Part shown: positions 1-64,000 of the stretch, piece by piece
Numbering within the stretch: the first letter of the stretch is position 1
Layout: every line of letters starts with the position of its first letter
The notes under the pieces: generated by a model
The model's input: only the letters and a program-made list of their open reading frames with translations
Told to the model about the DNA's origin: nothing
The model's database searches: none
Translations under genes and position numbers: made by a program
NCBI GenBank assembly: GCA_017409785.1
Contig: JAFQSD010000004.1
Location: 48,663-112,662 of the forward strand
From: Bacilli bacterium
GTDB lineage: Bacteria > Bacillota_I > Bacilli_A > RF39 > UBA660
Direction of reading: 5' to 3'
DNA length: 64,000 bases

Positions 1-863
1 CTTTATTAATTCTTTCTTCCACGCTTCTTATCTGGCAAGGCCATGTTAAATTAGTATTTGGAGATTTAGCCTTACATTCAAAACATTCCTTAAGTTCTGA
101 TAATGTAATTCTTTCATTACGTACAAAAGGCTGGGATAAAATATTTGAACTAATTAAGGCTTATGCCTTACATTTCTTTACGTTCAAAGATAATATAACA
201 AATATTTTTATGTTGATAATAAATGCAGTCTTACTATTATTTTCAGTTACAGAAAAAGATAAAAAAGAACGTAAAAATATTCTTTTATTAACAGGAACTA
301 TGGATATTTTATATTTAATATATTATGGAGTAATAGGAGGAATGTATCTTTTCTCTATGCCATGGGAAGAAGCAATCGTTTTTGCTGGATATGAAAGATA
401 CATGACGACAATAACTCTAATTATAATAGGTATAGTTTTATTATATCTACTAGGTTATAGTGAAAGAAAAAACAATTATAAATTATTAATGATTCCAAGT
501 ATTATATTAATGTTAATACCATTATTTATTTTTAAAGGTAATACTAATGCTCTAATGGGGCAAGATTGGTATCAAGGTACAAAAGTAAATAGATATGATA
601 TGATTTTAGAAGAGTACAATATTAAGAAAACAACAGCCACATATTATATTTATTCACCATCTTCTAAAGATGATTTTAGTTACTTACATTTTGTATCTAA
701 ATATAAATTAAATAGTGGTAACGTAGAAATGATTTATTCTAAAGAAGACTTAAATTTAACAAATCCAGGGATTTTAATATTCTTTGATGAAGATAAAGAA
801 TTAATGAAAGAAGCCAAAGAAAAAGGTTGGATTAATAAAACAGAATTAATATATGAAAAATAG
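1..863 (+). CDS. 5'-truncated membrane protein (polytopic N-terminal region plus soluble C-terminal domain); function unknown
   Basis: Frame 3 is open from the window edge (no stop from nt 3 to the ATG at 210), so the listed 210..863 ORF is probably the 3' part of a longer gene. It has hydrophobic segments and sits next to a glycan locus. Confidence 0.35.
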   Translation, partial: LLILSSTLLIWQGHVKLVFGDLALHSKHSLSSDNVILSLRTKGWDKIFELIKAYALHFFTFKDNITNIFMLIINAVLLLFSVTEKDKKERKNILLLTGTMDILYLIYYGVIGGMYLFSMPWEEAIVFAGYERYMTTITLIIIGIVLLYLLGYSERKNNYKLLMIPSIILMLIPLFIFKGNTNALMGQDWYQGTKVNRYDMILEEYNIKKTTATYYIYSPSSKDDFSYLHFVSKYKLNSGNVEMIYSKEDLNLTNPGILIFFDEDKELMKEAKEKGWINKTELIYEK

Positions 864-877
864 AAATAGGTGATAAA

Positions 878-2158
878 ATGCATAAATATATAAAAGAAAA
901 TATTAGTAAATTATTAACAATATTTATCCTATTACAACCAGTCTTAGACTTAATCACAGGAGTTTGTGTTAATTTATTAAATATTAATATTACATTAGGT
1001 ATAATAATAAGAATTCTATTTCTTGGATTATTAATGTATACAACAGTATTTATTTACAAGAAAAAGTTTTCTTTATATACATATTTGGCTTTAGCCATAT
1101 ATTCAATATTATATTTAATAGGTATTATAATTTATAAAGATGGAGTAGTATTCTATGAACTACAAGGATTATTAAAAGCTATATACTTTCCAATTGTATT
1201 AGTATCTTTATATGATTTAAAAGATGAATATCAAGTATCAAAACAAACTTTATTTAAAACATTATTTATTTACTTAGTATTAATATTAATTCCAAATGCT
1301 TTAGGTTTAGGATTTGAAAGTTATAAAATAACAAAATCCGGAAGTTTAGGATTCTTTAATGCAGCAAATGAAATAAGTGGAATTATTTCTTTATTAACAC
1401 CAATTATGTTTTTAATAATAAAAGATTTAAAAAATAAAATATTAAAAGTTGTTTATGTATTAATCTATTTAATTGTAATATTAACAATAGGAACAAAAAC
1501 TCCTTTATTAACTTTATTAATTACAATAGGATTTACATATCTTTATTATATGATTCATTGTATAAAGAAAAAAACATATAAACCATTAGCAATAACAGGT
1601 ATAGCAATAGTAGTTGCCTTAAGTAGTTTATTATTAATTCTTCCAAAAACAAACTTTTATAAAAATATAAAAGTTCACTTAGACTATTTAGAAGTTGATA
1701 ATGTTTTTGAAATATTTCAAGAATACGAATTAGTTGATCACTTCATTTTTAGTCAACGTCTAACATTTCTAGATAACAAAAGTATCGACTATATAGAATC
1801 ATCAACATATGAAAAAATCTTTGGTATAGGTTATACTGAAAAAGGAGAACAAACAAAACTAATAGAAATGGATTATTTTGATATCTTCTTTAGTCATGGT
1901 ATTGTAGGTGCCATAATTATAATAGGAATATATCTATATATTTTATATAAAGTTCTATCTACCGATAGAAAAATAGATTTTGAAAACTATATGGTAAAAT
2001 TAAGTATTTTCTTAATACTACTTTTATCATTCTTTACTGGACATATCATAACAGCCCCAGCTGTATCCATAATTGCTGTAATATTAATATTAGATAATAT
2101 GAAAGTTCCAAAATTAAAGAAAAAAGGCAAGAAGAAAAAAATAAAAGAGGTGATATAA
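878..2158 (+). CDS. O-antigen ligase/Wzy-like polytopic membrane protein
   Basis: 426 aa with about 10-12 hydrophobic helices and a large loop near the C-terminal third, the typical Wzy_C/O-antigen-ligase architecture. RBS ggtga precedes the ATG. It is embedded among glycosyltransferases. Confidence 0.5.
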   Translation: MHKYIKENISKLLTIFILLQPVLDLITGVCVNLLNINITLGIIIRILFLGLLMYTTVFIYKKKFSLYTYLALAIYSILYLIGIIIYKDGVVFYELQGLLKAIYFPIVLVSLYDLKDEYQVSKQTLFKTLFIYLVLILIPNALGLGFESYKITKSGSLGFFNAANEISGIISLLTPIMFLIIKDLKNKILKVVYVLIYLIVILTIGTKTPLLTLLITIGFTYLYYMIHCIKKKTYKPLAITGIAIVVALSSLLLILPKTNFYKNIKVHLDYLEVDNVFEIFQEYELVDHFIFSQRLTFLDNKSIDYIESSTYEKIFGIGYTEKGEQTKLIEMDYFDIFFSHGIVGAIIIIGIYLYILYKVLSTDRKIDFENYMVKLSIFLILLLSFFTGHIITAPAVSIIAVILILDNMKVPKLKKKGKKKKIKEVI

Positions 2159-3078
2159 TGCCAAAATTTAGTATTATCATTCCTGTCCATAATGTAGAAA
2201 AGTATTTAAAAAAATGCTTAGATAGCGTTATGAGCCAAACATATAAAAATTATGAAGTAATTGTTATTGATGATGGTTCAACTGATGATAGTAAAAAGAT
2301 TGCTAAAAAATATAAAGTAAATCTAATTGAAACAGAATTTGTTGGAGTAAGTGAAGCCAGAAATATGGCTATCAAAAAAGCTAAAGGTGATTACCTAGTA
2401 TTCTTAGATAGTGACGACTGGTGGGATGAAGAACTTTTAGAAAAACTAAATGAAAGTAGCGAAAATAATCCTGATTTAATTCGTTATCAAATGCGAACTG
2501 TAACTGATCAAGGAGAAATACATGATTATGAAGAGGAACCATTTGAAGGAAAAAAAGGAGAAGAAGCTTTCGAACTAGTAACTAAATTTCATTATGTAGA
2601 TGCAGCTTGCTGTTACGCTATAAAAAGAAGTTATTACGAAAAAGAAAACTTCAAATTTGCTAAAGGTAGAATTCACGAAGACTATGGCTTAATGCCATTA
2701 CTAATCATTAAAGCTAAAAAAGTAAATTGTCTTTCATATGTTGGATATAATTATTTCAGAAGAAGTGGAAGTATCATGACAAATGAAAATTATGATTGGA
2801 CAAAGAAAAAAGTAGAAGACTTTTTCTATCACTACAAATTTTTAATTAGTGAAATTAATAAAACAAAAGTTAATAGTAAATGTTTTAAAAGTTTTGCAGC
2901 TAACAGTATGATTTTAAAAATTTGTTCATTAAAAGGAAAAGATTATAAAAACTATAAAAAAGAGTTAAAAAAAGAAAAAGTATTTGATAATATTTTAACT
3001 GATACAACAGCAAGAAAAATAAAGAAAGTATTACTTCAAATATCACCAAAGTTATATTATAAAACTTTAGGAAAGTAG
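2158..3078 (+). CDS. family 2 glycosyltransferase (GT-A)
   Basis: N-terminal FSIIIPVHNVEKYL...YEVIVIDDGSTD and the DXD motif FLDSDD. Its start overlaps the upstream stop (TAATG). Confidence 0.8.
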   Translation: MPKFSIIIPVHNVEKYLKKCLDSVMSQTYKNYEVIVIDDGSTDDSKKIAKKYKVNLIETEFVGVSEARNMAIKKAKGDYLVFLDSDDWWDEELLEKLNESSENNPDLIRYQMRTVTDQGEIHDYEEEPFEGKKGEEAFELVTKFHYVDAACCYAIKRSYYEKENFKFAKGRIHEDYGLMPLLIIKAKKVNCLSYVGYNYFRRSGSIMTNENYDWTKKKVEDFFYHYKFLISEINKTKVNSKCFKSFAANSMILKICSLKGKDYKNYKKELKKEKVFDNILTDTTARKIKKVLLQISPKLYYKTLGK

Positions 3079-3086
3079 GTGCTAAA

Positions 3087-4043
3087 ATGGCAGATATAAG
3101 TATAATAGTTCCAATCTATAATGCAGAAAAATTTATAAAAAAATGTGTTGATTCATTACTAAACCAAACAAAGAAAGAATTAGAATTCATTTTAATTAAT
3201 GATGGTTCTACAGATAAGACTCATGATATTTTAAAAACATATAAAGATAAAAGAATAAAATATTTTAAAAATAAAAATCAAGGAATTGGTAAAACAAGAA
3301 ACTTTGGTATTGAAAAAGCAACTGGAAAATATATTATCTTTATCGATAGTGATGATTATATTGAACCAACAACATGTGAAGAACTATATAATAAAGCTAT
3401 TAAAGAAAAAGCTGACGTAGTAGTTTGTGATTTCTTTAAAGTCTATGATGATGGAAGTATTGAAGATATTAATCTACCAAGTTTTAAAACATCAAAATTA
3501 AAAGATAATCCAAATATTTTAATAGATATTAACTTATCTCCTTGGAATAAAATTTATAGTACAAAACTAATTAAAGATAATAATATTCGTTTTGCTGAAG
3601 GAATAAAATATGAAGATGTTCCATTTGTTTCAGAAGCTCTTGATAGAGCAAATAAAATAGCTAAACTAGATAAGAAATTAAATTATTATGTAATCCATGG
3701 TAATAGTGAAACAACAGTAAGAGATAAAAGAATCTTTGATATTCTAAAAATAGTTGATATGATTAGAAAGTATTTTAAAAATAAAACTTATATGAATGAT
3801 ATTGTAGATAAACTAACAGTTAGAATTGTAACTAATTATAATATCCAACAAAGACAACAAAAAGATATTAAAGTGGGTATGGAATTTATTGATGATGCTT
3901 TTGCTTATTTAAAGAAAGAAGTACCAGACTATAAAGATAATAAATACTATGAAAATAGAAGTTTTTTAAAACGAACAATTGAAAAAAATAAACTATTTTC
4001 AAAACTATATTGTCGTCTATATCACATGATTAAAAAATCATAA
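3087..4043 (+). CDS. family 2 glycosyltransferase (GT-A)
   Basis: ISIIVPIYNAEKFI...FILINDGSTD and the DXD motif FIDSDD. Confidence 0.8.
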   Translation: MADISIIVPIYNAEKFIKKCVDSLLNQTKKELEFILINDGSTDKTHDILKTYKDKRIKYFKNKNQGIGKTRNFGIEKATGKYIIFIDSDDYIEPTTCEELYNKAIKEKADVVVCDFFKVYDDGSIEDINLPSFKTSKLKDNPNILIDINLSPWNKIYSTKLIKDNNIRFAEGIKYEDVPFVSEALDRANKIAKLDKKLNYYVIHGNSETTVRDKRIFDILKIVDMIRKYFKNKTYMNDIVDKLTVRIVTNYNIQQRQQKDIKVGMEFIDDAFAYLKKEVPDYKDNKYYENRSFLKRTIEKNKLFSKLYCRLYHMIKKS

Positions 4044-4045
4044 GG

Positions 4046-4078
4046 TTATAAATTAAAATTTATAGCCTTTTTTTGTTG
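4046..4078 (+). terminator. rho-independent terminator (weak, G-U containing stem)
   Basis: ggttataaa/tttatagcc stem followed by a T7 run. Confidence 0.4.
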
Positions 4079-4202
4079 AAAAATAAGCCAAAAGTTTTAC
4101 AAACATTTTTAGATATGTTAAAATTAAATTGTCTATTATCGATAATTCGTACAAAGGTAAAACTAAGATAATAGTTTTAAATTAGGGAAAGAGGTAGAAA
4201 AA

Positions 4203-5210
4203 ATGAAAAAAGACATATTTAAAGACAAGGTATTATTAATTACAGGAGGTACAGGATCATTTGGTAATGCTGTTTTAAGAAGATTCTTAGACAGTAGTTT
4301 AAAAGAAATTAGAATTTTCTCAAGAGATGAAAAGAAACAAGAAGATATGAGAATTCAATATAATAATGAAAAATTAAAATTCTATATCGGAGATGTTAGA
4401 AACTATAGAAGTATTGAAGATGCAATGGATGGAGTAGACTATGTATTCCATGCAGCAGCGTTAAAACAAGTTCCATCATGTGAATTCTTTCCAATTCAAG
4501 CAGTTGAAACAAACATTTTAGGAACAAACAATGTATTAGAAGCAGCAATTAATCACAATGTTAAAAAAGTTATCGTACTAAGTACAGATAAAGCAGCATA
4601 TCCAATCAATGCTATGGGTATGAGTAAAGCATTAATGGAAAAAGTAGCTGTAGCAAAAGGTAGAAACCTAAGAGATGACCAAACAGTTATTTGTAGAACA
4701 AGATATGGAAATGTTATGGCATCACGTGGTTCAGTAATTCCACTATTCTGTGACCAAATTGCTCAAGGAAAACCGCTAACAATTACAAATCCAGAAATGA
4801 CAAGATTTATGATGACTTTAGAAGATGCTGTAGACTTAGTAATTTACGCATTTGAAAATGGTAATCAAGGAGACTTATTCGTACAAAAAGCACCAGCTGC
4901 TACAATTGATGTATTAGCTCAAGCAGTAAAAGAATTAAAAAATTCAGATGCTCCAATTCAACATATTGGTTCACGTCATGGTGAAAAACTATATGAAGTA
5001 TTAGTAACTAAAGAAGAAATGATTGGTGCAGAAGATTTAGGAGATTATTTCAGAATCCCTGCTGATAACAGAAACTTAAATTACGCTAAATATGAAAACA
5101 ACGGAGATAAAAAGCTAGATACAGTTGAAGAATATAATTCACACAATACTAAGAGATTAGATGTTGAAGGAATGAAAAAACTATTATTAAAATTAGATTT
5201 ATTTAAGTAG
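4203..5210 (+). CDS. fnlA: UDP-N-acetylglucosamine 4,6-dehydratase/5-epimerase (CapE/FnlA/WbjB family), first step to UDP-L-FucNAc
   Basis: LLITGGTGSFGNAVLRRFL extended-SDR Rossmann motif at the N-terminus; 335 aa; followed directly by FnlB and FnlC homologues. Confidence 0.8.
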   Translation: MKKDIFKDKVLLITGGTGSFGNAVLRRFLDSSLKEIRIFSRDEKKQEDMRIQYNNEKLKFYIGDVRNYRSIEDAMDGVDYVFHAAALKQVPSCEFFPIQAVETNILGTNNVLEAAINHNVKKVIVLSTDKAAYPINAMGMSKALMEKVAVAKGRNLRDDQTVICRTRYGNVMASRGSVIPLFCDQIAQGKPLTITNPEMTRFMMTLEDAVDLVIYAFENGNQGDLFVQKAPAATIDVLAQAVKELKNSDAPIQHIGSRHGEKLYEVLVTKEEMIGAEDLGDYFRIPADNRNLNYAKYENNGDKKLDTVEEYNSHNTKRLDVEGMKKLLLKLDLFK

Positions 5211-5217
5211 GTGAAAT

Positions 5218-6318
5218 ATGAAAGTACTAATTACTGGTTCTAATGGATTTATTGGAAAAAACTTAAGAACACATTTACAAGAAAAAGAAAATATTGAAAT
5301 CATCACTTATGATATTGATGATACATTTGAAAAGATTGAAAAAAATATTGATGACATTGAATTTATCTTCCATCTTGCTGGAGTAAATCGTCCTCAAACA
5401 CCAGAAGAGTTCTATCAAGGAAACTCTGATCTTACAAAGAAAATAGTAGATTTAATAAAAGATAAAAATATTCCATTATTAGTAACATCAACTATTCATG
5501 CAGATAAAGACAATGATTATGGAAAAAGCAAGAAAATTGCCGAAGAATATATTAAAGAAAATCTAAAGAATTATTATATTTATAGACTACATAATGTATT
5601 TGGAAAATGGTGTAGACCAAACTACAATTCTGTAGTTGCAACTTTCTGTCATAATATTGCAAATGATTTAGAAATTACAATTAATGATGAATCAACTGCT
5701 CTAGACTTAATTTATATTGATGATATTTGCTATGAATTCGAAAGATTATTAGCAGGTGAGAAACCTGGAGAAAAAGTAAAAGGAATTTGCTATATTAATC
5801 CACGTTACAATGTAACACTTGGATATATTGCAAAAAGATTATATGAATTCAAAGATAGTATGAATTCAATTTATGTTCCAAATACTGGGGATGACTTTAC
5901 TAAAAAGTTATATTCAACATATATTAGTTATTTACCAATGGAGAAAACTTATTGTTCAGCAACAAAGAATGTTGATGAAAGAGGAAGCTTTACAGAATTA
6001 GTAAGAACTAATGAATGTGGACAATTCTCAGTTTCATTTAGTAAACCAGGAATAGTAAGAGGAAATCACTATCACCATACAAAACTAGAAAGATTTATTG
6101 TTATTAAAGGAAAAGCAAAAATTGGTTTTAGAAGTGTAGTAGATGGATCATATTATGAATTTATCGTTGATGATTCAGACATCAAAGTAGTAACAATTCC
6201 AGTAGGATACACACACAATATTGAAAATATTGGTGATGACGAAATGATTTTAGCAATCTGGTGTAATGAATTATTTGATAAAGAAAAACCAGACACATAC
6301 TTTAAACCAGTAGCATAA
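5218..6318 (+). CDS. fnlB: Cap5F/FnlB/WbjC-type reductase (SDR N-domain plus cupin C-domain)
   Basis: N-terminal MKVLITGSNGFIGKNL Rossmann motif, about 366 aa, with a C-terminal His-rich cupin-like segment (GNHYHH). Position between the fnlA-like and 2-epimerase genes matches the cap5EFG/wbjBCD gene order. Confidence 0.7.
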   Translation: MKVLITGSNGFIGKNLRTHLQEKENIEIITYDIDDTFEKIEKNIDDIEFIFHLAGVNRPQTPEEFYQGNSDLTKKIVDLIKDKNIPLLVTSTIHADKDNDYGKSKKIAEEYIKENLKNYYIYRLHNVFGKWCRPNYNSVVATFCHNIANDLEITINDESTALDLIYIDDICYEFERLLAGEKPGEKVKGICYINPRYNVTLGYIAKRLYEFKDSMNSIYVPNTGDDFTKKLYSTYISYLPMEKTYCSATKNVDERGSFTELVRTNECGQFSVSFSKPGIVRGNHYHHTKLERFIVIKGKAKIGFRSVVDGSYYEFIVDDSDIKVVTIPVGYTHNIENIGDDEMILAIWCNELFDKEKPDTYFKPVA

Positions 6319-6339
6319 CAGTAAAAAAGGAGAATGAAC

Positions 6340-7461
6340 ATGGAAAAATTAAAAGTAATGGTTGTTGTAGGAACAAGACCAGAAATTATCAGATTATCAG
6401 AAGTAATCAAAGCAATTGATAAGTATTTTAATCTAGTATTAGTTCATACAGGACAAAACTATGATTATACACTTAATGAAATTTTCTTTAAAGAATTTGG
6501 TTTAAGAAAACCAGATTATTATCTAGATGCTCCTGGTAAGCATTTAGGAGAAACAGTAGGAAATATTATTTCTAAAACTTATGAAGTTATTCAACAAGAA
6601 AAACCAGATGCATTATTAGTATTAGGAGATACAAATAGTTGTTTAGCAGCATATTCTGCAAAAAGATTAAAAGTACCTATATTCCATATGGAAGCTGGTA
6701 ACAGATGTTTTGACTTTAATGTTCCAGAAGAAATTAATAGAAGAGTAGTTGATCATGTAAGTGATGTTAACTTAGCTTACACAGAAAATGCTAGACGTTA
6801 CTTAATTAATGAAGGAATTAAAAATGACTTCTTATATGTAACTGGTTCACCAATGAAAGAAGTTTTATTCAAGAATATGGATGGAATCAAAGCTTCAACT
6901 GCTTTAAAAGACTTAGGAATTGAAAAAGGAAAATACTTTGTAGTAAGTGCTCACAGAGAAGAAAATGTTGATATTCCTAAAAACTTCGAAAGTTTAATGA
7001 ATAGTTTAAATAAAGTTGCAGAAACATATCAAATGCCAATTATTTTCTCAACACATCCAAGAACTGCAAAGAGAATCAAGGAAAGTAAAATTAAACTTAA
7101 TCCATTAATCAGAAACTTAGAACCACTTGGATTCTTTGATTATGTAAATCTTCAAATGAATGCATATTGCGTACTTTCAGATAGTGGAACAATTCCAGAA
7201 GAAAGCGACATTTTAAACTTCCCTGGTATTTCAATGAGAACAAGTACTGAAAGACCAGAAGCATTAGATGCTGGAAGTATTGTACTAGGTGGTATTAATG
7301 AAAGAGACATTCTAAATGCAATTGAACTAGCAGTAAATGCTAAAGAAGAAAGATCAGAAAACCTAGTTAGAGATTATAAAGATACAAACGTATCACTAAA
7401 AGTAGTTAAAATCATTCAAAGCTACTATAATATCGTAAATATCAGAACATGGAAAAAATAA
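6340..7461 (+). CDS. fnlC: UDP-N-acetylglucosamine 2-epimerase (non-hydrolysing; Cap5G/FnlC/WecB family)
   Basis: VMVVVGTRPEIIRLSEVI and DSGTIPEE motifs. The start was moved to ATG 6340 because RBS AAGGAG sits 7 nt upstream. Confidence 0.75.
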   Translation: MEKLKVMVVVGTRPEIIRLSEVIKAIDKYFNLVLVHTGQNYDYTLNEIFFKEFGLRKPDYYLDAPGKHLGETVGNIISKTYEVIQQEKPDALLVLGDTNSCLAAYSAKRLKVPIFHMEAGNRCFDFNVPEEINRRVVDHVSDVNLAYTENARRYLINEGIKNDFLYVTGSPMKEVLFKNMDGIKASTALKDLGIEKGKYFVVSAHREENVDIPKNFESLMNSLNKVAETYQMPIIFSTHPRTAKRIKESKIKLNPLIRNLEPLGFFDYVNLQMNAYCVLSDSGTIPEESDILNFPGISMRTSTERPEALDAGSIVLGGINERDILNAIELAVNAKEERSENLVRDYKDTNVSLKVVKIIQSYYNIVNIRTWKK

Positions 7462-7484
7462 ATACTAAATAAGCGAGGTACATT

Positions 7485-8534
7485 ATGGGAAAATTAAAAG
7501 ACATTGCAAGAAAAATAAAAAATAAAGTATTTTATGCAAGTAAACAAGACTTAATAGATTCAAATAAACAATACCATGACTATATAAAACTATTAGAAAG
7601 AAAGTTATGGGAAAATAATGTAAATACTAATATTCTACTTTATGAATTACATCTTGCAAAAGGTATAAAAAAAGAAAATTTTAACCCTTTAGTTTCAATA
7701 ATAATACCTGTTTATAATGGAAGTAATTATTTAGAAGAAGCAATTAATTGTGCTTTAAACCAAACATATAAAAATATAGAAATCATAGTTGTAAATGATG
7801 GAAGTACAGATGATGGTAAAAGTAGAAGAATTGCTAAGAAATATTCTAAACAAATAAAATATTATGAGAAAGAAAATGGCGGAGTATCAACCGCCTTAAA
7901 CTATGGAATAAAAAAGATGACAGGCGATTATTTCGCCTGGCTTTCTCATGATGATTTAATCGAACCTAATCACATTGAAAAATTAGTAGAATATGTTTCT
8001 ATCAAAGGAAATGAAAAAACTATTCCATATTCAGCTTTCAAAATAATTGATGAAAATGATGTTATTAGAATTGATGAAACTATGTCAGCACAATTACATT
8101 GTTTTGACTACAAAACATCACTTTTAAAAAATGACTATACATTATTAAAAGGAGAAATAAATGGAGGAAGTGTTTTAATTCCAAAAGAAGCATTTGATAA
8201 ACATGGTTTATTTGCAGAAGACCAACGTATAACACAAGAAAGAGATATGTGGTCAAGACTAATTACAGAATATAAATTTGTATGTATTCCATATGATACT
8301 GCTATGATTAGAACACACTCTCAACAAGTAACAAATACTAATCCCAGAATAAAGATAGAATCTGATCAAAAAAATCTAGAAATTATCAAAGGAATTTCAG
8401 ATGAAAGAATAAAAAAACTAGAAATGAATAAACAATCATTTTATCAAGTTCTAAAAGCTCATTATAAAGAAAATTGTAATTATGAAATGGCTGAAGAAAT
8501 TCAAAAATTAATAGATGAAACAACTAACAATTAA
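7485..8534 (+). CDS. family 2 glycosyltransferase
   Basis: VSIIIPVYNGSNYL...IEIIVVNDGSTDD and KENGGVSTALNYGIKKMTGDYFAWLSHDD. It is a paralogue of the first domain of the 10126 gene. Confidence 0.75.
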   Translation: MGKLKDIARKIKNKVFYASKQDLIDSNKQYHDYIKLLERKLWENNVNTNILLYELHLAKGIKKENFNPLVSIIIPVYNGSNYLEEAINCALNQTYKNIEIIVVNDGSTDDGKSRRIAKKYSKQIKYYEKENGGVSTALNYGIKKMTGDYFAWLSHDDLIEPNHIEKLVEYVSIKGNEKTIPYSAFKIIDENDVIRIDETMSAQLHCFDYKTSLLKNDYTLLKGEINGGSVLIPKEAFDKHGLFAEDQRITQERDMWSRLITEYKFVCIPYDTAMIRTHSQQVTNTNPRIKIESDQKNLEIIKGISDERIKKLEMNKQSFYQVLKAHYKENCNYEMAEEIQKLIDETTNN

Positions 8535-8548
8535 ATGGAGGGTTTGAC

Positions 8549-10117
8549 ATGAAAAAAATCAAGGTTCTTGAAGTAAATAACTACGACTTACCTGGAAAAA
8601 GATTTAATGGTTATGATATGATTCAAGATATTGCTGATGAGAATATTGATATAAAACAAGCAGTAATATATAAAGAATCAGATAATAAAAATGTCGTTAA
8701 AATTTTAAATAATCAGAATCATTACATTACTTATGAAACACTTGAAAGTGTTGAAAGAGAACAAGCAATTCATAATGTATTCTCAATTACAACACCATTA
8801 CTACATACAATGAAAGAATATCAAGAAGCAGATATCATTCATTTTCATATGTTTCATAATACAAAGTTATCAATATATGGATTAAAGAAAATTGCTTCAG
8901 AAAAGAAAGTTATTTTATCGATTCATGATCCATGGTTTTTAACAGGACGTTGTGTTCATTTTTATGAATGCAACAAATGGCAAAAAGGTTGTCAAAACTG
9001 CCATAATCTAAATAATATGTTTCCACTATTAAAAGATAATTGTTCCTCACTTTGGAACTTAAAAAAACAAACATTTGCTGATATAGATGTTGACTTAGTA
9101 TGCTCTAGTGATTGGATGCTAGATATGGTTAAATCTTCACCTATATTAAAAAATCAAACTAATCATAAAATTCCTCTAGGAATTGATTATAAAAAATTCT
9201 CATCAATTTCATATAAAGATGCAAGAAAAAAACTAGGTATTGAAGATGAAGAAATAGTTCTATTCTTCAGAGCGCAAAATGAATTTAAAGGAACCCCATA
9301 TATTGTAGAAGCAATGAAAATGCTAAATACAAAAAAGAAGATCACATTAATGACTTGTGATAATGAGGGATTAATAAATGATTTAGAAGGTAAATATAAA
9401 ATCATTGAATTAGGAAAACTAAAAGATAAAGAAATGATTTGTGCTATGAATGCCTGTGATATTTTCTTAATGCCTTCAATAGGAGAAAGTTTTGGTATGA
9501 TGGCTATTGAAGCTATGTCATGTGCTAAACCAGTAATTGTTTTTAATAATTCAGCATTACCTTCAGTAACACATGCACCAAAGTGTGGATATCTTGTAAA
9601 TGATAAAGATTCAACTGATTTAATGAAAGCCATTAAGTATTTATCAGAAAATGAAAAAGAAAGATTATCTCGTGGTAAGTTAGGTCAAAAAATTGTAAAA
9701 GAAGAATATGACATCAACGAGTATAATTCTAAAATAAAAGATTTATATATATCAGTTTCAAAAAGAAAACATAAAGTACCAGAACTACAAAAACTAACTG
9801 AGAATGATAATACAAATAAATTAAAAGCATACTTAAATAAATTAACAATCAGATTATTTGGTAATAATAAAAAAATAACAAAAGGTTTGCTTTATCAAAT
9901 TGATAAAACAAAATTAGATAAAGAACCAATCAAATATGATGATATAAATGTTCATATAATTCTAGAAGACTATATGACTAAATTAGAAAAAATAATAAAT
10001 ACAGAAAAAAACATCGTAAAGAGTAATAGCAAACTTAGAAGAATCGTCTTCTATCTAATACATGATAAACAAGCATTATTAGATAAGTTTTCACAAAGAT
10101 TTAAGAAGAAAGATTGA
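8549..10117 (+). CDS. GT-B fold glycosyltransferase (GT4-like)
   Basis: C-terminal EX7E-type motif IGESFGMMAIEAMSCAKPVIVFN, 522 aa. It also has an unusual Cys cluster, CVHFYECNKWQKGCQNCH. Confidence 0.65.
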   Translation: MKKIKVLEVNNYDLPGKRFNGYDMIQDIADENIDIKQAVIYKESDNKNVVKILNNQNHYITYETLESVEREQAIHNVFSITTPLLHTMKEYQEADIIHFHMFHNTKLSIYGLKKIASEKKVILSIHDPWFLTGRCVHFYECNKWQKGCQNCHNLNNMFPLLKDNCSSLWNLKKQTFADIDVDLVCSSDWMLDMVKSSPILKNQTNHKIPLGIDYKKFSSISYKDARKKLGIEDEEIVLFFRAQNEFKGTPYIVEAMKMLNTKKKITLMTCDNEGLINDLEGKYKIIELGKLKDKEMICAMNACDIFLMPSIGESFGMMAIEAMSCAKPVIVFNNSALPSVTHAPKCGYLVNDKDSTDLMKAIKYLSENEKERLSRGKLGQKIVKEEYDINEYNSKIKDLYISVSKRKHKVPELQKLTENDNTNKLKAYLNKLTIRLFGNNKKITKGLLYQIDKTKLDKEPIKYDDINVHIILEDYMTKLEKIINTEKNIVKSNSKLRRIVFYLIHDKQALLDKFSQRFKKKD

Positions 10118-10125
10118 GGTAAAGT

Positions 10126-11910
10126 ATGAGTACAAAAGTAACAATAATTATACCTGTATATAAAGGTAAAAAATATATGAGAGAAGCAATTGATAGTGCA
10201 CTTGCTCAAACTTATAAAAATCTAGAAATATTAGTTATTAATGATGGTAGTCCTGATAATGGTGCTACTGATAAAATAGCAAGATCTTATGGTGATAAAG
10301 TTCGCTATATTTATAAAGAAAATGGTGGAGTATCAACAGTACTTAACATGGCTTTAAAAGAAATGACAGGAGATTATTTCTCATGGCTTTCCCATGATGA
10401 TGTATATTATCCAGAAAAAATAGAAGAAGAAGTTAAGTATCTAGAAGAACATAACTTAGTTGGTAAGAAAGCCATACTATACTCAGATTACGATTTAATA
10501 GATAAAGATAGCATCTTAATTACAAAATCAATAAAACCACATAAAGAAACAGTTGAAAAACCAGAATATGCCTTATTAAGAGGACATATTAATGGAATAA
10601 CTTTATTAATTCCAAAAAGAGCATTTGATGAATGTGGAAACTTTGATGAAAAACTAAGATGTGCTCAAGATTATGAACTTTGGTATAGAATGATGAAAGC
10701 AGGATATGACTTTATTCATATTCCAAAAATATTAGCTAAATCAAGAGTTCATGAAAATCAAGTAACAAACACTAATCCAAAAGTAGAATCAGAAGGAAAT
10801 AAATTCTGGATTGATATTACAGATGATATTCCTTATGAAAGTAAAGTAAGACTTGAAGGTAGTGAATATAATTACTATAAAGAAATGGAAAAATTCTTAA
10901 GAGAAACTACATATAAAAAAGCAGCAGATCATTGCTTGAAAAAAACACATGAAATGGAAAAACAAGCAGAAAAACAAGTTCCAAAAACTAAAGTATCAGT
11001 AATTTTACCATTTTATAATAATATTGATTTAGTAGTTCGCTCAGTTAATTCAGTACTAGACCAAACACATAAAAACTATGAATTATTATTAATTAATAAT
11101 GGTTCAAAAGATGATATTAGTGAAATTGAAAATTTAATTAAGAAGAATAAACAAATTAAATTAATTAACCTTAAACAAAATAAAGGTGAATCTAATGCTA
11201 AAAATGTAGGTATTGATAATGCAAAAGGAGAATACATTGCATTCTTAGATTGTTATTCAGAATTTCTACCTACAAAACTAGAAGTTCAATTAAAACAAAT
11301 GCTAGCATCAAGTAGTAAAATAGGACATACGTCATACTATAAAACTACTTCAGACAAGAATGAAGTTATTAATACTGGTATAGAAAACGGTGATGTTGTT
11401 TCTAAAATTATTTGGTCATGTGAAATATCTCCATCAACAGTTATGGTTGATAGAAAATATATTGAAGAAAATAATATTCGCTTCGAAACAAAAAATGAAA
11501 CTGCAGGAGATGAATGTTTCTATCTAACAATTCTAGCAAATAATACATTATTAGGAATTGATGAAGCGCTATCAACAGTTCCTTCACAAAAAGAAGAACA
11601 AAGTACAGAAGAACAATTAGATAGACTAAAAAATATTATGCGTTTTGTTTTAAATAATTCAAAACTACAAAAGTATAACTATGAGTTAGCTGGTTTAGCA
11701 AATAATTATATTAAAACAGCAACAGCACTTTCAAAAGAAAATGCTGATGATGAAATTGGAGCATATATTGATAGCCCAACAAGTCAAAAAATAAAGAACT
11801 CTAAATTAGTTAAACTAACTAAAAGAACAATTTCTTCATTTAAAGATGATGGATTTAGAAGTACATTTAAAAAGATTCAAAGAAAAGTAAAAAATAAATT
11901 AAAAAAATAA
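10126..11910 (+). CDS. two-domain family 2 glycosyltransferase
   Basis: Two GT-A N-terminal signatures, VTIIIPVYKGKKYM...ILVINDGSPD and VSVILPFYNN...LLLINNGSKDD, each with a downstream DXD-like motif. Confidence 0.75.
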   Translation: MSTKVTIIIPVYKGKKYMREAIDSALAQTYKNLEILVINDGSPDNGATDKIARSYGDKVRYIYKENGGVSTVLNMALKEMTGDYFSWLSHDDVYYPEKIEEEVKYLEEHNLVGKKAILYSDYDLIDKDSILITKSIKPHKETVEKPEYALLRGHINGITLLIPKRAFDECGNFDEKLRCAQDYELWYRMMKAGYDFIHIPKILAKSRVHENQVTNTNPKVESEGNKFWIDITDDIPYESKVRLEGSEYNYYKEMEKFLRETTYKKAADHCLKKTHEMEKQAEKQVPKTKVSVILPFYNNIDLVVRSVNSVLDQTHKNYELLLINNGSKDDISEIENLIKKNKQIKLINLKQNKGESNAKNVGIDNAKGEYIAFLDCYSEFLPTKLEVQLKQMLASSSKIGHTSYYKTTSDKNEVINTGIENGDVVSKIIWSCEISPSTVMVDRKYIEENNIRFETKNETAGDECFYLTILANNTLLGIDEALSTVPSQKEEQSTEEQLDRLKNIMRFVLNNSKLQKYNYELAGLANNYIKTATALSKENADDEIGAYIDSPTSQKIKNSKLVKLTKRTISSFKDDGFRSTFKKIQRKVKNKLKK

Positions 11911-11919
11911 TACTATGTA

Positions 11920-11946
11920 AAAAAGTACTATTAAGTACTTTTTTAC
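11920..11946 (+). terminator. rho-independent terminator
   Basis: aaaagtact/agtactttt perfect stem with a 4-nt loop and a T-run. Confidence 0.55.
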
Positions 11947-11981
11947 TTGTAAAGTAAAGACCATATATATAGTAACTAAAT

Positions 11982-12019
11982 TAGTCAAATTGACTATAAC
12001 AAACACAATATGATATAAT
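11982..12019 (+). promoter_or_regulatory. sigma-A-type promoter with palindrome over the -35
   Basis: TAGTCAA-T-TTGACTA palindrome (11982-11996) containing TTGACT, then an 18-nt spacer and TATAAT (12014-12019). It lies upstream of the ABC permease. Confidence 0.35.
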
Positions 12020-12053
12020 CAACGAGAGAGAATTTATAAAGAGAGGTATTATA

Positions 12054-12866
12054 ATGACAGCAATAAAGAACATAATGGCTAACTTTAAAAAATATAAATT
12101 TTTGATGGGTCAATTAATATTAAGAGATTTTAAAATAAAATATAAGAGATCAGTTTTAGGAGTTGTTTGGAGTTTATTATATCCAATCCTAATGATGTCT
12201 GTAATGGCATTAGTTTTCTCAAATATGTTTAGATTTCAAGTTGAGGGAACAAGTTATTTAGTATATTTATTAACAGGAATTATTATGTTCCAATACTTTA
12301 GTGAAGCATCAAACTTAGCAATGACATCAGTAGTTTATAACTTCCCATTAATTAATAAAATATATATCCCTAAATATATTTTCCCATTAGCAAAATGTTT
12401 ATTCGTAGGTATTAACTTTGTATTATCATTAATACCATGGTTCTTAATAATAATATTAACTCAATTTGGATTAGGTAATTATCCAGCATCAATTAATTTA
12501 TATTATTTAATATTACCACTTATCTTTTTATGTTTATTACTATTCACAGTAGGAATGGGATTCTTCTTATCATGTGTATCAGTATTCTTAAGAGATGTAT
12601 TTTATATTTATGGAATTGTATTAACAATTTGGCAATATTTCACACCAATATTCTATAGTATTGAAATTATTCCAGCAAAACTACAATTCTTATTTGAATT
12701 TAATCCGTTATATCAATACTTAACTGCAACAAGATCAATAGTATTATATGGACAATGTCCATCTGCATTAAACTTAATTCTATGTGTAGTATATGCATTA
12801 ATCGCAATGCTAGTAGGTTGTATTGTATTTAAGAAAAATCAAGATAAATTCATTTACTATATTTAG
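12054..12866 (+). CDS. ABC-2 type polysaccharide/teichoic acid export permease (Wzm/TagG-like)
   Basis: 270 aa with 6 TM helices, immediately upstream of the cognate ATPase. Confidence 0.75.
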   Translation: MTAIKNIMANFKKYKFLMGQLILRDFKIKYKRSVLGVVWSLLYPILMMSVMALVFSNMFRFQVEGTSYLVYLLTGIIMFQYFSEASNLAMTSVVYNFPLINKIYIPKYIFPLAKCLFVGINFVLSLIPWFLIIILTQFGLGNYPASINLYYLILPLIFLCLLLFTVGMGFFLSCVSVFLRDVFYIYGIVLTIWQYFTPIFYSIEIIPAKLQFLFEFNPLYQYLTATRSIVLYGQCPSALNLILCVVYALIAMLVGCIVFKKNQDKFIYYI

Positions 12867-12881
12867 GAGAGGAGAAATAAT

Positions 12882-13619
12882 ATGATAAAATTAGAAAATA
12901 TTTCCATGAAATTTAATCTAGGAATTGAAAAGAATTATTCAATTAAAGAAGCATTTATTTCTATCTTCGATAAGAAACGTCGTCCAAAGAAAACAGACTT
13001 TTGGGCATTAAATGACGTATCATTTGAAATCAAACAAGGCGAAGTAATTGGACTAATTGGAAGTAACGGAGCTGGTAAAAGTACTCTATTAAAAGTAGTT
13101 AGTGGAGTTATGAAACCAACTAAAGGAAAAGTTACAGTAAATGGTCAAGTATCTCCAATGATTGAATTAGGAGCTGGATTTGACTTTGAACTAACAGCAA
13201 GAGAAAACATCTATTTAAATGGTGCCATTTTAGGATATTCAAAAAAATTCATTGATGAAAAATTTGATGAAATAGTTGAATTCTCTGAATTAAGAGATTT
13301 CTTAGATGCTCCTGTTAAAAACTTCTCATCAGGTATGATTGCAAAACTAGCATTCTCAATCGCAACAGTTGTTGATCCAGAAATCTTAATTGTTGATGAA
13401 ATTCTATCTGTAGGAGATATCAAATTCCAAGAAAAAAGTAAAAATAAAATGATGGAAATGATCAAAGGTGGAACAACAGTACTATACGTATCACACTCAT
13501 TAGAATCAATCGAAGAATTATGTGATAGAGTAGTATGGTTAGAACACGGTAAATTAATTAAGATTGGTAATACCAAAGAAATTTGTAAAGAATACTATAA
13601 AAAACAATTAAATAAATAA
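12882..13619 (+). CDS. ABC transporter ATP-binding protein (Wzt/TagH-like, short form)
   Basis: Walker A GSNGAGKST, signature LSSGM, Walker B ILIVDE. 245 aa, so it lacks a C-terminal glycan-binding domain. Confidence 0.85.
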   Translation: MIKLENISMKFNLGIEKNYSIKEAFISIFDKKRRPKKTDFWALNDVSFEIKQGEVIGLIGSNGAGKSTLLKVVSGVMKPTKGKVTVNGQVSPMIELGAGFDFELTARENIYLNGAILGYSKKFIDEKFDEIVEFSELRDFLDAPVKNFSSGMIAKLAFSIATVVDPEILIVDEILSVGDIKFQEKSKNKMMEMIKGGTTVLYVSHSLESIEELCDRVVWLEHGKLIKIGNTKEICKEYYKKQLNK

Positions 13620-13647
13620 AAGAGAACTAATTTAGTTCTCTTTTTTC
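13618..13647 (+). terminator. rho-independent terminator
   Basis: agagaacta/tagttctct stem followed by tttttt. Confidence 0.65.
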
Positions 13648-13696
13648 AATTATGTGAAAATGTGGTGATATCTAGTAATTTTCACAATTTTGTGGT

Positions 13697-14662
13697 ATGA
13701 TAAGCATATGTCGAGGAGATGATGTAATCTTGAGAAAATGCGTTATTATCATAAATCCCGAAAGTGGAAAGAAGAAAAAATTAAAAAATTATAATATATT
13801 TTATGACACATTAAGAAAATATGGTTACGATACTGAAATAATATTTACCAAAAGAAAAGGTCATGCTACTGAAATTGTTCAAGAATTAGACAAGAATATT
13901 GACCTTGTTATCAGCGCCGGAGGAGACGGAACACTAAATGAAGTTGTAACTGGTAACATGCAAAGAAAACACAAACTATTAATAGCTAATCTACCTTTAG
14001 GTACAACTAATGATGTAGGTAATATGTATGGTTATACAAAAGATATTAAAAGTAATCTAGAAATATTATTAGAAGGAAAACCTAAAAAGATTGATGTTTG
14101 CTATATTAATGATACTGCTTTTGTATATGTAGCTTGTTTAGGAGACTACATTGATATGGCTTACAATACACCACGACAATTAAAGAAAAAATATGGAAAA
14201 CTTGCTTATATTTTATATGGATTAAAACAATTAAGACCTAAAATTCATTCTTATAACATAAAATATAAAGTAAATGGTAGAGAGCATGAAGGAAAATATT
14301 CATTCTTCTTTATCACTAATTCATCACGTGTAGCAGGAGTTTCTGATATTTATTATGATGTTAAACTAGATGATAATAAATTTGAAGTAGCTTTCGCAGA
14401 TGTCAAAAACTACCGAGATTTAGTAAAGATGTTTATATTAATGAATGTTGTAGATATTAAAGATATTCCAGGAATAACATATTACAAAACAAATAATTTA
14501 GAAATTGAATTTTATGATAATCCTAAAACATCATGGTGTGTTGATGGAGAAGAATATACAAATCCAGTACACAAATATAAATTTAGGGTAGAAAAAGACA
14601 TGAAAATGTTAATGCCTAGAAAAAATATTAAAGAATTATTTGAAGAGGAAAATGTTGAGTAA
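13697..14662 (+). CDS. DagK/YegS-family lipid kinase
   Basis: VISAGGDGTLNEVV catalytic motif; 321 aa. The start is uncertain because the RBS is weak. Confidence 0.7.
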   Translation: MISICRGDDVILRKCVIIINPESGKKKKLKNYNIFYDTLRKYGYDTEIIFTKRKGHATEIVQELDKNIDLVISAGGDGTLNEVVTGNMQRKHKLLIANLPLGTTNDVGNMYGYTKDIKSNLEILLEGKPKKIDVCYINDTAFVYVACLGDYIDMAYNTPRQLKKKYGKLAYILYGLKQLRPKIHSYNIKYKVNGREHEGKYSFFFITNSSRVAGVSDIYYDVKLDDNKFEVAFADVKNYRDLVKMFILMNVVDIKDIPGITYYKTNNLEIEFYDNPKTSWCVDGEEYTNPVHKYKFRVEKDMKMLMPRKNIKELFEEENVE

Positions 14663-15476
14663 TATGAAAAAAGTAAAAAAGGAAAAGAAACCAAGTTTTA
14701 CTAAGAGACTATTAGAAGGAAAAGAAAAATCCACAATCATAACTTACTTAGTATTACGTCTATTAGTAATAGTTTGTATGGTTGGACAAGCTATGCATAA
14801 AAACTGGGAAAATGTATTTTTATGTATGTTAACACTAGTAATGTTCACAGTACCAACACTATTAGAAAAAAAACTTAAAATAGATTTTCCATCTACTTTA
14901 GAAATTATTGTATATTTATTCATTTTTGCTGCAGAAATATTAGGTGAAATTCAAAACTTCTATGGAATATTTGAAACATGGGACACAATGCTACATACGT
15001 TAAATGGGTTTCTCTGCGCAGCAGTAGGATTCTCACTTATCGATATAATCAATAGAGAGGAAAGATTTAATATTAAATTATCTCCATTATTTCTATCGTT
15101 AGTAGCATTCTGTTTCTCAATGACAGTAGGAGTTATGTGGGAATTCTTCGAATTCACCGCAGATAGATACTTCTTATTTGATATGCAAAAAGATAGAGTA
15201 GTAGATGTAGTTTCCTCAGTATCATTAAATGATAAAAATGAAAATAAAGTTGAAATAATAGATAATATAGATAAAACAATAATCTATACAAAAGATAATG
15301 AACAAATAGTAATTGAAGATGGCTATTTAGAATTAGGAGTAATTGATACAATGAAAGATTTATTTGTAAACTTCATTGGAGCAGTAGTATTTTCAATATT
15401 TGGTTTTCTCTATGTAATAAATAGAGAAAAATATAAAGGATTAGAGAAAATAATTCCTAGAGTAAAAAGAGATTAA
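14652..15476 (+). CDS. integral membrane protein, function unknown
   Basis: Several TM helices. The track ORF begins with TTG at 14640 inside the upstream gene, so the first ATG was taken as the start. Confidence 0.4.
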   Translation: MLSNMKKVKKEKKPSFTKRLLEGKEKSTIITYLVLRLLVIVCMVGQAMHKNWENVFLCMLTLVMFTVPTLLEKKLKIDFPSTLEIIVYLFIFAAEILGEIQNFYGIFETWDTMLHTLNGFLCAAVGFSLIDIINREERFNIKLSPLFLSLVAFCFSMTVGVMWEFFEFTADRYFLFDMQKDRVVDVVSSVSLNDKNENKVEIIDNIDKTIIYTKDNEQIVIEDGYLELGVIDTMKDLFVNFIGAVVFSIFGFLYVINREKYKGLEKIIPRVKRD

Positions 15477-15536
15477 TATAATTTCTTTTTTTATCAAATG
15501 TGATATCATATTAGATAGAATAAGAGGTAGTTGTAA

Positions 15537-16208
15537 ATGAAGAAAGTAAATAAAGAAAAGACGGAGAAAAAATTAACTATAAAATTAATACTATGTATTG
15601 TATATTTAATAGTTATAACAATTTTATTTGTCTGTTCATACCAACTTTTCCAATCCAAATATAGTGCTAAACCTTGGGGAGAAGTTGAAAGTGTAGATGA
15701 ATATTCATATATCAATGTATCCAGAATGTCAGAAAAATTCGCTTATTATGAAAAAGAAAATATAGGAATTCACTTTGTAATAGAAAAAGAATCAACTGGA
15801 GTATGGCATACATATTTAATCGCAATTGATGAAAATGATTATGATAAATATAAAGAAATAATTGACTATACATATGAACGAACAAAAGAAGAACCAAAAC
15901 CATTAAAAGTATATGGTTATCCAGAAATAATTAAATCAGACCTAAAAGGTTTAGCTATAAAAAATATAGTTAATTTCGTACCAGCAGAAAATGAAGTAAC
16001 CATTACAGAAGATAACTTTGAAACATATTTAACTAATAGTTACTTAGATACAACTAAAGAAAAACAAGATTATTTTAGTATCATTTTATTTATAACACTA
16101 ATCTTATTATTTATTATGATAGCTTTATTCTTATTCACAGTATTTGATAAGAATAAAGTAATAAGTTTACCAAAAGTAAAAAAAGAAAAACTAAATAATA
16201 AAAACTAA
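15537..16208 (+). CDS. membrane-anchored hypothetical protein (N-terminal and C-terminal TM helices)
   Basis: RBS aagaggtag; hydrophobic stretch after a Lys-rich N-terminus and again near the C-terminus. Confidence 0.4.
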   Translation: MKKVNKEKTEKKLTIKLILCIVYLIVITILFVCSYQLFQSKYSAKPWGEVESVDEYSYINVSRMSEKFAYYEKENIGIHFVIEKESTGVWHTYLIAIDENDYDKYKEIIDYTYERTKEEPKPLKVYGYPEIIKSDLKGLAIKNIVNFVPAENEVTITEDNFETYLTNSYLDTTKEKQDYFSIILFITLILLFIMIALFLFTVFDKNKVISLPKVKKEKLNNKN

Positions 16209-16250
16209 TAAATTCCATATATCCTCATATACTACTAAAAGGAGGAATAT

Positions 16251-17489
16251 ATGGAATTTTTTGAATTAACAGAAAAAGAATATCAAAACTACTGGGAAAA
16301 TCATCCATTAAAAACTTTTCTATCTTCTATAGAAATAGGTAAACTAAGACAAAAAAGAAACTGGAATGTTAATTATGTAGGAATAAAAGAAAATAATAAT
16401 ATATATGGCGCAGCCATGCTTTTAAGTAAGAAAAAACATCTTAACAAATACGAATTCTATAGTCCTAGAGGATTCTTAATAGACTATAATAATAAAGAAT
16501 TATTAGACTTCTTTACCAAAGAAATTATTAAATATATAAAAAATAAAAATGGCTATATATTAAGAATAGACCCATATATCATTAATAAAGAAAGAGATAT
16601 AAATGGAGATATAGTTGAAAATGGACAAGACAATAAAATGATTATAGAACACCTAAATAACTTAGGTTTTAATAAAATTAAAACATCCAAGAACGAACAA
16701 GTATCATGGATGTTTTCATTAGATTTAGCTGGTAAAACAGAAGAACAAATTTTAAATGAAATGAAACCAAATACTAGAAATATAATAAAAAAAGTAGAGA
16801 AAAATGGCATTCGAATAAAAGAACTAGAATTTAATGAATTACCAGTATTTAGTGATATTCTAAATAAAACAGCAAAAAGAAAAGATTTTCATCCACGAAG
16901 TATAGAATATTATGAAGATATGTATAATCTTTTTCATCATAAAAATGAAGTTAAGTATTATATAACTGAATTAAATATAAATGAATATGTCGAAATACTA
17001 ACCAAAGATCTAGCAGAAAAACAAGAAAAACTAAAATCTAAAAATATGAAAAAAACTAGAAGAGAAGAATTAGAAAAAGATATCCAAACAATAGAAAGAA
17101 AAATAAAAGAAGCAAAAGATATAAAAGATAAAACAAAAAGTGATATAATAACTTTATCAGGATCTATGTTTATGTTCATTAAACCAGAAATAGTATACTT
17201 ATCAAGTGGTAACTATGAAGAATACTTAAAGTTTAATTCACAGTATCTCTTACAATGGGAAGTAATAAAGTATGGATTAAACAATGGTTATAAAAAACAT
17301 AACTTTTATGGTATCCCAGAAAATATAAATAACCATCCTGATAATTATGGTATTTATGAATTTAAAAAGGGTTTTAATGGATATGTTGAGGAATTAATAG
17401 GAGAGTATGAACTACCAATTACAAATTACTATTACTTACATAAATTATTCCAAAAGCTCAAGGAGGTAAAATATGCATTACACTTATAA
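16251..17489 (+). CDS. FemAB-family aminoacyltransferase (peptidoglycan interpeptide bridge formation)
   Basis: About 410 aa. The N-terminal region resembles FemX/FemA (..TFLSS..WNVNYVGIKENNNIYGAAMLL..), with a central charged coiled-coil insertion as in FemA/FemB. Confidence 0.65.
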   Translation: MEFFELTEKEYQNYWENHPLKTFLSSIEIGKLRQKRNWNVNYVGIKENNNIYGAAMLLSKKKHLNKYEFYSPRGFLIDYNNKELLDFFTKEIIKYIKNKNGYILRIDPYIINKERDINGDIVENGQDNKMIIEHLNNLGFNKIKTSKNEQVSWMFSLDLAGKTEEQILNEMKPNTRNIIKKVEKNGIRIKELEFNELPVFSDILNKTAKRKDFHPRSIEYYEDMYNLFHHKNEVKYYITELNINEYVEILTKDLAEKQEKLKSKNMKKTRREELEKDIQTIERKIKEAKDIKDKTKSDIITLSGSMFMFIKPEIVYLSSGNYEEYLKFNSQYLLQWEVIKYGLNNGYKKHNFYGIPENINNHPDNYGIYEFKKGFNGYVEELIGEYELPITNYYYLHKLFQKLKEVKYALHL

Positions 17490-17721
17490 AACAAAAGGAA
17501 CATGTTCTACACAAATTGATTTCGATATCAAGGATAATAAAATATATAATGTTGAATACACAAGAGGTTGTAATGGGAATCTAAAAGCAATTGCTTCACT
17601 AGTAGAAGGACAAGAAGTAGATGAAGTAATAAAAAAATTAAGTGGTATTACTTGTGGATTTAAAAATACATCTTGTGGTGATCAACTAGCAAAAGCACTA
17701 GAAGAAATAAAAGTAAAATAG
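17473..17721 (+). CDS. TSCPD-domain small protein (TIGR03905-like)
   Basis: 82 aa with motifs TRGCNGNLKA and KNTSCGDQLA. It overlaps the end of the FemAB gene. Confidence 0.55.
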   Translation: MHYTYKTKGTCSTQIDFDIKDNKIYNVEYTRGCNGNLKAIASLVEGQEVDEVIKKLSGITCGFKNTSCGDQLAKALEEIKVK

Positions 17722-17724
17722 TAC

Positions 17725-17752
17725 TTTACACACCACAAATATATGTTATAAT
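17725..17752 (+). promoter_or_regulatory. candidate promoter, TTTACA-16-TGtTATAAT
   Basis: Seen directly; located 4 nt after the upstream stop codon. Confidence 0.35.
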
Positions 17753-17758
17753 GAATTC

Positions 17759-17877
17759 ATCAACGGACTTACCATATGCTGATGAATAGACAATTTGGAC
17801 GATAATTTATATTTTTAGGTAAGAAAAATATATCTATTCGGGAATACTTTGCGAAAGCAAGGTATTCCCTTTTTTTT
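17759..17877 (+). ncRNA. candidate small RNA (about 120 nt) between promoter and terminator
   Basis: Promoter at 17725-17752, an internal hairpin tcatca..tgatga, and a strong terminator. It has no ORF with an RBS. Confidence 0.25.
17840..17877 (+). terminator. strong rho-independent terminator (13-bp stem, GAAA tetraloop, T8)
   Basis: gggaatactttgc GAAA gcaaggtattccc tttttttt. Confidence 0.75.
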
Positions 17878-17965
17878 GTCCCTAAAGGAGGTGTTATCAA
17901 AATAAATATTTAATTAAAACAAAAAAACAATAAACAAAAATAAAAAAAAGGAAGGAGAAAGAAAT

Positions 17966-18901
17966 ATGAAAAATGAAATAATAATATTTGAAGATCAAAA
18001 TGTAAAATTAGAAGTAAATATGAAAGATGAGACAGTATGGTTAAACCAAGAACAAATTAGCATACTTTTTGGTAAGGCAAAATCAACTATAAATGAACAT
18101 ATAAAAAATATTTATAGTGAAGGAGAATTGATAGAAGAAGAAACGTTAAGTAAATTCGGAAATTCCGAATTAAGCACTAAACCAACAAATTATTACAATT
18201 TAGATGTAATTATAAGTGTAGGCTATAGAGTAAAGTCACAACGAGGAATCGCATTTAGAAAATGGGCAACAAAAGTATTAAAAGATTACATGATGAAAGG
18301 ATATGCAGTAAATAAACAACGACTTGAGTATCTAGAAAAAACAGTTAAATTAATAGATATTGCCAATAGAATGGATGATAGGCTAGAAAGTAATGAAGCT
18401 AAAGAAATACTAAGAGTAATTGGTACTTATTCTAAAGCCCTTAATGTCTTAGATGATTATGATCATCGTACTTTACAAAAGTTAAAAGGGAAAAATAGTA
18501 ATCTAAGAATAGAATATAATGAATGTTTAGAGGTAATAAACAAATTACGTTTTAACGAAGAAAGTGATTTATTTGCCTTAGAAAAAAATAAAGGACTTGA
18601 ATCTATAATCAACAATATTTATCAAACTTTTGGTGGACAAGAAGTATATCCATCCATAGAGGAAAAAGCTGCTAATTTTATTTATATGATAGTAAAAAAC
18701 CATGTTTTTATTGATGGAAATAAACGTATAGCAGCAACACTATTTATATATTTTCTACAATTCTATAACATACTTTATATAAATGAAAAACAAGTCATTG
18801 ATAATAATACATTAGTTGCTTTAACACTTTTAATAGCAGAATCAAATCCAAAAGAAAAAGATATAATAGTTGATTTAATAATGAACTTCCTTACAAATTA
18901 A
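17966..18901 (+). CDS. RhuM-family protein with C-terminal Doc/Fic domain
   Basis: The N-terminal region matches the RhuM virulence-protein family. The C-terminal region carries the Doc-type motif HVFIDGNKR. Confidence 0.6.
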   Translation: MKNEIIIFEDQNVKLEVNMKDETVWLNQEQISILFGKAKSTINEHIKNIYSEGELIEEETLSKFGNSELSTKPTNYYNLDVIISVGYRVKSQRGIAFRKWATKVLKDYMMKGYAVNKQRLEYLEKTVKLIDIANRMDDRLESNEAKEILRVIGTYSKALNVLDDYDHRTLQKLKGKNSNLRIEYNECLEVINKLRFNEESDLFALEKNKGLESIINNIYQTFGGQEVYPSIEEKAANFIYMIVKNHVFIDGNKRIAATLFIYFLQFYNILYINEKQVIDNNTLVALTLLIAESNPKEKDIIVDLIMNFLTN

Positions 18902-18972
18902 AAAGAATAGTTTAGTTTTACCAATATTTTTGATATAATTAATTTGAATTATTTTAAAGGTAGGCGAACGAT

Positions 18973-20637
18973 ATGAAATACGATATTTGTGTCTTTGGAG
19001 GATGTGCTCTAGACCAATTTTATTATAAAAGTGAAAAGGGAGAAATCCCAGAATGTCCATCTCTAGTTTTACCAGGTGGAAAAGGTTCTAACCAAGCAGT
19101 AGCAGCAGCTCGTGCAGGAGCTAAAGTTACAATGGTTAGTCGTTTAGGAAAAGATTCAATTGGCCAAAGAATATTAGAAAACCTTGTATACAACAACATT
19201 ACTACAAATAATATTGAAGTAGTAGATGGTTTAAGTAATGATTATGCCAAAATTGTTATTGATGAAAAGACTAAAGATAATGATATTGAAAGATTTGCAG
19301 GAGCAATAGATAGTTTTACTCCAGATATCATTGATCGATATAAAAAAGTATTTCTTCAATCAAAAATGATAGTTGCACAACTAAAAGTACCAAAAGAAGT
19401 AAGTGTTGAATTAATTAACTTCTGCTTTGACAATAATGTCCCATTAATATTAACTCCTTGTCGTCCACAAAGATTAGTAATATCTGAACCAGGAAATAAG
19501 GATTTACTTGATAAGATTACATACATAACTGCTAATAAAAAAGAATGTGAAACAATTTTTGAAACAACAGATATCGATTCTTGTCTAGCAATGTATCCTA
19601 ATAAATTAATCGTAACATTAGGTCCTGATGGAGTAGCATATCATGATGGAGAGAAAGTGGTTAGAATTCCTGCTATTGAAGTTGATAGAGTAGAAGATAC
19701 AACAGGAGCAGGAGATACATTTAATGGAAACTTTGCGGCATCTTTAATTAAAGGATATACAATTTATGAATCAGTAGTAAAAGCTCAATACGCATCAAGT
19801 ATGAAAATTAGAGTAAAAGGTGCTCAAGATGGAATGCCTTATGAAGAAGAATTAGAAAAATACATGATGAATTATTATCTTGATGATCATAATTACACAA
19901 GAGAATTTGATCTAGCATATAATGCTATCGAAGATGCAACATCAACTATTAATAAAAAGAATTTAGTAAAAATTAAATTCCGCGAAAAAGCAGATTCAAC
20001 ATTCGTTACAGAATCAGACCTAATCGTTGAAAAATTATTAATTGACCATATTAGAGATAGTTTCCCTGATGACAATTTTGTTACAGAAGAATTCAATAAC
20101 GAAAATGCAATTCAAAATCGTACATGGATAATTGATCCGATTGATGGAACTGCTCACTATATGAAAAAGTCAATTTTCTGGGGAATTCAATTAGCATTTG
20201 TAGATAAAGGAGAAATTCAATTCTCAATTATGTATTTACCAAAATTAGATGAAATGTTTTATGCAATAAAAGGTAAAGGTGCATATCTAAATCATAAAAA
20301 GATTAACTTGGGAAATACAGTACCACTAAATCAAAGTACAATTGAATTCTGTGGTTCTTGTCATAAAAAGTTCTATGAAAAACAACGTATTTTTGAAAAG
20401 TTATTAAATAACCCAGTTCATCCAGCAAACTTTATGCATATTAACGCATGTTGTTTTGCTTTCTCAAACCTTTTAACAGGAAGAACAAATACTCTTGTGT
20501 TATCTACAACAAAACCATGGGATATTATTCCAGGTGTATTTATGACACAAGAAGCAGGATTAAAACAATTCTCAATTACTGGATTAACTGTATATTCGAA
20601 TACAGAAGATATTGAAAAATTCATTTTAGAAGACTAA
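18973..20637 (+). CDS. fusion protein: PfkB/ribokinase-family sugar kinase plus inositol-monophosphatase (FIG) fold phosphatase domain
   Basis: N-terminal half has GGKGSNQA and DTTGAGDTFNG (ribokinase signatures). C-terminal half has WIIDPIDGT and a WD..G motif (IMPase/CysQ family). Confidence 0.7.
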   Translation: MKYDICVFGGCALDQFYYKSEKGEIPECPSLVLPGGKGSNQAVAAARAGAKVTMVSRLGKDSIGQRILENLVYNNITTNNIEVVDGLSNDYAKIVIDEKTKDNDIERFAGAIDSFTPDIIDRYKKVFLQSKMIVAQLKVPKEVSVELINFCFDNNVPLILTPCRPQRLVISEPGNKDLLDKITYITANKKECETIFETTDIDSCLAMYPNKLIVTLGPDGVAYHDGEKVVRIPAIEVDRVEDTTGAGDTFNGNFAASLIKGYTIYESVVKAQYASSMKIRVKGAQDGMPYEEELEKYMMNYYLDDHNYTREFDLAYNAIEDATSTINKKNLVKIKFREKADSTFVTESDLIVEKLLIDHIRDSFPDDNFVTEEFNNENAIQNRTWIIDPIDGTAHYMKKSIFWGIQLAFVDKGEIQFSIMYLPKLDEMFYAIKGKGAYLNHKKINLGNTVPLNQSTIEFCGSCHKKFYEKQRIFEKLLNNPVHPANFMHINACCFAFSNLLTGRTNTLVLSTTKPWDIIPGVFMTQEAGLKQFSITGLTVYSNTEDIEKFILED

Positions 20638-20653
20638 TATTTGGAGGTAGTGT

Positions 20654-22474
20654 ATGAAAAAATATATCAATGAAGACTTAATTAAAATATTAATAAGTAT
20701 AATCTTATTTATAGTTTCCTTATTTATTGAGGCTGCAGAAGTAAACTTAGCATTACTCGCAATTTCATATGCTATCATAAGTACTGGAATATATATAAAT
20801 GCTTATCACCACGTAAAGAAAAAAATATTCTTTGATGAAAACTTGCTTATGATTATTGCCACACTATGTGCTTTTGCCATCGGTAGTAATGAAGAAGCAG
20901 TAATGGTTATGTTATTATTCCATATTGGAGAATATTTATCTGATTTGGCAGTAAATAACAGTAAAAAATCAATTACAAAATTAATGGACTTAAGAGTAGA
21001 AAAAGCAAATAAATTAATAAATGGTGAAATAGTAGAAGTAGATATTAAAAAAGTTGAAGAAGATGATTTATTACTTGTTAAGCCAGGAGAAAAAATACCA
21101 TTAGATGGTATTGTAATAGAAGGAGAGTCACATCTAGATACATCATCATTAACAGGAGAATCAAAACCAAGAAAAGTATCAATTAATGATAAAGTCATAA
21201 GTGGTTGTATAAATAAAGATAATATTCTAACTATTAAAGCAACATCTACGTATAAAACATCAACAGCATCTAAAATAATAGATATTATTGAAAAATCTTC
21301 TTCTAAGAAAGCTGAAACAGAAAAATTTATTACAAAGTTTTCTAAGGTGTACACACCTATAATAGTTGTATGTGCAATACTTCTTGTAGTAATTCCAACA
21401 CTTCTTGGACAAGAATTTAATACATGGTTATATAGAGCCTTAGTATTCTTAGTAACTTCTTGTCCATGTGCTTTAGTAATTTCTATTCCTCTAGCATATT
21501 TTTGTGGAATAGGTAAGGCATCACGTGAAGGAATATTAATAAAAGGTAGTAAAGAATTAGAAAACTTAGAAAACCTAGATTACATAATTTTTGATAAAAC
21601 AGGTACAATAACAGAAGGCGTGTTCGAAGTAACAGAAATCTATACAGTAGATATAAAAGAAAATAAATTACTTCAAATTGCTGCTTCTGCCGAAGAATAT
21701 TCACTTCATCCAATTGCAACTGCAATAAAAGAAAAAAATGAATCTAAACTTTTACCAGTAGAAAAATATAAAGAAATTAGTGGTAAAGGAATATCCTGCG
21801 AAGTAGATGGAAAAAAAGTATTAATTGGTAATGAACAATTATTAAAAGATAATAAAGTAATGACTCTACCAGTTTCAGAAAACTCATCAATTGTTCATAT
21901 CGCAATTGATAAAGAATATGCAGGATATATTGTAATATCTGATAAAGTTAAGAAGAGTAGTTCACATATTATAAAACTATTAAAATATATAAATAAAGAT
22001 TTAGTAATACTATCTGGAGATATCGAATCAACTGTTAAAAAAGTTGCCAAAAAAGTAGGTATTAATAATTACTTCGCATCACTTCTTCCAGAAGATAAAG
22101 TAAACAAAGTAAAAGAATACAAGAAAGAAGGAAAAGTTCTTTTTGTAGGTGATGGAGTAAATGATGCTCCTGTATTAAAAATATCTGACATTGGTGTATC
22201 TATGGGACAAGTTGGTAGTGATGCTGCAATTGAAGCAAGTGATATGGTTATCATGAAAGATGACTTATCTAAAATAGAAACTGCAATTAAAATCGCAGCT
22301 TATACCAAAAAGAAAGTTAAGCAAACAATGACTTTTGCACTACTAATAAAATTTGTAATATTAATACTTGGTGCTTATGGAATAAGTACTATCTGGATGG
22401 CAGTATTTGCCGATGTAGGAGTAACATTCCTATGTATTTTAAACGTTCTAACTATCATGTGGAAAAAATTTTAA
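20654..22474 (+). CDS. P1B-type heavy-metal translocating P-type ATPase (no N-terminal HMA domain)
   Basis: CPC in a TM helix (SCPCALV), DKTGTIT phosphorylation motif, GDGVNDAP; 606 aa. Confidence 0.8.
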   Translation: MKKYINEDLIKILISIILFIVSLFIEAAEVNLALLAISYAIISTGIYINAYHHVKKKIFFDENLLMIIATLCAFAIGSNEEAVMVMLLFHIGEYLSDLAVNNSKKSITKLMDLRVEKANKLINGEIVEVDIKKVEEDDLLLVKPGEKIPLDGIVIEGESHLDTSSLTGESKPRKVSINDKVISGCINKDNILTIKATSTYKTSTASKIIDIIEKSSSKKAETEKFITKFSKVYTPIIVVCAILLVVIPTLLGQEFNTWLYRALVFLVTSCPCALVISIPLAYFCGIGKASREGILIKGSKELENLENLDYIIFDKTGTITEGVFEVTEIYTVDIKENKLLQIAASAEEYSLHPIATAIKEKNESKLLPVEKYKEISGKGISCEVDGKKVLIGNEQLLKDNKVMTLPVSENSSIVHIAIDKEYAGYIVISDKVKKSSSHIIKLLKYINKDLVILSGDIESTVKKVAKKVGINNYFASLLPEDKVNKVKEYKKEGKVLFVGDGVNDAPVLKISDIGVSMGQVGSDAAIEASDMVIMKDDLSKIETAIKIAAYTKKKVKQTMTFALLIKFVILILGAYGISTIWMAVFADVGVTFLCILNVLTIMWKKF

Positions 22475-22513
22475 AGGAGGAAGAATAATATTTTATTCTT
22501 CTTTGGTGTTTAT

Positions 22514-23704
22514 ATGAAGAAAAAAATAATAATAATTGTCATAATTACATTAGTATTAATTTCCATGATTATAGGTGGTATTTTCTTCTATAATAAATGG
22601 AGAATAGCTAATGCTAAAATATTAGTGGAACTAAATGATAACCTACAAGTTGAAGTATATAGTGAAAGTAAATTATCTGACTTTATAAAATCAATAAATG
22701 GTAAGATTCAAGATGATTTTACTATTAATACTGAAAAGGTAGGGAAGAAACCAATTAATTTTAAATATATAAATGATGATAATATAGAAGTTTCATATTC
22801 ATTTGAAATAGAAGTTGTTGATACAAAAGCTCCATATATTTTCTCTTCAAGTTCATTGTCAGTAACAAAAGGTTATTCTGGAAACTTAGCTGAAGAACTA
22901 TTTTGTGGTGATAATTATGATGATGTACCAGTCTGTGAAATTACGGGAACATATAATGCTAATGTGCCAGGAACATACCCTCTAACATTTACAGGAAAAG
23001 ATTCATCTGGAAATGTTTCAACAACTAATTTTAATTTGATTGTAAAAGAAAAGTCATCAACAACAGCTTCTTCAACATATCAAAACTTTTCCGATATAGT
23101 TGCCAAACATAAAACTGAAAATACTAAGATAGGTTTAGATGTATCTAAATGGCAAGGAGACATAAACTTCCAACAAGTAAAAGACGCTGGAGTAGAATTT
23201 GTTTTTATAAGAATTGGAACTCAAAAAGGAATTGGTGGAGAATATGTTATTGATCCAAAATTTGAACAAAATATAAAAGGATTCCAAAGTGTTGGAATCC
23301 CTGTTGGAGTATATTTTTATACTTATGCTAATAGTAATAAAGCATCACTTGCTGATGCTAAATGGGTTATAGAAAACTTAAAACCATACAAGATAGAATT
23401 ACCAGTAGTATTTGACTGGGAAAACTGGTCTTTCTATCAAGAATTTGATAAAAGTTTCTATAACCTAACACAAATGGCTAATACATTTCTAAGTACTATA
23501 GAAAAAGCAGGCTATAAAGCCATGCTATACAGTAGTAAAAATTATCTAGAAAATGTCTGGTTTGAAACAAACTATCCAGTATGGCTAGCTCATTATACAG
23601 AAAAAACTACATATCAAGGAAAATATGATGTATGGCAATTATGTAGTAATGGAAGAGTTCCAGGAATAAAAGGAAACGTTGATATAAATGTTATGTATAA
23701 TTAA
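22514..23704 (+). CDS. membrane-anchored GH25 muramidase (lysozyme/autolysin)
   Basis: N-terminal TM helix and a C-terminal GH25 signature, GLDVSKWQGDINFQQVK..VEFVFIRIG. Confidence 0.7.
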   Translation: MKKKIIIIVIITLVLISMIIGGIFFYNKWRIANAKILVELNDNLQVEVYSESKLSDFIKSINGKIQDDFTINTEKVGKKPINFKYINDDNIEVSYSFEIEVVDTKAPYIFSSSSLSVTKGYSGNLAEELFCGDNYDDVPVCEITGTYNANVPGTYPLTFTGKDSSGNVSTTNFNLIVKEKSSTTASSTYQNFSDIVAKHKTENTKIGLDVSKWQGDINFQQVKDAGVEFVFIRIGTQKGIGGEYVIDPKFEQNIKGFQSVGIPVGVYFYTYANSNKASLADAKWVIENLKPYKIELPVVFDWENWSFYQEFDKSFYNLTQMANTFLSTIEKAGYKAMLYSSKNYLENVWFETNYPVWLAHYTEKTTYQGKYDVWQLCSNGRVPGIKGNVDINVMYN

Positions 23705-24399
23705 ATATACTTTAATATCTTCACAATATGATTACCACTCTTAGTAGTTTTAATAATTCCAATATATTTAAACTTACCAATCTTTCTTATACTAAAAGTA
23801 TCATTTTCTTTTAACGTATAAGAAAGATTTTTTAATAGTTCATTATTTAATAAAATTTCTTTATCTTTAACTTTCTCCTTAATCACGGCACGACTAGTGC
23901 CAGATAAATGAGATACAATTGTATCTATTCTTTCACTAGATACAATTAATTCAAGTTCTTCATAAGCACGTTCATAATCTTTTAAATAATCAAGATCTAA
24001 TTCAATAAGTTCAATTTTACTATTACGAACTTTAGTAAAATTCATTTCAAAATAATTTTGAAAAAGTTTTAAAATATAAATAAAATATCTACCATCATTA
24101 AGAATAATATCTCCATACATTTCTTTACTAATATTTAAAGAATACATTGTACCTAAAATATCTTGATGACGTAATTCATTAGAACATTTAATTTCATATA
24201 ATAAAACTTCGGGTTCTCGATCTAAATAATAAATTATCTTTTCGCTATCTCGGTTAGGAGAAAAAACATTAAGTCTGTTTTTTCCAAACTTTCTTTTAAC
24301 CTCTTTGGCTTCACTTAAATCTAAAAAGAAAGTTGGTTGACCATTATCAAGTCTAGTTACATTCTTTTGAATCTCATACATAAAATACCTCTTAAACAC
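23701..24399 (-). CDS. S4-domain RNA-binding protein (YlmH-like)
   Basis: 232 aa. The C-terminal S4-like segment and general similarity to YlmH are a weak assignment. Confidence 0.35.
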   Translation of the reverse strand: MFKRYFMYEIQKNVTRLDNGQPTFFLDLSEAKEVKRKFGKNRLNVFSPNRDSEKIIYYLDREPEVLLYEIKCSNELRHQDILGTMYSLNISKEMYGDIILNDGRYFIYILKLFQNYFEMNFTKVRNSKIELIELDLDYLKDYERAYEELELIVSSERIDTIVSHLSGTSRAVIKEKVKDKEILLNNELLKNLSYTLKENDTFSIRKIGKFKYIGIIKTTKSGNHIVKILKYI

Positions 24400-24433
24400 T
24401 CGCTATTATATCAAATAAAATGTTATAATTAAA

Positions 24434-24844
24434 GTGGTGATTATAATGAAAGTAATAACTGTAAAGCAACCATTCGCAACACTTATAGCAGAAGGTCTAA
24501 AAGAATATGAATTTAGAACATGGAGAACTAAATTTAGAGGTGATATTTTAATACATGCCGGTAAGGGAATAGATAAAAAGGCTATGGAAAGATATAAACA
24601 TTTAAATTTAGATTATCCATCAGGAAAAATAATAGCAAAAGCAACTATCACAGACTGTGTTTATGTAGATGATAATTTAAAAGAAGAATTACAAGAAAAA
24701 GATCCATTAGTATATTATGGTATACTTCAAAAAGATAGTGATTGGGATGGTTATGGATTTAAATTAGAAAACATAGAAAAGATAGAACCAATAGAAATAA
24801 ATGGAAAACTAAGTCTATGGGACTATGATTATAAAGACGAGTAA
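24434..24844 (+). CDS. ASCH-domain protein
   Basis: KVITVKQPFATLIAEGLKEYEFRTWRTKFRGDILIHAG is a typical ASCH/PUA-like N-terminus. Confidence 0.55.
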   Translation: MVIIMKVITVKQPFATLIAEGLKEYEFRTWRTKFRGDILIHAGKGIDKKAMERYKHLNLDYPSGKIIAKATITDCVYVDDNLKEELQEKDPLVYYGILQKDSDWDGYGFKLENIEKIEPIEINGKLSLWDYDYKDE

Positions 24845-24858
24845 TCGTCTTTTTTTTG
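24834..24858 (+). terminator. rho-independent terminator
   Basis: agacga gtaa tcgtct followed by a T8 run. Confidence 0.5.
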
Positions 24859-24879
24859 TAAACATAAATTGTGGAAAAC

Positions 24880-24906
24880 TTGACAAAGAGGTGGGGGGGG
24901 TACAAT
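24880..24906 (+). promoter_or_regulatory. promoter TTGACA-15-TACAAT with a G8 homopolymer in the spacer
   Basis: TTGACA at 24880-24885, G8 at 24893-24900 and TACAAT at 24901-24906, about 25 nt upstream of ATG 24932. Confidence 0.45.
24893..24900 (+). repeat. poly-G (G8) homopolymeric tract
   Basis: Seen directly. It is exceptional in a roughly 70% A+T sequence. Confidence 0.9.
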
Positions 24907-24931
24907 TTTACTAGAATAGGAGTTGCAGAAA

Positions 24932-25615
24932 ATGGAAAAATCAAGAAAAACTAAAGTTTTATTAATTATTGCATTAGTATTAGCAATAACAGGAATGTCT
25001 TTAGGATTTGCAGCTTTCTCATCAACTTTAACTATCTCATCAAGTGCGACTGTAACACCTAATAGTGATGATTTTAACCTTACGATATATGGTATTAGTG
25101 ATTATGTGGCTTGGGGAGATTTTCTAAATAGTTTAGACTTTTCACTTCTTTCTACTACAATATCTTCTCCAACACTTAACCCTACATCATCGTCGGCCGA
25201 AACAACTGCTACAACAGCAATTATAAATAATGATACAATGACATTATCAAATATAAGTGTAACATTCTCAAAGCCAAGTATAGAAACAGCTAATTATTAT
25301 TTTGTACTAAAAAACACAGGAAAATATACTGCATATATGAATTTAAATGAAAGTGAAATAGGAGAATTATGTACATGGGAAGAAAATACAACGGAAAGTT
25401 TAGCAGAACAAGCATGTAATTCTATATATTGGAATATATATACCATAGATAATCAGGGAAATCAAATAGAATTCGGCACAAGTCCAATATTACCAAATGA
25501 TTGGCAAATGCTATTGATTGAATTCAAATATCCAGAGGGTTCAGTCTTACCAGATGGAAATATTAAATATGAAGTAAGAGAATTAAAACTCCCATATACG
25601 ACAACACCACAATAA
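24932..25615 (+). CDS. secreted protein with SipW-cognate-like (TasA/camelysin-type) signal peptide
   Basis: N-terminus K-rich, hydrophobic, then G-SLGFAAFSSTLTISSSATV, compared with the TasA/CalY G-GT-AAF-D class. It has a paralogue at 27505. Confidence 0.45.
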   Translation: MEKSRKTKVLLIIALVLAITGMSLGFAAFSSTLTISSSATVTPNSDDFNLTIYGISDYVAWGDFLNSLDFSLLSTTISSPTLNPTSSSAETTATTAIINNDTMTLSNISVTFSKPSIETANYYFVLKNTGKYTAYMNLNESEIGELCTWEENTTESLAEQACNSIYWNIYTIDNQGNQIEFGTSPILPNDWQMLLIEFKYPEGSVLPDGNIKYEVRELKLPYTTTPQ

Positions 25616-25640
25616 AAACACCAATTAGGTGTTTTTATTT
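25616..25640. terminator. bidirectional rho-independent terminator
   Basis: aaaacacc aatta ggtgtttt, flanked by A-runs and T-runs; it sits between convergent genes. Confidence 0.55.
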
Positions 25641-26074
25641 TATAAAAATTCTTTAATTTCTTCTACGTATTCTTCTTGCATATCTACATATTCTTTCATG
25701 ATTTCTTTTACATTAGGATCTTCATCTTTTTGATTAATAAGTCTTCTTCCTTCAATAATTCCCATATTTAATCCCTGAAGTAACATCTCTGCAAGTTTTG
25801 AATCACTTCCATCATTCATAGTTCGCATTTGAATACCAGACCATGTCATAACTTTATTCATCGCATTTGTTTCATGAGGATCATCATCACTATATTTATC
25901 ATATACTTTATTAATTCTTTCTTCTAAGTCCTCATATTCTTCTAGTAAATCTTCACAAACTTTTTTAAATTTTTTATCTTCAATTTTTTCTAAGATAAAT
26001 TTAACTGCATCACTTCCCATACAACAACCTTTATTTAATTCATCTAAAATATCAATATTATTTTCTTCTTTCAT
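25640..26074 (-). CDS. small acidic cytoplasmic protein, function unknown
   Basis: The start was moved to the second ATG, where the GGAGGG RBS is correctly spaced. Confidence 0.4.
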   Translation of the reverse strand: MKEENNIDILDELNKGCCMGSDAVKFILEKIEDKKFKKVCEDLLEEYEDLEERINKVYDKYSDDDPHETNAMNKVMTWSGIQMRTMNDGSDSKLAEMLLQGLNMGIIEGRRLINQKDEDPNVKEIMKEYVDMQEEYVEEIKEFL

Positions 26075-26179
26075 AATTCCCTCCATTTATAGTATTTACA
26101 CAATTTACAAAAAAATACATTTATAAAATATTAAAAAAAAACAATTATGATATACTTAAGTAAAGTAGAGGAGAAGACT

Positions 26180-26638
26180 ATGAAAAAGAAAATATTACTA
26201 GTTTTATTATTAATTGGAACATTATTTATAACAGGATGTACTGCGAAAGAAAAATTAGAACCAAATAATTTTAAAAAAATTATGGAGAAAAAAGAATTTG
26301 TTGTAGTAGATAACACAGGAATTGCTTTATCTGAAATTGGAAATGTTGAATTAAGCTATACCGCATCTCCGCAAGACCAACGATATACAATTGAATATTA
26401 TTCATTTGATGGAGAAGTATCTGCCCAAGGATTCTATGCTAAGAAACAAGCTGAATTAGGTTCAACAGGTTCACAAGTATATACAGAACTAAATCTTGGA
26501 AATTATTCAAAATATACAATGATTTATAATGGAAAATTCACTGCTATATCACGTGTTTCTAACACAGCTGTCTATGTAACAGCCGACAAAATATATGAAG
26601 AAGAAATAAAACAATTATTATTGGATATTGGTTACTAA
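26180..26638 (+). CDS. lipoprotein
   Basis: MKKKILLVLLLIGTLFITGC: signal peptide plus an LITGC lipobox. The start was trimmed to the ATG after RBS gaggag. Confidence 0.6.
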   Translation: MKKKILLVLLLIGTLFITGCTAKEKLEPNNFKKIMEKKEFVVVDNTGIALSEIGNVELSYTASPQDQRYTIEYYSFDGEVSAQGFYAKKQAELGSTGSQVYTELNLGNYSKYTMIYNGKFTAISRVSNTAVYVTADKIYEEEIKQLLLDIGY

Positions 26639-26700
26639 AAAGACTCAACTTGACAAATGTATAAAATACGCATATCATATTAACGAATGGAGTTGATATT

Positions 26701-27375
26701 ATGGAATTAACTAATCCTTTATATAAAAATATGGGAGCACACGTTGTTGATACTATTTTTACAATTGATAAAGGTAGAATTAAAGTCCTTTTAATTAAAA
26801 GAAATAACGAACCATATAGAGGAAGTTGGGCTTTAGTAAGTGGAGCTATGTATAATAATGAACTTATTGAAACTGCAGCTTTACGTGAATTAAAAGAAAA
26901 AACAAATATCTCAGATATTGAATTAACTTTTATAGGGGTAGATGATGATACTGATAGATCACCACTATTAAGAATGTTTGCTTTTATTCATATCGGTCTT
27001 GTTGATTTTCAAAATATAAAATTTTTAAAAGAAACAGAAAAAACAATGGATGCAGATTGGTTTGACATTAATGATATTCCAGAACTTGCTTATGACCACA
27101 ATAAGATTTTAGATTATGCTATTGAAAAATTAAAAACAATGATTAATTCATCAAATATTTTAAAAAGAATTTATCCTAATGGATTTACAATCCCAGAAAT
27201 TCATAAAGTTTATGAATCAACATTAGGAGTAGAAATAGATAGACGTAACTTTAGAAAAAAACTTCTAACTCAAAAAATAATTCTTGATACAAATGAAACA
27301 ATAACTTTTGAAGGTAAGAAGCCAGCCAAAAAATATATATTTAATGATGAATTACCAGATAAAAAATTATTCTAG
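26701..27375 (+). CDS. NUDIX hydrolase with C-terminal extension (possibly NrtR-like)
   Basis: Nudix box GAMYNNELIETAALRELKEKTNI, plus an additional roughly 80-aa C-terminal domain. Confidence 0.65.
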   Translation: MELTNPLYKNMGAHVVDTIFTIDKGRIKVLLIKRNNEPYRGSWALVSGAMYNNELIETAALRELKEKTNISDIELTFIGVDDDTDRSPLLRMFAFIHIGLVDFQNIKFLKETEKTMDADWFDINDIPELAYDHNKILDYAIEKLKTMINSSNILKRIYPNGFTIPEIHKVYESTLGVEIDRRNFRKKLLTQKIILDTNETITFEGKKPAKKYIFNDELPDKKLF

Positions 27376-27405
27376 AGAAGAACTTAAATTGTTCTTCTTT
27401 TTTTG
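27376..27405 (+). terminator. rho-independent terminator
   Basis: gagaagaac ttaaatt gttcttc followed by a T8 run. Confidence 0.55.
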
Positions 27406-27449
27406 ACAAAAACTAATATTAAAATAATGTAAAGTAAGACTAAGGAAAG

Positions 27450-27478
27450 TTGAAAAAAAACGTATAGAAAGGTACAAT
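27450..27478 (+). promoter_or_regulatory. promoter TTGAAA-17-TACAAT (A8 in the spacer)
   Basis: Seen directly. It is homologous to the 24880 promoter but has poly-A instead of poly-G. Confidence 0.35.
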
Positions 27479-27504
27479 TATATTATAGAATTGGGGAAAT
27501 TAAT

Positions 27505-28371
27505 ATGGAAAGAAATAGACAAACAAAAATGATTACCATTATTGCATTAGTGATAGCCGTAGCAGGAATGTCTTTAGGATTTGCAGCATTTTCATCAACA
27601 TTAACTATTTCATCAAGTGCAACAGTTGCACCAGATAGTTCAAACTTTAAAGTTGGATTTTATGCCAGCACAACGTCTACTTTAGCAAGTGAAGCTCAAG
27701 ATCATGTTTATCCAAGTACAAATGGAAGTGCTAGTGCTACTTCACTATATATATCAGAAGGAACTACATCAATTTCTGGATTAAAAGCCAACTTTACCGC
27801 ACCGGGAGAATCAGTTACTTATAGTTTTTATGTTGGGAATAGTGGAGAGTATGATGCTTATTTAAGAGCAATTAACTTTAATAATGTAACTGGAGCAAGT
27901 TCAAATAAAGTTTGTACTGCTGGAACAGATGCAACTGATTCTTTAGTACAAGCTGCATGTAATGATATTTCAATTAGTGTAAATGTTCATGATATAACAG
28001 CAACATCTACAAGTTCCAGTATATCAGGTAAAGTATTATACAAAAAAACATTTGCACCAATTACAATAACTATTGAATATGCTGCAAATGGAAATAGAGC
28101 AGATGGACCATTCTCAGTATCTTTTGGAGATATTTCTATAGATTATAGTACTATTGACAATAATGTAAATACAATAACCTTTACAATTAACGATGAAATA
28201 TATTACGCCGAACAAGGAATGACTCATCTGGATTGGTTTGAAAGTTCATATAATACGTTGTATGATGATATAACAATATTGTTCTGTGATGGTGAAAATA
28301 AAATAATTAATGAAACCGATGTTCTTATAAATAACGAAGAATATTATCTTGGTGATTCATACTGCATTTAA
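27505..28371 (+). CDS. secreted protein with SipW-cognate-like signal peptide (paralogue of 24932)
   Basis: Its N-terminus MERNRQTKMITIIALVIAVAGMSLGFAAFSSTLTISSSATV is almost identical to that of the 24932 protein. The mature parts diverge. Confidence 0.45.
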   Translation: MERNRQTKMITIIALVIAVAGMSLGFAAFSSTLTISSSATVAPDSSNFKVGFYASTTSTLASEAQDHVYPSTNGSASATSLYISEGTTSISGLKANFTAPGESVTYSFYVGNSGEYDAYLRAINFNNVTGASSNKVCTAGTDATDSLVQAACNDISISVNVHDITATSTSSSISGKVLYKKTFAPITITIEYAANGNRADGPFSVSFGDISIDYSTIDNNVNTITFTINDEIYYAEQGMTHLDWFESSYNTLYDDITILFCDGENKIINETDVLINNEEYYLGDSYCI

Positions 28372-28388
28372 AATAAAAAGAATGCTAA

Positions 28389-29639
28389 CTAAGCATTCTT
28401 TTTATTTTGTATAATTGTTACTGTACTATGTGATAGATCTAAAGACTTAATAGTCTCAACAAAATCCTCATAACTAAATTCTTCTATATCACTAACTGTA
28501 TCAGGATATGGATAATTAAACTCTACTATATTACTTACAAAAGGCATAACAGTATCTACTAAATTTTCACTACGAAGTACAATCTTTAAAATAGTATCTT
28601 TTTTATCAATTTCAAATATCTCTTCATTAAAAGTATTAAGTTTCAAACAAGTATCCTTTATACGTTTTTCTAATTCTTTAGAATTATTACTATAAGATCC
28701 AATTGATATTAAAACAAAGCCATCAATCATAAAGTCACTACAAGAAAGAGTAGTAGTAATTATTTTATCTTCAACTAAACTCTTATAAAGTGGAGAAGTC
28801 ATTCCAAAACACATATCAAAGAAATAGTGTAAATAGAAATCTAATTTTAATCTTTCCTTAACAGTAAATTTACTTAGATTAACTTTATAAGTAACTTCAG
28901 TGTAATCTTCTCCAGTAGGAAACTCTAAAATATCTCTTTCTTTAATTACTTCATCTTTTTCATTAACTTGTATTAATTTCATATCACAACTTTTAATATC
29001 TAATTCATTGTAAATATTTTCTATAAGTTTTAACACTTTATCTTTATCAAAACTTCCTGCGATTACAATAAACTGATTACTAGGTTGATAAAATGCTTTA
29101 TAACAAGTCATAACATCTTCTAAAGTAGTATTAGAAACTTCTTCTAATGTTCCCCCAATACTTCTAACTTTAATATTTTCTAAACAGTTATTTAATGTCA
29201 TTTGATTAGAATGATAAAATTTATTATCCATACGTCCTTTTATTTCTTGAAGAATTGGTTTCTTAATTTTTTCTAATCTTTCTTCGTTAAATACAGGAGC
29301 ATAGATTCCTCTAATCATTGTTTCAATTCCAAATTCAACGTCTTCGATTGCTTCAAAATAATACTTGGTCATATTGTAATAAGTTGAAGCATTTGTTGCC
29401 ATTTGTTTTTCTCCAAGTAATTTTAAAAAGTTACCTCTTGCATTTTCTTCAACAATATAATGTTCTAGTATATGAGCAACACCATCTTGTATATGATATT
29501 CTTTACCATCTAATAAAAAATCTTTTGTCTTACCACCAAATAAAGTTACATGTTGAAATAAAGTAGAGTGTCTTCTTTTATCAGAGTACAAATAAATAGT
29601 TAATCCATTATCTAATTTAATAGTTTCTATATTATTCAT
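28389..29639 (-). CDS. M16-family zinc peptidase (catalytic subunit, HxxEH)
   Basis: HILEH inverted zinc-binding motif. The start was set at MNNIETIKLDNGL, which overlaps the upstream stop (ATGAATAA). Confidence 0.7.
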   Translation of the reverse strand: MNNIETIKLDNGLTIYLYSDKRRHSTLFQHVTLFGGKTKDFLLDGKEYHIQDGVAHILEHYIVEENARGNFLKLLGEKQMATNASTYYNMTKYYFEAIEDVEFGIETMIRGIYAPVFNEERLEKIKKPILQEIKGRMDNKFYHSNQMTLNNCLENIKVRSIGGTLEEVSNTTLEDVMTCYKAFYQPSNQFIVIAGSFDKDKVLKLIENIYNELDIKSCDMKLIQVNEKDEVIKERDILEFPTGEDYTEVTYKVNLSKFTVKERLKLDFYLHYFFDMCFGMTSPLYKSLVEDKIITTTLSCSDFMIDGFVLISIGSYSNNSKELEKRIKDTCLKLNTFNEEIFEIDKKDTILKIVLRSENLVDTVMPFVSNIVEFNYPYPDTVSDIEEFSYEDFVETIKSLDLSHSTVTIIQNKKNA

Positions 29640-30897
29640 GATCTTCCTCCTCAATAAAGTAAATTGTATCAAGTTTGAATCTTTCCACAAATTTAGAAAT
29701 ATCTTCAGCACTAACACTTAATGCTTCTTTATAACTATCTTCCATATTTTTATCAATATCTAATGTTTCTAATACAACATCATTTAATAAAGTAAATTTA
29801 TCATCTAAACTCTTAATTAATGAAACACGTCTACGTTCTTTAATGTTTTCTAAATAGTCACGAATCTTATTTGGATCTTTAATATCTTCCATAACTTCTT
29901 TAATCTTCTCAATAACAATATCTTTATTTTTCTTATTGATATAGGCAGTAACTTCAAAAACACCAAATCTTAAATAAGCAAGTGCTTTAGAAGAATAAAC
30001 TAAATCATTTTCATCTCTTAATTTTTTATTAAGCATTCTAGAAGATAGGGAAGTAAGTAGTCCTCTAACTAAACTTAACTTTGTAAAATCATCTTCACTC
30101 ATATCTTTAATCTTATAGTAGAATGAAACAGATGAATCCTTAAAGTTTTTCTTTTCTTCAACATAATTAACATCATTTTCTCCAACACTTAAGAAATGAC
30201 TATATCTTTTTTCTATTACTTCAACATTAGATAAATTTTTATAAAGATACTTATCAGCCAAAGTGTTTATTTTTTTCTCATCAACATTTCCAAAAATAAA
30301 TACTGCAGGATGATATGCATTAATAACTTCTTTATATAATTCATATAAATTTTGTGGATTAATTTCATCTAATTGATATCTATGATTCTCAATAGTCCTT
30401 GATAAAATTCCTTCATCATCAATTAATTCTAATCCTTTAACAGCTTGGTATGGTCTAAGATTCTTCATCGCATTTTCAATACTCATATCAAGATTCTTCT
30501 TTTCGCGTTCCACTTCAAATGCATCAAATCCATTATCAATAACTTTAGGGTTATAAATCATTTCTTGAAAAAACTCAAATTGTTCTTCTAAATTATCAAA
30601 CCCTAATGCTTCTGTATCAGGAATAATCATACTAAAACATAAACACATATTTGTTCCAACAGTCATCTTCGTACAACTAGTATTCAATATGTATTTCTTT
30701 TTTCTATTCTTTTGAAATTCTTCTTCAGTATGATATGTATTATTCATATACATTAATAAATTAGGTAGAATAGAAAACTTAGTTAAATTTTCTTCATCAT
30801 CATAATATGGGAATAATACTCTAACAATTATTGTCTGAAAATCTTTATTCTTAATTATTACCGGTCTTTTAGGTATCTTTAATTCCATATACTTCAC
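29632..30897 (-). CDS. M16-family peptidase-like protein lacking HxxEH (non-catalytic partner)
   Basis: Same size and fold-level similarity; no HxxEH motif; translationally coupled to the downstream catalytic subunit. Confidence 0.55.
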   Translation of the reverse strand: MKYMELKIPKRPVIIKNKDFQTIIVRVLFPYYDDEENLTKFSILPNLLMYMNNTYHTEEEFQKNRKKKYILNTSCTKMTVGTNMCLCFSMIIPDTEALGFDNLEEQFEFFQEMIYNPKVIDNGFDAFEVEREKKNLDMSIENAMKNLRPYQAVKGLELIDDEGILSRTIENHRYQLDEINPQNLYELYKEVINAYHPAVFIFGNVDEKKINTLADKYLYKNLSNVEVIEKRYSHFLSVGENDVNYVEEKKNFKDSSVSFYYKIKDMSEDDFTKLSLVRGLLTSLSSRMLNKKLRDENDLVYSSKALAYLRFGVFEVTAYINKKNKDIVIEKIKEVMEDIKDPNKIRDYLENIKERRRVSLIKSLDDKFTLLNDVVLETLDIDKNMEDSYKEALSVSAEDISKFVERFKLDTIYFIEEEDHE

Positions 30898-30940
30898 CTC
30901 TAATAAAATTATAGCAAAAAGAAAAGGACTAGTAAAAGTC

Positions 30941-32356
30941 CTATTTCTTTAAATCACTAAATAATACCATCATAGGAAGTATCTCTAATCTTCCAAGTAA
31001 CATTCCAATTGATAAAACAATTTTTGATAATATACTAAAGTCTGCAAAATTAGAAATATCAAAGCATAAACCAACGTTAGCAAAAGTAGTAAAAGTAGCA
31101 TTAACAGCTTGACTAAAATTAACCTTATCAAAACTTACTATAAACATTATTACTACTATAAATATTGCATACAGAAGTAAATATAAACATGTACTTCTAA
31201 CTGTATCTTCATCAACTTTCTTACCTTCAAAAGTAATTGTTCTAACACTACTAGGATGAATTGCTTTTAATAATTCACGTTTAATAGTTTTTAATAAAAT
31301 AACAAGTCTTGATATTTTAAATCCTCCACATGTACTACCAGCACAAGCACTTATTAACATCAAAACTAACATTAAAATTCTTGCTGCTGTAGGATAAACA
31401 TTTATATCTCCAACAGCAAAGCCTGTACTTGTCATAATTGAACTTACATGGAAGAATGATTCTGTGAATGCTTGACCTAAATTTTTAAACATACTCATAG
31501 TATTAATAAATATAAACAAAACTGAGAAAACAAATATCATAATATAAGCTTTCAATTCTTCACTTTTTAATGCATTCTTTACATCTTTCATTATAATCAA
31601 GAAATATATATTAAAATTAACTCCAAATAAGAACATAAATATTGCAACTACATATTTATTGAATGTAGAAAAAGTTGCCGCACTTGAATTTAATGTAGCG
31701 AATCCACCAGTACCTGCTGTAGAAAATGCAGTTAATAAACTATCAAAAAATGGTAAACCGCCAATTATTAATAGAATTATTTCTATAACAGTAAGACCGA
31801 TATAAATGCCATATAAATAGAATAATGTTTTTTTTATTCCTGGAACCAATTTTGCAACACTTGGACCAGGCATCTCTGCTTTTAATACATGCATAGACTT
31901 ATCATTATTAGCTAGAGGTATAACAGCCATAACAAAGGCTAAAACTCCCATACCACCAATAAAGTGCATAAATGAACGCCAAAACAAAATGCTTTTATCA
32001 AGAACTTCAACATCTTTAAATATTGTTGCACCTGTTGTTGTTAGCCCTGAAACAGCTTCGAATAATGCATCAATCAAACTAGAAGAATTACTAATCCATA
32101 AAGGAAGTGCACCAATAATACTAATTATTATCCAAGCTAAGGCAACTATAATAAATCCATCTTTAGCATATAATGTTTTATTATTTAATTTAATTGAATT
32201 AAGTAAACTCCCAATTCCTAAACTAATAATAGCTGGAATAAAGAAAGGAATAACGCTTTCTTTATAAATAATTGCAACTATCATTGGTAACATCATTAAT
32301 ACTGCAAATGCAATTAAATCATTAAAAATATATTTATATATTAACTTATTCTTCAT
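30941..32356 (-). CDS. trkH: TrkH/KtrB-family potassium uptake membrane protein
   Basis: 471 aa, polytopic, downstream of trkA on the same strand. Confidence 0.75.
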   Translation of the reverse strand: MKNKLIYKYIFNDLIAFAVLMMLPMIVAIIYKESVIPFFIPAIISLGIGSLLNSIKLNNKTLYAKDGFIIVALAWIIISIIGALPLWISNSSSLIDALFEAVSGLTTTGATIFKDVEVLDKSILFWRSFMHFIGGMGVLAFVMAVIPLANNDKSMHVLKAEMPGPSVAKLVPGIKKTLFYLYGIYIGLTVIEIILLIIGGLPFFDSLLTAFSTAGTGGFATLNSSAATFSTFNKYVVAIFMFLFGVNFNIYFLIIMKDVKNALKSEELKAYIMIFVFSVLFIFINTMSMFKNLGQAFTESFFHVSSIMTSTGFAVGDINVYPTAARILMLVLMLISACAGSTCGGFKISRLVILLKTIKRELLKAIHPSSVRTITFEGKKVDEDTVRSTCLYLLLYAIFIVVIMFIVSFDKVNFSQAVNATFTTFANVGLCFDISNFADFSILSKIVLSIGMLLGRLEILPMMVLFSDLKK

Positions 32357-32359
32357 AAA

Positions 32360-33712
32360 CTACCTCAAAATATCATTGATATCTCTTATCTTGTCATTTG
32401 TATCAATAACAACAATAATATCATTTTCTTTAATTTCATCATTACCAGTAGGGAATATAATATTTCTACCACGCATAATTGCAATAATTAATGCACCATC
32501 TATAAAGTCTATGTCTCTAATTCTTGTATTAAGTGCTTTAAAATCATCTTTAACATTAAATTCTAACATTTCAAATAAGTCACTATTAATTTTATAAATA
32601 GCTTCACAACTACTTCTATCACTATTTTGCATTGCTCTAATATATTTAACAATATGATGAGTAGCAATCTTATGTGGAGTAATAACAGTATCGATATGAG
32701 TCTTCTCAACAATACCATCTAAATTTATATGATTAATCTTTGTAATAATCTTAGGAACATTTTGCATAGCAGCAAACATTGAATATACAATATTTTCTTC
32801 ATCTATACTTGTAAGCGCAACAAATGCATCACAAGATTCAATTCCTTCTTCGAATAATACATTTTGATCAGACACATCACCATTTATAATTAATGCATCT
32901 GGTAATTTTTCACTTAATACCTCACATCTTTCAGGATTAATTTCAATAATCTTTACATGCATTCCCATATCAATTAAACTTTTAGCTAAATAAATTGCAG
33001 TGTTAGAACCACCACTTATAATAACTTTCTTAGTTTTTTCTTGAATTAATTCAGATGATATTAAGAATTTATTAATAGATTTATTAGTTCCACTAACAAA
33101 AATAGTATCATTAGCTTGTAACTTAGTATTACCACTAGGTACAATTACTTTTTTATCTCTTTCAATAGCACTAATAATTAAATCTTTTACTTTTTTAGAT
33201 ATACTATTAACAGTAACCTTATCTAAAGGACTATTTTCTTTTACTTTAAATGACACTAACTGAACTCTTCCTTTTAAAAATGTAGTAGCATCCATAGCAC
33301 TAGGAATACTTAAAGCTCTAGCTATTTGATTAGCAGTTAATGCCTCTGGGTTTATAAGCATTGATAAACCCAACTCATCTTTTAATAAGTTAACTGAATT
33401 TGAATATTCAGGAGTTCTAATTCTAGCAATTGTATTCTTAGCTCCTAATTTTTTACCAAGTAAACTACACATTACATTTTGTTCATCATGTTGCATAACA
33501 CTTATTAATAAATCAGCATCTTTAATTCCAGCTTCAGTTAATACATTAGCATCAAGTCCACTACCTAAAATATAATTAACATCTTCATTATTAATAACAT
33601 CCATACTAGTAGTAAAATCAGTATCAACTAATGTAACTTCATTACCATCTTTTACTAAGTTTTTAACAAGGTATTCTCCTAATTTACCAATACCAACAAT
33701 AATTATCTTCAT
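32360..33712 (-). CDS. trkA: TrkA potassium uptake regulatory protein (tandem RCK)
   Basis: MKIIIVGIGKLGEYL Rossmann motif and a second repeat (KVIISGGSNTAIYLAKSL); 450 aa. Confidence 0.8.
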   Translation of the reverse strand: MKIIIVGIGKLGEYLVKNLVKDGNEVTLVDTDFTTSMDVINNEDVNYILGSGLDANVLTEAGIKDADLLISVMQHDEQNVMCSLLGKKLGAKNTIARIRTPEYSNSVNLLKDELGLSMLINPEALTANQIARALSIPSAMDATTFLKGRVQLVSFKVKENSPLDKVTVNSISKKVKDLIISAIERDKKVIVPSGNTKLQANDTIFVSGTNKSINKFLISSELIQEKTKKVIISGGSNTAIYLAKSLIDMGMHVKIIEINPERCEVLSEKLPDALIINGDVSDQNVLFEEGIESCDAFVALTSIDEENIVYSMFAAMQNVPKIITKINHINLDGIVEKTHIDTVITPHKIATHHIVKYIRAMQNSDRSSCEAIYKINSDLFEMLEFNVKDDFKALNTRIRDIDFIDGALIIAIMRGRNIIFPTGNDEIKENDIIVVIDTNDKIRDINDILR

Positions 33713-33851
33713 TTAATATCACCATAACTAATTATAACAAACATCCAATAATTATTCATTATAAAAAATAATTGTTGTACAAGATAAATATTTTTATTGT
33801 ATAATTAATTAAAGAGTACATTTATATAAGATAACTAAGTAGGTGTAGTAA

Positions 33852-34379
33852 ATGAAAAAAATCTATATTATTTTAACTTATACAGGAACAATCCTTTCTA
33901 AAATAGTAAAGATATATACAAGAAGAGAGTATTCTCATGTATCTATATCTTTAAATGAAGATCTAACTAAAATGTATAGTTTTGGAAGATTAAATCCTTA
34001 TAATCCATTTAGTGGAGGATTTGTTCATGAAGAAATAGATAAAGGAACATTTAAAAGATTTAAGAAAACTAAAACAAAAATTTATTCATTAGAAATATCA
34101 GAAGAACAGTATGAAAAATTAGAAAGTATTATTGAACAAATGCAAGCTAAGAAAAATCTATACAAATTTAATGTTATTGGACTATTAGGAATAATGTTAA
34201 ATGTAAAAATAAAAAGAGAAAAGTATTTCTACTGTGCTGAATTTGTTAAATATGTCTTAGAACAATCACAAGTTTTAGAGTTACCAGAACTAGTAAAACC
34301 AGAAGACTTTGAAAACGTATCTGGTATATCTGAAATATATAGGGGAGTACTAAGAGAATATCGTATTGAAGATAATTAG
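33852..34379 (+). CDS. YiiX-like permuted papain-fold (NlpC/P60 superfamily) protein, putative
   Basis: YSHVSISL (His) and a C-terminal YCAEFVKYVL (Cys) arrangement; 175 aa. The assignment is weak. Confidence 0.3.
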   Translation: MKKIYIILTYTGTILSKIVKIYTRREYSHVSISLNEDLTKMYSFGRLNPYNPFSGGFVHEEIDKGTFKRFKKTKTKIYSLEISEEQYEKLESIIEQMQAKKNLYKFNVIGLLGIMLNVKIKREKYFYCAEFVKYVLEQSQVLELPELVKPEDFENVSGISEIYRGVLREYRIEDN

Positions 34380-34409
34380 AAGATATATAACATATCTTCT
34401 TTTTTTTAC
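34378..34409 (+). terminator. rho-independent terminator
   Basis: agaagatat ataacat atcttct followed by a T8 run. Confidence 0.55.
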
Positions 34410-34460
34410 CTAGATTTGTTATAATAAAATATAGATATATCATTAATAGGAGGATTTATT

Positions 34461-35003
34461 ATGAATGAAAATTACATAATACTACATGGTAGTTTTGGTT
34501 CAGCAACAGGAAATTGGTTTCCCTGGCTAAAAGAGCAACTAGAACTTAAAGGAAAATCAGTTGTTGTACCACAAATGCCAGTAGGAGTAGGAATTCAAAA
34601 TTATGATAACTGGGCAAATGAATTTTCTAAGTTAACAATTAATGAAAATACAACAATTATTGCTCACAGTATTGCACCAATATTTGTCTGTAAATATTTA
34701 ATTTTAAATAAAGTAAAAGTAAAAAAATTAATTTTTGTCTGTGGATTTAATAATTACTTAGGAATAGATAAAGACTTTGATTCAGTAAATGAACCAATGT
34801 ACATTACTAATTATCAAGATATAAAAAATTACTGTAATAATATAGTTTGTTATTATTCGGATAATGATCCATATGTAAAGTTTGAAGTAGAAAAAGAATT
34901 TGCTGATGCAATTGCTAACCAGCAATATGTCATAGCAAACGCTGGTCATATCAATGCAGAAACAGGCTATACAGAGTTTACAGAAATATTAAATGAATTA
35001 TAG
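34461..35003 (+). CDS. YdeN/RBBP9-family serine hydrolase (alpha/beta fold)
   Basis: ILHGSFGS near the N-terminus and IIAHSIAP at the nucleophile elbow; 180 aa. Confidence 0.5.
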   Translation: MNENYIILHGSFGSATGNWFPWLKEQLELKGKSVVVPQMPVGVGIQNYDNWANEFSKLTINENTTIIAHSIAPIFVCKYLILNKVKVKKLIFVCGFNNYLGIDKDFDSVNEPMYITNYQDIKNYCNNIVCYYSDNDPYVKFEVEKEFADAIANQQYVIANAGHINAETGYTEFTEILNEL

Positions 35004-35012
35004 GAGAAACAT

Positions 35013-36035
35013 ATGTTAATTAAAGTTTTAATATTAGTTTTATTGATAGGAATAAATGGAATATTTTCAGCTACAGAAATAGCCTTCTTATCATTAAATA
35101 AATATAAATTAAATAAAGAGGTAAAAAAAGAAAATAAGAAAGCCAAGAAAATAGTAAGTCTACTAAATGACTCATCAACATTCTTATCAGCTATTCAAGT
35201 AGCTATAACTTTATCAGGCTTTCTAGCTAGTGCTTTTGCTGCAGATAGCTTTGCTAGTGAAATAGCAAGTTATATGGAAGTATCATTTATCTCAGAAGCA
35301 GCCCTAACAAATATTTTAATTGTTGTAATTACAATTATTCTTTCATACTTTACTTTAGTATTTGGAGAATTAGTACCTAAAAAGATTGGTTTAGCTAATC
35401 CAGAAAAAATATCATATGCTATGGTAGGTGTAATTTGTTTTGTAATAACATTCTTTAAACCATTCATCTTAATTTTAAAGGCATCAACTAATTTAATTGA
35501 AAAATTACTAAAAATTAAACCTCAAAAAGAAGAAGTAGAAGATGAATTAAAAGATACAATAGTTGATTCTAACTTAGAAGAACTTGAAAAGAAAATGTTA
35601 TTAAAAGTATTTGAGTTTAATGATGTAACTATTAAAGATGTAATGACTAAAAAAGAAAAAGTTGTTTACATCGATGTAAATGATTCAAAAGAAACTGTTG
35701 CTAATAAAGTACGTAAATCTAAATTCACAAGATTCCCTGTTATTAAAGGTGAAAAAGTTCTAGGAATCATCAACATCAAAGATGTAATTTTAGATTCTGA
35801 TCGAGAAAAAGAATATAGTGTTTATAGATACTTAAGAAAAGTAGAAAAATTAGATGCAAAAACTATTATTGATGATGCATTCTTATTATTAAATGGAAAC
35901 TATGAAGCCATGGCTATTGTAAAAGAAAATGGTGAATATATTGGAATTGTTACTGTAGAAGATATACTAGAACACATAGTTGGAAATGTATTTGATGAAT
36001 ATGATATGCAAGAAGAAGTAAAAAAGGATAACTAA
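35013..36035 (+). CDS. DUF21 (CNNM/CorC-family) membrane protein with CBS pair
   Basis: N-terminal 4-TM DUF21-like region followed by two CBS-like segments; 340 aa. Confidence 0.65.
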   Translation: MLIKVLILVLLIGINGIFSATEIAFLSLNKYKLNKEVKKENKKAKKIVSLLNDSSTFLSAIQVAITLSGFLASAFAADSFASEIASYMEVSFISEAALTNILIVVITIILSYFTLVFGELVPKKIGLANPEKISYAMVGVICFVITFFKPFILILKASTNLIEKLLKIKPQKEEVEDELKDTIVDSNLEELEKKMLLKVFEFNDVTIKDVMTKKEKVVYIDVNDSKETVANKVRKSKFTRFPVIKGEKVLGIINIKDVILDSDREKEYSVYRYLRKVEKLDAKTIIDDAFLLLNGNYEAMAIVKENGEYIGIVTVEDILEHIVGNVFDEYDMQEEVKKDN

Positions 36036-36505
36036 TGGATATCTTTGAATTATTAAACGAATTAAATATCAACTATGAAGTAATATCACATCAAGCAGTA
36101 TCTACAGTAGAAGAAGCAAAGCATCTAGAAAATATGATTGAAGGAATAGGTTGTAAAAACTTATTTCTTACAGATAAAAAAGGAAAGTATTTCTTATTTA
36201 CACTTTATGAAGATAAGAAAGCAAATCTAAAGGAACTAGCAAAACAACTAAATGTTTCTAAATTATCATTTGCTAGTTTCGAAGATTTAAAAGAAATTTT
36301 AAATCTAGAACCAGGGAGTGTAACTCCCTTAAGTATCATTAATGATAAAGATAATAAAGTTACATTAGTAATTGATGAAGACATTATTACAGAAAAAATA
36401 TTAGTACATCCAAATACTAATACTAAGACAATGTCTATTAATTTTAAAGATATAGAAAAAATCTTTAACTATACAAACCATAAATACATTATATATAAGG
36501 ACTGA
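36035..36505 (+). CDS. YbaK/ProX-family aminoacyl-tRNA deacylase
   Basis: 156 aa with ..CKNLFL..KK..Y..GSVTPL pattern; overlapping start (TAATG). Confidence 0.55.
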   Translation: MDIFELLNELNINYEVISHQAVSTVEEAKHLENMIEGIGCKNLFLTDKKGKYFLFTLYEDKKANLKELAKQLNVSKLSFASFEDLKEILNLEPGSVTPLSIINDKDNKVTLVIDEDIITEKILVHPNTNTKTMSINFKDIEKIFNYTNHKYIIYKD

Positions 36506-36509
36506 TTAT

Positions 36510-36821
36510 ATGGACTTAAAAGATCAATTTAAATATTTAGTTGGTGGTTATTATGGCATAACATTTATGGATGATTATCCATTAAAAGTTTATGTTTTAA
36601 AGGATATCGAAAACTACATTAAAGATTTTATTGAAATAAACCCAATTGATAATTTTAATTACAAAGAAGAAGCAAAAAAGTATGAAGAAGAATTAACAGA
36701 AATAACTAAGTTACAAGATGCATTATTAGTTCTAAATAAGATAAATGCTTCAATGGAACTAGTCTTACTTGTAAAAAAACGTCTAAAAAAATTAAATCAA
36801 CAAAAAAATAATCTTTTATAG
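36510..36821 (+). CDS. hypothetical protein
   Basis: ORF only. Confidence 0.3.
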   Translation: MDLKDQFKYLVGGYYGITFMDDYPLKVYVLKDIENYIKDFIEINPIDNFNYKEEAKKYEEELTEITKLQDALLVLNKINASMELVLLVKKRLKKLNQQKNNLL

Positions 36822-36870
36822 ATAATAAATATGTGTTAGAATTAAAATGAATAGAATAGGGAGTGATTAT

Positions 36871-37539
36871 ATGACTGAAAATAAATATATATGTTCAAAT
36901 CGTTCAAAAGATTACAAGAAACACATTGAAAAGATAATTCAAGAGTCAAAAAAAGAAATTCTAGATTTTTTTGAAGTTAAAGATGATGGAAGATTTAACT
37001 ATACAATTTATGTATATGATACAATTGAAGCACTAAAAAATGGACTACATGCTAGAGGATTTAAAGATGATCCTGAATATATGTGTGCTTGTTTTAAAGA
37101 TGAAGATAAATCTTTAAATTTTTATGAGCCGGTAGAAGAAGAATCAGAAAATGAATGGACAAAAGAAGAATATGACTTAGTAATATTCCATGAATTAATT
37201 CATGCTGTTGAACACACAATTTATGGTGAACAACCAGAATGGTTAAGTGAGGGAATAGCTAAATACCTAGATGGAACATACTCACAAGGTATTAAGTTCT
37301 TATTACAAAATTATATTAATAATCTTCCAATCCCAGAAATGCGTGAGTTAGAAGAAGAATTTGGCTTCCATGATTATGATAGTTATGACTACGCATACAT
37401 CATGGTAAGTTATTTAATAGAAACTATGGGTAAAAAACGTTTCCTAAAATTCCTACACAATGCTCATGAGGTAACAGAATTAAGTAAAAATCTTCTTGAA
37501 AAATCAATAAAGTATTATGAGGAGTACTTTGCTGAATAA
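36871..37539 (+). CDS. putative HExxH metallopeptidase-like protein
   Basis: FHELIHAVEH motif. The start was set at the ATG preceded by agggagtg. Confidence 0.4.
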   Translation: MTENKYICSNRSKDYKKHIEKIIQESKKEILDFFEVKDDGRFNYTIYVYDTIEALKNGLHARGFKDDPEYMCACFKDEDKSLNFYEPVEEESENEWTKEEYDLVIFHELIHAVEHTIYGEQPEWLSEGIAKYLDGTYSQGIKFLLQNYINNLPIPEMRELEEEFGFHDYDSYDYAYIMVSYLIETMGKKRFLKFLHNAHEVTELSKNLLEKSIKYYEEYFAE

Positions 37540-38222
37540 TGAGTAAAGATAACAAAAAATATCATATCTTTGAATTAAATGTAGGGAAGTTAAATATTGT
37601 ATGTGTAATACTATTTATACTAATGATTATAATATCATCTGTTCTTTATAAAGGTGATTTAGCACAAGACTTCTATGAAGTAAATCTAATGCTATTACTT
37701 GTTGCTGATGTGGCAACAATGTTAATTCATGAACTATTACATAGTCTTTCCTATGTTCTTTGTGGAGGAGACTTTAAAAAAATAGTTTATGGAGCATACC
37801 TAGAAAAAGGTGTATTATACTGCTTATGTAAGCAAAATATATCTAGAAAGAATATTTTAAATTCATTAATGGTTCCATTATTTTATCTTGGTATTATCCC
37901 ATATATAATCGCCATTATATTTGAATTACCATTTTTGCTATTCTTAGCAATACTAAACATTGTTGGTGCAGCAGGAGATATAATGATGTTTATTTATATT
38001 ATACAACTAGATAAATCAATTGAATTCTCAGAATTTGATAATCCAATTAGATTTGCTATTTACACAGATAAAGAAATAAATGTTAAATTCTTTGGACTAG
38101 ATTATATAGAAACAAGTAAAACACTTCCTAGAAAAGAACTAAAAAAATTAACAGTTAGTAAGGGAAGTTATATAGCTTTAGCAGTACTGATAGTATTAAC
38201 AGTATTAAGTATAATTCTATAA
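37539..38222 (+). CDS. DUF3267-like membrane zincin (HExxH in membrane context)
   Basis: IHELLHSL between TM helices; the start overlaps the upstream stop. Confidence 0.4.
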   Translation: MSKDNKKYHIFELNVGKLNIVCVILFILMIIISSVLYKGDLAQDFYEVNLMLLLVADVATMLIHELLHSLSYVLCGGDFKKIVYGAYLEKGVLYCLCKQNISRKNILNSLMVPLFYLGIIPYIIAIIFELPFLLFLAILNIVGAAGDIMMFIYIIQLDKSIEFSEFDNPIRFAIYTDKEINVKFFGLDYIETSKTLPRKELKKLTVSKGSYIALAVLIVLTVLSIIL

Positions 38223-38225
38223 TAA

Positions 38226-38255
38226 AAAGATATCGCATAAGATATCTTTTTTTCT
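38226..38255 (+). terminator. rho-independent terminator
   Basis: aaagatatc gcataa gatatcttt followed by tttttc. Confidence 0.55.
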
Positions 38256-38343
38256 TTAAAAAACAATGTCGAATAGTAGTAAAAAACAAAAAACTATAGT
38301 ATAATTAAAAATGTATAATAGGAATACTATTGGAGGGAAAAAA

Positions 38344-40947
38344 ATGAAAGAATATATGACAGTAGATAGTATTGAAACATTAGAAAATGCTCTTTCAAGA
38401 GTAAGAAAAGCTCAAGAAAAATTTTCTAAGTATTCTCAAGAACAAGTAGATAAAATATTCCAAGCTGCTGCTATAGCTGCTAATAAAGCAAGAATCCCTC
38501 TTGCAAAAATGGCAGTTGAAGAAACTGGTATGGGAGTTATCGAAGATAAAATTATTAAAAATCATTATGCATCAGAATATATTTATAATAAATATCGTAA
38601 TGAAAAAACATGTGGAGTTGTTGAAGAAGATTCTGCTTATGGAATAAAAAAAGTTCTAGAACCAATCGGTTTAATAGGAGCAGTTATTCCAACTACAAAT
38701 CCAACTTCAACTGCCATATTTAAAACATTAATAGCACTAAAAACTAGAAATGGTATTATTATTAGTCCACATCCACGTGCAAAGAATTCAACAATTACTG
38801 CTGCAAAGATTGTATTAGAAGCTGCAGTAGCAGCTGGCGCACCTGAAGATATTATATCTTGGATTGATGTACCATCATTAGAATTAACTAATCATTTAAT
38901 GCACTCAGTTGATACAATTCTAGCAACAGGTGGACCAGGAATGGTAAAATCAGCTTATTCTAGTGGAAAACCAGCTTTAGGTGTAGGTGCAGGAAATACT
39001 CCAGTTATCATAGACACATCAGCAGATATCATTTTAGCAGTAAACTCAATTATTCATTCTAAGACATTTGATAACGGAATGATTTGTGCATCAGAACAAT
39101 CTGTACTTGTTATAGATGATATATATCAAGCAGTAAAAGATGAATTCCAAAAAAGAGGCTGCTATTTCTTAAATGATAATGAACTAGAACGTGTTAGAAA
39201 AACAATCATTATTAATGGTGCTCTTAATGCAAAGATAGTTGGACAAACAGCACATACTATTGCTGAATTAGCAGGAGTAAATGTACCAAAGACAACAAAA
39301 ATATTAATTGGAGAAGTAGAATCAGTTGATTTATCTGAAGAGTTCGCTCATGAAAAACTGTCTCCAGTTCTTGCTATGTATAAAGTAAATGACTTTAACG
39401 AAGCAATAAGAAAAGCAAGAAAACTAATAGATGATGGTGGACTTGGCCACACTTCATCATTATATATAAATACAATAACAGAACCTGAAAAAATAGAAAA
39501 ATTCTATAATAACATGAAAACATGTAGAGTTTTAATTAATACCCCATCATCTCAAGGTGGAATAGGTGACTTATACAACTTTAAACTAACTCCATCATTA
39601 ACCTTAGGATGTGGTTCTTGGGGAGGAAACTCAGTATCAGAAAACGTAGGAATCAAACAATTATTAAACATCAAAACAGTAGCTGAGAGGAGAGAAAATA
39701 TGTTATGGTTTAGAGCACCTGAAAAGGTTTATATAAAAAGAGGTTGCTTACCAGTTGCCTTAGAAGAATTAAAAACAGTATTAAATAAGAAAAAAGTATT
39801 TATTGTAACAGACACATTCTTATTCCAAAATGGTTATACAAAACCAATTACAGATAAATTAGAAGAAATGGGAATTGCTTATGCAACATTCTCTAATGTT
39901 GAACCAGATCCAACATTAGCTTGTGCTATTGAAGGAACTAAAGCAATGAATATGTTTAACCCAGATTGTATTATTGCAATTGGTGGTGGTTCAGCAATGG
40001 ACGCTGCTAAAATTATGTGGGTAATGTACGAACATCCTGAAGTTGATTTCATGGATATGGCCATGAGATTTATGGATATCAGAAAAAGAGTATACACATT
40101 CCCCAAAATGGGTGAAAAAGCATACTTTATTGCTATTCCAACTTCTGCTGGAACAGGTTCTGAAGTTACACCATTCGCAGTAATTACTGATGAAAAAACA
40201 GGAACTAAGTATCCACTTGCAGATTATGAACTTATGCCAAATATGGCTATAGTTGATGCGAATACAATGATGAATGCACCAAAAGGATTAACATCTGCAT
40301 CAGGAATTGACGCTGTTACTCACGCTCTTGAAGCTTATGCTTCAATGATGGCAACAGACTATACAGATAGTCTAGCAATTGGCGCATTAAAAACAATTTT
40401 TGAATATCTACCAAGAGCTTATGATAATGGTCCAAACGATCCTGAAGCAAGAGAAAAAATGGCCAATGCAGCTACGATGGCAGGTATGGCTTTCGCTAAT
40501 GCTTTCTTAGGAGTATGTCACTCAATGGCTCATAAACTTGGAGCATTTCATCATATTCCACATGGTATTGCTAATGCTTTAATGATTGAAGAAGTATTAA
40601 GATTTAATGCCGCAGAAGTTCCAACAAAAATGGGAACATTCCCACAATATGATCATCCACATACATTAAGACGCTATGCAGAAATTGCAGAAGCCCTAAA
40701 CTTAGGTGGAACAACAGATAAAGAAAAACTAGAAAATTTAATTAAAGCTATAAATGCTTTAAAAGAAAGAATAGGCATTAAGAAAACAATTAAAGACTAT
40801 GATGTTGCTGAAAGTGATTTCTTAGAAACATTAGATGAAATGACAGAACAAGCATTTGATGATCAATGTACAGGTGCCAACCCAAGATTACCATTACTAG
40901 AAGAAATTAAGAAAATGTACTTAAATGCTTACTATGGAGGTAAATAA
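38344..40947 (+). CDS. adhE: bifunctional acetaldehyde-CoA/alcohol dehydrogenase
   Basis: About 867 aa with an ALDH N-domain and an Fe-ADH C-domain (GGGSAMDAAK). The start was set at MKEYMTVD with RBS ggaggg. Confidence 0.9.
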   Translation: MKEYMTVDSIETLENALSRVRKAQEKFSKYSQEQVDKIFQAAAIAANKARIPLAKMAVEETGMGVIEDKIIKNHYASEYIYNKYRNEKTCGVVEEDSAYGIKKVLEPIGLIGAVIPTTNPTSTAIFKTLIALKTRNGIIISPHPRAKNSTITAAKIVLEAAVAAGAPEDIISWIDVPSLELTNHLMHSVDTILATGGPGMVKSAYSSGKPALGVGAGNTPVIIDTSADIILAVNSIIHSKTFDNGMICASEQSVLVIDDIYQAVKDEFQKRGCYFLNDNELERVRKTIIINGALNAKIVGQTAHTIAELAGVNVPKTTKILIGEVESVDLSEEFAHEKLSPVLAMYKVNDFNEAIRKARKLIDDGGLGHTSSLYINTITEPEKIEKFYNNMKTCRVLINTPSSQGGIGDLYNFKLTPSLTLGCGSWGGNSVSENVGIKQLLNIKTVAERRENMLWFRAPEKVYIKRGCLPVALEELKTVLNKKKVFIVTDTFLFQNGYTKPITDKLEEMGIAYATFSNVEPDPTLACAIEGTKAMNMFNPDCIIAIGGGSAMDAAKIMWVMYEHPEVDFMDMAMRFMDIRKRVYTFPKMGEKAYFIAIPTSAGTGSEVTPFAVITDEKTGTKYPLADYELMPNMAIVDANTMMNAPKGLTSASGIDAVTHALEAYASMMATDYTDSLAIGALKTIFEYLPRAYDNGPNDPEAREKMANAATMAGMAFANAFLGVCHSMAHKLGAFHHIPHGIANALMIEEVLRFNAAEVPTKMGTFPQYDHPHTLRRYAEIAEALNLGGTTDKEKLENLIKAINALKERIGIKKTIKDYDVAESDFLETLDEMTEQAFDDQCTGANPRLPLLEEIKKMYLNAYYGGK

Positions 40948-40948
40948 T

Positions 40949-41695
40949 ATGGAACTAATTGCTCAAAGAAAAAATAAAGAAATTTATGTAGATAACGATA
41001 AAGTAATAAAATTATTTGTAGAAGACCATTCTCAATCAGATATATTAAATGAAGCTCTAAATCAATCTAGAGTTGATGAATATTCAAATCTTAATGTTCC
41101 AAAACTAATTGAAGTAAGAAAACTTGAAAATCGTTGGGCAATTGTATCTGAAAGAGTTGAAGGAAAAACAATTTCACAAATGATGAAAGAGCAACCAGAA
41201 AAAACAGATGAATATTTAAATTTATTTGTAGATGTTCAATTAACAATTCTTTCTAATGAAGTTCCATTACTAAATAGAATTAAAGAAAAATTCACAAGAA
41301 AACTAGAAAATGCAACAAATATAGATGAAAATACAAAGTATGAATTACTACAAAGATTACAAGGAATGAAAAACCATAATAAACTTTGTCATGGTGATTA
41401 TCATCCAAGTAATGTTATTGTTAAAGAAGATGGAACAGTTTATGTTATTGACTGGGCACACGTTACTCAAGGAAATGCCTCAGCAGATGCTGCAAGAACA
41501 TTCCTTCTATTCTCAATTGATAATAATGAAGAACTTGCTGAAAAGTATTTAAATCTTTTCGCAAATAAAAGTGGCATTGAAAAAAGTCATATTCAACGTT
41601 GGATACCAATTGTTGCTGCCACACAAATGACAAAAAATATCCCTGAAGAGCAAGAGTTCTTAAGTAAATGGATTAACGTAGTAGACTTTGAATAA
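40949..41695 (+). CDS. aminoglycoside-phosphotransferase/choline-kinase-fold kinase
   Basis: CHGDYHPSNVIV catalytic loop and VIDWAH. RBS ggagg lies inside the end of adhE, leaving a 1-nt gap. Confidence 0.6.
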   Translation: MELIAQRKNKEIYVDNDKVIKLFVEDHSQSDILNEALNQSRVDEYSNLNVPKLIEVRKLENRWAIVSERVEGKTISQMMKEQPEKTDEYLNLFVDVQLTILSNEVPLLNRIKEKFTRKLENATNIDENTKYELLQRLQGMKNHNKLCHGDYHPSNVIVKEDGTVYVIDWAHVTQGNASADAARTFLLFSIDNNEELAEKYLNLFANKSGIEKSHIQRWIPIVAATQMTKNIPEEQEFLSKWINVVDFE

Positions 41696-41725
41696 GAAGA
41701 TAGATTTCTATCTTCTTTTTTTTGT
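41694..41725 (+). terminator. rho-independent terminator
   Basis: gaagataga ttt ctatcttc followed by a T9 run. Confidence 0.65.
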
Positions 41726-41801
41726 AAAAAATCTGTCCAATACAAAATTTAGTCTCCATAAATTTTTATTTAATGTTATAATCAAACTATGAGGTGATCG
41801 T

Positions 41802-42200
41802 ATGAAGCAAGTAACAAAGCTGATGATAAAAGACTACAAGATCAAGGAGCTAGGTTACGACTTCATGGGATTTCATTTAAATAAAAAAGATATGGCAACA
41901 TTTCATCACTTAATAATACCGAACCGAAAAGGTGGTCCGTATGCGCGATGGAATGGTGCCATTTTAAATGGAGATACATCTCATCCATACCTACACTTAA
42001 TAGAAGCAGTAGACTATGAAAAATTTTGTTATATTACCAGTGAAATGATTGACATGAATGTCAAAGGTTTTTTAGATCCTGTTAATATCCAACATATTAA
42101 TCTAGTACTACGCCAATTTGAAGAAGAACATGGAAAAGATAGAGGTAAGGGTGGAAAATATTTAATTAAAGAAGAGTACAAAAAGAGAATTCTCCAATGA
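41802..42200 (+). CDS. hypothetical protein (weak HIT-like features)
   Basis: FHHLIIPNRK and SHPYLHLIE histidine-rich segments; unassigned. Confidence 0.3.
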   Translation: MKQVTKLMIKDYKIKELGYDFMGFHLNKKDMATFHHLIIPNRKGGPYARWNGAILNGDTSHPYLHLIEAVDYEKFCYITSEMIDMNVKGFLDPVNIQHINLVLRQFEEEHGKDRGKGGKYLIKEEYKKRILQ

Positions 42201-42293
42201 ATTGTCTTTTTTTGCTGCATACAGGGGAAAGGAGAATAAGTGTAAAACTGTATACAATTAGTAAATAAAAATAATAAAAATATAGGAGTAAAT

Positions 42294-43433
42294 ATGAAAA
42301 AACAAGTAGAAAATAGTGATTTAAGATTAATGATTTTTAAAAGTGCAACAGATTTAGGAAATAAAATAGATGAGCACTTACTTGAAATGTATGGACTTGA
42401 TAAAGATGAATACACCTTTGCTGTACCAATAAAAGAAAACTTTTTTGAAGATGGTCATTTTAAAGTAGAAATAGAAGAAACTGTTAGAGGAAAAGATATG
42501 TTTATGCTAACAGATGTTGGAAATTATTCATTAGAATATAAAATGCATGGTTTTATAAATCATACAAGTCCAAATGATTTACTAATGGAATTAAAAGATG
42601 GAATAGGGGCATGTAATTGTCATGCTAAGAATATAAACATCATCATGCCACTACTTTATGCAGGAAGACAACATAGAAGAAATACTAGAGAAAATTTAAT
42701 GTGTGGAATGATGTTAAGAGAATTAGATTCTATCAGTAGAATAAAAAGCTTTATAACATTTGATGCTCATGATCAAGGTGTAGAACATGCAATTCATAAT
42801 ATGGAATTTGATAATTTCTTCCCAACAAATACAATTCTTGAAAGGTTTATTAATGACATGAGTATGAATAGATTAAAGAAGATTGTCTTTGTGGCTCCAG
42901 ACAATGGTGCCACAGGTAGAAGAAATGTCTATCTAAATTCATTTAACTCTAAATATATTCATCGTGAAGCAGGAAGTTTTATTAAACAAAGAGACTATAA
43001 TAATCTTGTGGATGGAAAATATCCAGTTATAGCCCATGACTACTGTGGAAATGAAGAACTAGATGGCTATACAGCCATAGTTAGTGATGATATGATTTCT
43101 AGTGGTGGCTCAATGTTTGATGTAATTGATGAATTAAAAAAACGTGGAGTAAAATATATTTACCTAATGACAACATATGCATTATTTACTAAAGGTATTG
43201 AAAAGTTTGAACAATATTATAAAGACGGTAAATTTGATGGACTATATACAACAAATTTATCATATATACCAGAAGAGTATAAAACATCAAAATGGTTACA
43301 TGTATGTGACTGCTCAAAAGATGTAGCTGAAATAATCTATAATATTCATAATGACCAATCAATATCATCTATATTAAGAGATAAATCATATCCAGTAAAA
43401 CTAGTAGAAAAGAAATTTGAAAGAGATAAATAG
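42294..43433 (+). CDS. ribose-phosphate pyrophosphokinase (Prs) family protein, long divergent paralogue
   Basis: FEDGHFKVEIEETVRGKDMFML, INIIMPLLYAGRQHRR and IVSDDMISSGGS match conserved Prs blocks. Extra insertions bring it to 379 aa. Confidence 0.6.
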   Translation: MKKQVENSDLRLMIFKSATDLGNKIDEHLLEMYGLDKDEYTFAVPIKENFFEDGHFKVEIEETVRGKDMFMLTDVGNYSLEYKMHGFINHTSPNDLLMELKDGIGACNCHAKNINIIMPLLYAGRQHRRNTRENLMCGMMLRELDSISRIKSFITFDAHDQGVEHAIHNMEFDNFFPTNTILERFINDMSMNRLKKIVFVAPDNGATGRRNVYLNSFNSKYIHREAGSFIKQRDYNNLVDGKYPVIAHDYCGNEELDGYTAIVSDDMISSGGSMFDVIDELKKRGVKYIYLMTTYALFTKGIEKFEQYYKDGKFDGLYTTNLSYIPEEYKTSKWLHVCDCSKDVAEIIYNIHNDQSISSILRDKSYPVKLVEKKFERDK

Positions 43434-43460
43434 GATGTACATTGTACATCTTTTTTTCTT
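43434..43460 (+). terminator. rho-independent terminator
   Basis: ggatgtaca ttg tacatc followed by a T7 run. Confidence 0.5.
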
Positions 43461-43494
43461 ATGTTATAATATATACCACTAGAGGAGGCAGCCT

Positions 43495-44385
43495 ATGTTT
43501 AAAACAGATATTAACTTAAACTTATATAAAACATTCTATGAACTATCAAAATATAAGAGTTTTTCTGAAACCGCAAAACAGACTTATATGTCACAATCAG
43601 CAATTAGCAAATCAATTAAAAAGTTAGAGGAAGAACTAGGAACAACACTTTTTGTCAGAAAGAAAAACGGCGTAGACTTAACAGAAAAAGGTGAAGAACT
43701 TCTTTTCTTCGTAGAACAATCATTTAATAGTTTAGTAACAGCTGAAAGAAGAATGTTAGAAACAAATAATTTAGACCGTGGAAAACTTTCTATTGGTATG
43801 CCTTCAAATATAGGTTCATTCTATTTATTTGATCATATTATTAAATTTCATAATGATTATCCAAATATTGAAGTTACTATAATAACTGGTTCAACTACCA
43901 AACTATTAAGTTTACTAGAGTCACACGAAGTAGACTTTGTAATTGATACACCACCATTTAAAAATTTAGATAAAAATAAAACAATTATTAAATTAGATAC
44001 AGTAAATTATTGTTTTATTTCTAAAGATAAAAGTAATATTACAAGTGTTAAAGACTTAGAAGATAAACAATTAATTCTTCCAATTCCAAAAACAGAAAAT
44101 AGAAATAAACTCGATTTAGTTTTTAAAGAAACAAATACTGAAGTCCAAAACGTTTTAAACATCCACACAACAGAAATGATAATTGCTGCCGTTAAAAGAA
44201 ATTTAGGTATTGGTTACGTTATCGAAGACTTAGTTAAATATGAACTAGAAAATAATGAATTATATAAAGTACCAATTAAAGAAGAATTACAAAAAATAGA
44301 CATCGATTTAATATATGATTATAACTATCTTACAACAGCCTCAATTAAGTTCTTAAAAAACTACATGAATATAGATATGAAATAA
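43495..44385 (+). CDS. LysR-family transcriptional regulator
   Basis: N-terminal HTH (FSETAKQTYMSQSAISKSIKKLEEELG) and a C-terminal substrate-binding domain; 296 aa. Confidence 0.8.
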   Translation: MFKTDINLNLYKTFYELSKYKSFSETAKQTYMSQSAISKSIKKLEEELGTTLFVRKKNGVDLTEKGEELLFFVEQSFNSLVTAERRMLETNNLDRGKLSIGMPSNIGSFYLFDHIIKFHNDYPNIEVTIITGSTTKLLSLLESHEVDFVIDTPPFKNLDKNKTIIKLDTVNYCFISKDKSNITSVKDLEDKQLILPIPKTENRNKLDLVFKETNTEVQNVLNIHTTEMIIAAVKRNLGIGYVIEDLVKYELENNELYKVPIKEELQKIDIDLIYDYNYLTTASIKFLKNYMNIDMK

Positions 44386-44462
44386 AGTCATAATTAGTAT
44401 GAATAAAGGATATTAGACATAATGTCCTTTTTATTTTACACTGAATTTGAGGTGGAAATAAT

Positions 44463-45446
44463 ATGTTTAAAAAAATCGGAGTCTTTAAAGACTTTACTGA
44501 TGGTACTATAAAATGTGTTTATGAAAATAACACAAAGAAAGTGATAGAAATATCACTATTATTTAACAAAGAAGATAAAAATGTAGTGTGTGCACCAACT
44601 CATCATTTTTGTAATATGGGTTGTAAAATGTGTCATCTAACTAATAAAGGATTAAATAAAAAAATGAATCCAATTACACAAGAAGACTTTATGGCTGTCT
44701 TATTAGATGCTCTAAGTTATTTCAATAACTCTAAGAAAAAATTAATAATTTCTTTTATGGGAGTAGGAGAGCCATTACTTAATATAGATTTAATCAAAGA
44801 TATTTATCTAAATGAAAAACAAATTAAAGAAAAATATAATTATAGTGAAATAGGTTATGCTGTATCAACAATGATGCCTAATAGAAATGTTGATAGATTA
44901 ATTCAACTTGTTAATCTTTACAACATTCCATTAAAACTTCATTTCTCATTACATACACCAGACGATAAAAAAAGATATGACCTAATTCCAAATACTAAAG
45001 TAAGTATTGATGAAGCTATGCAACTACTAGAGTCATACAGAAGTGAAGTAATGAAAAACAAAAAAATAATGAAAAAGTATGAAAAACTTCATAGTACTAA
45101 TGATCCGGTTGAAATACATTATACTTTAATCAAAAATGTAAATGATAGTGATGATCTATTGAATAAATTAATTAAAATAGAAAAGAAATATCAAATATGT
45201 ATAAAGTTTATTCGCTTTAATCCAATCAATGAATTGGAAAGAAGTTCATCAGAAGAAAAATGGATAGAAACTTTATCAAAAGAGATACCAAACTTAAGAG
45301 TAAAATCATACTCACCTCCAGGTAGAGAAGTAGGTTCATCTTGTGGAGAATTTACTAAACATTATTATCATCAAGAAATAGAGACAGAAGAAGAATTACA
45401 AGAATTTTTAAAATGGAAAGAAAAACATGAACTAATAGAAGAATAG
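44463..45446 (+). CDS. RlmN/Cfr-family radical SAM enzyme, minimal form lacking the N-terminal accessory domain
   Basis: C-x6-CNMGCKMC (extra Cys plus CxxxCxxC), ISFMGVGEPLLN, HFSLHTPDD, CIKFIRFNP and a C-terminal GSSCGEF all align with RlmN blocks. Only about 43 aa precede the first Cys. Confidence 0.6.
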   Translation: MFKKIGVFKDFTDGTIKCVYENNTKKVIEISLLFNKEDKNVVCAPTHHFCNMGCKMCHLTNKGLNKKMNPITQEDFMAVLLDALSYFNNSKKKLIISFMGVGEPLLNIDLIKDIYLNEKQIKEKYNYSEIGYAVSTMMPNRNVDRLIQLVNLYNIPLKLHFSLHTPDDKKRYDLIPNTKVSIDEAMQLLESYRSEVMKNKKIMKKYEKLHSTNDPVEIHYTLIKNVNDSDDLLNKLIKIEKKYQICIKFIRFNPINELERSSSEEKWIETLSKEIPNLRVKSYSPPGREVGSSCGEFTKHYYHQEIETEEELQEFLKWKEKHELIEE

Positions 45447-45455
45447 GAGAATATT

Positions 45456-45791
45456 ATGCTAGAATTTTTATTTAACACAACAATGTCAGGAACTGCTTTA
45501 GTAGCTCCTCCATTTACAACAACAATGACCATAAGTGAAGATGGAAACAATGATGACTTAGCTACAACAACAGCAGCACTTTATACAACTACATCAGTAG
45601 GAGCAAGTATCTATATGAATATAGATGAGATAAAACAAGTATTTGATGCAATTGCTTGTTTAGAATCATATAGTCAATCTGAATTACAAGAATTAGACAA
45701 TTTACTCCAAGCTAAATCATTGGAATTTGATTTACCAGCACAAGAATTGCTTGATAAACCAAAAGTATTTATGAAAAACTATACAAAATAA
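45456..45791 (+). CDS. small acidic protein with Thr-rich N-terminus, unknown
   Basis: GGAG RBS, 9 nt after the radical SAM stop; 111 aa. Confidence 0.35.
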   Translation: MLEFLFNTTMSGTALVAPPFTTTMTISEDGNNDDLATTTAALYTTTSVGASIYMNIDEIKQVFDAIACLESYSQSELQELDNLLQAKSLEFDLPAQELLDKPKVFMKNYTK

Positions 45792-45836
45792 ATAATTTAT
45801 GTTATAATATGAAAGCGCTTAAGGGAGAGGAATATT

Positions 45837-46352
45837 ATGGCAGATTTAAGAGATATATATTTTGTAGTAGGAAAAAACTTATTTGAAAAAGATTTTGATC
45901 ATCAAACAACTGAACAAAAGAAAAAGTTAGTTGAAGGTTCGTTAAAAACATATGTAGCATCAAAAATAGTAAGAGAAAGTACTGAACAAGCATTTAAACT
46001 AAGTGAAAATCCAAATGTATCTTTAGATGAATTAGTTGAATTACTAGGTGAATTAATTCCTGAAGAAAAACATTTTGATACAATGAGACATTTAACTCAC
46101 TTTATGTTAAATATTGCTGGAGAAATGCAAGGTTGGTCAATTACTTGGTGGGATGAACAATTTATTGATAATCCATTAATTAAGTTTAATGAAGAAGGTA
46201 AAATTGATTCATTAACTACTCATAAATCATCATCATATGTACAAACTTTTAAATTTGTACATGACGTTTTTACAAGTTCATTTATGAATGAAAAAAATCA
46301 AAACAAACAATATACTTTGAAAGATACAAGAAAACAAGAAAGTAACGCTTAG
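45837..46352 (+). CDS. hypothetical protein
   Basis: RBS aagggagagg and its own TGtTATAAT promoter. Confidence 0.35.
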   Translation: MADLRDIYFVVGKNLFEKDFDHQTTEQKKKLVEGSLKTYVASKIVRESTEQAFKLSENPNVSLDELVELLGELIPEEKHFDTMRHLTHFMLNIAGEMQGWSITWWDEQFIDNPLIKFNEEGKIDSLTTHKSSSYVQTFKFVHDVFTSSFMNEKNQNKQYTLKDTRKQESNA

Positions 46353-46423
46353 TTGCTTTCTTTTCTTTTATTGAAAATAAAAGAAAAATATGTTAGTATA
46401 TAAGGCATTTAAGGGGGATATAT

Positions 46424-49354
46424 ATGAACTTTGAAATATTATTAAGTAAATTATTAAGACTGCCACTAAATAAAGCGTTAGATATATATAATGAGTATCT
46501 AAAAAATAATCAAGATAACTTTGCTAATAATTTACGCGCCTCAAACTTACTTATGGAAAAAACACAAACAAGAAAAAGAATTAAAGATGAATGTTTTGAA
46601 ACTGCACTTATGGCTTTGGCTTTCATGTCACAAAAGAAGAACCAATTAGCGGATATGATGCTTGAAGAGACAAAGCCATACCCTATGATTGTTTGGATGG
46701 AAGTAATAGGAGAAATGGATGATGAAGGAATAAAAGGTGTATTAAAAAATTATGCAGATAAATTACCTCCTCCAATAATTGAGACATTAATTTTAAATTT
46801 ATCAGAGTCAAAGCAAGCAGTAGCAATAAATAAGTATAAAAATAGATTGGATTCAAAAAGTGAAATGTTTTATTCATTTTATTTATGTTTATCTAAAGAA
46901 GCACAACAAGAACTTGATAGACTGACTAATAAAGCTGTAAAAGTAAATCCACTACTACAATTGAGTGATCAAGAACCGTCTCAAATAAAAAAAAGCTTAA
47001 TTGTAAATAAAGAATTATATAAAGAGATTCCAATGGATGATATTATTGAAGTTCTTTTATTAAATGTAAATTCATCAGAAGATATTTTTGACATATTAAA
47101 GACTTATGAAGATAGACAAACAGAAATATCTGATATGCGATTTAAATTATTAGTTGGTAGACTAAAAGTATTATTAAATGAAGAAACATATAACCATAGA
47201 TTTGAAAATGCAGAAGAAATATTTAATAAACTAAAATCTCGTTTTAAAAGATTAGGTTTAAAAGACTCACTTGCTATCTTAGATGCCAAAGTAGATGGTT
47301 ATTATTCTTGTGAACATGGTAATGAAATAATTTATGAATTTTTAGATATTGCATATGAAAACGAAAACCTAAGAGACTTTGTAAATGAAAAAACAATCTC
47401 AGCACTGGTTGAAAGATTTGTAAATGATTGCAGAAGTAAAGAATATACAGTTGAAGACTTCCGAAGATTAGTTGAAAAAACTACAACGACTAAGCCTTAT
47501 AAGTTAATAAAAGATGATTATATTGAAGCAATAATTGCCTGTGGTTCATTAATGAAAAACCACATAATATCAGATCAAGATCCTCATTTTTTAGAATTAC
47601 GTAGAAGATTTATTTCTATGCTAAATGATCAAGTAGAAAAAGATGGAACTTTAACAGAAGAAGTTAATTTCAATGGATTATTCTATCGTTTAATAAAAGG
47701 TAGTGTTGATTTTGATAAGGTCTTTAATACTAAAACATATAAAGGCTTAATATATCTAACAAAATCTGGACGAGTATTTAATAATCCAGACTTGATCACA
47801 AAATATTTATCAGACGAGCAAATAAGAAAATTAGATATATCACCAGTTCTACATTTAAAGAAAGAGCTAATTAATGAAGCTAATAGAAAACATAAAGAAG
47901 TAAAGCCTAATAGTGAATTAGATCCTCGCTATGCAGTATCAGATTTTAAAGAAAGAATGATGCTTCAATTACTTTGTTATTTTGGTGAAACTAGAGCAAG
48001 ACATATTATCAAATCAGCTATGAAACCAACTAGAATGGAAAACATTTTTGATAGTCTTAATTACAAAGATATTAAGATTGATGAAAATGGTAAACCAATT
48101 GTAAATCAAGAATTAGTTGATTTCTTATTCGGAAGAGGTAGTGTAGCAGAAAAGAACACAGTTATGAATAGAATAATTCGAGAAGAATTATTAGATTTCG
48201 GAAGATTTGTTCCTGAAATATGTAATAACTACGAAGAGGTAAAAAAAGCTTGTCATGGAATTATAACTGTAAAAAGAGCAATGGCTCATTTTGAAGATAT
48301 AGTTCTTCCTATTGAGTTAAAACCAAATGAACGAGAATTTAAACCGGCATTAAAAGAAATGCGTATTACTAAAGAAGATACTTTAGCCAAGGGAGTTTCC
48401 TTATGTCATGATGCCAAAAAAAGAACATCATCAACTATACCAAAAGTAAAAGGAAAATTAGGAGACTTTACATATGAAATACTAGATGTAAAAGATCCGT
48501 TTGCTTTAGCGGTAGGATACTTATCACATTGTTGTTTTGTTGTTGATGGTATTTCATATTCAGCATTAAAACATTCAATGCAATCTGTAAACGGAAGAAC
48601 ATTTGTTGTTTATCATAAAGGCAAATTTTTAACACAAAGTTGGATGTGGAGAAATGGCGATGTTGTTTGTTTCGACAGTGTTGAATCAGGAAGTAGTATT
48701 CATGGTGCCTACAATGATGATATAAAATTAGTAGATGTCTACAAACATGTCGCGGATGAAATAATGGATATTTCAAAATGTAATGAAACGGATGCAGAAA
48801 GAGTTAAAGTAGTCACAGTAGGGGCATCAGATTATATCTTCAAAGGACTACCACAAGTCGAAGGAAAAGTTCCAAGACCACAAGAAAGAGATGTATATGT
48901 TTACGATTCATCAACGCAAGGAATTCTTGCAGGAGAAATGCCTAAAAAGCCAAATTATGATCCTGTATCAATTAGATACAAAGACCCAAGAAAAAGAGTG
49001 CATAAGTTCTTAAGTATTGAAGAAGCAGATGTTGATGATTTAGATGAAGCATTATTAAAACTACAATCAATTAAATATGAGTCTACTGGTAGTGAAGAAG
49101 TAGAAGATATTACTACAATGAACCAACTATTTGTTGGCCAAGACTGGTATATAAAAACAACAAAAGATGGCACTGTCGAAGTAGAAATATTAGGTGAGGA
49201 AGATGCTTCACTTGAAGAATGTAAACGATATGCTGAACTGTTAGGAATAGAATTTGAAATGGAACACAAAGAATTAAATGATGGTTACCAATTATCAAAA
49301 GACGATGTAGTAAAACAGCTACGAAAGACAAAATTAGAAAGTAGGAGGGGATAA
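46424..49354 (+). CDS. large (976 aa) cytoplasmic protein of unknown function
   Basis: No P-loop or known nuclease motif is visible. The C-terminal third has a Cys/His/Asp-containing segment (..GYLSHCCFVVDG..VVYHKG..RNGDVV..). Strong RBS aaggggga. Confidence 0.5.
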   Translation: MNFEILLSKLLRLPLNKALDIYNEYLKNNQDNFANNLRASNLLMEKTQTRKRIKDECFETALMALAFMSQKKNQLADMMLEETKPYPMIVWMEVIGEMDDEGIKGVLKNYADKLPPPIIETLILNLSESKQAVAINKYKNRLDSKSEMFYSFYLCLSKEAQQELDRLTNKAVKVNPLLQLSDQEPSQIKKSLIVNKELYKEIPMDDIIEVLLLNVNSSEDIFDILKTYEDRQTEISDMRFKLLVGRLKVLLNEETYNHRFENAEEIFNKLKSRFKRLGLKDSLAILDAKVDGYYSCEHGNEIIYEFLDIAYENENLRDFVNEKTISALVERFVNDCRSKEYTVEDFRRLVEKTTTTKPYKLIKDDYIEAIIACGSLMKNHIISDQDPHFLELRRRFISMLNDQVEKDGTLTEEVNFNGLFYRLIKGSVDFDKVFNTKTYKGLIYLTKSGRVFNNPDLITKYLSDEQIRKLDISPVLHLKKELINEANRKHKEVKPNSELDPRYAVSDFKERMMLQLLCYFGETRARHIIKSAMKPTRMENIFDSLNYKDIKIDENGKPIVNQELVDFLFGRGSVAEKNTVMNRIIREELLDFGRFVPEICNNYEEVKKACHGIITVKRAMAHFEDIVLPIELKPNEREFKPALKEMRITKEDTLAKGVSLCHDAKKRTSSTIPKVKGKLGDFTYEILDVKDPFALAVGYLSHCCFVVDGISYSALKHSMQSVNGRTFVVYHKGKFLTQSWMWRNGDVVCFDSVESGSSIHGAYNDDIKLVDVYKHVADEIMDISKCNETDAERVKVVTVGASDYIFKGLPQVEGKVPRPQERDVYVYDSSTQGILAGEMPKKPNYDPVSIRYKDPRKRVHKFLSIEEADVDDLDEALLKLQSIKYESTGSEEVEDITTMNQLFVGQDWYIKTTKDGTVEVEILGEEDASLEECKRYAELLGIEFEMEHKELNDGYQLSKDDVVKQLRKTKLESRRG

Positions 49355-49355
49355 T

Positions 49356-50045
49356 ATGTTAATTGCTGAAAATATAAAACAACATTTAGCAGAAGCAACA
49401 ATATCAGGAAGAAGATATTATGAAGAACATCCTGAATGTCGTATTCATCATGAAGTTGCAGAATTAATCCCTGATGACATAGATGTTGATAATCTAATCA
49501 TTGCTTATAAAATATGTTTAGATAATTATGAAAAACATCAAGGAAACGTTTTACCATTTATTGCAACTATTCCTCAGTATGTTCGTAAAGGTACTACGCA
49601 AGAATTTGCTAAAGAATTTAGAAAAAAATATATTACAGATATTCTTGGACTACCACCACAACCAGAACTAGAAACAGACTATGGCTATGTAGAAACTGAA
49701 CCATATGTAATAGATATTTCTAATAAAAATAAATATGCCGTACTAGCAGCACTATATAACTATTCAACACCTTATGGTATGGGATTTGCTCAATATGATC
49801 CATATGCATGGGATGAAGAAATTGGTAAACTTGCATTTGAAAAATTTGGTGAAGTATTAGCTGACGGTTCTATTTTCTTTGGCTGGGTTCAAGGGCGACT
49901 AATGCGCTGTAAGTTTAAAGATAATTTAGTTTATGTTGAAGCATACAATCGTGAAAACATTGATGGACTAGGTCAATTAGCAGTAAGTTCTGTACCTAAT
50001 CTAAATCAAAAAGAAAAGCCTATTCAAAAAGTAAAAAAAGATTAA
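49356..50045 (+). CDS. hypothetical protein (229 aa)
   Basis: Starts 2 nt after the upstream stop, with RBS aggagggg. Confidence 0.4.
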   Translation: MLIAENIKQHLAEATISGRRYYEEHPECRIHHEVAELIPDDIDVDNLIIAYKICLDNYEKHQGNVLPFIATIPQYVRKGTTQEFAKEFRKKYITDILGLPPQPELETDYGYVETEPYVIDISNKNKYAVLAALYNYSTPYGMGFAQYDPYAWDEEIGKLAFEKFGEVLADGSIFFGWVQGRLMRCKFKDNLVYVEAYNRENIDGLGQLAVSSVPNLNQKEKPIQKVKKD

Positions 50046-50075
50046 TAATATGATATACTAAAAATGGTGAATAAA

Positions 50076-50702
50076 ATGATTAATCAAGACATCAAAAAAT
50101 ATATAGAAAAAAATATCTATCCAGAATATCAAAAAAATGATAGTGGTCATAACATAGACCACATTAAATATGTTTTAGAAAGAAGTTTAAAGTTTGCTAA
50201 AACAGTTCCAGATATTAATCTAGACATGGTATATGTAATTGCAGCATTTCATGATATTGGTCATCATATAGATGCTAAAAACCATGAACAAGTATCTTCA
50301 GAAATACTGGAAAAAGATGAATTCATCAAAGATTATTTTACAAAAGATGAACTTAAAACAATGGTAGAAGCAGTAGTTGATCACAGAGCTAGTTTAGAGT
50401 ATATTCCACGTTCAATTTATGGAAAAATAGTCTCATCAGCAGATAGAAATACTGATATAGATATTCCTCTAAAACGTACATATTCTTATCGTTTAGAGCA
50501 TTTTCCAAATGCTACATTAGATGAAATCATTGAAGAATCACGTCAACATATTATTGATAAGTTTGGTTCAAATGGCTATGCCAAAGATAAAATATATTTT
50601 GAGGATGAAGATTATAATAATTTCTTAAAAGAAGTAGAATTATTCGCAGAAGATAAAGAACTTTTTAGAAAAAGATTTATTGAAGTAAATAATATTAAAT
50701 AA
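50076..50702 (+). CDS. HD-domain phosphohydrolase (YpgQ/YedJ-like small HD protein)
   Basis: H..H...AAFHDIGH...DHR...SSADR motif spacing of the HD superfamily; start taken at the second ATG. Confidence 0.6.
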   Translation: MINQDIKKYIEKNIYPEYQKNDSGHNIDHIKYVLERSLKFAKTVPDINLDMVYVIAAFHDIGHHIDAKNHEQVSSEILEKDEFIKDYFTKDELKTMVEAVVDHRASLEYIPRSIYGKIVSSADRNTDIDIPLKRTYSYRLEHFPNATLDEIIEESRQHIIDKFGSNGYAKDKIYFEDEDYNNFLKEVELFAEDKELFRKRFIEVNNIK

Positions 50703-50718
50703 CAAAGTAGGTGATACA

Positions 50719-51318
50719 ATGTCCAAAATAAGTAATGTCCTAACTTTTATGCAATACTTAAGTACAGGTAAAAAATATAGTATTCAAGAATTATCTGAAA
50801 AATTAGAAGTATCACCACGTATGATTAGAGTCTATAAAGAAGAACTAGAAAAAGCAGGAATTTATGTAGATACAATAATGGGTCCATATGGAGGATATGT
50901 CTTAAATCAATCTATTAGAATGCCTGTTAGAAAATTTAAAAAGAAAGATTATGAACTACTAGAAAAATATATCAGTGAAGAAAAAGATTTAGATAGAAAA
51001 GAAAAATTAATTCTATTAAAAGATAAGATTCAAGGAGTATATGCAGGTAGTAAACAAGAAGCACGTGAGTTAAATCTAAAAGATGAAACTCAAAGTAAAT
51101 ATAATTTACTAACACGTGCCATCAAAGAAAGAAAAAAAGTAAAAATATTATATTATTCTTATAATAAAGGAGAAAATGAAAGAGTCATATGTCCAGCAGA
51201 AATGTTTTTATTTCAAGATGGTTGGTATGTCGCAGCATTCTGTCTTGTAAAGAATGATATCCGTCATTTTGAATTAAAAAGAATAATAAAATATGAATTA
51301 TTAAATGAAACTTTTTAA
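50719..51318 (+). CDS. HTH-WYL domain transcriptional regulator
   Basis: N-terminal HTH (YSIQELSEKLEVSPRMIRVYKEELEKAGI) and C-terminal WYL core (FQDGWYVAAFCLVKNDIRHFELKRI). Confidence 0.6.
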   Translation: MSKISNVLTFMQYLSTGKKYSIQELSEKLEVSPRMIRVYKEELEKAGIYVDTIMGPYGGYVLNQSIRMPVRKFKKKDYELLEKYISEEKDLDRKEKLILLKDKIQGVYAGSKQEARELNLKDETQSKYNLLTRAIKERKKVKILYYSYNKGENERVICPAEMFLFQDGWYVAAFCLVKNDIRHFELKRIIKYELLNETF

Positions 51319-51332
51319 GTAGACTAAATACT

Positions 51333-51376
51333 TCCTACTCAAGTGCTACTATGTACTTGAAAGGAAGTGTTTTTTT
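51333..51376 (+). terminator. compound hairpin terminator
   Basis: acttcc...caagtgctactatgtacttg...ggaagt followed by a T7 run. Confidence 0.45.
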
Positions 51377-52300
51377 ATGAAACCAAACATGCATGATAAT
51401 TTTAAATTACTTGAAGAAAGAGTATTAGACTCTTTAGAAAAAACAGACTTAGAAAGGATTAAATATCATCTAGAAAGAATAAAAACACCAACGATAACAA
51501 CAGGAGTAGGTGGTTCAAGTGTAGCAAGTAATTTTGCAGCTAAAGTACTAAGTACCAAGAATGGTATAATAGCAGAACACCAAGAACCACGTGATATGTT
51601 ATATAAGCCACTACAAGGATATGACAATGTATTAGCTTGTAGTTATGGTGGAAGAAACTATGGAGTAAAAACATCATTTGCCAATGATTTAAATAAGTAC
51701 TTACTATCAAGAAATATATCTGATAATGAAGGAGTAAATAATTTAACTTATGATGCTTCTTTACCGGATGAAGATAGTTTTATCTCATTAGCCGCAACAC
51801 TTATGCCAATGAGTGTAATGCTAGCATATTATAATGATAATGATATTTCAGTAATAAAAGAAATTTTAGAAACAGCAAGAAAATATAATGTTAATATAGA
51901 TAAAGTATATGAAATATTAACTGGCTATGACACATCAACTGCATCAATCTATTTAGATTCAACTTTGGCTGAAGCGGGATTAGCATCACCTGTGGTTCAT
52001 GATAAATATTCAATGTGTCATGGTAGAACAACTCTCTCATACCATCATGACCACTCCTTAATTCATCTAGATAGAGGTACCGAATTAGATAAACTATATA
52101 AAGAGGAACTACCACAATATTACAACGGAGTAATAACTCTTGAGGGTAAGTTTGATGATCCAATAGTGGATGACTTTTATCTAACATATCAAGCAATGCT
52201 TTTATCAAAAGCAATGGCAGAATCTAAGGGTAGAGACCTATCTAGAATGGCATATTCCCCAGCAGTAAAAAAACTATATCGCTATAGTGGCGAAATGTAG
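51377..52300 (+). CDS. SIS-domain-like protein, putative
   Basis: TGVGGSSVASNFAAKVLS resembles the SIS phosphosugar-binding loop (compare GmhA GNGGSAADAQHFAAE). The assignment is weak. Confidence 0.3.
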   Translation: MKPNMHDNFKLLEERVLDSLEKTDLERIKYHLERIKTPTITTGVGGSSVASNFAAKVLSTKNGIIAEHQEPRDMLYKPLQGYDNVLACSYGGRNYGVKTSFANDLNKYLLSRNISDNEGVNNLTYDASLPDEDSFISLAATLMPMSVMLAYYNDNDISVIKEILETARKYNVNIDKVYEILTGYDTSTASIYLDSTLAEAGLASPVVHDKYSMCHGRTTLSYHHDHSLIHLDRGTELDKLYKEELPQYYNGVITLEGKFDDPIVDDFYLTYQAMLLSKAMAESKGRDLSRMAYSPAVKKLYRYSGEM

Positions 52301-52305
52301 TAAAA

Positions 52306-52334
52306 TTGACAATTATACTAAACTATGTTATAAT
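52306..52334 (+). promoter_or_regulatory. consensus sigma-A promoter TTGACA-17-TGtTATAAT
   Basis: Seen directly at 52306-52311 and 52329-52334. Confidence 0.6.
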
Positions 52335-52402
52335 CTAGCCGTAGTAAATCAATTCGACCATTCGCGTTTTACTACCAGACAAACCTAGAGTTTGAAGGAA
52401 TA

Positions 52403-52447
52403 ATGAAGAGCCTTAAGAATCTCCTCATGAATGGCAAAAAACCGTAA
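52403..52447 (+). CDS. candidate leader peptide MKSLKNLLMNGKKP
   Basis: RBS aagga 4 nt upstream; 14 codons; contains the anti-SD-like ctcctc and is followed by hairpin agcaaaa/ttttgct. Confidence 0.3.
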   Translation: MKSLKNLLMNGKKP

Positions 52448-52534
52448 GCAAAATTATGGTTGTTTTTGCTAATTCATGAAAGGAGGTTCTTTTTTTGATA
52501 CAACCAGACAATTATATAAAAAGGAGAGAAGTAT

Positions 52535-54220
52535 ATGAAGTTATTTAAAGAAGTAATAAAAAACAATTTAAAATTAATGATAGTTTATTTTATACTTGGA
52601 ATAACATTTACATTCTTGGGGCTATATGCCACAAATTATTTTCAAGTAATAATTGACTCATTTGGAACAAATGAAATAACACTAGGAATGATAATATTTT
52701 ATGGAATAGTTTTATTAATAAATGCCATCATTGGATACATTGACAACTATCCAGACAGAGTTTTATTTAACAAACTTTATTTAGAATTCAAAAAGCAATC
52801 TATGAAAAAACTAAAGACAATAGATTATCAAGAATATCAAAAAATAGGAACAGGGAGATTATCACAACAAGTAGAAGAGGGTGCAACAGCAGCAAGAGAT
52901 GCAATCTATTTCTTCTGGTTAAAGTTACTAAGGGAACTTTTACCAGGGGCTATTATAAGTTTATTCTTCATAGGTAGAATTGAGTTCAAAGTGTTATTAA
53001 TAGTTTTAATTGGATACATATTTGTAATCATCCTAACAAACATTGTTCTAAAGGTTCTATACAATTTAAAAGAAAAAATAAACATCAATCAAGAGTTATT
53101 AAATAAACATTTAATTCGTGGTTTCATGGAATTAGTAGTTTTTAGAACTAACAAAAAGTATGATGTTGAATTAGAAAAAATAGATCTAGAAATAACTGAC
53201 ATTACTAAAGGAAAAACTAAAATAAAATTAGTTCATGAAATATTTTTCACAGCTTTTGAAATTCTAGTTACAATAATCAAAATAATAATGTTAGTATATG
53301 CAGTTATTTCAAAAAATCTGACAATAGGTGAAATAGTAGTTTTAATAACTCTATTAGGCAAAGCCTATGAACCAATTGCAATATTCAATGTTGAATACAT
53401 AGACTACAAATTAAACATAGTATCATTAAAACGCTATTTAGAATTCTTAGATTTACCAGATGTTTCAAATATGTATGAAGGAAAAACATTAAAAAATATT
53501 TCTGGTAATGTAGTCTTAAATGATGTAACATTTGCCTACAAAGAAAAACAAGTGCTAGAAAATATTAATCTTGAAATAAAAGAAAATTCAACTGTCGCAT
53601 TTGTTGGTGAAACAGGAAGTGGAAAGTCAACAATCATAAAATTAATTGCTGGACTAATAAAACCTCAATCAGGAAATGTATTAATAGATAATAAAGATCT
53701 AACTAAAATAAAATTAGATTCATACTATGATTACTTATCTTATTTATCACAAGATTCACCTATCTTTGACGGAACGCTAAAAGAAAACATTGTTTTTGAC
53801 AAAAATGTATCAGATGAGAAAATAATAGAAGTATTAAAACTTGTTGAATTAGAAAAGTTTTATTCAAAATTAAAAAATGGTTTAGAGACTGAACTAGGAG
53901 AAAAAGGAATCTTAATTTCTGGAGGAGAACGTCAAAGAATAGCTCTTGCGAGACTTTTCTTTGATGATTCAAAAATAATAATTTTAGATGAAGCAACATC
54001 AGCAATGGACAACATAACAGAAGAAAAAGTAATGAATTCAATCATGAAAAAACTAGAAAATAAAACTTTCATCATAATTGCTCATCGACTAAACACAATA
54101 AGGAATGTAGATAAAATCTTTGTTCTAAGAAATGGCTCAATAACTGACACAGGGACATACAAATCATTACAAAAAAATAGTGAATATTTCGAAGAACTAT
54201 CATTGAAAAAAGTAAACTAA
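52535..54220 (+). CDS. ABC exporter, fused permease-ATPase (type I exporter family)
   Basis: 6-TM N-domain, Walker A GETGSGKST, signature LSGGERQRIALAR, Walker B IIILDEATS; 561 aa. Confidence 0.85.
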   Translation: MKLFKEVIKNNLKLMIVYFILGITFTFLGLYATNYFQVIIDSFGTNEITLGMIIFYGIVLLINAIIGYIDNYPDRVLFNKLYLEFKKQSMKKLKTIDYQEYQKIGTGRLSQQVEEGATAARDAIYFFWLKLLRELLPGAIISLFFIGRIEFKVLLIVLIGYIFVIILTNIVLKVLYNLKEKININQELLNKHLIRGFMELVVFRTNKKYDVELEKIDLEITDITKGKTKIKLVHEIFFTAFEILVTIIKIIMLVYAVISKNLTIGEIVVLITLLGKAYEPIAIFNVEYIDYKLNIVSLKRYLEFLDLPDVSNMYEGKTLKNISGNVVLNDVTFAYKEKQVLENINLEIKENSTVAFVGETGSGKSTIIKLIAGLIKPQSGNVLIDNKDLTKIKLDSYYDYLSYLSQDSPIFDGTLKENIVFDKNVSDEKIIEVLKLVELEKFYSKLKNGLETELGEKGILISGGERQRIALARLFFDDSKIIILDEATSAMDNITEEKVMNSIMKKLENKTFIIIAHRLNTIRNVDKIFVLRNGSITDTGTYKSLQKNSEYFEELSLKKVN

Positions 54221-54309
54221 TATGTTACTATTAAATTGCAAGGAAACTTGTACAAAAAAAGGATACATTTGAGTGCCTCAAACGTATTCCTTTCTTGGAA
54301 CATAAGGAT

Positions 54310-54343
54310 GAGTCTAACTTATGTTAGACTCTGTTTTTATTTT
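54310..54343 (+). terminator. rho-independent terminator
   Basis: gagtctaac ttat gttagactc followed by tgtttttatttt. Confidence 0.7.
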
Positions 54344-54382
54344 AGAAGTAATAATATCACAACTAATAATAGAAGGAGTATT

Positions 54383-54463
54383 ATGGAGTATAAAGAACAT
54401 TCTCTTTTACTCATAATAATCACCTCCTTTCTTGAATTTCTCCAAGAAAGAAAACATTCCTAA
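54383..54463 (+). CDS. candidate 26-aa hydrophobic small protein MEYKEHSLLLIIITSFLEFLQERKHS
   Basis: RBS gaaggag 4-5 nt upstream; located after a terminator and before a weak hairpin plus T-run. Confidence 0.25.
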   Translation: MEYKEHSLLLIIITSFLEFLQERKHS

Positions 54464-54680
54464 ATGTATCCGAAAACGTATGTTATCAACCTCAAAATGA
54501 AATGACAAACTGCCAAATATTAAAATTAAGAGAATTATGAATATAGAAAAATCAGTCATATTAGGCTGATTTTTTCTTTCTATAAAAAAACTATCTTTAA
54601 ATAACTAAAATATTAATAAACTAATATTCTAAAATAAACAATTATGATATAATGTAGTCTACTAAGAAAGAGGTGTTCAT

Positions 54681-55625
54681 ATGAAAGTGTTATTATTCAC
54701 TCACAAAAATGATATTGATGGTATGGGAAATGCCATATTAGCTCAACTTGCTTTTGATGAAGTTAATTATGTTTTATGCGGAACATTTGACTTAACAGAT
54801 TTAGTTGAAAAATACTATAAAGATGGAAGTATTTATGATTACGATCGAGTATATGTTACAGATTTATGTTTACAAGATCCAATTCTTTCAAAGATAGCTC
54901 AAGATGAAAAAATATCTAAAAAAATTCAAGTATTTGATCATCACAAAACGTTTGCAGAACCAAAGTATACAAATCATCCATTCATAACAGTGCAATTAGA
55001 AAATGAAAAAGGTCTATGTTGTGGAACAAGTATTTTCTATAATCACTTATTACAAGAAGGACTACTTGCCTCAGACAACCAAGCAATTGCCGAATTTGTT
55101 GAATTAACAAGACAACATGATACATGGGAATGGAGAAATATATATAATAATGAAAAGTCTCGTGAATTATCAATTCTATTTGATGCTCTAGGTTGTGATG
55201 GCTATATTTCATTAATGACTGAAAAATTAAGAAATAAAGAAACAAAAGTTTTTGATTATGATTCTATGGAAAGAACTTTAATTGATAATCGTAAACAGCA
55301 AATAGCTGAGAAATGTAAATTCTATGCAGATAGAATTCATTATAGAGAAATATTAGGAATGAAAGCAGGAATTGTTTTTATAACATATGAATACCGAAAT
55401 GAACTTGCTGAATATTTTAGAGAAAATAAATTTGATATGGACTTTACAATGATGATTGCTTTTGATCCAGGTGTAGTAGCATATAGAAGTGTTAAAGAAG
55501 GAGTACATGTTAGACCAGTAGCTGAACTATTTGGTGGTAAAGGTCATGAAAAAGCAGCTACTAATCCAATAACTGATGAAATGTTAACTGAAATATTAAA
55601 AATATTAACAGAAGAAAAGAAATAA
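54681..55625 (+). CDS. DHH/DHHA1-family phosphoesterase (NrnA-like)
   Basis: DHH motif (QVFDHHKT) and DHHA1 GGKGHEKAA near the C-terminus; 314 aa. Confidence 0.65.
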   Translation: MKVLLFTHKNDIDGMGNAILAQLAFDEVNYVLCGTFDLTDLVEKYYKDGSIYDYDRVYVTDLCLQDPILSKIAQDEKISKKIQVFDHHKTFAEPKYTNHPFITVQLENEKGLCCGTSIFYNHLLQEGLLASDNQAIAEFVELTRQHDTWEWRNIYNNEKSRELSILFDALGCDGYISLMTEKLRNKETKVFDYDSMERTLIDNRKQQIAEKCKFYADRIHYREILGMKAGIVFITYEYRNELAEYFRENKFDMDFTMMIAFDPGVVAYRSVKEGVHVRPVAELFGGKGHEKAATNPITDEMLTEILKILTEEKK

Positions 55626-55660
55626 TAGTGTGATATAATAAAAAAGAATAGAGGTGACTT

Positions 55661-56554
55661 ATGAAAAATATAAATAATGGAGCAGAATTCTTAAACTTAG
55701 TATTTAAGGATATGACTGACTCAATAAAGTCAAAATCAAACGAACCATCAAAAAGAATTACAGAATATTTAGAAAGACTTGAAAGAATCCATGGAGAAGC
55801 ATTAACTGATGAACGTAAACTAGAAGCATTAAAAGCATTCTACTATGACAAATACATAATTAAGTCTTTACCAGAAAGTTACATTAAATATCGTAAGGGA
55901 TATTTTCATGATTTAGGTTTAGTAGACAAAGAAGAATTAACAGAAGAAGATTTAGGCTTAGTATTAGGATGTATAAAATATGAACAAAGAAAGTCATTAG
56001 ATAATTGGTTAGATTATTTGTTTGATCCAAGTAATAATCAACCAACTTGGTTTAAATATTATGTCTTTCAAGGAATATCTAAAGTAGGTGTATTTTATCC
56101 AATATTAGGTGATTTTACAAAAAGAAGTGCTTCAACAACAGCTCCATTTATTCCTGTAGAACCAGAAGTTATTAATAATATGTATTCACTAGTTTCTAAA
56201 GTTTTAGATAGTGAACCTCTTACTCCAGAAGAACAAGAAATAACTGCTCATGGTTTAAACTTTAGAAATCTTTATAGTAATTTATATACAAAAGGAAAGA
56301 AGAAAGTATCACAATCACAACTTATAGATGATGATGTTCCAGTACACGAAGGACCAGCAATACCAGATTATAATTCATCTGATTCAAGTGCTAATGTATA
56401 TCAAAATCATCAAACAGATGAAAATGGAGTACATATAGGTTCTGCCATACCGGATTATAATTCATCAAGTTATGACTTCGATTCAATACCTCAAGAAGAT
56501 GATGATTTTTTTCTACCTCCATTCGAAGAAGAAAAACCAGCATTTAAAAAATAA
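55661..56554 (+). CDS. hypothetical protein with tandem C-terminal IPDYNSS repeats
   Basis: ORF plus RBS; internal duplicated segment (GPAIPDYNSS / GSAIPDYNSS). Confidence 0.35.
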   Translation: MKNINNGAEFLNLVFKDMTDSIKSKSNEPSKRITEYLERLERIHGEALTDERKLEALKAFYYDKYIIKSLPESYIKYRKGYFHDLGLVDKEELTEEDLGLVLGCIKYEQRKSLDNWLDYLFDPSNNQPTWFKYYVFQGISKVGVFYPILGDFTKRSASTTAPFIPVEPEVINNMYSLVSKVLDSEPLTPEEQEITAHGLNFRNLYSNLYTKGKKKVSQSQLIDDDVPVHEGPAIPDYNSSDSSANVYQNHQTDENGVHIGSAIPDYNSSSYDFDSIPQEDDDFFLPPFEEEKPAFKK

Positions 56555-56563
56555 GGAGATAAA

Positions 56564-57436
56564 ATGACAAAAGTATATTTCACAAAAATTTTAGAACCAC
56601 AAAGTTTAGTAAACATATATAATAAATTAGGAGTAGAATTAACTGGTAATGTAGCTGTAAAACTACACTCTGGTGAAGAAGGTAATCAAAACTACTTAAA
56701 ACCAGAATTTGTTAAAGAATTGATTAATTATGTAAATGGTACAGTAGTAGAATGTAACACTGCTTATCCAGGTAAAAGAAATACTACCAAGAAACATGAA
56801 AAATTAATGGAGAAACATGGTTGGAGTAAATACTTCAATGTAGACATTTTAGATAAAGAACAAGAACTGGTTTTATATAATGAAAATGGAAAAATTATTA
56901 AAAAGAACATTGTAGGAAAAAATATGGAAAACTATGATTCAATGCTAGTTCTTTCACATTTTAAAGGACATCCTATGGGAGGCTTTGGAGGAGCATTAAA
57001 AAATATGTCTATTGGTCTTGCCTCAAGTAAAGGAAAAAAATATATCCATACTGGTGGTAAAGAAAAAAGCACTTATTTAGATTTATTTAGTGCAGACCAT
57101 GACTCATTCCTAATGGCTATGGGTGATGCTTGCAAAACAATAACAGATTACTACAAAGATAAGATTATTTATATAAATGTAATGGTAAATATGTCAGTAG
57201 ACTGTGATTGTTGTGCTAAAGCTAAAGATCCATGTATGCAAGATATTGGAATTCTAGCATCAACTGATCCAGTAGCCTTAGACCAAGCTTGTATTGATTT
57301 AGTTTATAATTCTACCGATCCAGGAAGAGATGAACTTGTAGAAAGAATAGAATCAAAAAATGGTTTATTAACTATTAAAGCCTCAGAAGAACAAGGTGTA
57401 GGTTCAAGAGAATATGAACTTATAAATATAGACTAA
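56564..57436 (+). CDS. DUF362-like Cys-rich protein (putative Fe-S protein)
   Basis: 290 aa with a Cys cluster VDCDCCAKAKDPC and general DUF362 resemblance. Confidence 0.45.
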   Translation: MTKVYFTKILEPQSLVNIYNKLGVELTGNVAVKLHSGEEGNQNYLKPEFVKELINYVNGTVVECNTAYPGKRNTTKKHEKLMEKHGWSKYFNVDILDKEQELVLYNENGKIIKKNIVGKNMENYDSMLVLSHFKGHPMGGFGGALKNMSIGLASSKGKKYIHTGGKEKSTYLDLFSADHDSFLMAMGDACKTITDYYKDKIIYINVMVNMSVDCDCCAKAKDPCMQDIGILASTDPVALDQACIDLVYNSTDPGRDELVERIESKNGLLTIKASEEQGVGSREYELINID

Positions 57437-57470
57437 AACAGGAAAAAAATTCCTGTTTTTATATTTTTAT
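57437..57470 (+). terminator. rho-independent terminator
   Basis: aacaggaa aaaaa ttcctgtt followed by tttat. Confidence 0.65.
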
Positions 57471-57502
57471 AGTATAATAAAAATGAATTGTTGGAGGTAC
57501 CT

Positions 57503-58639
57503 ATGAATAAAGAAATATATTTTGATAATAATGCCACAACTAAAGTAGATGAATCAGTACTAAATGAAATGTTACCATATCTAAAAGAACAATATGGTAA
57601 TCCGAGTAGTACATACTCATTTGGCAAAAATATAAAAGATAAAATTACTAATATTAGAAAGAACATTGCCAAACTTATAAACGCAGATTATCAAGAAATA
57701 ATCTTCACAAGTTGTGCAAGTGAAAGTAATACAACTGCAATTATGAATGCAGTAAAATCTAATCCAAATAAAAAACATATTATAACTACTAAAGTAGAGC
57801 ATGCATCTATTCTTGAAACATGTAAACACCTAGAAAAAGAAGGATATAGAATTACTTACTTAAATGTTGATAGTCAAGGAAAATTAGATTTAAAAGAATT
57901 AGAAAGTTCTATTACTGAAGATACATTATTGATTTCAATAATGATGGCCAACAACGAATTAGGTAATATTTACCCAATAAAAGAAATAGGACAAATAGCT
58001 AAAAACAACAATATTTTATTTCATTGTGATGCGGTGCAGGCCATAGGTAAAGTAATAGTTGATGTTAAAGAAATGAATATAGATACTTTATCTTTATCAG
58101 GTCATAAAATTCATGCTCCAAAAGGAATAGGTGTTTTATACGTAAAAAAAGACATAGAATTTAATCCTTTAATATTTGGACATCAAGAAAACAATCGTCG
58201 TGGAGGAACAGAGAATGTTCCATATATCATTGCTATTGGTAAAGCAATAGAAAACATATTAAATGATCCAGAATCAAATATAAACATAAAGAAACTACGA
58301 GATGACTTAGAACAAAAAATTATAACTAATATAGAAGACGTTAAAATATATGGAGATAAAGAAAATAGATTACCCAATACATTAAATGTTGCTTTCAAAG
58401 GAGTAAATGCAGAAGAATTATTATTAATGCTAGAATCATTTAATATTTTTGTTTCAACTGGTTCAGCTTGCAATTCTGAATTAGCAGAACCATCACATGT
58501 ATTAGTTGCATGTAATGCAGACTTAGAAAACTATAGCCCAATTAGAATAAGTTTAGGAAAATATAATACTGAAGAAGAAATTGATTTCTTCTTAAAAAGA
58601 TTAATAACAATAGTAAATATGATTAGAAGGAGAAAATAA
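57503..58639 (+). CDS. cysteine desulfurase (NifS/IscS class V aminotransferase)
   Basis: PLP-lysine motif SLSGHKIHAPKG and a C-terminal SACNS region. The start was trimmed to ATG with RBS ggagg, because the track start is TTG. Confidence 0.8.
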   Translation: MNKEIYFDNNATTKVDESVLNEMLPYLKEQYGNPSSTYSFGKNIKDKITNIRKNIAKLINADYQEIIFTSCASESNTTAIMNAVKSNPNKKHIITTKVEHASILETCKHLEKEGYRITYLNVDSQGKLDLKELESSITEDTLLISIMMANNELGNIYPIKEIGQIAKNNNILFHCDAVQAIGKVIVDVKEMNIDTLSLSGHKIHAPKGIGVLYVKKDIEFNPLIFGHQENNRRGGTENVPYIIAIGKAIENILNDPESNINIKKLRDDLEQKIITNIEDVKIYGDKENRLPNTLNVAFKGVNAEELLLMLESFNIFVSTGSACNSELAEPSHVLVACNADLENYSPIRISLGKYNTEEEIDFFLKRLITIVNMIRRRK

Positions 58640-58640
58640 A

Positions 58641-59246
58641 ATGCCAGTAGTAGTAAATTTTAAAATATGTGATAATGCTAAAGAATGTGGTGGAGTAGCA
58701 GTATGCCCAACAGGAGCCTATACATATGATGAAGAAAAAGAAACAATTGTAATTGATAATGACAAATGCATTTCTTGTGGATTATGTGAAAGAGAATGTC
58801 CAATAGGTGCAATTATGGTTGCAAAGACCAAAGAAGAGTATGAAAAAATAAAAGAAGAAGTGGATAATGATCCACGTACAACAAAAGATTTATTTGTAGA
58901 TCGCTATGGAGCAGCACCACTATCAGAATTCTTTATGATTGAAGAAACCGATATAGAAGAAAAAACTAAAAGTCAAGGACTAACTCTAATAGAATTCTAC
59001 AACGATGATTCAATTCAATGTTTATTAAAATCTATTCCGATTAAAGAACTAACAAATTCTTTCCCAAAAGACACTTTGTTTTATAAAGTTGATGTTACAG
59101 AAGAAACAATGAATAAATATTCTATTGAAGAATTACCTGCATTACTAGTATTTAAAAATAAAGAACTTTTAGGAAAAATTGATGGTTACTTTGAAAATGA
59201 TCATAAAGAAGAATTAATAAGTAAATTAGCTGAATTTATTAAATAA
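58641..59246 (+). CDS. ferredoxin-like (2 x Cys cluster) protein with C-terminal thioredoxin-fold-like domain
   Basis: CDNAKECGGVAVCP and CISCGLCERECP. The C-terminal half lacks CxxC. Confidence 0.5.
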   Translation: MPVVVNFKICDNAKECGGVAVCPTGAYTYDEEKETIVIDNDKCISCGLCERECPIGAIMVAKTKEEYEKIKEEVDNDPRTTKDLFVDRYGAAPLSEFFMIEETDIEEKTKSQGLTLIEFYNDDSIQCLLKSIPIKELTNSFPKDTLFYKVDVTEETMNKYSIEELPALLVFKNKELLGKIDGYFENDHKEELISKLAEFIK

Positions 59247-59280
59247 TATGTTATAATATGAAACATTTAGGGGGATTCAT

Positions 59281-60075
59281 ATGAGCAAATTATATATTCA
59301 AAATTTAGCACCAATAATAACAGAGCGTTGCAATTTAAAATGTATGCATTGTATGCGTGGAACTGCAACATCAAAGGATATGAAAGATGAAGTTATAGAA
59401 CAACTAGGCCAAATAGATTCAATAGGAAATATAACTATCTGTGGAGGAGAACCTACTTTAGCTTTACCTACATTAGAAAAGTTACTAACATTTATTGTGG
59501 ACAATCATATTGGATTAGACACTCTAACAATGACAATAAATGGTACAAACTATAGTGAAGAATTATTAAGATTATTAGATTATATTGATGAATATATTCC
59601 TAAAAGAAAATATGATGTAAACGCTTTCTTTGGTATATCAAAAGATCCATTTCATGTAAGAGAATTAAAAGATAGAGGTCAAATTGATACATATGTAGAT
59701 AATGTAACTAAATATGTTGAAAGTCCACATTTTCTAGAATATCGTGAAATAGATAAAAAACTATTTAGAGAGGGTAGAGCAGAATCACTTGATCCAAGAA
59801 TTACTATACCTCTAAATCCATGGCCAATAATTTATACATATTTAAAAGAACATGATGTAACAGAAGTGGGACCATTAGTAGCAATTAACCCAGATGGAAT
59901 AGTTACTGAATGTGATGCTTCTTTAGAACATCAAAGAACATTATATAATTATGGAAATATTTTAGAAGAAGATTTAGAGTTAATTATAAAAAGAGTAGGA
60001 GAAGAAGTATCTCCAAGAACATGGTATAGAAAAACTGGAAAAATAATAAAAAAACAAATTAATTACAACAAGTAA
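59281..60075 (+). CDS. small radical SAM enzyme (PflA/NrdG-like minimal activase architecture)
   Basis: CNLKCMHC (CxxxCxxC) at residues 17-24 and a GGEP motif (ICGGEPTL); 264 aa. Confidence 0.6.
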   Translation: MSKLYIQNLAPIITERCNLKCMHCMRGTATSKDMKDEVIEQLGQIDSIGNITICGGEPTLALPTLEKLLTFIVDNHIGLDTLTMTINGTNYSEELLRLLDYIDEYIPKRKYDVNAFFGISKDPFHVRELKDRGQIDTYVDNVTKYVESPHFLEYREIDKKLFREGRAESLDPRITIPLNPWPIIYTYLKEHDVTEVGPLVAINPDGIVTECDASLEHQRTLYNYGNILEEDLELIIKRVGEEVSPRTWYRKTGKIIKKQINYNK

Positions 60076-60087
60076 AGATATCAAAAT

Positions 60088-60116
60088 TTGCAAAAACAAT
60101 AAACTTATGTTATAAT
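60088..60116 (+). promoter_or_regulatory. promoter TTGCAA-17-TGtTATAAT
   Basis: Seen directly. Confidence 0.5.
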
Positions 60117-60119
60117 TAA

Positions 60120-60340
60120 GCCAGTTAATTAAAAGACGACTCATTCAAAGTAATTATTTTATAATGTTTTATAGAGAGTTTGTGGTTATGTGGAAACAAA
60201 CAAAAATAAAATAATGAATTACAAGTGATGATTTTAATCGGAGAAGTCCGTTATCAAAATAAGGTAATAAACTATTATTACAAATAAAGGTGGTACCACG
60301 AGCATTTCGTCCTTTTGGATGAAGTGCTCTTTTTATTTTC
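60120..60340 (+). promoter_or_regulatory. T-box riboswitch leader (tyrosine specifier candidate UAC at 60220-60222)
   Basis: AGAGAG stem-I start, T-box core aaaGGTGGTACCacgag with a 7-nt UGGUACC bulge flanked by AAAGG/CCUUU and ACGA/UCGU helices, and an overlapping terminator gagcatttcgtcc/ggatgaagtgctc plus a T-run. It lies upstream of tyrS. Confidence 0.7.
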
Positions 60341-60356
60341 AAAGGAGGTGATTTGT

Positions 60357-60455
60357 ATGGATAGTGACTATTACTATTATTACTTTGATGATTGTAATTT
60401 AATTAACTATACAAATTATTTAGGAGGAAATAAAAATGAAAAAGAAATTATTTGA
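60357..60455 (+). CDS. candidate 32-codon Tyr-rich upstream ORF (MDSDYYYYYFDDCNLINYTNYLGGNKNEKEII)
   Basis: Strong RBS aaaggaggtg 7 nt upstream, directly after the T-box terminator; overlaps the tyrS RBS and start in another frame. Confidence 0.3.
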   Translation: MDSDYYYYYFDDCNLINYTNYLGGNKNEKEII

Positions 60456-61674
60456 TATTCTCAAAGAAAGAGGATACATAAAAGATTTAACACACGAACA
60501 AGAAATTATTGATTTATTGAATGGAGAACCATTTACATTTTACTTAGGAATTGATCCGACAGCAGATAGTCTACATATTGGTCATTTCTTTGCCTTAACA
60601 ATGTTTAGATGGTTACAAGATTTTGGACACAAAGGTATTGTCTTAGTTGGAGGAGCAACAGCCCTAATAGGAGATCCGACTGGAAAAAGTGATATGAGAA
60701 AAATGTTATCAAAAGAAGAAGTTGCTCACAACAAAGCTGAAGTAAAAGAATTAGTAAAACGTTTTGTAAAAACAGATGGAGATAATCCTGCAATTATTGT
60801 AGATAATGCAGATTGGATTTCTGATAAGAATTACATAGACTTTATGAGAGACATTGGAGTACACTTCAATGTCAACAATATGCTCCAAGCAGATTGTTAC
60901 AAAAAACGTCTAGAAAATGGTGGATTAACATTCCTAGAAATGGGCTACATGTTAATGCAAGCATTTGACTTTGTACATCTAAATAAAGAATTTGGTTGTA
61001 AACTACAAATAGGTGGTTCAGACCAATGGGGTAATATTATTGCTGGAGTAGACTTATCTAGAAAAATAGGATTTAGTGAAGGTAAAAAAATAGACCCATT
61101 ATTTGGTTTAGTATGTCCATTACTAATAAAAGCAGATGGAGAAAAAATGGGTAAAACAGCAACAGGTACACTATGGGTATCTAGAGATAAAACATCTACA
61201 TTTGAATTTTTCCAAGCATGGATGAATTCATTTGATGAAGATGTTGAAAGAAGTTTATCTTTCTTCACAAGAATGGAAATAGAAGATATAAAAGAACTTT
61301 GCAAAAAAGATATTAGAGAAGCAAAAAAACTTCTGGCTTTCGAAGTAACAAAATTAGTTCATGGTGAAGATGAAGCTATTAAAGCCAGAAAAACATCAGA
61401 AGAACTATTTAGTAATAAAGGTATTTCTGATAACATGCCAAGTATAACTTTATCTAAAGATAAATTAGATATTAATATAGTCGACTTATTAGTAGAAACA
61501 AATCTAGTAACATCTAAATCTGAAGCAAGAAGACTAATAGAACAAAATGGTATAAGTATAAATCAAATAAAAGTAAATAGTGTTAATGATTTAATAACAA
61601 AAGAAAGTTTAACTGAAAACTTTATAATTATTCAAAAAGGTAAAAAAGTATTTTTAAAAGTTATATTTGAATAA
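60436..61674 (+). CDS. tyrS: tyrosyl-tRNA synthetase
   Basis: HIGH (LHIGHF), KMSKS-like KMGKT, and an N-terminus collinear with TyrS. Confidence 0.9.
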   Translation: MKKKLFDILKERGYIKDLTHEQEIIDLLNGEPFTFYLGIDPTADSLHIGHFFALTMFRWLQDFGHKGIVLVGGATALIGDPTGKSDMRKMLSKEEVAHNKAEVKELVKRFVKTDGDNPAIIVDNADWISDKNYIDFMRDIGVHFNVNNMLQADCYKKRLENGGLTFLEMGYMLMQAFDFVHLNKEFGCKLQIGGSDQWGNIIAGVDLSRKIGFSEGKKIDPLFGLVCPLLIKADGEKMGKTATGTLWVSRDKTSTFEFFQAWMNSFDEDVERSLSFFTRMEIEDIKELCKKDIREAKKLLAFEVTKLVHGEDEAIKARKTSEELFSNKGISDNMPSITLSKDKLDINIVDLLVETNLVTSKSEARRLIEQNGISINQIKVNSVNDLITKESLTENFIIIQKGKKVFLKVIFE

Positions 61675-61716
61675 ATATAAATAATATTGTATGATTATAT
61701 ACAAGGAGGAGATAGT

Positions 61717-61764
61717 ATGAAGAAAACGAACATTTCAATTCAAACTATCTCTTTTATTTTCTAG
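61717..61764 (+). CDS. candidate 15-aa leader peptide MKKTNISIQTISFIF
   Basis: RBS aaggagga 6 nt upstream; the stop codon TAG abuts the 5' arm of the following terminator. Confidence 0.3.
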   Translation: MKKTNISIQTISFIF

Positions 61765-61799
61765 ACTTATTATTCCCTTAGGATAATAAGTCTTTTTTT
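61764..61799 (+). terminator. intrinsic terminator / attenuator upstream of pyrH
   Basis: gacttattat ...loop... ataataagtc followed by a T7 run. Confidence 0.6.
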
Positions 61800-61811
61800 A
61801 TAGGAGGATAT

Positions 61812-62516
61812 ATGAAATATAAAAGAATATTATTAAAATTAAGTGGAGAATCATTAGCTGGTTCTAAAGGAACAGGAATAGATTTTGATAAAGTATTAGA
61901 TGTTTGTAGAGAAATTACTGAAGTTGCTAAAAAAGGAGTAGAAGTAGCTATAGTGGTTGGTGGAGGAAACTTCTGGAGAGGAAGAAGTAATCAACAAATG
62001 GATAGATGTACATCTGACTATATTGGTATGCTAGGAACTACAATGAATGCACTGGCAATAGGAGATGCTTTTAAACAATTAAATCAACCTGTAAGAGTTC
62101 AAACAGGAGTAGAAATGCGACAAATAGCAGAATACTATATCAAAGATAGAGCAATCAAACATCTAACTAATAATAGAGTTGTAGTATTTGGTTGTGGAAC
62201 TGGTTCACCATTCTTTTCAACTGATACAGCAGCTGCCCTAAGAGCGGCAGAAATAAATGCAGATGCCCTTTTAAAAGCAACAAACGTAGATGGAATCTAT
62301 ACAAAAGATCCAAAGAAATATGAAGATGCTGAAAAGATAGATGAAATAACATATATGGAAGTATTAAATAAAAAACTAAATGTCATGGATACAACAGCAA
62401 CATCACTATGTATGGATAATAATATTCCAATCATAGTATTTGATATAAATACAAACGGTAATTTAAAAAAAGTAGTAGAAGGTAAAAAGATAGGAACTAT
62501 TGTAGAAAACAAATAA
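61812..62516 (+). CDS. pyrH: UMP kinase
   Basis: ILLKLSGESL, VVGGGN and the FGCGTGSPFFSTD motif; 234 aa. Confidence 0.9.
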   Translation: MKYKRILLKLSGESLAGSKGTGIDFDKVLDVCREITEVAKKGVEVAIVVGGGNFWRGRSNQQMDRCTSDYIGMLGTTMNALAIGDAFKQLNQPVRVQTGVEMRQIAEYYIKDRAIKHLTNNRVVVFGCGTGSPFFSTDTAAALRAAEINADALLKATNVDGIYTKDPKKYEDAEKIDEITYMEVLNKKLNVMDTTATSLCMDNNIPIIVFDINTNGNLKKVVEGKKIGTIVENK

Positions 62517-62549
62517 CTTTCATGATATATTAAAAACAGGAGTGATACT

Positions 62550-63176
62550 ATGGAAAATAAAAATATATCTGAAACAAAACAAAAAACAAAATTTAATCCA
62601 GGAAGTATCTTATTACTTATAGGATTATTATTAATAGCAGTAGGAGTAGCTTTAACAACCTTTGTACCACAAGAAGAACCAAATACTGAAACACCAAACC
62701 AACCTTCAGAAGAAACTCTTCCAGAAACAGAAACTGAAGTAGGGCAATTAATTGAACTTTCAAAAGAAACTGAAGAAATAACATATGATGAGAATCTACG
62801 TATTAAATTTATTGGAACAAAGAGTTCTGATATGGAAAATGCTTATAAATATAAAGCAGAGATTTATTTAAATGGAGAACTATTAAGTCATAATTTCTAC
62901 ACAGGACAAAATATTTATTCAAGTAATTATGGTGCGTATGTAAAAATTTATAAACTAGAGGGAACATATATTATAAGTTCATTTATTGCTAAACAATGTA
63001 ATGGAAATGATGTTTTAGTATTTACTTCTGATAAAACAGAGATGACTCCATACTTAGATGTGACTTTAGGTGTTGACCAAGAAAATAGTAAATACACTAT
63101 TTCTAAATGTGGTGATTGCATGGATGTAACAACATGCCAAGAAAAGACACTAGAAGTACCAAAATTGACAAAATAA
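62550..63176 (+). CDS. membrane-anchored/secreted hypothetical protein
   Basis: N-terminal TM helix (ILLLIGLLLIAVGVAL), then a Pro/Glu/Thr-rich linker and a Cys-containing domain. Confidence 0.4.
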   Translation: MENKNISETKQKTKFNPGSILLLIGLLLIAVGVALTTFVPQEEPNTETPNQPSEETLPETETEVGQLIELSKETEEITYDENLRIKFIGTKSSDMENAYKYKAEIYLNGELLSHNFYTGQNIYSSNYGAYVKIYKLEGTYIISSFIAKQCNGNDVLVFTSDKTEMTPYLDVTLGVDQENSKYTISKCGDCMDVTTCQEKTLEVPKLTK

Positions 63177-63193
63177 ACAAACTATTATATAAT
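63165..63193 (+). promoter_or_regulatory. consensus promoter TTGACA-17-TATAAT
   Basis: Seen directly; it overlaps the upstream stop codon. Confidence 0.5.
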
Positions 63194-63239
63194 TAGAACC
63201 ATCACAAAACCAGTGCGAGGAAGAAGTAGAAAAGTAAAA

Positions 63240-63484
63240 GCATTTTAGAGAACTCTGTTAGGTGAAAAAGAGGATGTAATGACTTTTTGAACATGGCCCT
63301 CAAGGGTGAATGGCTGAAACTTTAGTAAGTCATTACAGGTGTGCCTGTTACAGCACAAGCCTATAACTATGCAAAAGACATAAGTAGGTTAGCGAGTTTA
63401 GTACAGTAATGCACTATTAAATAAGAGTGGTAGCGTGATATATATTCACCTCTTAGGATTTTTTCCTAAGAGGTTTTTTGTTTA
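63240..63484 (+). promoter_or_regulatory. T-box riboswitch leader (methionine; AUG specifier candidates at 63274-63276 or 63279-63281)
   Basis: AGAGA stem-I start; antiterminator AAGAG-UGGUAGC-GUGA..UCAC-CUCUU with the 7-nt bulge; terminator cctcttagg/cctaagagg plus a T-run; lies upstream of metG. Confidence 0.6.
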
Positions 63485-63503
63485 TAAGAAAGGAAGGGAT
63501 ACA

Positions 63504-64000
63504 ATGAAGAATATATTAATAGGAATATCTTGGCCATTTGCAAACGGAGATTTGCATATAGGCCATGCAGCAAGTAGTTTGCCAGGAGATGTTATCGCAA
63601 GATATCATCGATTAAAAGGAAATAATGTAATATTAGTATCAGGGAGTGATTGCCATGGCACTCCAATTGATGTTAAAGCATTACAAGAAAACAAAAGTGC
63701 CAAAGAAATAGTCGATCTTTGTCATGAAAATTTTACAAGAGACTGGAAAAATCTAGGAGTAAGTTTTGATCTCTATAACAGAACAGATGATGAATACCAT
63801 AAAAACTTTGTAAAAAAACAATTTAAAAAATATTATGAATATGGTTATCTTTATGAACAACAAGAAGAACAACTATTCTGTAGTCATTGTAATTTATTTT
63901 TAGCTGATCGTTACATAGTAGGAGTATGTCCGAAATGTGGTTCTAATATTAAAGGAGATGAATGTGAGAAATGTGGAAGTCTTTTAGAAATAAAAGATGT
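63504..64000 (+). CDS. metG: methionyl-tRNA synthetase (3'-truncated by the window end)
   Basis: HIGH motif (DLHIGHA) and zinc knuckle CPKCGS...CEKCGS; the ORF runs off the window. Confidence 0.8.
   Translation, partial: MKNILIGISWPFANGDLHIGHAASSLPGDVIARYHRLKGNNVILVSGSDCHGTPIDVKALQENKSAKEIVDLCHENFTRDWKNLGVSFDLYNRTDDEYHKNFVKKQFKKYYEYGYLYEQQEEQLFCSHCNLFLADRYIVGVCPKCGSNIKGDECEKCGSLLEIKD

What the first reader, a model, noticed from the sequence alone, without database searches (positions are those of the whole stretch)
43495..45791. Minimal RlmN/Cfr-like radical SAM enzyme next to a LysR regulator and a Thr-rich small protein
Seen: the 327-aa protein aligns block-by-block with the catalytic core of RlmN/Cfr. 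It has the extra upstream Cys at the RlmN C118-equivalent spacing, CxxxCxxC, GxGEPLxN, a HxP.D block, the C-terminal methyl-carrier Cys in GSSCGEF, and (I/V)xxNP. Only about 43 residues precede the first Cys, whereas RlmN and Cfr carry an N-terminal RNA-contacting domain of about 100 aa. Nine nt downstream, a GGAG RBS starts a 111-aa ORF whose first about 55 residues are Thr/Ala-rich low complexity (FTTTMTISEDGNNDDLATTTAALYTTTSVGAS) followed by an acidic helical part. A LysR regulator lies immediately upstream. Established: RlmN makes m2A2503 in 23S rRNA, and Cfr makes m8A2503, which confers multidrug (PhLOPSA) resistance. Inference: without the N-domain the substrate may not be rRNA at all, so the enzyme could C-methylate another RNA or a small-molecule or peptide substrate. 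If it still targets A2503 it is resistance-relevant.
Basis: partly seen in the sequence, partly recalled or inferred. Interest (0 to 1): 0.5.

Follow-up and report, generated by a model that had tools for sequence, protein, structure and literature searches.

The report
Short RlmN-like enzyme tied to dUMP
This gene encodes a stripped-down relative of the rRNA methylases RlmN and Cfr; it belongs to a large unstudied family that always travels with its own LysR regulator and is repeatedly fused to enzymes that make dUMP, so it probably methylates a DNA-precursor nucleotide rather than the ribosome.

Summary
Window 44463-45446 encodes a 327-aa radical SAM protein with the RlmN/Cfr core: the cluster cysteines, both catalytic cysteines and the fold. 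It lacks the roughly 70-residue N-terminal helical lobe. This is not a start-site artefact, because more than 600 homologues share the short form.

It is not a member of RlmN or Cfr. It scores 93 bits against a cutoff of 290, the adenine-contact residues are replaced, and it forms a separate clade.

The conserved partner is the upstream LysR gene, not the 111-aa ORF. LysR is directly upstream on the same strand in 50 of 79 loci, belongs to a dedicated subfamily that co-diverges with the enzyme, and shares a conserved dyad in the spacer. The 111-aa ORF is a real gene (dN/dS 0.21). However, it occurs only in the window's narrow sub-lineage and is deleted in the closest syntenic relative.

Elsewhere the enzyme is fused or adjacent to dCMP deaminase, dUTPase, a MazG-type pyrophosphatase or a nucleoside deoxyribosyltransferase. 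All of these point to dUMP.

My best reading is a LysR-controlled C-methylase of a deoxypyrimidine nucleotide, possibly a folate-independent thymidylate synthase. This is inference only. One distant phage homologue coexists with ThyX, and I could not test whether host genomes lack thyA or thyX.

The parts
43432..43452 (+). Terminator-like hairpin ending the upstream PRPP-synthetase-like gene. It marks the 5' boundary of the module.
   Evidence: 9-bp stem with 3 GC pairs, followed by a T-run.
43443..43470 (+). Promoter-like site for lysR (TGTACA-16-TATAAT with an upstream TG).
   Evidence: This is a consensus match only. Promoter-like sites were no more frequent than in shuffled sequence (20 found against 23 expected).
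43495..44385 (+). LysR-family transcriptional regulator, 296 aa. It is the dedicated, co-inherited partner of the enzyme.
   Evidence: HTH_1 5.6e-19 and LysR_substrate 5.8e-26. A LysR gene is directly upstream on the same strand in 50 of 79 loci. Median pairwise identity is 61%, and it tracks enzyme identity with Spearman 0.81.
44377..44391 (.). Dyad ATGA-N7-TCAT (LysR-box 'T-N11-A' shape), overlapping the lysR stop codon.
   Evidence: Invariant in the six closest loci. The exact form is found in only 5 of 49 spacers. That it is a binding site is an inference.
44405..44430 (+). Conserved inverted repeat AAAGGATATTA-GACA-TAATGTCCTTT followed by a T-run. It is a candidate LysR operator and/or a weak terminator between lysR and the enzyme gene.
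   Evidence: RNA fold -10.9 kcal/mol, z = -4.0. The core GATATT(T)G...AATATC is conserved in sequence across loci whose proteins are only about 60% identical, and an inverted repeat of at least 8 bp occurs in 44 of 49 spacers.
44449..44455 (+). Ribosome-binding site GAGGTGG of the enzyme gene.
   Evidence: invariant in the alignment.
44463..45446 (+). 327-aa radical SAM protein: RlmN/Cfr-type core without the N-terminal helical lobe.
   Evidence: TIGR00048 1.9e-26, 92.9 bits against a cutoff of 290, profile positions 71-351. PDB sequence matches: Cfr 5.6e-12 and RlmN 2.5e-11. AF2 model pLDDT 95.6. The Foldseek top 11 hits are all RlmN-family or Cfr.
44589..44591 (+). Codon of C43, equivalent to RlmN C118 / Cfr C105 (the adduct-resolving cysteine).
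   Evidence: Alignment. Invariant in A1 and at least 90% conserved in A2.
44610..44633 (+). C50-x3-C54-x2-C57, ligands of the [4Fe-4S] cluster.
   Evidence: invariant in all 85 sequences of A2.
45342..45344 (+). Codon of C294 in GSSCGEFTKHYYH, equivalent to RlmN C355 / Cfr C338 (the methyl-carrying cysteine).
   Evidence: Alignment. Invariant in A1 and at least 90% conserved in A2.
45446..45449 (+). GGAG ribosome-binding site of the small ORF, overlapping the enzyme's stop codon (translational coupling).
45456..45791 (+). 111-aa lineage-restricted companion protein: a conserved, disordered Thr-rich N-terminus (LVAPPFTTTMTxSxDGxNDDLATTTA) and an acidic helical C-terminus.
   Evidence: dN/dS 0.21 at dS 0.89 against L013. 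Nine clusters in the whole database. It lies directly after the enzyme in L013, L094 and L095 and is absent in L007/L008/L009. AF2 pLDDT is 52.
45780..45808 (+). Promoter-like site (TATACA-17-TATAAT with TG) for the next gene (171 aa). It marks the 3' boundary of the module.
   Evidence: The TATGTTATAATATGAAAGC block is conserved in L007 and L009.

Best explanation
Window 43495-45791 is a LysR-controlled module. Its enzyme is a member of a large, uncharacterised sister clade of RlmN/Cfr.

The enzyme keeps the complete class-A radical-SAM methylase machinery. By homology it should work like RlmN. One SAM methylates C294. A second SAM is cleaved at the C50/C54/C57 iron-sulfur cluster to give a 5'-deoxyadenosyl radical. 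That radical abstracts a hydrogen from methyl-C294, and the resulting thiomethylene radical adds to an sp2 ring carbon of the substrate. C43 then resolves the covalent adduct, leaving a C-methyl group.

The enzyme has lost the N-terminal lobe and the adenine-recognition residues. I propose that its substrate is a free 2'-deoxypyrimidine mononucleotide, most simply dUMP. The simplest product is then dTMP, which would make it a folate-independent, SAM-dependent thymidylate synthase expressed on demand through the dedicated LysR regulator. The regulator probably binds the conserved dyad between the two genes.

The 111-aa ORF is a real accessory protein that is translationally coupled to the enzyme and restricted to this lineage.

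Shown: the architecture, the conserved catalytic residues, the fold, the clade separation, the LysR linkage, and the fusions and adjacencies. Inferred: the chemistry (by homology), the substrate class (from fusion partners and neighbours), the product, and what LysR senses.
For: (1) Catalytic equipment and fold are of RlmN/Cfr type.

(2) The short form is a family trait. One search found 643 homologues, nearly all about 329 aa. One search found 65 clusters at E <= 1e-30 and 359 at E <= 1e-10, nearly all 280-340 aa.

(3) Fusions:
- A dCMP deaminase domain is fused to the C-terminus in 11 of 85 non-redundant species-level loci, at five or more positions in the tree. The domain matches human dCMP deaminase at 1.7e-54.
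- L041 is a triple fusion: enzyme, then a deaminase with degenerate catalytic residues (HATSN, PDYEC), then a dUTPase (PF00692, 9.7e-20).
- P0139 (41% identical) is fused to a nucleoside 2-deoxyribosyltransferase domain (PF05014, 4.7e-9).

(4) Adjacencies:
- A dUTPase gene lies 139 nt downstream of the fusion in L030.
- A separate dCMP-deaminase-family gene directly upstream overlaps the enzyme gene in a Buchananbacteria (CPR) MAG, L084, the opposite gene order to the fusions.
- A MazG/PRA-PH pyrophosphohydrolase is directly adjacent in 6 loci. Its nearest functionally studied relative in the PDB is DR2231, and PMC5122711 reports that MazG-like enzymes of D. radiodurans cleave dUTP.
- Of 21 occurrences of these three domains (deaminase, dUTPase, MazG) in the roughly +-8 kb loci, 20 are fused or adjacent to the enzyme.

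(5) In L069 the fusion lies inside a cluster with a 5-hmdU DNA kinase domain (3e-107), a ThyA-family enzyme and two thymidylate-kinase-like proteins. In Klebsiella phage 05F01 a distant short homologue lies directly upstream of nrdD/nrdG.

(6) dCMP deaminase and dUTPase both produce dUMP. That a dCMP deaminase supplies dUMP to ThyA-family enzymes is established (PMC8989533).

(7) Cfr residues within 5 A of the target adenine (Y97, W101, S103; PMC12887959) align with N35, K39 and V41. The catalytic and SAM-pocket positions are kept.

(8) LysR linkage.
Against: - There are no biochemical data, and substrate and product are inferred only from gene fusions and neighbourhoods.
- The window's own copy has no deoxynucleotide partner, and the 64-kb window holds no thyA, thyX, dut, dCMP deaminase or MazG gene. 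Function is therefore transferred from relatives that are 52-63% identical.
- Phage 05F01, which carries a distant (29% identical) short homologue, also encodes a ThyX-type thymidylate synthase. L069 carries a ThyA-family gene nearby. The enzyme therefore need not be the thymidylate synthase.
- RlmN-type radicals attack electron-poor ring carbons. By that logic (my own chemical reasoning) C6 of uracil is as plausible a target as C5.
- Some distant short homologues lie in housekeeping or translation-related contexts (P0353), so loss of the N-lobe does not exclude an RNA substrate.
- The gene is a pseudogene in some genomes (L089-L091) and is carried on a mobile element in others, so it is accessory rather than essential.
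- I could not test whether host genomes lack thyA or thyX.
Confidence: 0.45

Rival explanations
1. It is still an RNA methyltransferase: a minimal RlmN-type enzyme that methylates an adenine in tRNA, rRNA or another RNA without the N-terminal lobe. The deoxynucleotide partners would then reflect co-regulation, not substrate supply.
For: The closest sequence and fold relatives are all RNA methylases. Both catalytic cysteines are kept. A distant short homologue, P0353, lies among mreB, holB, frr and a tRNA synthetase. JGI's pipeline labels the distant clade as RlmN.
Against: Scores are far below the RlmN and Cfr cutoffs. The N-terminal lobe is absent and the Cfr adenine-contact residues are replaced. 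The family shows repeated fusion to dCMP deaminase, dUTPase or a deoxyribosyltransferase, a dedicated LysR regulator, carriage on a mobile element, and pseudogenes in some genomes. None of this is usual for a housekeeping RNA-modification enzyme.
Confidence: 0.22
2. It C-methylates a deoxypyrimidine nucleotide, but the product is not dTMP. It could be, for example, a 6-methyl or otherwise non-canonical dUMP or dCMP derivative. Such a product might serve DNA hypermodification, or act as an antimetabolite or antiviral nucleotide.
For: L069 places the fusion within a thymidine-hypermodification-type cluster that already has a ThyA-family enzyme. Relatives occur in jumbo phages and in phage replication or nucleotide modules. 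Phage 05F01 has ThyX as well. The module travels on a mobilisable element. RlmN-type radical addition favours electron-poor carbons (my own chemical reasoning).
Against: There is no hit to any PADLOC defence model. LysR control and chromosomal housekeeping-like contexts in most loci are not typical of defence or hypermodification cassettes. No kinase or polymerase partner is conserved across the family. No such nucleotide is known.
Confidence: 0.2
3. The enzyme modifies the 111-aa protein encoded directly downstream, as a peptide or protein C-methylase in the manner of a RiPP maturase.
For: The two genes are translationally coupled. The small protein has an almost invariant Thr-rich motif and is under purifying selection. 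There are weak NCBIfam hits to RiPP maturases, confined to the radical SAM core.
Against: The small ORF exists only in one narrow sub-lineage. It is deleted in L007/L008 while the enzyme stays intact at 88% identity. It is absent from about 80 other loci. There is no SPASM or peptide-recognition domain. The enzyme's invariant residues are the same with or without the small ORF.
Confidence: 0.05
4. It is a Cfr-like antibiotic-resistance determinant that methylates A2503 of 23S rRNA.
For: It is homologous to Cfr. One family variant is cargo of a mobilisable element that is widespread in gut metagenomes.
Against: It scores 73.8 bits against a Cfr cutoff of 530. The Cfr substrate-contact residues are not kept. 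No member is found among 72,556 plasmids, where only true cfr and rlmN genes match, at about 1e-11. The partners are deoxynucleotide enzymes.
Confidence: 0.03

Closest known systems
RlmN (dual-specificity 23S rRNA A2503 / tRNA A37 C2-methyltransferase; PDB 3rfa, 5hr6)
   Same: Radical SAM core fold (Foldseek E 6e-15, TM 0.66). The CxxxCxxC cluster motif. Both mechanistic cysteines (C118 and C355 equivalents) with identical spacing. The GxGEPLLN, SLHxP.D and NP blocks.
   Different: About 20% identity. NCBIfam score of 93 bits against a cutoff of 290. Lacks the N-terminal alpha-helical lobe of about 70 residues. Forms a separate clade. Regulated by LysR, fused to deoxynucleotide enzymes, and patchy or mobile in distribution.
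Cfr (23S rRNA A2503 C8-methyltransferase, PhLOPSA resistance; PDB 9p0p)
   Same: Best PDB sequence match (5.6e-12). Same class-A radical SAM methylase equipment.
   Different: Scores 73.8 bits against a cutoff of 530. Cfr residues Y97, W101 and S103 near the target adenine are N35, K39 and V41 here. No N-terminal lobe. Not found on catalogued plasmids.
Radical SAM methyltransferase of Sphaerobacter thermophilus (PDB 6fz6, 'probable RlmN')
   Same: Best structural match (Foldseek E 2e-17, TM 0.70, 22% identity).
   Different: The chain is longer (341-366 residues) and the sequence match begins at its residue 94, so it has an N-terminal region that this family lacks. Its function is not described in the data I had.
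Thymidylate synthases ThyA and ThyX (functional analogy only)
   Same: The same proposed substrate and the same metabolic position, downstream of dCMP deaminase and dUTPase. ThyA-family enzymes in phages are likewise supplied by a dedicated dCMP deaminase (PMC8989533).
   Different: No sequence or fold relationship. The proposed methyl donor is SAM through a radical mechanism, not methylene-tetrahydrofolate. The activity is untested.
The four known enzyme families that make 5-methyluracil (ThyA, ThyX, TrmA/RlmC/RlmD-type SAM methyltransferases, TrmFO/RlmFO; PMC7226160)
   Same: If the product is dTMP, this family would perform the same C5-uracil methylation.
   Different: It would be a fifth, mechanistically distinct solution (radical SAM with a methyl-cysteine intermediate).

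Membership tests
RlmN (TIGR00048 / NF008396) | Scores at or above the curated family cutoff | tested here: not met
   TIGR00048 92.9 bits against 290; NF008396 62.5 against 633.
RlmN (TIGR00048 / NF008396) | N-terminal alpha-helical lobe preceding the radical SAM core | tested here: not met
   The profile match begins at position 71 of 355. Only 42 residues precede C43, and in the model they form beta-strands. The spacer to lysR is 77 nt. The short form is conserved in hundreds of homologues.
RlmN (TIGR00048 / NF008396) | CxxxCxxC cluster motif plus the two mechanistic cysteines (C118 and C355 equivalents) | tested here: met
   C50/C54/C57, C43 and C294 align with the RlmN residues. They are invariant in the family alignment.
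RlmN (TIGR00048 / NF008396) | Forms m2A2503 in 23S rRNA and m2A37 in tRNA | not testable with these tools
   Needs expression and nucleoside LC-MS.
Cfr (NF000424 / TIGR04432) | Scores at or above the curated family cutoff | tested here: not met
   NF000424 73.8 bits against 530; TIGR04432 64.1 against 550.
Cfr (NF000424 / TIGR04432) | Conserved residues around the target adenine (Y97, W101, S103, S151; PMC12887959) | tested here: not met
   They align with N35, K39, V41 and I95/I96 in the alignment. Only C105, S153, M155 and C338 are kept (one search gives the residue list).
Cfr (NF000424 / TIGR04432) | Confers PhLOPSA resistance through m8A2503 | not testable with these tools
   Needs MIC testing. 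No family member was found in PLSDB plasmids.
Class A radical SAM methylases (mechanistic class of RlmN and Cfr) | RlmN/Cfr-type core fold | tested here: met
   AF2 model with pLDDT 95.6. The top 11 Foldseek PDB hits are all RlmN-family or Cfr; the next fold scores 5e-8.
Class A radical SAM methylases (mechanistic class of RlmN and Cfr) | Methyl-cysteine intermediate and methylene transfer with a hydride shift | not testable with these tools
   Inferred from the conserved C43 and C294. Needs a CD3-SAM labelling experiment.
Thymidylate synthase (functional class) | Homology to ThyA or ThyX | tested here: not met
   No Pfam or NCBIfam hit to PF00303 or ThyX models. The fold is a radical SAM barrel. 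Only a functional analogy is proposed.
Thymidylate synthase (functional class) | Genomic coupling to dUMP-producing enzymes | tested here: met
   dCMP deaminase fused in 11 loci and adjacent in 1; dUTPase fused in 1 and adjacent in 1; MazG-type enzyme adjacent in 6.
Thymidylate synthase (functional class) | Present in place of thyA/thyX in host genomes | tested here: inconclusive
   Host genomes could not be read beyond +-10 kb. The one complete genome examined, phage 05F01 with a distant homologue, also has ThyX.
Thymidylate synthase (functional class) | Converts dUMP to dTMP | not testable with these tools
   Needs an enzyme assay or delta-thyA complementation.
LysR-type transcriptional regulators (the upstream gene) | N-terminal HTH_1 domain plus a LysR substrate-binding domain | tested here: met
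   PF00126 5.6e-19 and PF03466 5.8e-26.
Radical SAM/SPASM peptide maturases | C-terminal SPASM/twitch auxiliary-cluster domain and a conserved precursor peptide | tested here: not met
   Only the radical SAM core matches weakly (residues 49-185). There is no SPASM hit. The small ORF is restricted to one lineage.
Known anti-phage defence systems (PADLOC) | Match to a defence-system protein model | tested here: not met
   No hit for the enzyme, LysR or the 111-aa ORF. Only the deaminase domain of the fusion P0082 matches a dCTPase model.

The most novel reading that the evidence does not exclude
The family is a third, folate-independent type of thymidylate synthase. It would be a radical-SAM, methyl-cysteine-mediated dUMP C5-methylase derived from the RlmN/Cfr lineage. 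It would be induced by a dedicated LysR sensor in anaerobic, reduced-genome gut Bacilli, CPR bacteria and DPANN archaea, and it is sometimes carried on mobilisable elements. In recipients it could bypass ThyA and so blunt antifolates or fluoropyrimidines.
Probability: 0.25. Interest if true: 0.95.

Novelty: new variant of a known kind. Interest (0 to 1): 0.7.

Why it matters
RlmN and Cfr are, to my knowledge, the only characterised class-A radical SAM methylases, and both act on RNA. I found no paper on this family in the searchable library. A third branch acting on free deoxynucleotides would extend that chemistry to a new substrate class.

If the product is dTMP, this would be a new route to an essential DNA precursor that needs no folate. 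Only four enzyme families are known to make 5-methyluracil (PMC7226160). It would change how nucleotide auxotrophy is inferred for uncultured gut Bacilli, CPR and DPANN genomes.

One variant is cargo of a mobile element seen in many human-gut samples, so it could bear on how the microbiota tolerates antifolates and fluoropyrimidines.

In practice, these genes are currently auto-annotated as 'radical SAM protein' or as RlmN. Resistance-gene screens should not count them as cfr-like.

Tried and rejected
- **Start-site or frameshift artefact hiding an N-domain.** Rejected. The ORF is bounded by a stop, has a strong ribosome-binding site and lies 77 nt after lysR. Its length is conserved across hundreds of homologues.
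- **Canonical RlmN or Cfr membership.** Rejected, on family scores, the missing lobe, the contact residues and the tree.
- **The 111-aa ORF as a general partner.** Rejected. It is nevertheless a genuine gene in its sub-lineage.
- **Structure of the 111-aa protein.** The model has pLDDT 52, so I did not run a fold search on it.
- **Anti-phage defence system.** No PADLOC hit.
- **Plasmid-borne resistance gene.** Only true cfr and rlmN genes match in PLSDB.
- **A canonical rlmN beside the PASTA gene next to the mobile element.** The neighbours are radC and mreCD, so the test was uninformative.
- **Absence of thyA/thyX as a test.**
  - The window and the roughly 90 loci hold a single ThyA-like gene, in L069.
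  - The one complete genome read, phage 05F01, has ThyX. That gives no support to the 'sole thymidylate synthase' version.
- **Viral contexts L092 and L093, and the distant clade P0340.** Mostly unknown genes, so not decisive.
- **Literature.** Eight searches combining RlmN, Cfr, radical SAM, dUMP, thymidylate, dCMP deaminase and RF39 found nothing on this family.
- **DR2231 primary paper.** PMC3162430 is not held. Its dUTP preference is cited only through the review PMC5122711.
- **Seed sequences.** The ThyX seed failed to detect phage gene_234, which I recognised from its RHR-type motif instead. Negative seed results for thyX are therefore weak.


Full report
**1. What is there**

The window is low-GC DNA (about 27% GC). 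The enzyme's exact sequence is on record as 'MAG: radical SAM protein [Bacilli bacterium]' (P0001).

At the stated coordinates there are three co-directional ORFs:
- a LysR-family regulator (43495-44385; HTH_1 and LysR_substrate domains);
- a 327-aa radical SAM protein (44463-45446);
- a 111-aa ORF (45456-45791), which starts 9 nt after the enzyme's stop behind a GGAG.

The enzyme's start codon is the first after an in-frame stop. It has a GAGGTGG ribosome-binding site and lies 77 nt after lysR. No N-terminal domain is therefore hidden by an annotation or frame error.

**2. Relationship to RlmN and Cfr**

- **Sequence.** The best NCBIfam models are RlmN (TIGR00048, 1.9e-26) and Cfr. The scores are far below the curated cutoffs (92.9 against 290; 73.8 against 530), and the match covers only profile positions 71-351 of 355. 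The best solved homologues by sequence are Cfr (9p0p, 5.6e-12) and E. coli RlmN (3rf9, 2.5e-11).
- **Residues.** In those alignments C43 pairs with RlmN C118, C50/C54/C57 with the cluster cysteines, and C294 with RlmN C355.
- **Fold.** An AlphaFold2 model built on an 85-sequence alignment is confident (pLDDT 95.6, pTM 0.93). Its eleven best Foldseek matches in the PDB are all RlmN-family or Cfr structures (E down to 2e-17, TM up to 0.70). The next fold, PFL-activating enzyme, scores 5e-8.
- **What is missing.** The first 42 residues form beta-strands that belong to the core extension. [quoted passage not shown]
- **Substrate pocket.** The Cfr residues reported within 5 A of the target adenine (PMC12887959) are only partly kept. 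The catalytic and SAM-pocket positions (C105, S153, M155, C338) are conserved. Y97, W101 and S103 align with N35, K39 and V41, and N35 is invariant in the new family.

**3. A large family with the short form**

- A word-indexed search found 643 homologues. The listed ones are almost all about 329 aa.
- An exhaustive HMMER scan of 1.84 billion cluster representatives found 65 clusters at E <= 1e-30 and 359 at E <= 1e-10. Nearly all of the best 150 are 280-340 aa and align from about residue 10 of the query.
- In a neighbour-joining tree, all short proteins form one clade, separated by a long branch from the RlmN and Cfr cores. That tree has no support values and uses only two reference sequences.
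- All five cysteines are invariant in the close family. In the 85-sequence alignment the three cluster cysteines are invariant, and C43 and C294 are at least 90% conserved. The family also has its own signature after the catalytic cysteine, GSSCGEFTKHYYH.
- In 185,579 species-representative genomes, 79 loci were recovered. Most come from gut MAGs labelled Bacilli, Tenericutes or Erysipelotrichaceae. A few come from Patescibacteria and from MAGs labelled Woesearchaeota.
- Labels such as 'Muribaculaceae' sit on contigs of 26-31% GC and are probably binning errors.

**4. The conserved partner is LysR**

I called ORFs in 85 non-redundant loci and clustered all neighbouring proteins.

- A LysR gene lies immediately upstream on the same strand in 50 of the 79 loci that have an upstream gene, although the surroundings are otherwise unrelated.
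- These LysR proteins form a dedicated subfamily. Their median pairwise identity is 61%. The window's LysR is 58% identical to the one in the mobile-element variant L001. Their divergence tracks that of the enzyme (Spearman 0.81 over 1,035 pairs). Part of that correlation must reflect shared species phylogeny.
- The lysR-enzyme spacer is unusually conserved.
  - It holds a dyad ATGA-N7-TCAT (44377-44391).
  - It holds an inverted repeat (44405-44430) that folds stably (-10.9 kcal/mol, z = -4.0) and is followed by a T-run.
  - The repeat's core, GATATT(T)G...AATATC, is conserved in sequence even between loci whose proteins are only about 60% identical. An inverted repeat of at least 8 bp is present in 44 of 49 spacers.
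- Because the arm sequence itself is conserved rather than co-varying, I read it as a likely operator, possibly doubling as a weak terminator. This is an inference.

**5. The 111-aa ORF**

- It is a real gene. Against its homologue in L013, dN/dS is 0.21 at dS 0.89, compared with 0.14 for the enzyme.
- It is confined to the window's sub-lineage. Only nine clusters exist among 5.8 billion proteins, all 108-113 aa.
- Where it is present it lies directly after the enzyme: in the window, L013, L094 and L095.
- Its N-terminal motif, LVAPPFTTTMTxSxDGxNDDLATTTA, is nearly invariant even at 46% overall identity.
- It is cleanly deleted in the closest syntenic relative L007/L008, whose enzyme is 88% identical. 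It is degenerate in L009 and absent from all other loci.
- Its predicted structure is low-confidence (pLDDT 52): a disordered N-terminus and a helical hairpin.
- It is therefore an accessory protein of unknown role, not a defining part of the system.

**6. What the enzyme is linked to elsewhere**

- **dCMP deaminase.**
  - It is fused to the enzyme's C-terminus in 11 of 85 loci. It is also fused in several metagenomic clusters (P0056, P0072, P0082, P0086 and P0116; P0122).
  - The domain matches human dCMP deaminase at 1.7e-54 and ComEB at 3e-26.
  - The fusions sit at five or more positions in the tree.
- **L041.** This is a triple fusion. Its deaminase domain has lost the catalytic Glu and one zinc cysteine (HATSN, PDYEC), and a trimeric dUTPase is appended (PF00692, 9.7e-20).
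- **L030.** A dUTPase gene follows the fusion after 139 nt.
- **L084.** In this Buchananbacteria (CPR) MAG (44% identity), a separate deaminase gene lies directly upstream and overlaps the enzyme gene. This is the opposite gene order to the fusions.
- **MazG/PRA-PH pyrophosphohydrolase.**
  - It is directly adjacent in six loci.
  - Its nearest functionally studied relative in the PDB is DR2231.
  - The review PMC5122711 states that MazG-like enzymes of D. radiodurans cleave dUTP and that dimeric dUTPases belong to the MazG superfamily.
- **P0139.** This member (41% identical) carries a C-terminal nucleoside 2-deoxyribosyltransferase domain.
- **L069.** The fusion lies among a 5-hmdU DNA kinase domain (3e-107), a ThyA-family enzyme, two thymidylate-kinase-like proteins and a formyltransferase.
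- **Klebsiella phage 05F01.** A distant short homologue (29% identical) lies directly upstream of nrdD/nrdG.

Of 21 occurrences of deaminase, dUTPase or MazG domains within the roughly +-8 kb loci, 20 are fused or adjacent to the enzyme. These events are not all phylogenetically independent. They do include at least seven different architectures.

dCMP deaminase and dUTPase share one product, dUMP. That a dedicated dCMP deaminase feeds dUMP to ThyA-family enzymes is established (PMC8989533).

**7. Interpretation**

The catalytic equipment argues for RlmN-type chemistry: a methyl-cysteine intermediate, radical addition to an sp2 ring carbon, and resolution by the second cysteine. The following all argue against a housekeeping RNA methylase or a Cfr-type resistance gene:
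- loss of the N-lobe and of the adenine-contact residues;
- the dedicated regulator;
- carriage on a mobile element, with resolvase, Mob_Pre and serine recombinase around L001-L005;
- pseudogenes in L089-L091;
- above all, the repeated fusion to dUMP-producing enzymes.

I therefore propose a LysR-controlled C-methylase of a deoxypyrimidine mononucleotide, most simply dUMP. If the methyl group goes to C5, the product is dTMP.

**8. Caveats**

- Everything about substrate and product is inferred from gene fusions and neighbourhoods.
- The window's own copy has no deoxynucleotide partner, and the window holds no thyA, thyX, dut, deaminase, MazG or canonical rlmN gene.
- Phage 05F01 also has a ThyX-type gene next to its aerobic reductase, and L069 has a ThyA-family gene. 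The enzyme is therefore not necessarily the thymidylate synthase.
- By analogy with RlmN's preference for electron-poor carbons, C6 is chemically as plausible as C5 (my own reasoning).
- The distant standalone clade of about 295 aa lies in housekeeping or unknown phage contexts and may have another substrate.
- I could not read whole host genomes to test whether they lack thyA or thyX.

**9. Novelty**

Eight full-text searches found no paper on this family. The public names I saw for its members are 'radical SAM protein', RlmN-type labels and 'Fe-S-cluster redox domain-containing protein'.

I rate it a new variant of a known kind: class-A radical SAM methylase chemistry with a probable new substrate class. 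Overall interest is 0.7. The strongest reading that the evidence does not exclude, a third and folate-independent thymidylate synthase, has a probability of about 0.25 and would be of very high interest.

Noticed in passing
window 46424-49354 (with 49356-51318): A 976-aa ORF with no Pfam, NCBIfam or PADLOC match. It is conserved in L007 (978 aa) and L009 (985 aa). It is followed by a 229-aa unknown, an HD-domain protein and a WYL/HTH regulator (PADLOC WYL 1.4e-30). The close relatives L013 and L094 lack the 976-aa, 229-aa and HD genes but keep the WYL regulator, so this is a variable island of unknown function.
   Followed up: partly
window 45837-46352: A 171-aa ORF conserved in L007, L009, L013, L094 and L095. 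It has its own TG-extended -10 promoter-like site (45780-45808) and a terminator-like hairpin (46336-46362). It has no family match.
   Followed up: partly
L001 7006-7823; L010 9006-9399: The MazG/PRA-PH gene downstream of the enzyme is split at an A-run into ORFs of 38-43 aa and 93 aa, and it is tandemly duplicated in L001. It is intact in L018, L019 and L074. The split could be a homopolymer sequencing error, decay or ribosomal slippage.
   Followed up: no
L041 4291-6324: A 677-aa triple fusion: radical SAM core, then a dCMP-deaminase-like domain that has lost the catalytic Glu and one zinc cysteine, then a trimeric dUTPase. One dUMP-producing activity seems to have been replaced by another.
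   Followed up: partly
L069 1477-13883: A MAG contig labelled Lachnospiraceae (37% GC) carries a cluster around the radical SAM-deaminase fusion. It has a 5-hmdU DNA kinase domain, a ThyA-family enzyme, two thymidylate-kinase-like proteins, a formyltransferase, a nucleotidyltransferase, two AMP-dependent ligases and an acyl-carrier protein. It looks like a DNA-base hypermodification or nucleoside natural-product pathway.
   Followed up: partly
L001-L005, L101 (e.g. L101 7576-15553): An identical LysR-enzyme-MazG cassette is flanked by a resolvase, a Mob_Pre relaxase and a large serine recombinase. The enzyme protein (P0021) is listed in 53 blocks of the contig collection, and the five places examined come from five different metagenome assemblies. 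This is a mobilisable element with unknown selective value.
   Followed up: partly
L089, L090 (CP091726.1), L091: The enzyme gene is fragmented or truncated, for example into pieces of 95, 65 and 124 aa in a complete 1.46-Mb MAG chromosome. The module is therefore dispensable in some lineages.
   Followed up: no
L098 38631-39560 and L100 16585-17565 (Klebsiella phage 05F01): The short RlmN-like gene lies beside the anaerobic ribonucleotide reductase genes nrdD/nrdG. A ThyX-type thymidylate synthase lies beside the aerobic nrdAB genes. This may be an oxygen-related division of labour.
   Followed up: partly
L024, L039, L057, L068, L085: Contigs from MAGs labelled Muribaculaceae have 26-31% GC and Bacilli-like gene content. 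They are probably mis-binned or mislabelled.
   Followed up: no
window 42294-43433: The gene upstream of lysR is a PRK06827-type phosphoribosylpyrophosphate synthetase (348 bits against a cutoff of 327). It is syntenic only among the window's close relatives, so it is probably not part of the module, although it is also a nucleotide-precursor enzyme.
   Followed up: partly

What the first reader, a model, noticed from the sequence alone, without database searches (positions are those of the whole stretch)
52306..52534. Consensus promoter, 14-codon leader peptide and alternative hairpins ahead of an ABC exporter (BmrB/ermCL-like attenuation candidate)
Seen: a perfect TTGACA-17-TGtTATAAT promoter, then a roughly 200-nt untranslated leader. 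The leader contains an 8-bp hairpin (gtagtaaa/tttactac, 52341-52375), a mini-ORF MKSLKNLLMNGKKP (52403-52447) with its own RBS, the anti-SD-like sequence CTCCTC inside that ORF, a hairpin agcaaaa/ttttgct right at its stop, a decoy SD (aaaggaggtt plus a T7 run, 52479-52497), and the real SD (aaggagag) of the exporter. Established: expression of some efflux genes, including the B. subtilis ABC exporter BmrCD via the BmrB leader peptide, is induced by ribosome stalling on a leader peptide that remodels terminator or anti-SD structures. Inference: this exporter may be induced by a translation-targeting compound.
Basis: partly seen in the sequence, partly recalled or inferred. Interest (0 to 1): 0.55.

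Follow-up and report, generated by a model that had tools for sequence, protein, structure and literature searches.

The report
Orphan riboswitch-like attenuator before ABC exporter
The leader in front of this ABC exporter is not a leader-peptide switch: it is one copy of a widespread, apparently uncatalogued structured RNA of gut bacteria that chooses between a terminator and an antiterminator, most likely in response to an unknown small molecule.

Summary
The "CTCCTC" element and the "decoy SD + T7" are the two arms of a 33-bp intrinsic terminator (52415-52491, U-tract 52490-96).

The mini-ORF is not conserved in 73 distinct homologous leaders. Its ATG lies in all three frames or is absent, and ORF length runs from 2 to 50 codons. 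The G of its ATG covaries with a pairing partner (GC 44 / AU 28). That ATG is one strand of an antiterminator helix (52403-10 x 52421-28), which shares its 3' strand with the terminator.

The conserved unit is an RNA:
- hairpin P1, with an invariant 19-nt loop;
- the antiterminator helix;
- an invariant CATGAATGGCA block, complementary to the P1 loop (a predicted pseudoknot).

More than 100 copies were found in gut and rumen metagenomes, at 26-55% GC. Each copy sits behind a sigma-70 promoter and in front of one of four genes: this exporter family, a small-molecule methyltransferase (the commonest), an ANT(2'')/LnuA-like protein, or a HAM1 NTPase. No Rfam 15 family matches.

Best reading: an ON-type transcriptional riboswitch with an unknown ligand. 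The terminator/antiterminator alternative is shown. Ligand binding is inferred.

The parts
52306..52334 (+). Sigma-70 promoter TTGACA-17-TGtTATAAT (extended -10). The transcript should start about 6-7 nt downstream, just before P1.
   Evidence: unique in the window, 0 expected. All 57 distinct copies that had enough upstream sequence have a promoter scoring at least 8/12 at the same place, and 52 of 57 have TG-extended -10.
52341..52375 (+). P1 hairpin: 8-bp stem (52341-48 / 52368-75) and a 19-nt loop TCAATTCGACCATTCGCGT. The consensus YAATTNRNYCATTCGCG is nearly invariant.
   Evidence: 7 of 8 stem pairs show compensatory changes in 73 sequences. The loop is invariant in every leader reached through a protein rather than through the DNA pattern.
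52380..52394 (+). P2 hairpin CAAAC-CTAGA-GTTTG. It is variable and dispensable: absent in many copies, longer or doubled in others.
   Evidence: The stems covary by eye (TAAAC/GTTTA, AATAGT/ACTATT, AAGCA/TGCTT). It is missing in the L041-, L108- and L111-type copies.
52395..52414 (+). Small helix AAGG (52395-98) / CCTT (52411-14) enclosing the 5' strand of the antiterminator. Together with the antiterminator helix it would form an H-type pseudoknot. It occurs only in the window's sub-class.
   Evidence: AAGG/CCTT 23, GGTT/AACC 3, and G-U variants among the 73 sequences; nothing equivalent in the other sub-classes.
52403..52428 (+). Antiterminator hairpin: ATGAAGAG (52403-10) pairs with CTCCTCAT (52421-28). 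The loop CCTTAAGAAT carries the conserved RAGAAYC.
   Evidence: All 34 distinct variants keep the helix. Pair counts: col 75-99 GC 44 / AU 28; col 78-96 GC 63 / AU 9. Over P1, this helix and the candidate pseudoknot together, 94% of cells are paired, against 31-47% in the slid controls. RNAalifold predicts the helix independently. Duplex energy of a leader's own strands versus strands from other leaders: -6.1 vs -4.2 kcal/mol, p = 1e-15.
52403..52447 (+). It is present in the window but is not a conserved coding feature.
   Evidence: frames, presence and length all vary; the start-codon G is a covarying base pair.
52426..52438 (+). Invariant block CATGAATGGCAAA. GAATGG (52429-34) is perfectly complementary to CCATTC (52358-63) in the P1 loop, giving a predicted pseudoknot that would stack on the antiterminator helix.
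   Evidence: 100% pairable in 73 sequences; the only change is C-G to U-G, in 12. The block is invariant in leaders found through proteins; L157 differs only in having GGCAGA. There is no covariation, so the pseudoknot is inferred.
52415..52496 (+).
   Evidence: 33 consecutive paired positions. In 76 distinct copies the hairpin dG averages -33.9 kcal/mol (range -23.6 to -41.7) and is followed by a T-run of at least 5. The 3' arm covaries with the shared strand: -8.7 vs -7.1 kcal/mol, p = 2e-10.
52500..52506 (+). Post-terminator element ACAACCA, complementary to TGGTTGT (52457-63) in the apical 3' strand of the terminator. Its function is unexplained.
   Evidence: It changes together with the apical stem in other copies. 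Own versus cross duplex energy: -10.5 vs -7.9 kcal/mol, p = 3e-6.
52521..54220 (+). SD AAGGAGAG (52521-28) and the regulated gene: a 561-aa ABCB-type (type IV) half-transporter exporter, monocistronic.
   Evidence: ABC_tran plus ABC_membrane; the best PDB relatives are ABCB1 and ABCB4. A terminator-like site at 54310-41 follows the stop codon.

Best explanation
The 5' leader of the exporter mRNA is a riboswitch-like ON transcription attenuator.

How it would work:
1. Transcription starts at the consensus promoter.
2. The nascent RNA folds hairpin P1.
3. Next comes a weak antiterminator hairpin (52403-10 x 52421-28). The P1 loop (CCAUUC) probably also pairs with GAAUGG (52429-34). Together these tie up the strand CUCCUCAUGAAUGG.
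4. That same strand is the 5' arm of a 33-bp terminator whose 3' arm is made about 40 nt later.
5. If a ligand (unknown, probably a small toxic molecule) locks the upstream fold, the 3' arm cannot displace it. RNA polymerase then passes the U7 tract and the exporter is made.
6. Otherwise the terminator forms and transcription stops at about 52496.

Shown: the promoter, P1, the two mutually exclusive helices that share one strand, the terminator, and the association with a small set of detoxification-type genes.
Inferred: the pseudoknot, direct ligand binding, the ON polarity, and the nature of the ligand.
For: 1. Conservation with the gene. All 7 exporter orthologues at 58-86% identity from a protein-based genome scan carry the leader, in different neighbourhoods. 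So do about 110 metagenome loci and all 6 methyltransferase loci with enough upstream DNA that were reached through proteins.
2. Covariation. P1 has 7 of 8 pairs with compensatory changes. The antiterminator helix has GC 44 / AU 28 and GC 63 / AU 9. Overall, 94.3% of cells are paired against 85.4% in shuffles (0 of 500 reach it), and 31-47% when partners are slid. RNAalifold finds both helices unaided.
3. A shared strand. The same pyrimidine strand covaries with the antiterminator 5' strand (p = 1e-15) and with the terminator 3' arm (p = 2e-10).
4. Energetics. The terminator hairpin averages -33.9 kcal/mol and is followed by a T-run of at least 5 in all 76 distinct copies. The upstream fold is weak on its own (-2.4 kcal/mol for the helix; aptamer region z = -0.07). 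It therefore needs a stabilising factor.
5. Invariant unpaired nucleotides. The P1 loop and CATGAATGGCA stay invariant from 26% to 55% GC, as expected of a binding core.
6. Several non-homologous downstream genes: a small-molecule-type SAM methyltransferase (52 of about 85 distinct contexts with a called first gene), this ABC exporter (20), an ANT(2'')/LnuA-like protein, and HAM1. Most are single genes.
7. Architecture. [quoted passage not shown]
Against: No ligand is known and no binding was tested. The pseudoknot rests on complementarity of two invariant segments, with no covariation; in the metagenome set both segments were also fixed by my search pattern. A trans-acting protein or RNA that binds the invariant loop would produce the same comparative signature. 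The sequences are related, so shuffle statistics overstate independence; the slid controls and the GC-rich lineage mitigate this. The literature and Rfam searches cannot prove that the motif has never been described.
Confidence: 0.6

Rival explanations
1. Factor-dependent antitermination. The RNA switch is the same, but the upstream fold is stabilised by a trans-acting RNA-binding protein (in the manner of LicT, HutP, PyrR or ANTAR regulators) or by another RNA that recognises the invariant P1 loop (two AUUCG repeats) and GAAUGGCA, rather than by a small molecule directly.
For: The invariant single-stranded loop contains a direct repeat, AUUCG-N4-AUUCG, which could be a protein site. The comparative data do not distinguish a protein from a small ligand.
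Against: No conserved regulator gene accompanies the motif. Neighbourhoods differ between copies and most regulated genes stand alone. The motif spans Bacilli-like and Clostridia-like MAGs at 26-55% GC with an unchanged core, so the factor would have to be equally conserved. The WYL-HTH gene upstream in the window is absent from most other contexts.
Confidence: 0.2
2. Ribosome-mediated attenuation. A ribosome translating or stalling on the mini-ORF 52403-52447 covers the 5' arm of the terminator and lets polymerase read through, with stalling induced by a ribosome-targeting drug.
For: In the window the ORF exists and overlaps the terminator's 5' arm. More distant exporter homologues (L008-L011) do have a different leader with a conserved short ORF. 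One regulated gene family resembles antibiotic nucleotidyltransferases (PF10706 in a homologue at 58% identity).
Against: The ORF is not conserved. It occurs in all three frames, 7 of 73 leaders have no ATG, lengths run from 2 to 50 codons, and MKSL* truncations occur even inside the window's sub-class. The start-codon G is a covarying base pair and is A in 28 of 73. The SD-like AAGGA is 3 nt from the ATG, is itself a helix strand, and is missing in other sub-classes. The high-GC copies keep the RNA core but encode an unrelated MTDAKSSA*.
Confidence: 0.03
3. Ligand-independent attenuator. The leader sets a fixed or globally modulated read-through level (temperature, transcription speed or NTP pools, RNase processing) without sensing a specific compound.
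For: The antiterminator is thermodynamically weak and the terminator very strong, so the outcome is kinetic and could depend on polymerase speed. The long perfect duplex and the post-terminator element hint at processing.
Against: A passive attenuator would not need about 30 invariant unpaired nucleotides held constant across distant lineages. Nor would it associate selectively with a handful of detoxification-type gene families.
Confidence: 0.1

Closest known systems
ON-type transcriptional riboswitches that control exporters and detoxification genes (guanidine-I/ykkC, fluoride/crcB, ZTP/pfl)
   Same: A promoter-proximal aptamer whose fold includes the 5' side of an intrinsic terminator stem. 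A pseudoknot to a hairpin loop. Several non-homologous downstream genes that include efflux pumps. Invariant unpaired core nucleotides.
   Different: No sequence or structure match to any Rfam 15 model. The ligand is unknown. The terminator is unusually long (about 33 bp), and there is an extra post-terminator complementary element.
Guanidine-IV (mepA motif) and its orphan variant Gd4v (PMC7736828, PMC9788692)
   Same: A hairpin whose loop forms a pseudoknot with the terminator region. ON logic. Like this motif, Gd4v is an orphan found mostly in gut metagenomes and sits upstream of transporter and transferase genes.
   Different: [quoted passage not shown] Here the upstream fold competes with the terminator stem. 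The gene sets differ (SugE, MATE, GNAT and transaminase there; class I methyltransferase, ABCB exporter, NTase-like and HAM1 here). There is no Rfam hit.
BmrB-bmrCD leader-peptide transcription attenuation (B. subtilis), and ErmCL/ermC
   Same: A strong promoter, a roughly 200-nt leader and an intrinsic terminator ahead of an ABC exporter; expression is gated by alternative RNA structures.
   Different: Those systems require a conserved translated leader peptide, which is not conserved here. ermC acts on translation by SD sequestration, whereas this element acts on transcription termination. (How those systems work is from my own knowledge; it was not re-read here.)

Membership tests
Leader-peptide (ribosome-stalling) attenuators, BmrB/ErmCL type | A short ORF with SD and start codon, conserved in position and frame among orthologous leaders | tested here: not met
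   all three frames are used, 7 of 73 leaders have no ATG, and lengths run from 2 to 50 codons. L003 and L007 are frame-shifted and L005 lacks an ATG.
Leader-peptide (ribosome-stalling) attenuators, BmrB/ErmCL type | A conserved peptide (stalling) motif under amino-acid-level selection | tested here: not met
   The peptides are MKSLKNLLMNGK.., MLRTFFYEWQ.., MTDAKSSA, ML and MK. Conservation follows the nucleotides and the base pairs.
Leader-peptide (ribosome-stalling) attenuators, BmrB/ErmCL type | Induction by ribosome-targeting antibiotics | not testable with these tools
   This needs reporter or transcript assays.
Riboswitch (generic definition) | A conserved structured domain in the 5' UTR, supported by covariation | tested here: met
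   P1 and the antiterminator helix. CM scores are 66-109 bits in every copy.
Riboswitch (generic definition) | An expression platform mutually exclusive with the sensor fold (terminator versus antiterminator sharing a strand) | tested here: met
   (three-way covariation of the shared strand).
Riboswitch (generic definition) | The same RNA upstream of several non-homologous but functionally related genes in different lineages | tested here: met
   Methyltransferase, ABC exporter, NTase-like protein and HAM1; Bacilli- and Clostridia-annotated MAGs at 26-55% GC.
Riboswitch (generic definition) | Direct, specific binding of a small-molecule or ion ligand without protein | not testable with these tools
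Any described RNA family in Rfam 15 (including ykkC, mepA/guanidine-IV, crcB, pfl, yjdF, T-box) | A covariance-model match | tested here: not met
   At E <= 10 in the window region the only hits are chance matches of the long hairpin to miRNA models. Nothing was found in 11 + 6 related loci, including GC-rich and minimal variants.
Rho-independent (intrinsic) terminator | A stable hairpin immediately followed by a U-tract, upstream of the regulated ORF | tested here: met
   Window stem 52415-52491 plus T7. All 76 distinct copies: mean dG -33.9 kcal/mol and a T-run of at least 5. The simple scanner missed it because it only accepts stems whose apical loop is 3-8 nt and counts at most 20 pairs.

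The most novel reading that the evidence does not exclude
This is a new riboswitch class whose ligand is a xenobiotic or toxic metabolite met in the gut. It could be a non-canonical purine or base analogue (suggested by HAM1, Nudix, YjjX and NDT genes under or near the motif) or an antibiotic-like compound (suggested by the ANT(2'')/LnuA-like gene and the ABCB exporter). It would directly switch on a dispersed 'methylate, modify, export' resistance regulon in uncultured Bacillota.
Probability: 0.15. Interest if true: 0.85.

Novelty: new variant of a known kind. Interest (0 to 1): 0.62.

Why it matters
If the reading holds, this is an orphan riboswitch class abundant in human and ruminant gut bacteria, and it marks a small regulon of unknown function: a small-molecule methyltransferase, an ABCB exporter, an NTase-like enzyme and HAM1. 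Orphan riboswitches have repeatedly exposed unrecognised metabolites and toxicity responses (guanidine, fluoride, ZTP; see PMC7266159, listed). Identifying this ligand would give functions to a methyltransferase family with more than 1000 homologues in the 90%-identity protein-cluster database and to the exporter in this window. It is also a warning about method. A plausible 14-codon 'leader peptide' with an RBS, an anti-SD and a decoy SD was produced entirely by the strands of RNA helices.

Tried and rejected
- Rfam scans of the window and of 17 related loci found no family.
- A viral-contig scan for the motif gave 0 hits.
- A mutual-information scan of alignment A1 for extra tertiary pairs returned only the known helices plus sub-class (phylogenetic) signal.
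- A kissing interaction between the first AUUC of the P1 loop and GAAU in the antiterminator loop was rejected. Neither segment is conserved as such (AATTCG/AATTAG/AATTGG; GAATC/GAACC/AAATC) and they do not covary.
- The SD-likeness of the terminator's 3' arm as a functional decoy SD was rejected as a general feature. The high-GC copies have GCCGGAAGA instead.
- Looking for variation in the invariant blocks through leaders reached by protein gave only GGCAAA to GGCAGA in L157, so there is no test of the pseudoknot.
- The 50-57% homologues of the NTase-like protein have no room for a leader.
- Sequence searches of PDB for the methyltransferase and the 155-aa protein were uninformative.
- Full-text searches for the conserved sequence strings and for motif descriptions found nothing relevant. 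The smtA, trpB and livJ motifs of PMC11109978 and Gd4v are different RNAs.
- The PADLOC scan of the five upstream genes returned only a WYL hit. That cluster is not linked to the leader.

Full report
**Observation.**
- TTGACA (52306-11), a 17-nt spacer and TGtTATAAT (52326-34) form the only 12/12 promoter match in the 6 kb scanned. It is also the only match to the extended pattern in the whole window, where none is expected by chance.
- The hairpin GTAGTAAA/TTTACTAC (52341-48/52368-75), the ORF 52403-52447 (MKSLKNLLMNGKKP), CTCCTC (52421-26), the SD AAGGAGAG (52521-28) and the exporter ORF 52535-54220 were all verified.
- The exporter is a 561-aa fused TMD-NBD ABCB-type half-transporter. A terminator-like site follows it at 54310-41, so it stands alone.

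- Folding the leader gives an uninterrupted long hairpin: 52415-52447 pairs with 52454-52491, directly followed by T7 at 52490-96. The whole-leader MFE is -50.6 kcal/mol with z = -4.3.
- The 'anti-SD-like CTCCTC' and the 'decoy SD aaaggaggtt + T7' are therefore the two arms and the U-tract of an intrinsic terminator.
- The 'agcaaaa/ttttgct' hairpin is a mis-registered reading of the terminator's apical part.

**Related sequences.**
- A protein-based scan of one genome per species found 35 loci that encode relatives of the exporter.
- All seven orthologues at 58-86% identity (L002-L007, L014) carry the same leader behind their own sigma-70 promoter. Five of them have unrelated upstream genes.
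- Homologues at 49% identity or less do not carry it.
It returned 120 loci, of which about 110 are true copies and the rest are obvious chance hits. The copies come mostly from human-gut and ruminant samples.
- One lineage has 51-55% GC against 26-40% for the others, yet keeps the same core.
- Leaders reached through proteins, and so unbiased by the pattern, all carry the motif when there is room for it. Six methyltransferase loci do, as does one NTase-like locus, L157, which differs only by GGCAGA.
- The window has a single copy (105 bits).

**Structure.** Alignment A1 holds 73 distinct sequences from P1 to GGCAAA.
- P1 is supported by compensatory changes at 7 of 8 pairs.
- A second helix pairs ATGAAGAG (52403-10) with CTCCTCAT (52421-28).
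  - All 34 distinct variants keep it: ATAAAGAA/TTCTTTAT, ATAGAGAA/TTCTCTAT, ATG-CGGA/TCCGCAT, GTGACG/CGTCAT and so on.
  - Pair counts are GC 44 / AU 28 and GC 63 / AU 9.
  - For the whole tested structure, 94.3% of cells are paired, against 85.4% in shuffles (0 of 500 reach it) and 31-47% when partners are slid.
  - RNAalifold predicts both helices unaided.
- The 3' strand of this helix is also the 5' arm of the terminator, and it covaries with both partners. Own-versus-cross duplex energies are -6.1 vs -4.2 kcal/mol (p = 1e-15) for the upstream partner and -8.7 vs -7.1 kcal/mol (p = 2e-10) for the terminator 3' arm. This is the signature of an antiterminator/terminator switch.
- In 76 distinct copies the terminator hairpin averages -33.9 kcal/mol and is followed by a T-run of at least 5.
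- The antiterminator alone is worth only -2 to -8 kcal/mol. The window's upstream domain folds no better than shuffled sequence (z = -0.07). Something must therefore stabilise it.
- The P1 loop (YAATTNRNYCATTCGCG) and CATGAATGGCA are invariant. CCATTC (52358-63) is the exact complement of GAATGG (52429-34), which directly follows the antiterminator strand.
  - A pseudoknot here would stack on the antiterminator and sequester 14 consecutive terminator nucleotides.
  - It is 100% pairable; the only change is C-G to U-G in 12 sequences. With no covariation available, it remains a prediction.
- P2 (52380-94) is optional.
- A 4-bp helix AAGG/CCTT (52395-98/52411-14) is confined to the window's sub-class.

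**The leader peptide.**
- Relative to the invariant block, upstream ATGs occupy all three frames. Seven of the 73 leaders have none.
- ORFs run from 2 to 50 codons (ML*, MK*, MKSL*, MTDAKSSA*, MLRTFFYEWQ..). Stop positions bear no fixed relation to the hairpins.
- The G of the window's ATG is a base-paired position that becomes A exactly when its partner C becomes U.
- The 'RBS' AAGGA lies 3 nt from the ATG and is itself a helix strand.

**Genes under the motif.** In about 97 distinct contexts the first downstream gene is one of the following:
- a roughly 254-aa class I SAM methyltransferase: 52 contexts;
- this exporter family: 20 contexts;
- a 155-aa protein in the GC-rich lineage;
- in one case, a HAM1/RdgB XTP/dITP diphosphatase.

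An AlphaFold model of the methyltransferase (pLDDT 80) is closest to small-molecule methyltransferases (BioC, JHAMT, phosphoethanolamine N-MT, the thiol S-MTs TmtA and GtmA, Tam), not to rRNA methyltransferases. The 155-aa protein has no Pfam hit itself. A homologue at 58% identity carries PF10706, the ANT(2'')/LnuA-type nucleotidyltransferase family.

Roughly 12 of 285 neighbouring protein clusters are nucleotide house-cleaning enzymes (Nudix, HAM1, YjjX-like, a nucleoside deoxyribosyltransferase). By my rough estimate from general knowledge this is several-fold above background. It is suggestive only.

**Mechanism.** The most likely reading is an ON-type transcriptional riboswitch.
- A ligand stabilises the fold made of P1, the pseudoknot and the antiterminator. 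This withholds the terminator's 5' arm, and polymerase reads through into a detoxification or export gene.
- I put 0.6 on direct small-molecule sensing, 0.2 on a trans-acting protein or RNA using the same switch, 0.1 on a ligand-independent attenuator and 0.03 on the leader-peptide model.
- The structural switch itself I regard as established (about 0.95).

**Comparison with known systems.**
- No Rfam 15 model matches the window or any of 17 related loci, including GC-rich and minimal variants.
- Full-text searches for the conserved strings and for descriptions of such a motif found nothing.
- The closest published things are architectural analogues:
  - guanidine-I, fluoride and ZTP ON switches;
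  - guanidine-IV and its gut-enriched orphan variant Gd4v (PMC7736828, PMC9788692). These differ in sequence, in gene set, and in using the terminator stem as part of the bound structure.
- I therefore file it as a new class within the known kind 'terminator-controlling riboswitch-like leaders'. The caveat is that unsearched literature may hold a description.

**Unexplained.** A 6-9 nt element just after the U-tract (window ACAACCA, 52500-06) is complementary to the apical 3' strand of the terminator (52457-63) and changes with it in other copies. It is made after the termination decision, so it cannot be the antiterminator. It may keep the 33-bp duplex from re-forming in read-through mRNA.

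Noticed in passing
L008:2830-3000, L009:2850-3000, L010:2860-3000, L011:2850-3000 (alignment A2): Exporter homologues at 42-49% identity (Lachnospiraceae, Clostridium, Eisenbergiella) carry a different conserved leader: CTCAGTACAG..CTGTYAG..GATTGTRCTGAGG, then GCTRRCAG..CTGTAC plus a short T-run. It has two mutually exclusive hairpins, and all four contain a short ORF reading ..SVQ(L/P).. in frame, preceded by RG-x-x in three of them. No Rfam hit. This leader, not the window's, looks like a leader-peptide attenuator.
   Followed up: partly
window 52500-52506 (with 52457-52463): A post-terminator element is complementary to the apical 3' strand of the terminator and covaries with it across copies (own vs cross duplex energy -10.5 vs -7.9 kcal/mol, p = 3e-6). 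Its function is unknown.
   Followed up: partly
L064:6356-7029: A second, truncated copy of the motif. The promoter and aptamer are duplicated up to CATGAATG; the rest of the block and the terminator are missing. It is fused in front of a 157-aa gene that looks like a nucleoside 2-deoxyribosyltransferase. It appears to be a recombination remnant that would give unregulated expression.
   Followed up: partly
window 46424-52300: Five co-directional genes lie upstream of the promoter: 976 aa, 229 aa, an HD-domain protein (212 aa), a WYL-HTH regulator (199 aa; PADLOC WYL 1e-30) and 307 aa. Three have no family match. The 307-aa gene also precedes the exporter in L002 and L006. This may be a defence or signalling island, unrelated to the leader.
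   Followed up: partly
window 52495-52548; L050, L052, L090 and related loci: A TTG inside the terminator U-tract, 5-6 nt after the SD-like 3' arm GGAGGTTC, opens an ORF. In the methyltransferase sub-class it is in frame and would add 14 residues (MYIQPNIKIKEKIK-). In the window it is out of frame (17 codons) and overlaps the exporter start. It could be a coupling uORF exposed only in read-through RNA, or chance.
   Followed up: no
L039, L064, L072, L090, L108, L132, L136, L141, L146 (within 5-6 kb of the motif): Nudix hydrolases, HAM1, a YjjX-like NTPase and a nucleoside deoxyribosyltransferase recur near motif copies, about 12 of 285 neighbour protein clusters. This hints that the ligand may be a non-canonical purine or nucleoside.
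   Followed up: partly
window 54236-54463 and 54263-54575: The 75-aa TTG ORF after the exporter has no family match and contains a terminator-like hairpin (54310-31), so it is probably not a gene. Several terminator-like sites on both strands cluster at 54263-54575, between the exporter and the next gene (DHH-family, 54681).
   Followed up: no
L003:4737-5115; L004:729-918: A tmRNA gene lies directly downstream of the exporter orthologue in L003, and a T-box leader lies about 2 kb upstream of it in L004. This shows that the exporter and its leader move as a unit between unrelated neighbourhoods.
   Followed up: no

What the first reader, a model, noticed from the sequence alone, without database searches (positions are those of the whole stretch)
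60357..60455. Tyr-codon-rich upstream ORF with strong RBS wedged between a T-box terminator and tyrS
Seen: directly after the T-box terminator T-run (60330-60340) comes aaaGGAGGtgatttgtATG, opening a 32-codon ORF, MDSDYYYYYFDDCNLINYTNYLGGNKNEKEII. It has five consecutive Tyr codons and seven in total. It ends at TGA 60453-60455, overlaps the tyrS Shine-Dalgarno (taggagga) and the tyrS ATG (60436), and is out of frame with tyrS. Established: amino-acid biosynthetic operons use leader peptides enriched in the cognate codon (trpL, pheL, hisL), and T-boxes sense uncharged tRNA. Inference: ribosome speed through the Tyr codons, which depends on charged tRNA-Tyr, could modulate access to the overlapping tyrS RBS. 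That would add a second, translational sensing layer of the same tRNA on top of the T-box. It could also be a low-complexity coincidence in an AT-rich genome.
Basis: partly seen in the sequence, partly recalled or inferred. Interest (0 to 1): 0.65.

Follow-up and report, generated by a model that had tools for sequence, protein, structure and literature searches.

The report
Tyrosine-codon leader ORF before tyrS
Between a tRNA-sensing T-box riboswitch and the tyrosyl-tRNA synthetase gene lies a short reading frame with five tyrosine codons in a row; it is conserved in dozens of related uncultured gut bacteria and probably acts as a second, ribosome-based sensor of tyrosine supply, though that function has not been tested.

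Summary
The sequence holds ATG 60357 to TGA 60455, 32 codons, MDSDYYYYYFDDCNLINYTNYLGGNKNEKEII. A 12-nt Shine-Dalgarno (AAAGGAGGTGAT) sits directly after the terminator of a Tyr (UAC) T-box, and the ORF overlaps the tyrS SD and ATG out of frame.

It is not an AT-rich coincidence.
- The SD-ATG-Tyr-run module occurs in every member of a monophyletic clade of uncultured gut Bacilli: 31 distinct leaders and 61 unannotated protein clusters.
- The region is as conserved as the T-box itself (0.89 identity, against 0.61 at tyrS third codon positions).
- The frame stays open, and it always runs to or past the tyrS SD.
- Tyr-run codons change mostly synonymously, while the rest of the peptide drifts.
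- The same leader also precedes a different TyrRS type. A sister clade carries it in frame with tyrS.

Best reading (about 0.5): a tandem tRNA-Tyr sensor like B. subtilis rtpLP, in which stalling at the Tyr codons keeps the tyrS initiation region open and free of ribosome traffic. Translation and regulation are untested.

I file it as a new variant of a known kind. Unrelated Clostridia tyrS leaders carry an independent YYYYY leader peptide with terminators.

The parts
60088..60116 (+). Promoter-like site of the tyrS leader (TTGCAA, 17 nt, TG-TATAAT)
   Evidence: 10 of 12 consensus matches with an extended -10 TG. This is a consensus match only.
60127..60317 (+). T-box riboswitch (the Stem II segment of the Rfam model is deleted)
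   Evidence: RF00230, 93.1 bits, E 4.6e-19, full model 1-219. Model positions ~105-132 are absent in the alignment.
60220..60222 (+). Specifier codon UAC (Tyr), in the context GAAU-UAC-A
   Evidence: Position read from the cmscan alignment and the sequence. TAC followed by a purine is kept at this place in most of the tyrS T-box leaders shown. The assignment rests on the position rule for T-box specifier loops, which is established knowledge.
60300..60340 (+). T-box terminator hairpin (60300-60329) and U-tail (60330-60340). The U-tail is also the 5' strand of helix A.
   Evidence: 13-bp stem, 6 GC pairs, tail TTTTTATTTT. Searches give the pairing of the tail with 60426-60436.
60341..60352 (+). 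uORF Shine-Dalgarno AAAGGAGGUGAU (core GGAGG 60344-48), 8 nt before the AUG
   Evidence: AGGAGGTG is invariant in all 31 distinct leaders and in the four in-frame relatives. The 12-nt complementarity is to the canonical Firmicute 16S 3' end; this organism's own 16S was not checked.
60357..60455 (+). Leader ORF, 32 codons plus TGA, MDSDYYYYYFDDCNLINYTNYLGGNKNEKEII
   Evidence: Homologous ORFs appear in 61 protein clusters and in 31 distinct DNA leaders. The frame is kept open.
60369..60383 (+). Run of five Tyr codons (TAT TAC TAT TAT TAC), the proposed sensing codons
   Evidence: The run is 2-6 codons in relatives, mostly 4-5. Changes inside the run are mostly synonymous.
60346..60421 (+). Conserved long hairpin. 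The 5' arm holds the 3' part of the uORF SD, the spacer, the AUG and codons 2-3. The apical part holds the Tyr run paired with codons 10-14. The 3' arm ends 1 nt before the tyrS SD.
   Evidence: -22.9 kcal/mol, z -5.3, 0 of 200 shuffles fold as well; present in 31 of 31 leaders, mean -21.1 kcal/mol; 94-98% of cells paired, with compensatory changes at two pairs.
60423..60427 (+). tyrS Shine-Dalgarno GGAGG
   Evidence: It is variable in relatives (GGAGG, AGAGG, GGAGA, GGGAGG).
60426..60436 (+). 3' strand of helix A: the last two G of the tyrS SD, the spacer, and the A of the tyrS AUG, paired with the terminator U-tail 60330-60340
   Evidence: an 11-bp duplex in 24 of 27 haplotypes. Matched pairs are more stable than mismatched pairs (-7.5 against -6.6 kcal/mol; permutation p < 1/5000, not corrected for phylogeny).
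60436..61674 (+). tyrS, tyrosine--tRNA ligase, 412 aa
   Evidence: TIGR00234, 414 bits against a cut-off of 113.8.

Best explanation
This is a translated leader ORF that acts as a second, ribosome-based sensor of charged tRNA-Tyr, placed in series behind the Tyr T-box.

Shown: the anatomy and its conservation.

Inferred: the working.
1. Uncharged tRNA-Tyr lets RNA polymerase read through the T-box terminator.
2. In the read-through RNA, the 107 nt from the U-tail to the tyrS AUG can fold into one long stem. The U-tail pairs with the tyrS SD-AUG spacer (helix A). The uORF start region pairs with the segment just 5' of the tyrS SD (helix B).
3. Ribosomes load on the very strong uORF SD.
4. If Tyr-tRNA is plentiful, they run through the Tyr codons, cross the tyrS SD and AUG, and terminate a few codons into tyrS. 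In doing so they occlude the tyrS start, and the stem refolds behind them. TyrS synthesis is damped.
5. If charged tRNA-Tyr is scarce, the lead ribosome stalls at codons 5-9. Its footprint covers the 5' arm of helix B, and the following ribosomes queue behind it. The stem stays open, and the tyrS SD lies 40 nt or more downstream, free of traffic. TyrS synthesis rises, and possibly mRNA stability too.

This is the logic of the B. subtilis rtpLP/anti-TRAP leader and of ermC-type translational attenuation, applied to an aminoacyl-tRNA synthetase gene.
For: Placement and rarity:
- The run of five cognate codons sits exactly between a Tyr-specific T-box and tyrS.
- Such a run is otherwise absent from the window.

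Conservation:
- The SD-AUG-MD(S)D-(Tyr)n module is present in every member of a monophyletic TyrS clade, and in 4 of 6 members of the sister clade.
- It appears in 31 distinct DNA leaders and 61 protein clusters from many gut metagenomes.
- Mean pairwise identity of the region is 0.89. That equals the T-box and is far above tyrS third codon positions at 0.61.

Signs that the frame is read:
- AGGAGGTG and its distance to the AUG are invariant, while the bases it could pair with vary.
- No stop appears among 42 alternative codon types, against 4.2 expected (P = 0.009). The other two frames are closed.
- Substitutions inside the Tyr run are 3 synonymous to 1 non-synonymous, against 5 to 33 in the rest (Fisher p = 0.018). 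That is the signature of a leader peptide in which only the regulatory codons matter.

Geometry:
- The uORF always reaches or passes the tyrS SD. Its stop lies at -9 to +25 in the large majority of leaders.
- A ribosome stalled at the run would stop 36 nt or more short of the tyrS SD.

The module is kept when its surroundings change:
- The same T-box plus uORF precedes a TyrRS only 36% identical to the window's.
- Flanking genes differ between genomes.
- The sister clade keeps the SD, MDSD and the Tyr run without the hairpin.

Independent parallels:
- Twelve Clostridia-type tyrS loci have no T-box but carry a non-homologous leader ORF ending in YYYYYI, followed by terminator hairpins.
Against: - There is no direct evidence that the uORF is translated, or that it affects tyrS.
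- The uORF AUG is paired in the predicted hairpin in all 31 leaders. That should hinder initiation unless loading happens co-transcriptionally.
- Nucleotide-level conservation shows no codon-position bias overall: 22, 21 and 20 changes at positions 1, 2 and 3. Much of the constraint is therefore on RNA, not on the peptide.
- The Tyr run is itself part of the hairpin, so its conservation is not cleanly separable from structure.
- Run length varies from 2 to 6, and indels in a trinucleotide repeat are multiples of three without any selection.
- The stop position is not fixed (+43 and +89 in two species). This weakens a strict model of a terminating ribosome blocking the start.
- Folding with ribosome-sized unpaired constraints left predicted tyrS SD and AUG accessibility almost unchanged, because helix A still forms in silico.
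- In the free fold the tyrS SD is only partly paired (P unpaired 0.61).
- In the sister clade the ORF is fused in frame to tyrS, which does not fit an occlusion model.
- The covariation statistics are modest, and the sequences are phylogenetically related.
Confidence: 0.5

Rival explanations
1. The uORF is translated but does not sense tyrosine. Its job would be to melt the long stem and deliver ribosomes to tyrS, by translational coupling or as a standby site. tyrS translation would then depend on uORF translation. The Tyr run would be a by-product of a TAY trinucleotide repeat, or would serve only as one strand of the hairpin. If anything, Tyr starvation would lower TyrS synthesis.
For: - The uORF always crosses the tyrS SD, and in most leaders it stops 5-25 nt past the tyrS AUG.
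- The tyrS spacer and AUG are drawn into helix A, and the hairpin abuts the SD. A passing ribosome would open them.
- The Tyr run pairs with codons 10-14 in the hairpin.
- Run length is variable.
- Leader ORFs close to structural genes have been proposed to raise translation by reinitiation (PMC4833913).
Against: - tyrS keeps its own good SD at normal spacing, so it does not need coupling.
- The stop position ranges from -9 to +89, and the frame relation is 0, +1 or +2. That is poor geometry for a conserved termination-reinitiation device.
- The pairing partner of the Tyr run varies freely (FDDCN, FNELI, FENSF, FGELV and others), while the Tyr codons stay and change synonymously.
- A cognate-codon run in front of the cognate synthetase arose independently in Clostridia.
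- A brake on TyrS during Tyr starvation would work against the T-box directly upstream.
Confidence: 0.2
2. The element is an untranslated RNA. In this reading it is a structured spacer: a hairpin plus an SD-like 30S-binding site at the 5' end of the processed read-through transcript. It would stabilise tyrS mRNA against 5'-to-3' decay, or insulate T-box folding from the A-rich tyrS RBS. The open frame would be incidental.
For: - The hairpin is present in 31 of 31 leaders, with z about -5 and some compensatory changes.
- The AUG is buried in the stem.
- Substitutions show no codon-position bias, and most are non-synonymous.
- Very long SD matches without productive translation are known as mRNA stabilisers in Bacillus (STAB-SD; from memory, not checked here).
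Against: - The AUG sits at invariant, optimal spacing from an invariant SD. The SD's potential pairing partner varies.
- The frame is kept free of stops (P = 0.009), while the other two frames are closed.
- Tyr-run changes are synonymous.
- The sister clade keeps the SD, AUG, MDSD and the Tyr run without the hairpin, with an exact 18-codon in-frame length in 4 of 4 sequences.
- This reading gives no reason for a tyrosine-codon run specifically before tyrS, twice independently.
Confidence: 0.12
3. The ORF encodes a small Tyr-rich peptide with a function of its own, for example a RiPP precursor for the neighbouring radical SAM enzyme, or a trans-acting leader peptide.
For: - A radical SAM gene lies directly upstream (59281-60075).
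- The peptide is rich in Tyr and contains a Cys.
- Gene callers predict it in many assemblies.
Against: - The radical SAM neighbour is found only in the conspecific genome. Other genomes have secA or other genes upstream.
- The peptide's middle and C-terminus are not conserved. The C-terminus is dictated by the tyrS SD and coding sequence, in three different frames.
- Changes are mostly non-synonymous.
- The ORF lies inside the tyrS leader, behind a tRNA-Tyr riboswitch.
Confidence: 0.03
4. The ORF is a neutral relic or coincidence: a duplicated tyrS ribosome-binding site plus a TAY repeat in an AT-rich genome, with no present function.
For: - In relatives without the uORF, the tyrS SD and ATG sit exactly where the uORF SD and ATG sit here.
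- The roughly 79-nt extra segment is flanked by AGGAGG on both sides.
- The genome is 27% G+C.
Against: - The region is as conserved as the T-box and far more conserved than synonymous sites of tyrS.
- It is retained in all members of the clade, and retained when the downstream TyrRS was replaced.
- It is single-copy, so it is not a mobile repeat.
Confidence: 0.02

Closest known systems
B. subtilis at operon (rtpA/yczA-ycbK): a Trp T-box followed by the leader peptide coding region rtpLP (Chen & Yanofsky, Science 2003; Mol Cell 2004, cited in PMC10327191 and PMC4027176)
   Same: - A T-box that senses uncharged tRNA.
- The T-box is followed by a short leader ORF containing consecutive codons for the same amino acid.
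- The ORF is placed so that ribosomes translating it interfere with the start site of the downstream gene. The same tRNA is thus sensed twice, once in transcription and once in translation.
   Different: - The amino acid is Tyr, not Trp.
- The regulated gene is the cognate aminoacyl-tRNA synthetase, not an anti-regulator protein.
- The peptide is not homologous and is about three times longer.
- The ORF overlaps the downstream start codon, and its stop position varies.
- A conserved 76-nt hairpin and a U-tail:RBS helix are part of the element.
- Details of rtpLP geometry are from memory, not from a paper I could read.
- Function here is untested.
ermC / cat-type translational attenuation (leader-peptide stalling opens a hairpin and frees the downstream RBS)
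   Same: - A short leader ORF whose 5' part forms one arm of a hairpin next to the regulated gene's RBS.
- A ribosome stalled early in the leader would hold that arm.
- There is no terminator after the leader, so control would be translational.
   Different: - Stalling would be caused by lack of charged tRNA at cognate codons, not by an antibiotic plus a specific nascent peptide.
- The regulated SD is not inside the main hairpin. Only the SD-AUG spacer is paired, and it pairs with the terminator U-tail.
Classical ribosome-mediated transcription attenuators with cognate-codon leader peptides (trpL, hisL, pheL; E. coli pheM-pheST for an aminoacyl-tRNA synthetase; from memory)
   Same: - A leader peptide enriched in codons for the amino acid that the regulated gene handles.
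- pheM-pheST shows that a synthetase gene can be controlled this way.
   Different: - No terminator or antiterminator pair follows the uORF here. One search finds only the T-box terminator.
- The ORF lies downstream of a riboswitch terminator rather than upstream of its own.
Clostridia-type tyrS leaders seen here (L045, L046, L051, L052, L057, L063, L065, L066, L068, L070, L071, L073)
   Same: A short ORF with five consecutive Tyr codons in the leader of tyrS.
   Different: - The peptide is not homologous (M-x-x-L-F-A-x-x-S-YYYYY-I-stop).
- There is no T-box.
- The ORF is followed by overlapping hairpins and one or two intrinsic terminators, so it looks like a classical transcription attenuator.
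- I found no description of it in the literature searches.
Translational T-boxes of Actinobacteria (ileS; SD sequestration; from memory)
   Same: tRNA sensing by a T-box ends in control of translation initiation of a synthetase gene.
   Different: There the T-box itself sequesters the SD and no leader ORF is involved. Here the T-box has a normal intrinsic terminator, and the translational layer is a separate ORF and hairpin.

Membership tests
T-box riboswitch (Rfam RF00230) | Covariance-model match at or above the gathering score | tested here: met
   93.1 bits against a threshold of 93, full-length model. It passes only just.
T-box riboswitch (Rfam RF00230) | Specifier codon matching the regulated gene, and a terminator overlapping the T-box sequence | tested here: met
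   UAC at 60220-22 before tyrS. Terminator at 60300-60329 plus a U run.
Cognate-codon leader peptide sensors (ribosome-mediated attenuation in the broad sense) | Short ORF with a credible ribosome-binding site in the leader of the regulated gene | tested here: met
   The sequence AAAGGAGGTGAT, an 8-nt spacer, then ATG. AGGAGGTG and its distance to the ATG are invariant in 31 leaders.
Cognate-codon leader peptide sensors (ribosome-mediated attenuation in the broad sense) | Tandem or enriched codons for the amino acid handled by the regulated gene, conserved among relatives | tested here: met
   Five consecutive Tyr codons before tyrS. Relatives have 2-6, mostly 4-5. Changes in the run are mainly synonymous.
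Cognate-codon leader peptide sensors (ribosome-mediated attenuation in the broad sense) | Alternative RNA structures whose choice depends on where the ribosome sits | tested here: inconclusive
   A conserved hairpin overlaps the ORF, and a U-tail:RBS helix exists. No clear mutually exclusive alternative was found. Constraint folding did not change RBS accessibility.
Cognate-codon leader peptide sensors (ribosome-mediated attenuation in the broad sense) | The leader ORF is translated, and expression of the downstream gene responds to it and to the amino acid | not testable with these tools
   This needs toeprinting, ribosome profiling or reporter fusions.
Classical transcription attenuator (trpL/pheM type) | Intrinsic terminator downstream of the leader ORF, with an overlapping antiterminator | tested here: not met
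   the only terminator-like site in 60050-60500 is the T-box terminator upstream of the ORF. The hairpin at 60346-60421 has no U run after it.
rtpLP-type tandem sensor (T-box plus leader peptide) | Leader ORF located between the T-box terminator and the structural gene, with cognate codons matching the T-box specifier | tested here: met
   The specifier is UAC, and two of the five codons in the run are UAC.
rtpLP-type tandem sensor (T-box plus leader peptide) | Leader ORF ends at or next to the structural gene's SD or start, so that completing ribosomes mask it | tested here: inconclusive
   The stop lies at -9 to +25 relative to the tyrS ATG in most leaders, but at +43 and +89 in two. In the sister clade the ORF is fused in frame.
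rtpLP-type tandem sensor (T-box plus leader peptide) | Sequence homology to rtpLP or the at operon | tested here: not met
   The peptide search returned only tyrS-leader ORFs. The downstream gene is tyrS, not rtpA. The relation is by analogy only.

The most novel reading that the evidence does not exclude
Leader-peptide sensing of charged tRNA-Tyr may be a recurrent and so far undescribed way of controlling tyrS in Firmicutes, and it may have been invented at least twice. In RF39-like gut Bacilli it would be a translational attenuator stacked behind a T-box, giving two sensors of one tRNA in series on a synthetase gene. Its working parts would be a conserved long-range stem that joins the riboswitch terminator's U-tail to the tyrS ribosome-binding site. 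In Clostridia it would be a stand-alone YYYYY transcription attenuator that replaces the T-box.
Probability: 0.45. Interest if true: 0.72.

Novelty: new variant of a known kind. Interest (0 to 1): 0.62.

Why it matters
T-boxes are usually treated as complete regulators of synthetase genes. As far as I know, the only studied case where a T-box is backed up by a cognate-codon leader peptide is the B. subtilis anti-TRAP operon.

A second, strongly conserved example would show that the two-layer design is a general solution rather than a curiosity. This one sits on a synthetase gene, and its structure physically links the riboswitch terminator to the downstream ribosome-binding site.

It would also give a compact test system of about 110 nt. 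That system could be used to ask why a cell senses both uncharged tRNA (T-box) and the supply of charged tRNA at the ribosome (leader peptide).

On the practical side, dozens of gut-metagenome ORFs now labelled 'hypothetical' would be explained. The independent YYYYY leader in Clostridia suggests there is an unrecognised class of tyrS attenuators to be added to RNA and leader-peptide catalogues.

Tried and rejected
- **Mobile repeat or MITE.** The hairpin has inverted arms and is flanked by AGGAGG on both sides. Both arms are single-copy in the 64-kb window, and the element sits at an orthologous site in all relatives. Rejected.
- **RiPP precursor for the upstream radical SAM gene.** The neighbour is not syntenic. 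Rejected.
- **tRNA-Tyr anticodon-arm mimic for TyrRS autoregulation.** The motif UUGUAAU at 60392-98 is paired rather than in a loop, and GUA is lost in L017 and L018. Rejected.
- **Programmed +1 frameshift from the uORF into tyrS at hungry Tyr codons.** The +1 frame hits TAA at 60400, and the frame relation differs among species. Rejected.
- **Genetic code 4 (TGA = Trp).** Some gene callers used it and extended the ORF. Table 11 gives normal coding density and an intact tyrS. Rejected.
- **A generic feature of T-boxes in this genome.** The second T-box (63204-63456, metS) has no uORF. Not generic.
- **Constraint folding to mimic stalled, initiating or terminating ribosomes.** It showed no clear change in tyrS RBS accessibility. 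Uninformative.
- **Peptide-level selection.** There is no codon-position bias overall. Only the Tyr run and the avoidance of stops show coding-type constraint.
- **Searches that gave little.** A search for more in-frame-clade members found one cluster.
- **Literature.** Searches for a tyrS leader peptide or a T-box plus uORF found nothing relevant. The review PMC2650889 was not held.
Full report
**1. What is in the sequence**

The window has 27% G+C. Its closest relatives are uncultured gut 'Bacilli' or 'Tenericutes' MAGs, including Clostridium sp. CAG:1000 and Firmicutes bacterium CAG:582. From memory these belong to the RF39 group; I did not verify that.

The anatomy runs as follows.
- A promoter-like site lies at 60088-60116.
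- A T-box follows at 60127-60317: RF00230, 93.1 bits, just above the gathering score.
- UAC sits at the specifier position, 60220-22.
- The terminator is a 13-bp stem at 60300-60329, followed by TTTTTATTTT.
- Next comes AAAGGAGGTGAT (60341-52), a 12-nt match to the canonical 16S 3' end. An 8-nt spacer leads to ATG 60357.
- The ORF has 32 codons, MDSDYYYYYFDDCNLINYTNYLGGNKNEKEII, and ends at TGA 60453-55.
- The ORF crosses the tyrS SD (GGAGG 60423-27) and the tyrS ATG (60436) in another frame.
- tyrS matches TIGR00234 at 414 bits.

**2. It is not chance**

- Five TAY codons in a row occur once in the window on both strands, against 0.07 expected.
- In 18,854 residues of long ORFs (Tyr 5.0%) there is one YYY and nothing longer.
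- The other two frames are closed by stops.

**3. Conservation**

A scan of one genome per species with TyrS returned 80 loci. In all loci with TyrS 73-98% identical to the window's, the stretch AGGAGGTGRTTTRTATGGAT...(TAY)n... is present between the T-box terminator and tyrS.

A peptide search found 61 protein clusters. All of them are this ORF, and all are unnamed or 'hypothetical'. One cluster alone is listed in 86 blocks of the assembly collection, and in the four places shown it always lies next to tyrS.

A metagenome pattern scan gave further leaders. Every hit with a T-box upstream was of this type.

That makes 31 distinct DNA leaders in all. Mean pairwise identity is 0.89 for the uORF region, the same as the T-box (0.89) and far above tyrS third codon positions (0.61). 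On a rough TyrS tree the uORF-bearing genomes form one clade, and all members have the uORF.

**4. What is conserved, and how**

AGGAGGTG, its distance to the ATG, and ATGGAT are invariant. The Tyr run has 2-6 codons, mostly 4-5. The middle of the peptide (FDDCN) varies freely. The C-terminus is simply whatever the tyrS SD and coding region specify, in frame 0, +1 or +2.

Overall there is no codon-position bias (22, 21 and 20 changes) and there are few synonymous changes (8 of 42). The peptide as such is therefore not under selection.

Two coding-type signals remain.
- Inside the Tyr run, changes are 3 synonymous to 1 non-synonymous, against 5 to 33 elsewhere (Fisher p = 0.018).
- None of 42 alternative codon types is a stop, although 4.2 were expected under random single-base change (P = 0.009).

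This is the pattern expected of a regulatory leader ORF. The ORF must stay open and the regulatory codons must stay, while everything else is free or is constrained as RNA.

**5.

The region 60346-60421 folds into a long hairpin: -22.9 kcal/mol, z -5.3, with no shuffle folding as well.
- Its 5' arm holds the last bases of the uORF SD, the spacer, the AUG and codons 2-3.
- The Tyr run pairs with codons 10-14 in the apical part.
- The 3' arm ends one base before the tyrS SD.

The hairpin is predicted in 31 of 31 leaders (mean -21.1 kcal/mol, mean z -5.3), and the AUG is always paired. Its helices are 94-98% paired across the alignment. Compensatory changes occur at two pairs, for example G-C to A-U in L018, L126 and L148. 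Because the sequences are so similar, covariation statistics are only modest: 6 pairs with double changes against 3.8 +/- 1.1 in shuffles, with 25 of 500 shuffles as high.

Below the hairpin, the terminator U-tail (60330-40) pairs with GGAAAUAAAAA (60426-36). That segment is the end of the tyrS SD, the spacer, and the A of the AUG. The position of the single A in the U-tail and of the single U in the spacer shift together among species. An 11-bp duplex exists in 24 of 27 haplotypes. Matched tails and spacers pair better than mismatched ones: -7.5 against -6.6 kcal/mol, permutation p < 1/5000, not corrected for phylogeny.

The two SD sequences face each other in the internal loop between the two helices.

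**6. The module survives changes of context**

- In L122, L125, L130, L132, L163 and L176 the same T-box and uORF precede a different TyrRS. It has 395 aa where the whole gene is present, is 36% identical to the window's enzyme, and also matches TIGR00234. The uORF then stops 1-11 nt past the new ATG.
- Flanking genes differ. The upstream gene is a radical SAM gene here and secA elsewhere.
- In the sister clade (L025, L030, L193, L200) the same SD and MD(S/D)D-Y(Y/D)Y start is kept with synonymous differences (GAT/GAC, TAT/TAC). No hairpin follows. The ORF runs in frame for exactly 18 codons into tyrS, which keeps its own internal SD. Two members of that clade, L027 and L029, lack it.
- In relatives without the uORF, the tyrS SD and ATG sit directly after the terminator, at the place the uORF SD and ATG occupy here. 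The uORF start therefore probably descends from the ancestral tyrS start. The hairpin's 3' half looks like a later addition. Both points are inference.

**7. Mechanism**

The anatomy and its conservation are shown. The working is inferred.

The best fit is a second tRNA-Tyr sensor in series with the T-box.
- After read-through, ribosomes load on the very strong uORF SD.
- With ample Tyr-tRNA they cross the tyrS SD and AUG and terminate just inside tyrS. This occludes the start, and the long stem refolds behind them.
- With scarce Tyr-tRNA the lead ribosome stalls with codons 5-9 in the A site. Its footprint, roughly 60351-60382 for codon 5, covers the 5' arm of helix B, and following ribosomes queue behind it.
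- The tyrS SD, 40 nt or more downstream, is then free of both traffic and structure.

This mirrors the anti-TRAP leader peptide of B. subtilis, where uncharged tRNA-Trp induces both transcription (through a T-box) and translation (through leader-peptide stalling) (PMC4027176; PMC10327191, citing Chen & Yanofsky 2003 and 2004). It also mirrors ermC-type translational attenuation.

The weak points are these.
- The uORF AUG is buried in the hairpin.
- The stop position varies from -9 to +89.
- The tyrS SD is only partly paired in the free fold.
- Folding with ribosome-sized constraints hardly changed predicted RBS accessibility, because helix A still forms in silico.
- The in-frame clade does not fit an occlusion model.

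I put the sensor model at about 0.5. I put a non-sensing coupling or unfolding role at 0.2 and an untranslated structural or stabiliser element at 0.12.

**8. An independent parallel found in passing**

Twelve other tyrS loci from Clostridia-type MAGs have no T-box and no other Rfam match upstream. About 200-305 nt before tyrS they carry a promoter, an SD, and a 15-17-codon ORF ending in S-YYYYY-I-stop (one locus ends in K instead of I). The Tyr codons are TAT TAT TAC TAC TAC. Overlapping hairpins and one or two intrinsic terminators follow. This looks like a classical transcription attenuator for tyrS.

It is not homologous to the element studied here. It shows that tyrosine-codon leader ORFs before tyrS arose more than once. 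That supports the sensing interpretation by analogy.

**9. Comparison and novelty**

The element works like rtpLP and ermC-type attenuators. It is not a member of the rtpLP family by homology, and it is not a classical transcription attenuator because no terminator follows the ORF.

My literature searches found no description of a Tyr leader peptide at tyrS, or of a T-box plus uORF on a synthetase gene. The held library is incomplete, so this is absence of evidence only.

I classify it as a new variant of a known kind. Interest is moderate to high: it is a clean, strongly conserved and testable case, but it is not a new principle.

Noticed in passing
L045, L046, L051, L052, L057, L063, L065, L066, L068, L070, L071, L073 (about 200-305 nt upstream of the tyrS match; for example L045 2650-3000): Clostridia-type tyrS leaders have no T-box. 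Each carries a promoter and a short ORF M-x-x-L-F-A-x-x-S-YYYYY-I-stop (five Tyr codons). Overlapping hairpins and one or two intrinsic terminators follow. After them comes a second small conserved ORF (..KTYAxxG..) containing the hairpin ACGCCCnnnnGGGCG, and then tyrS. This looks like an undescribed leader-peptide transcription attenuator for tyrS, and no Rfam family matches it.
   Followed up: partly
L122, L125, L130, L132, L163, L176 (downstream of the uORF): The same T-box plus uORF leader precedes a different TyrRS. It has 395 aa where complete (L125, L130, L132; 396 in L176), starts MNNDNNIDIIVRK..., and is 36% identical to the window's TyrS, but it has a very similar C-terminal S4 region. 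This suggests the catalytic part of tyrS was replaced by recombination while the leader was kept.
   Followed up: partly
L025, L030, L193, L200: Sister-clade leaders keep the SD and MD(S/D)DY(Y/D)Y. The ORF runs in frame for exactly 18 codons into tyrS, past a conserved internal SD. That would give two possible TyrRS isoforms. In L025 and L200 the Tyr codons (UAUUAUUA) are complementary to the internal SD-AUG spacer (AUAAUAAUA).
   Followed up: partly
window 63204-63456 (+), with metS ATG at 63504: A second T-box scores 92.3 bits, just under Rfam's gathering score of 93, so the default search misses it. It precedes methionine--tRNA ligase and has no uORF between the terminator and the start codon.
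   Followed up: yes
window 60127-60317: The tyrS T-box lacks the Stem II segment of the Rfam model (model positions ~105-132 are deleted in the alignment). It scores only 0.1 bit above threshold. T-boxes of this lineage are probably under-detected by standard annotation.
   Followed up: no
window 59281-60075 (+): A 264-aa radical SAM protein (CxxxCxxC at residues 17-24) has only weak, sub-threshold matches to maturase families such as HxsC and MoaA. It is present only in the conspecific genome L001 at this position, and its function is unknown.
   Followed up: partly
L108 2266 onward: This contig has the T-box, the SD and MDSDYYYYYFDD. The ORF then continues into an unrelated reading frame (VSTFDKKDILFYKRAQ...) instead of the hairpin's 3' half and tyrS. 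It is either a chimeric assembly or a real rearrangement.
   Followed up: no
Protein clusters P0016, P0017, P0019, P0021 and others: Several database entries read the uORF's TGA as Trp (...EIIWYFKRKRLC). Some pipelines therefore called these MAGs with genetic code 4. The window itself is consistent with code 11.
   Followed up: partly
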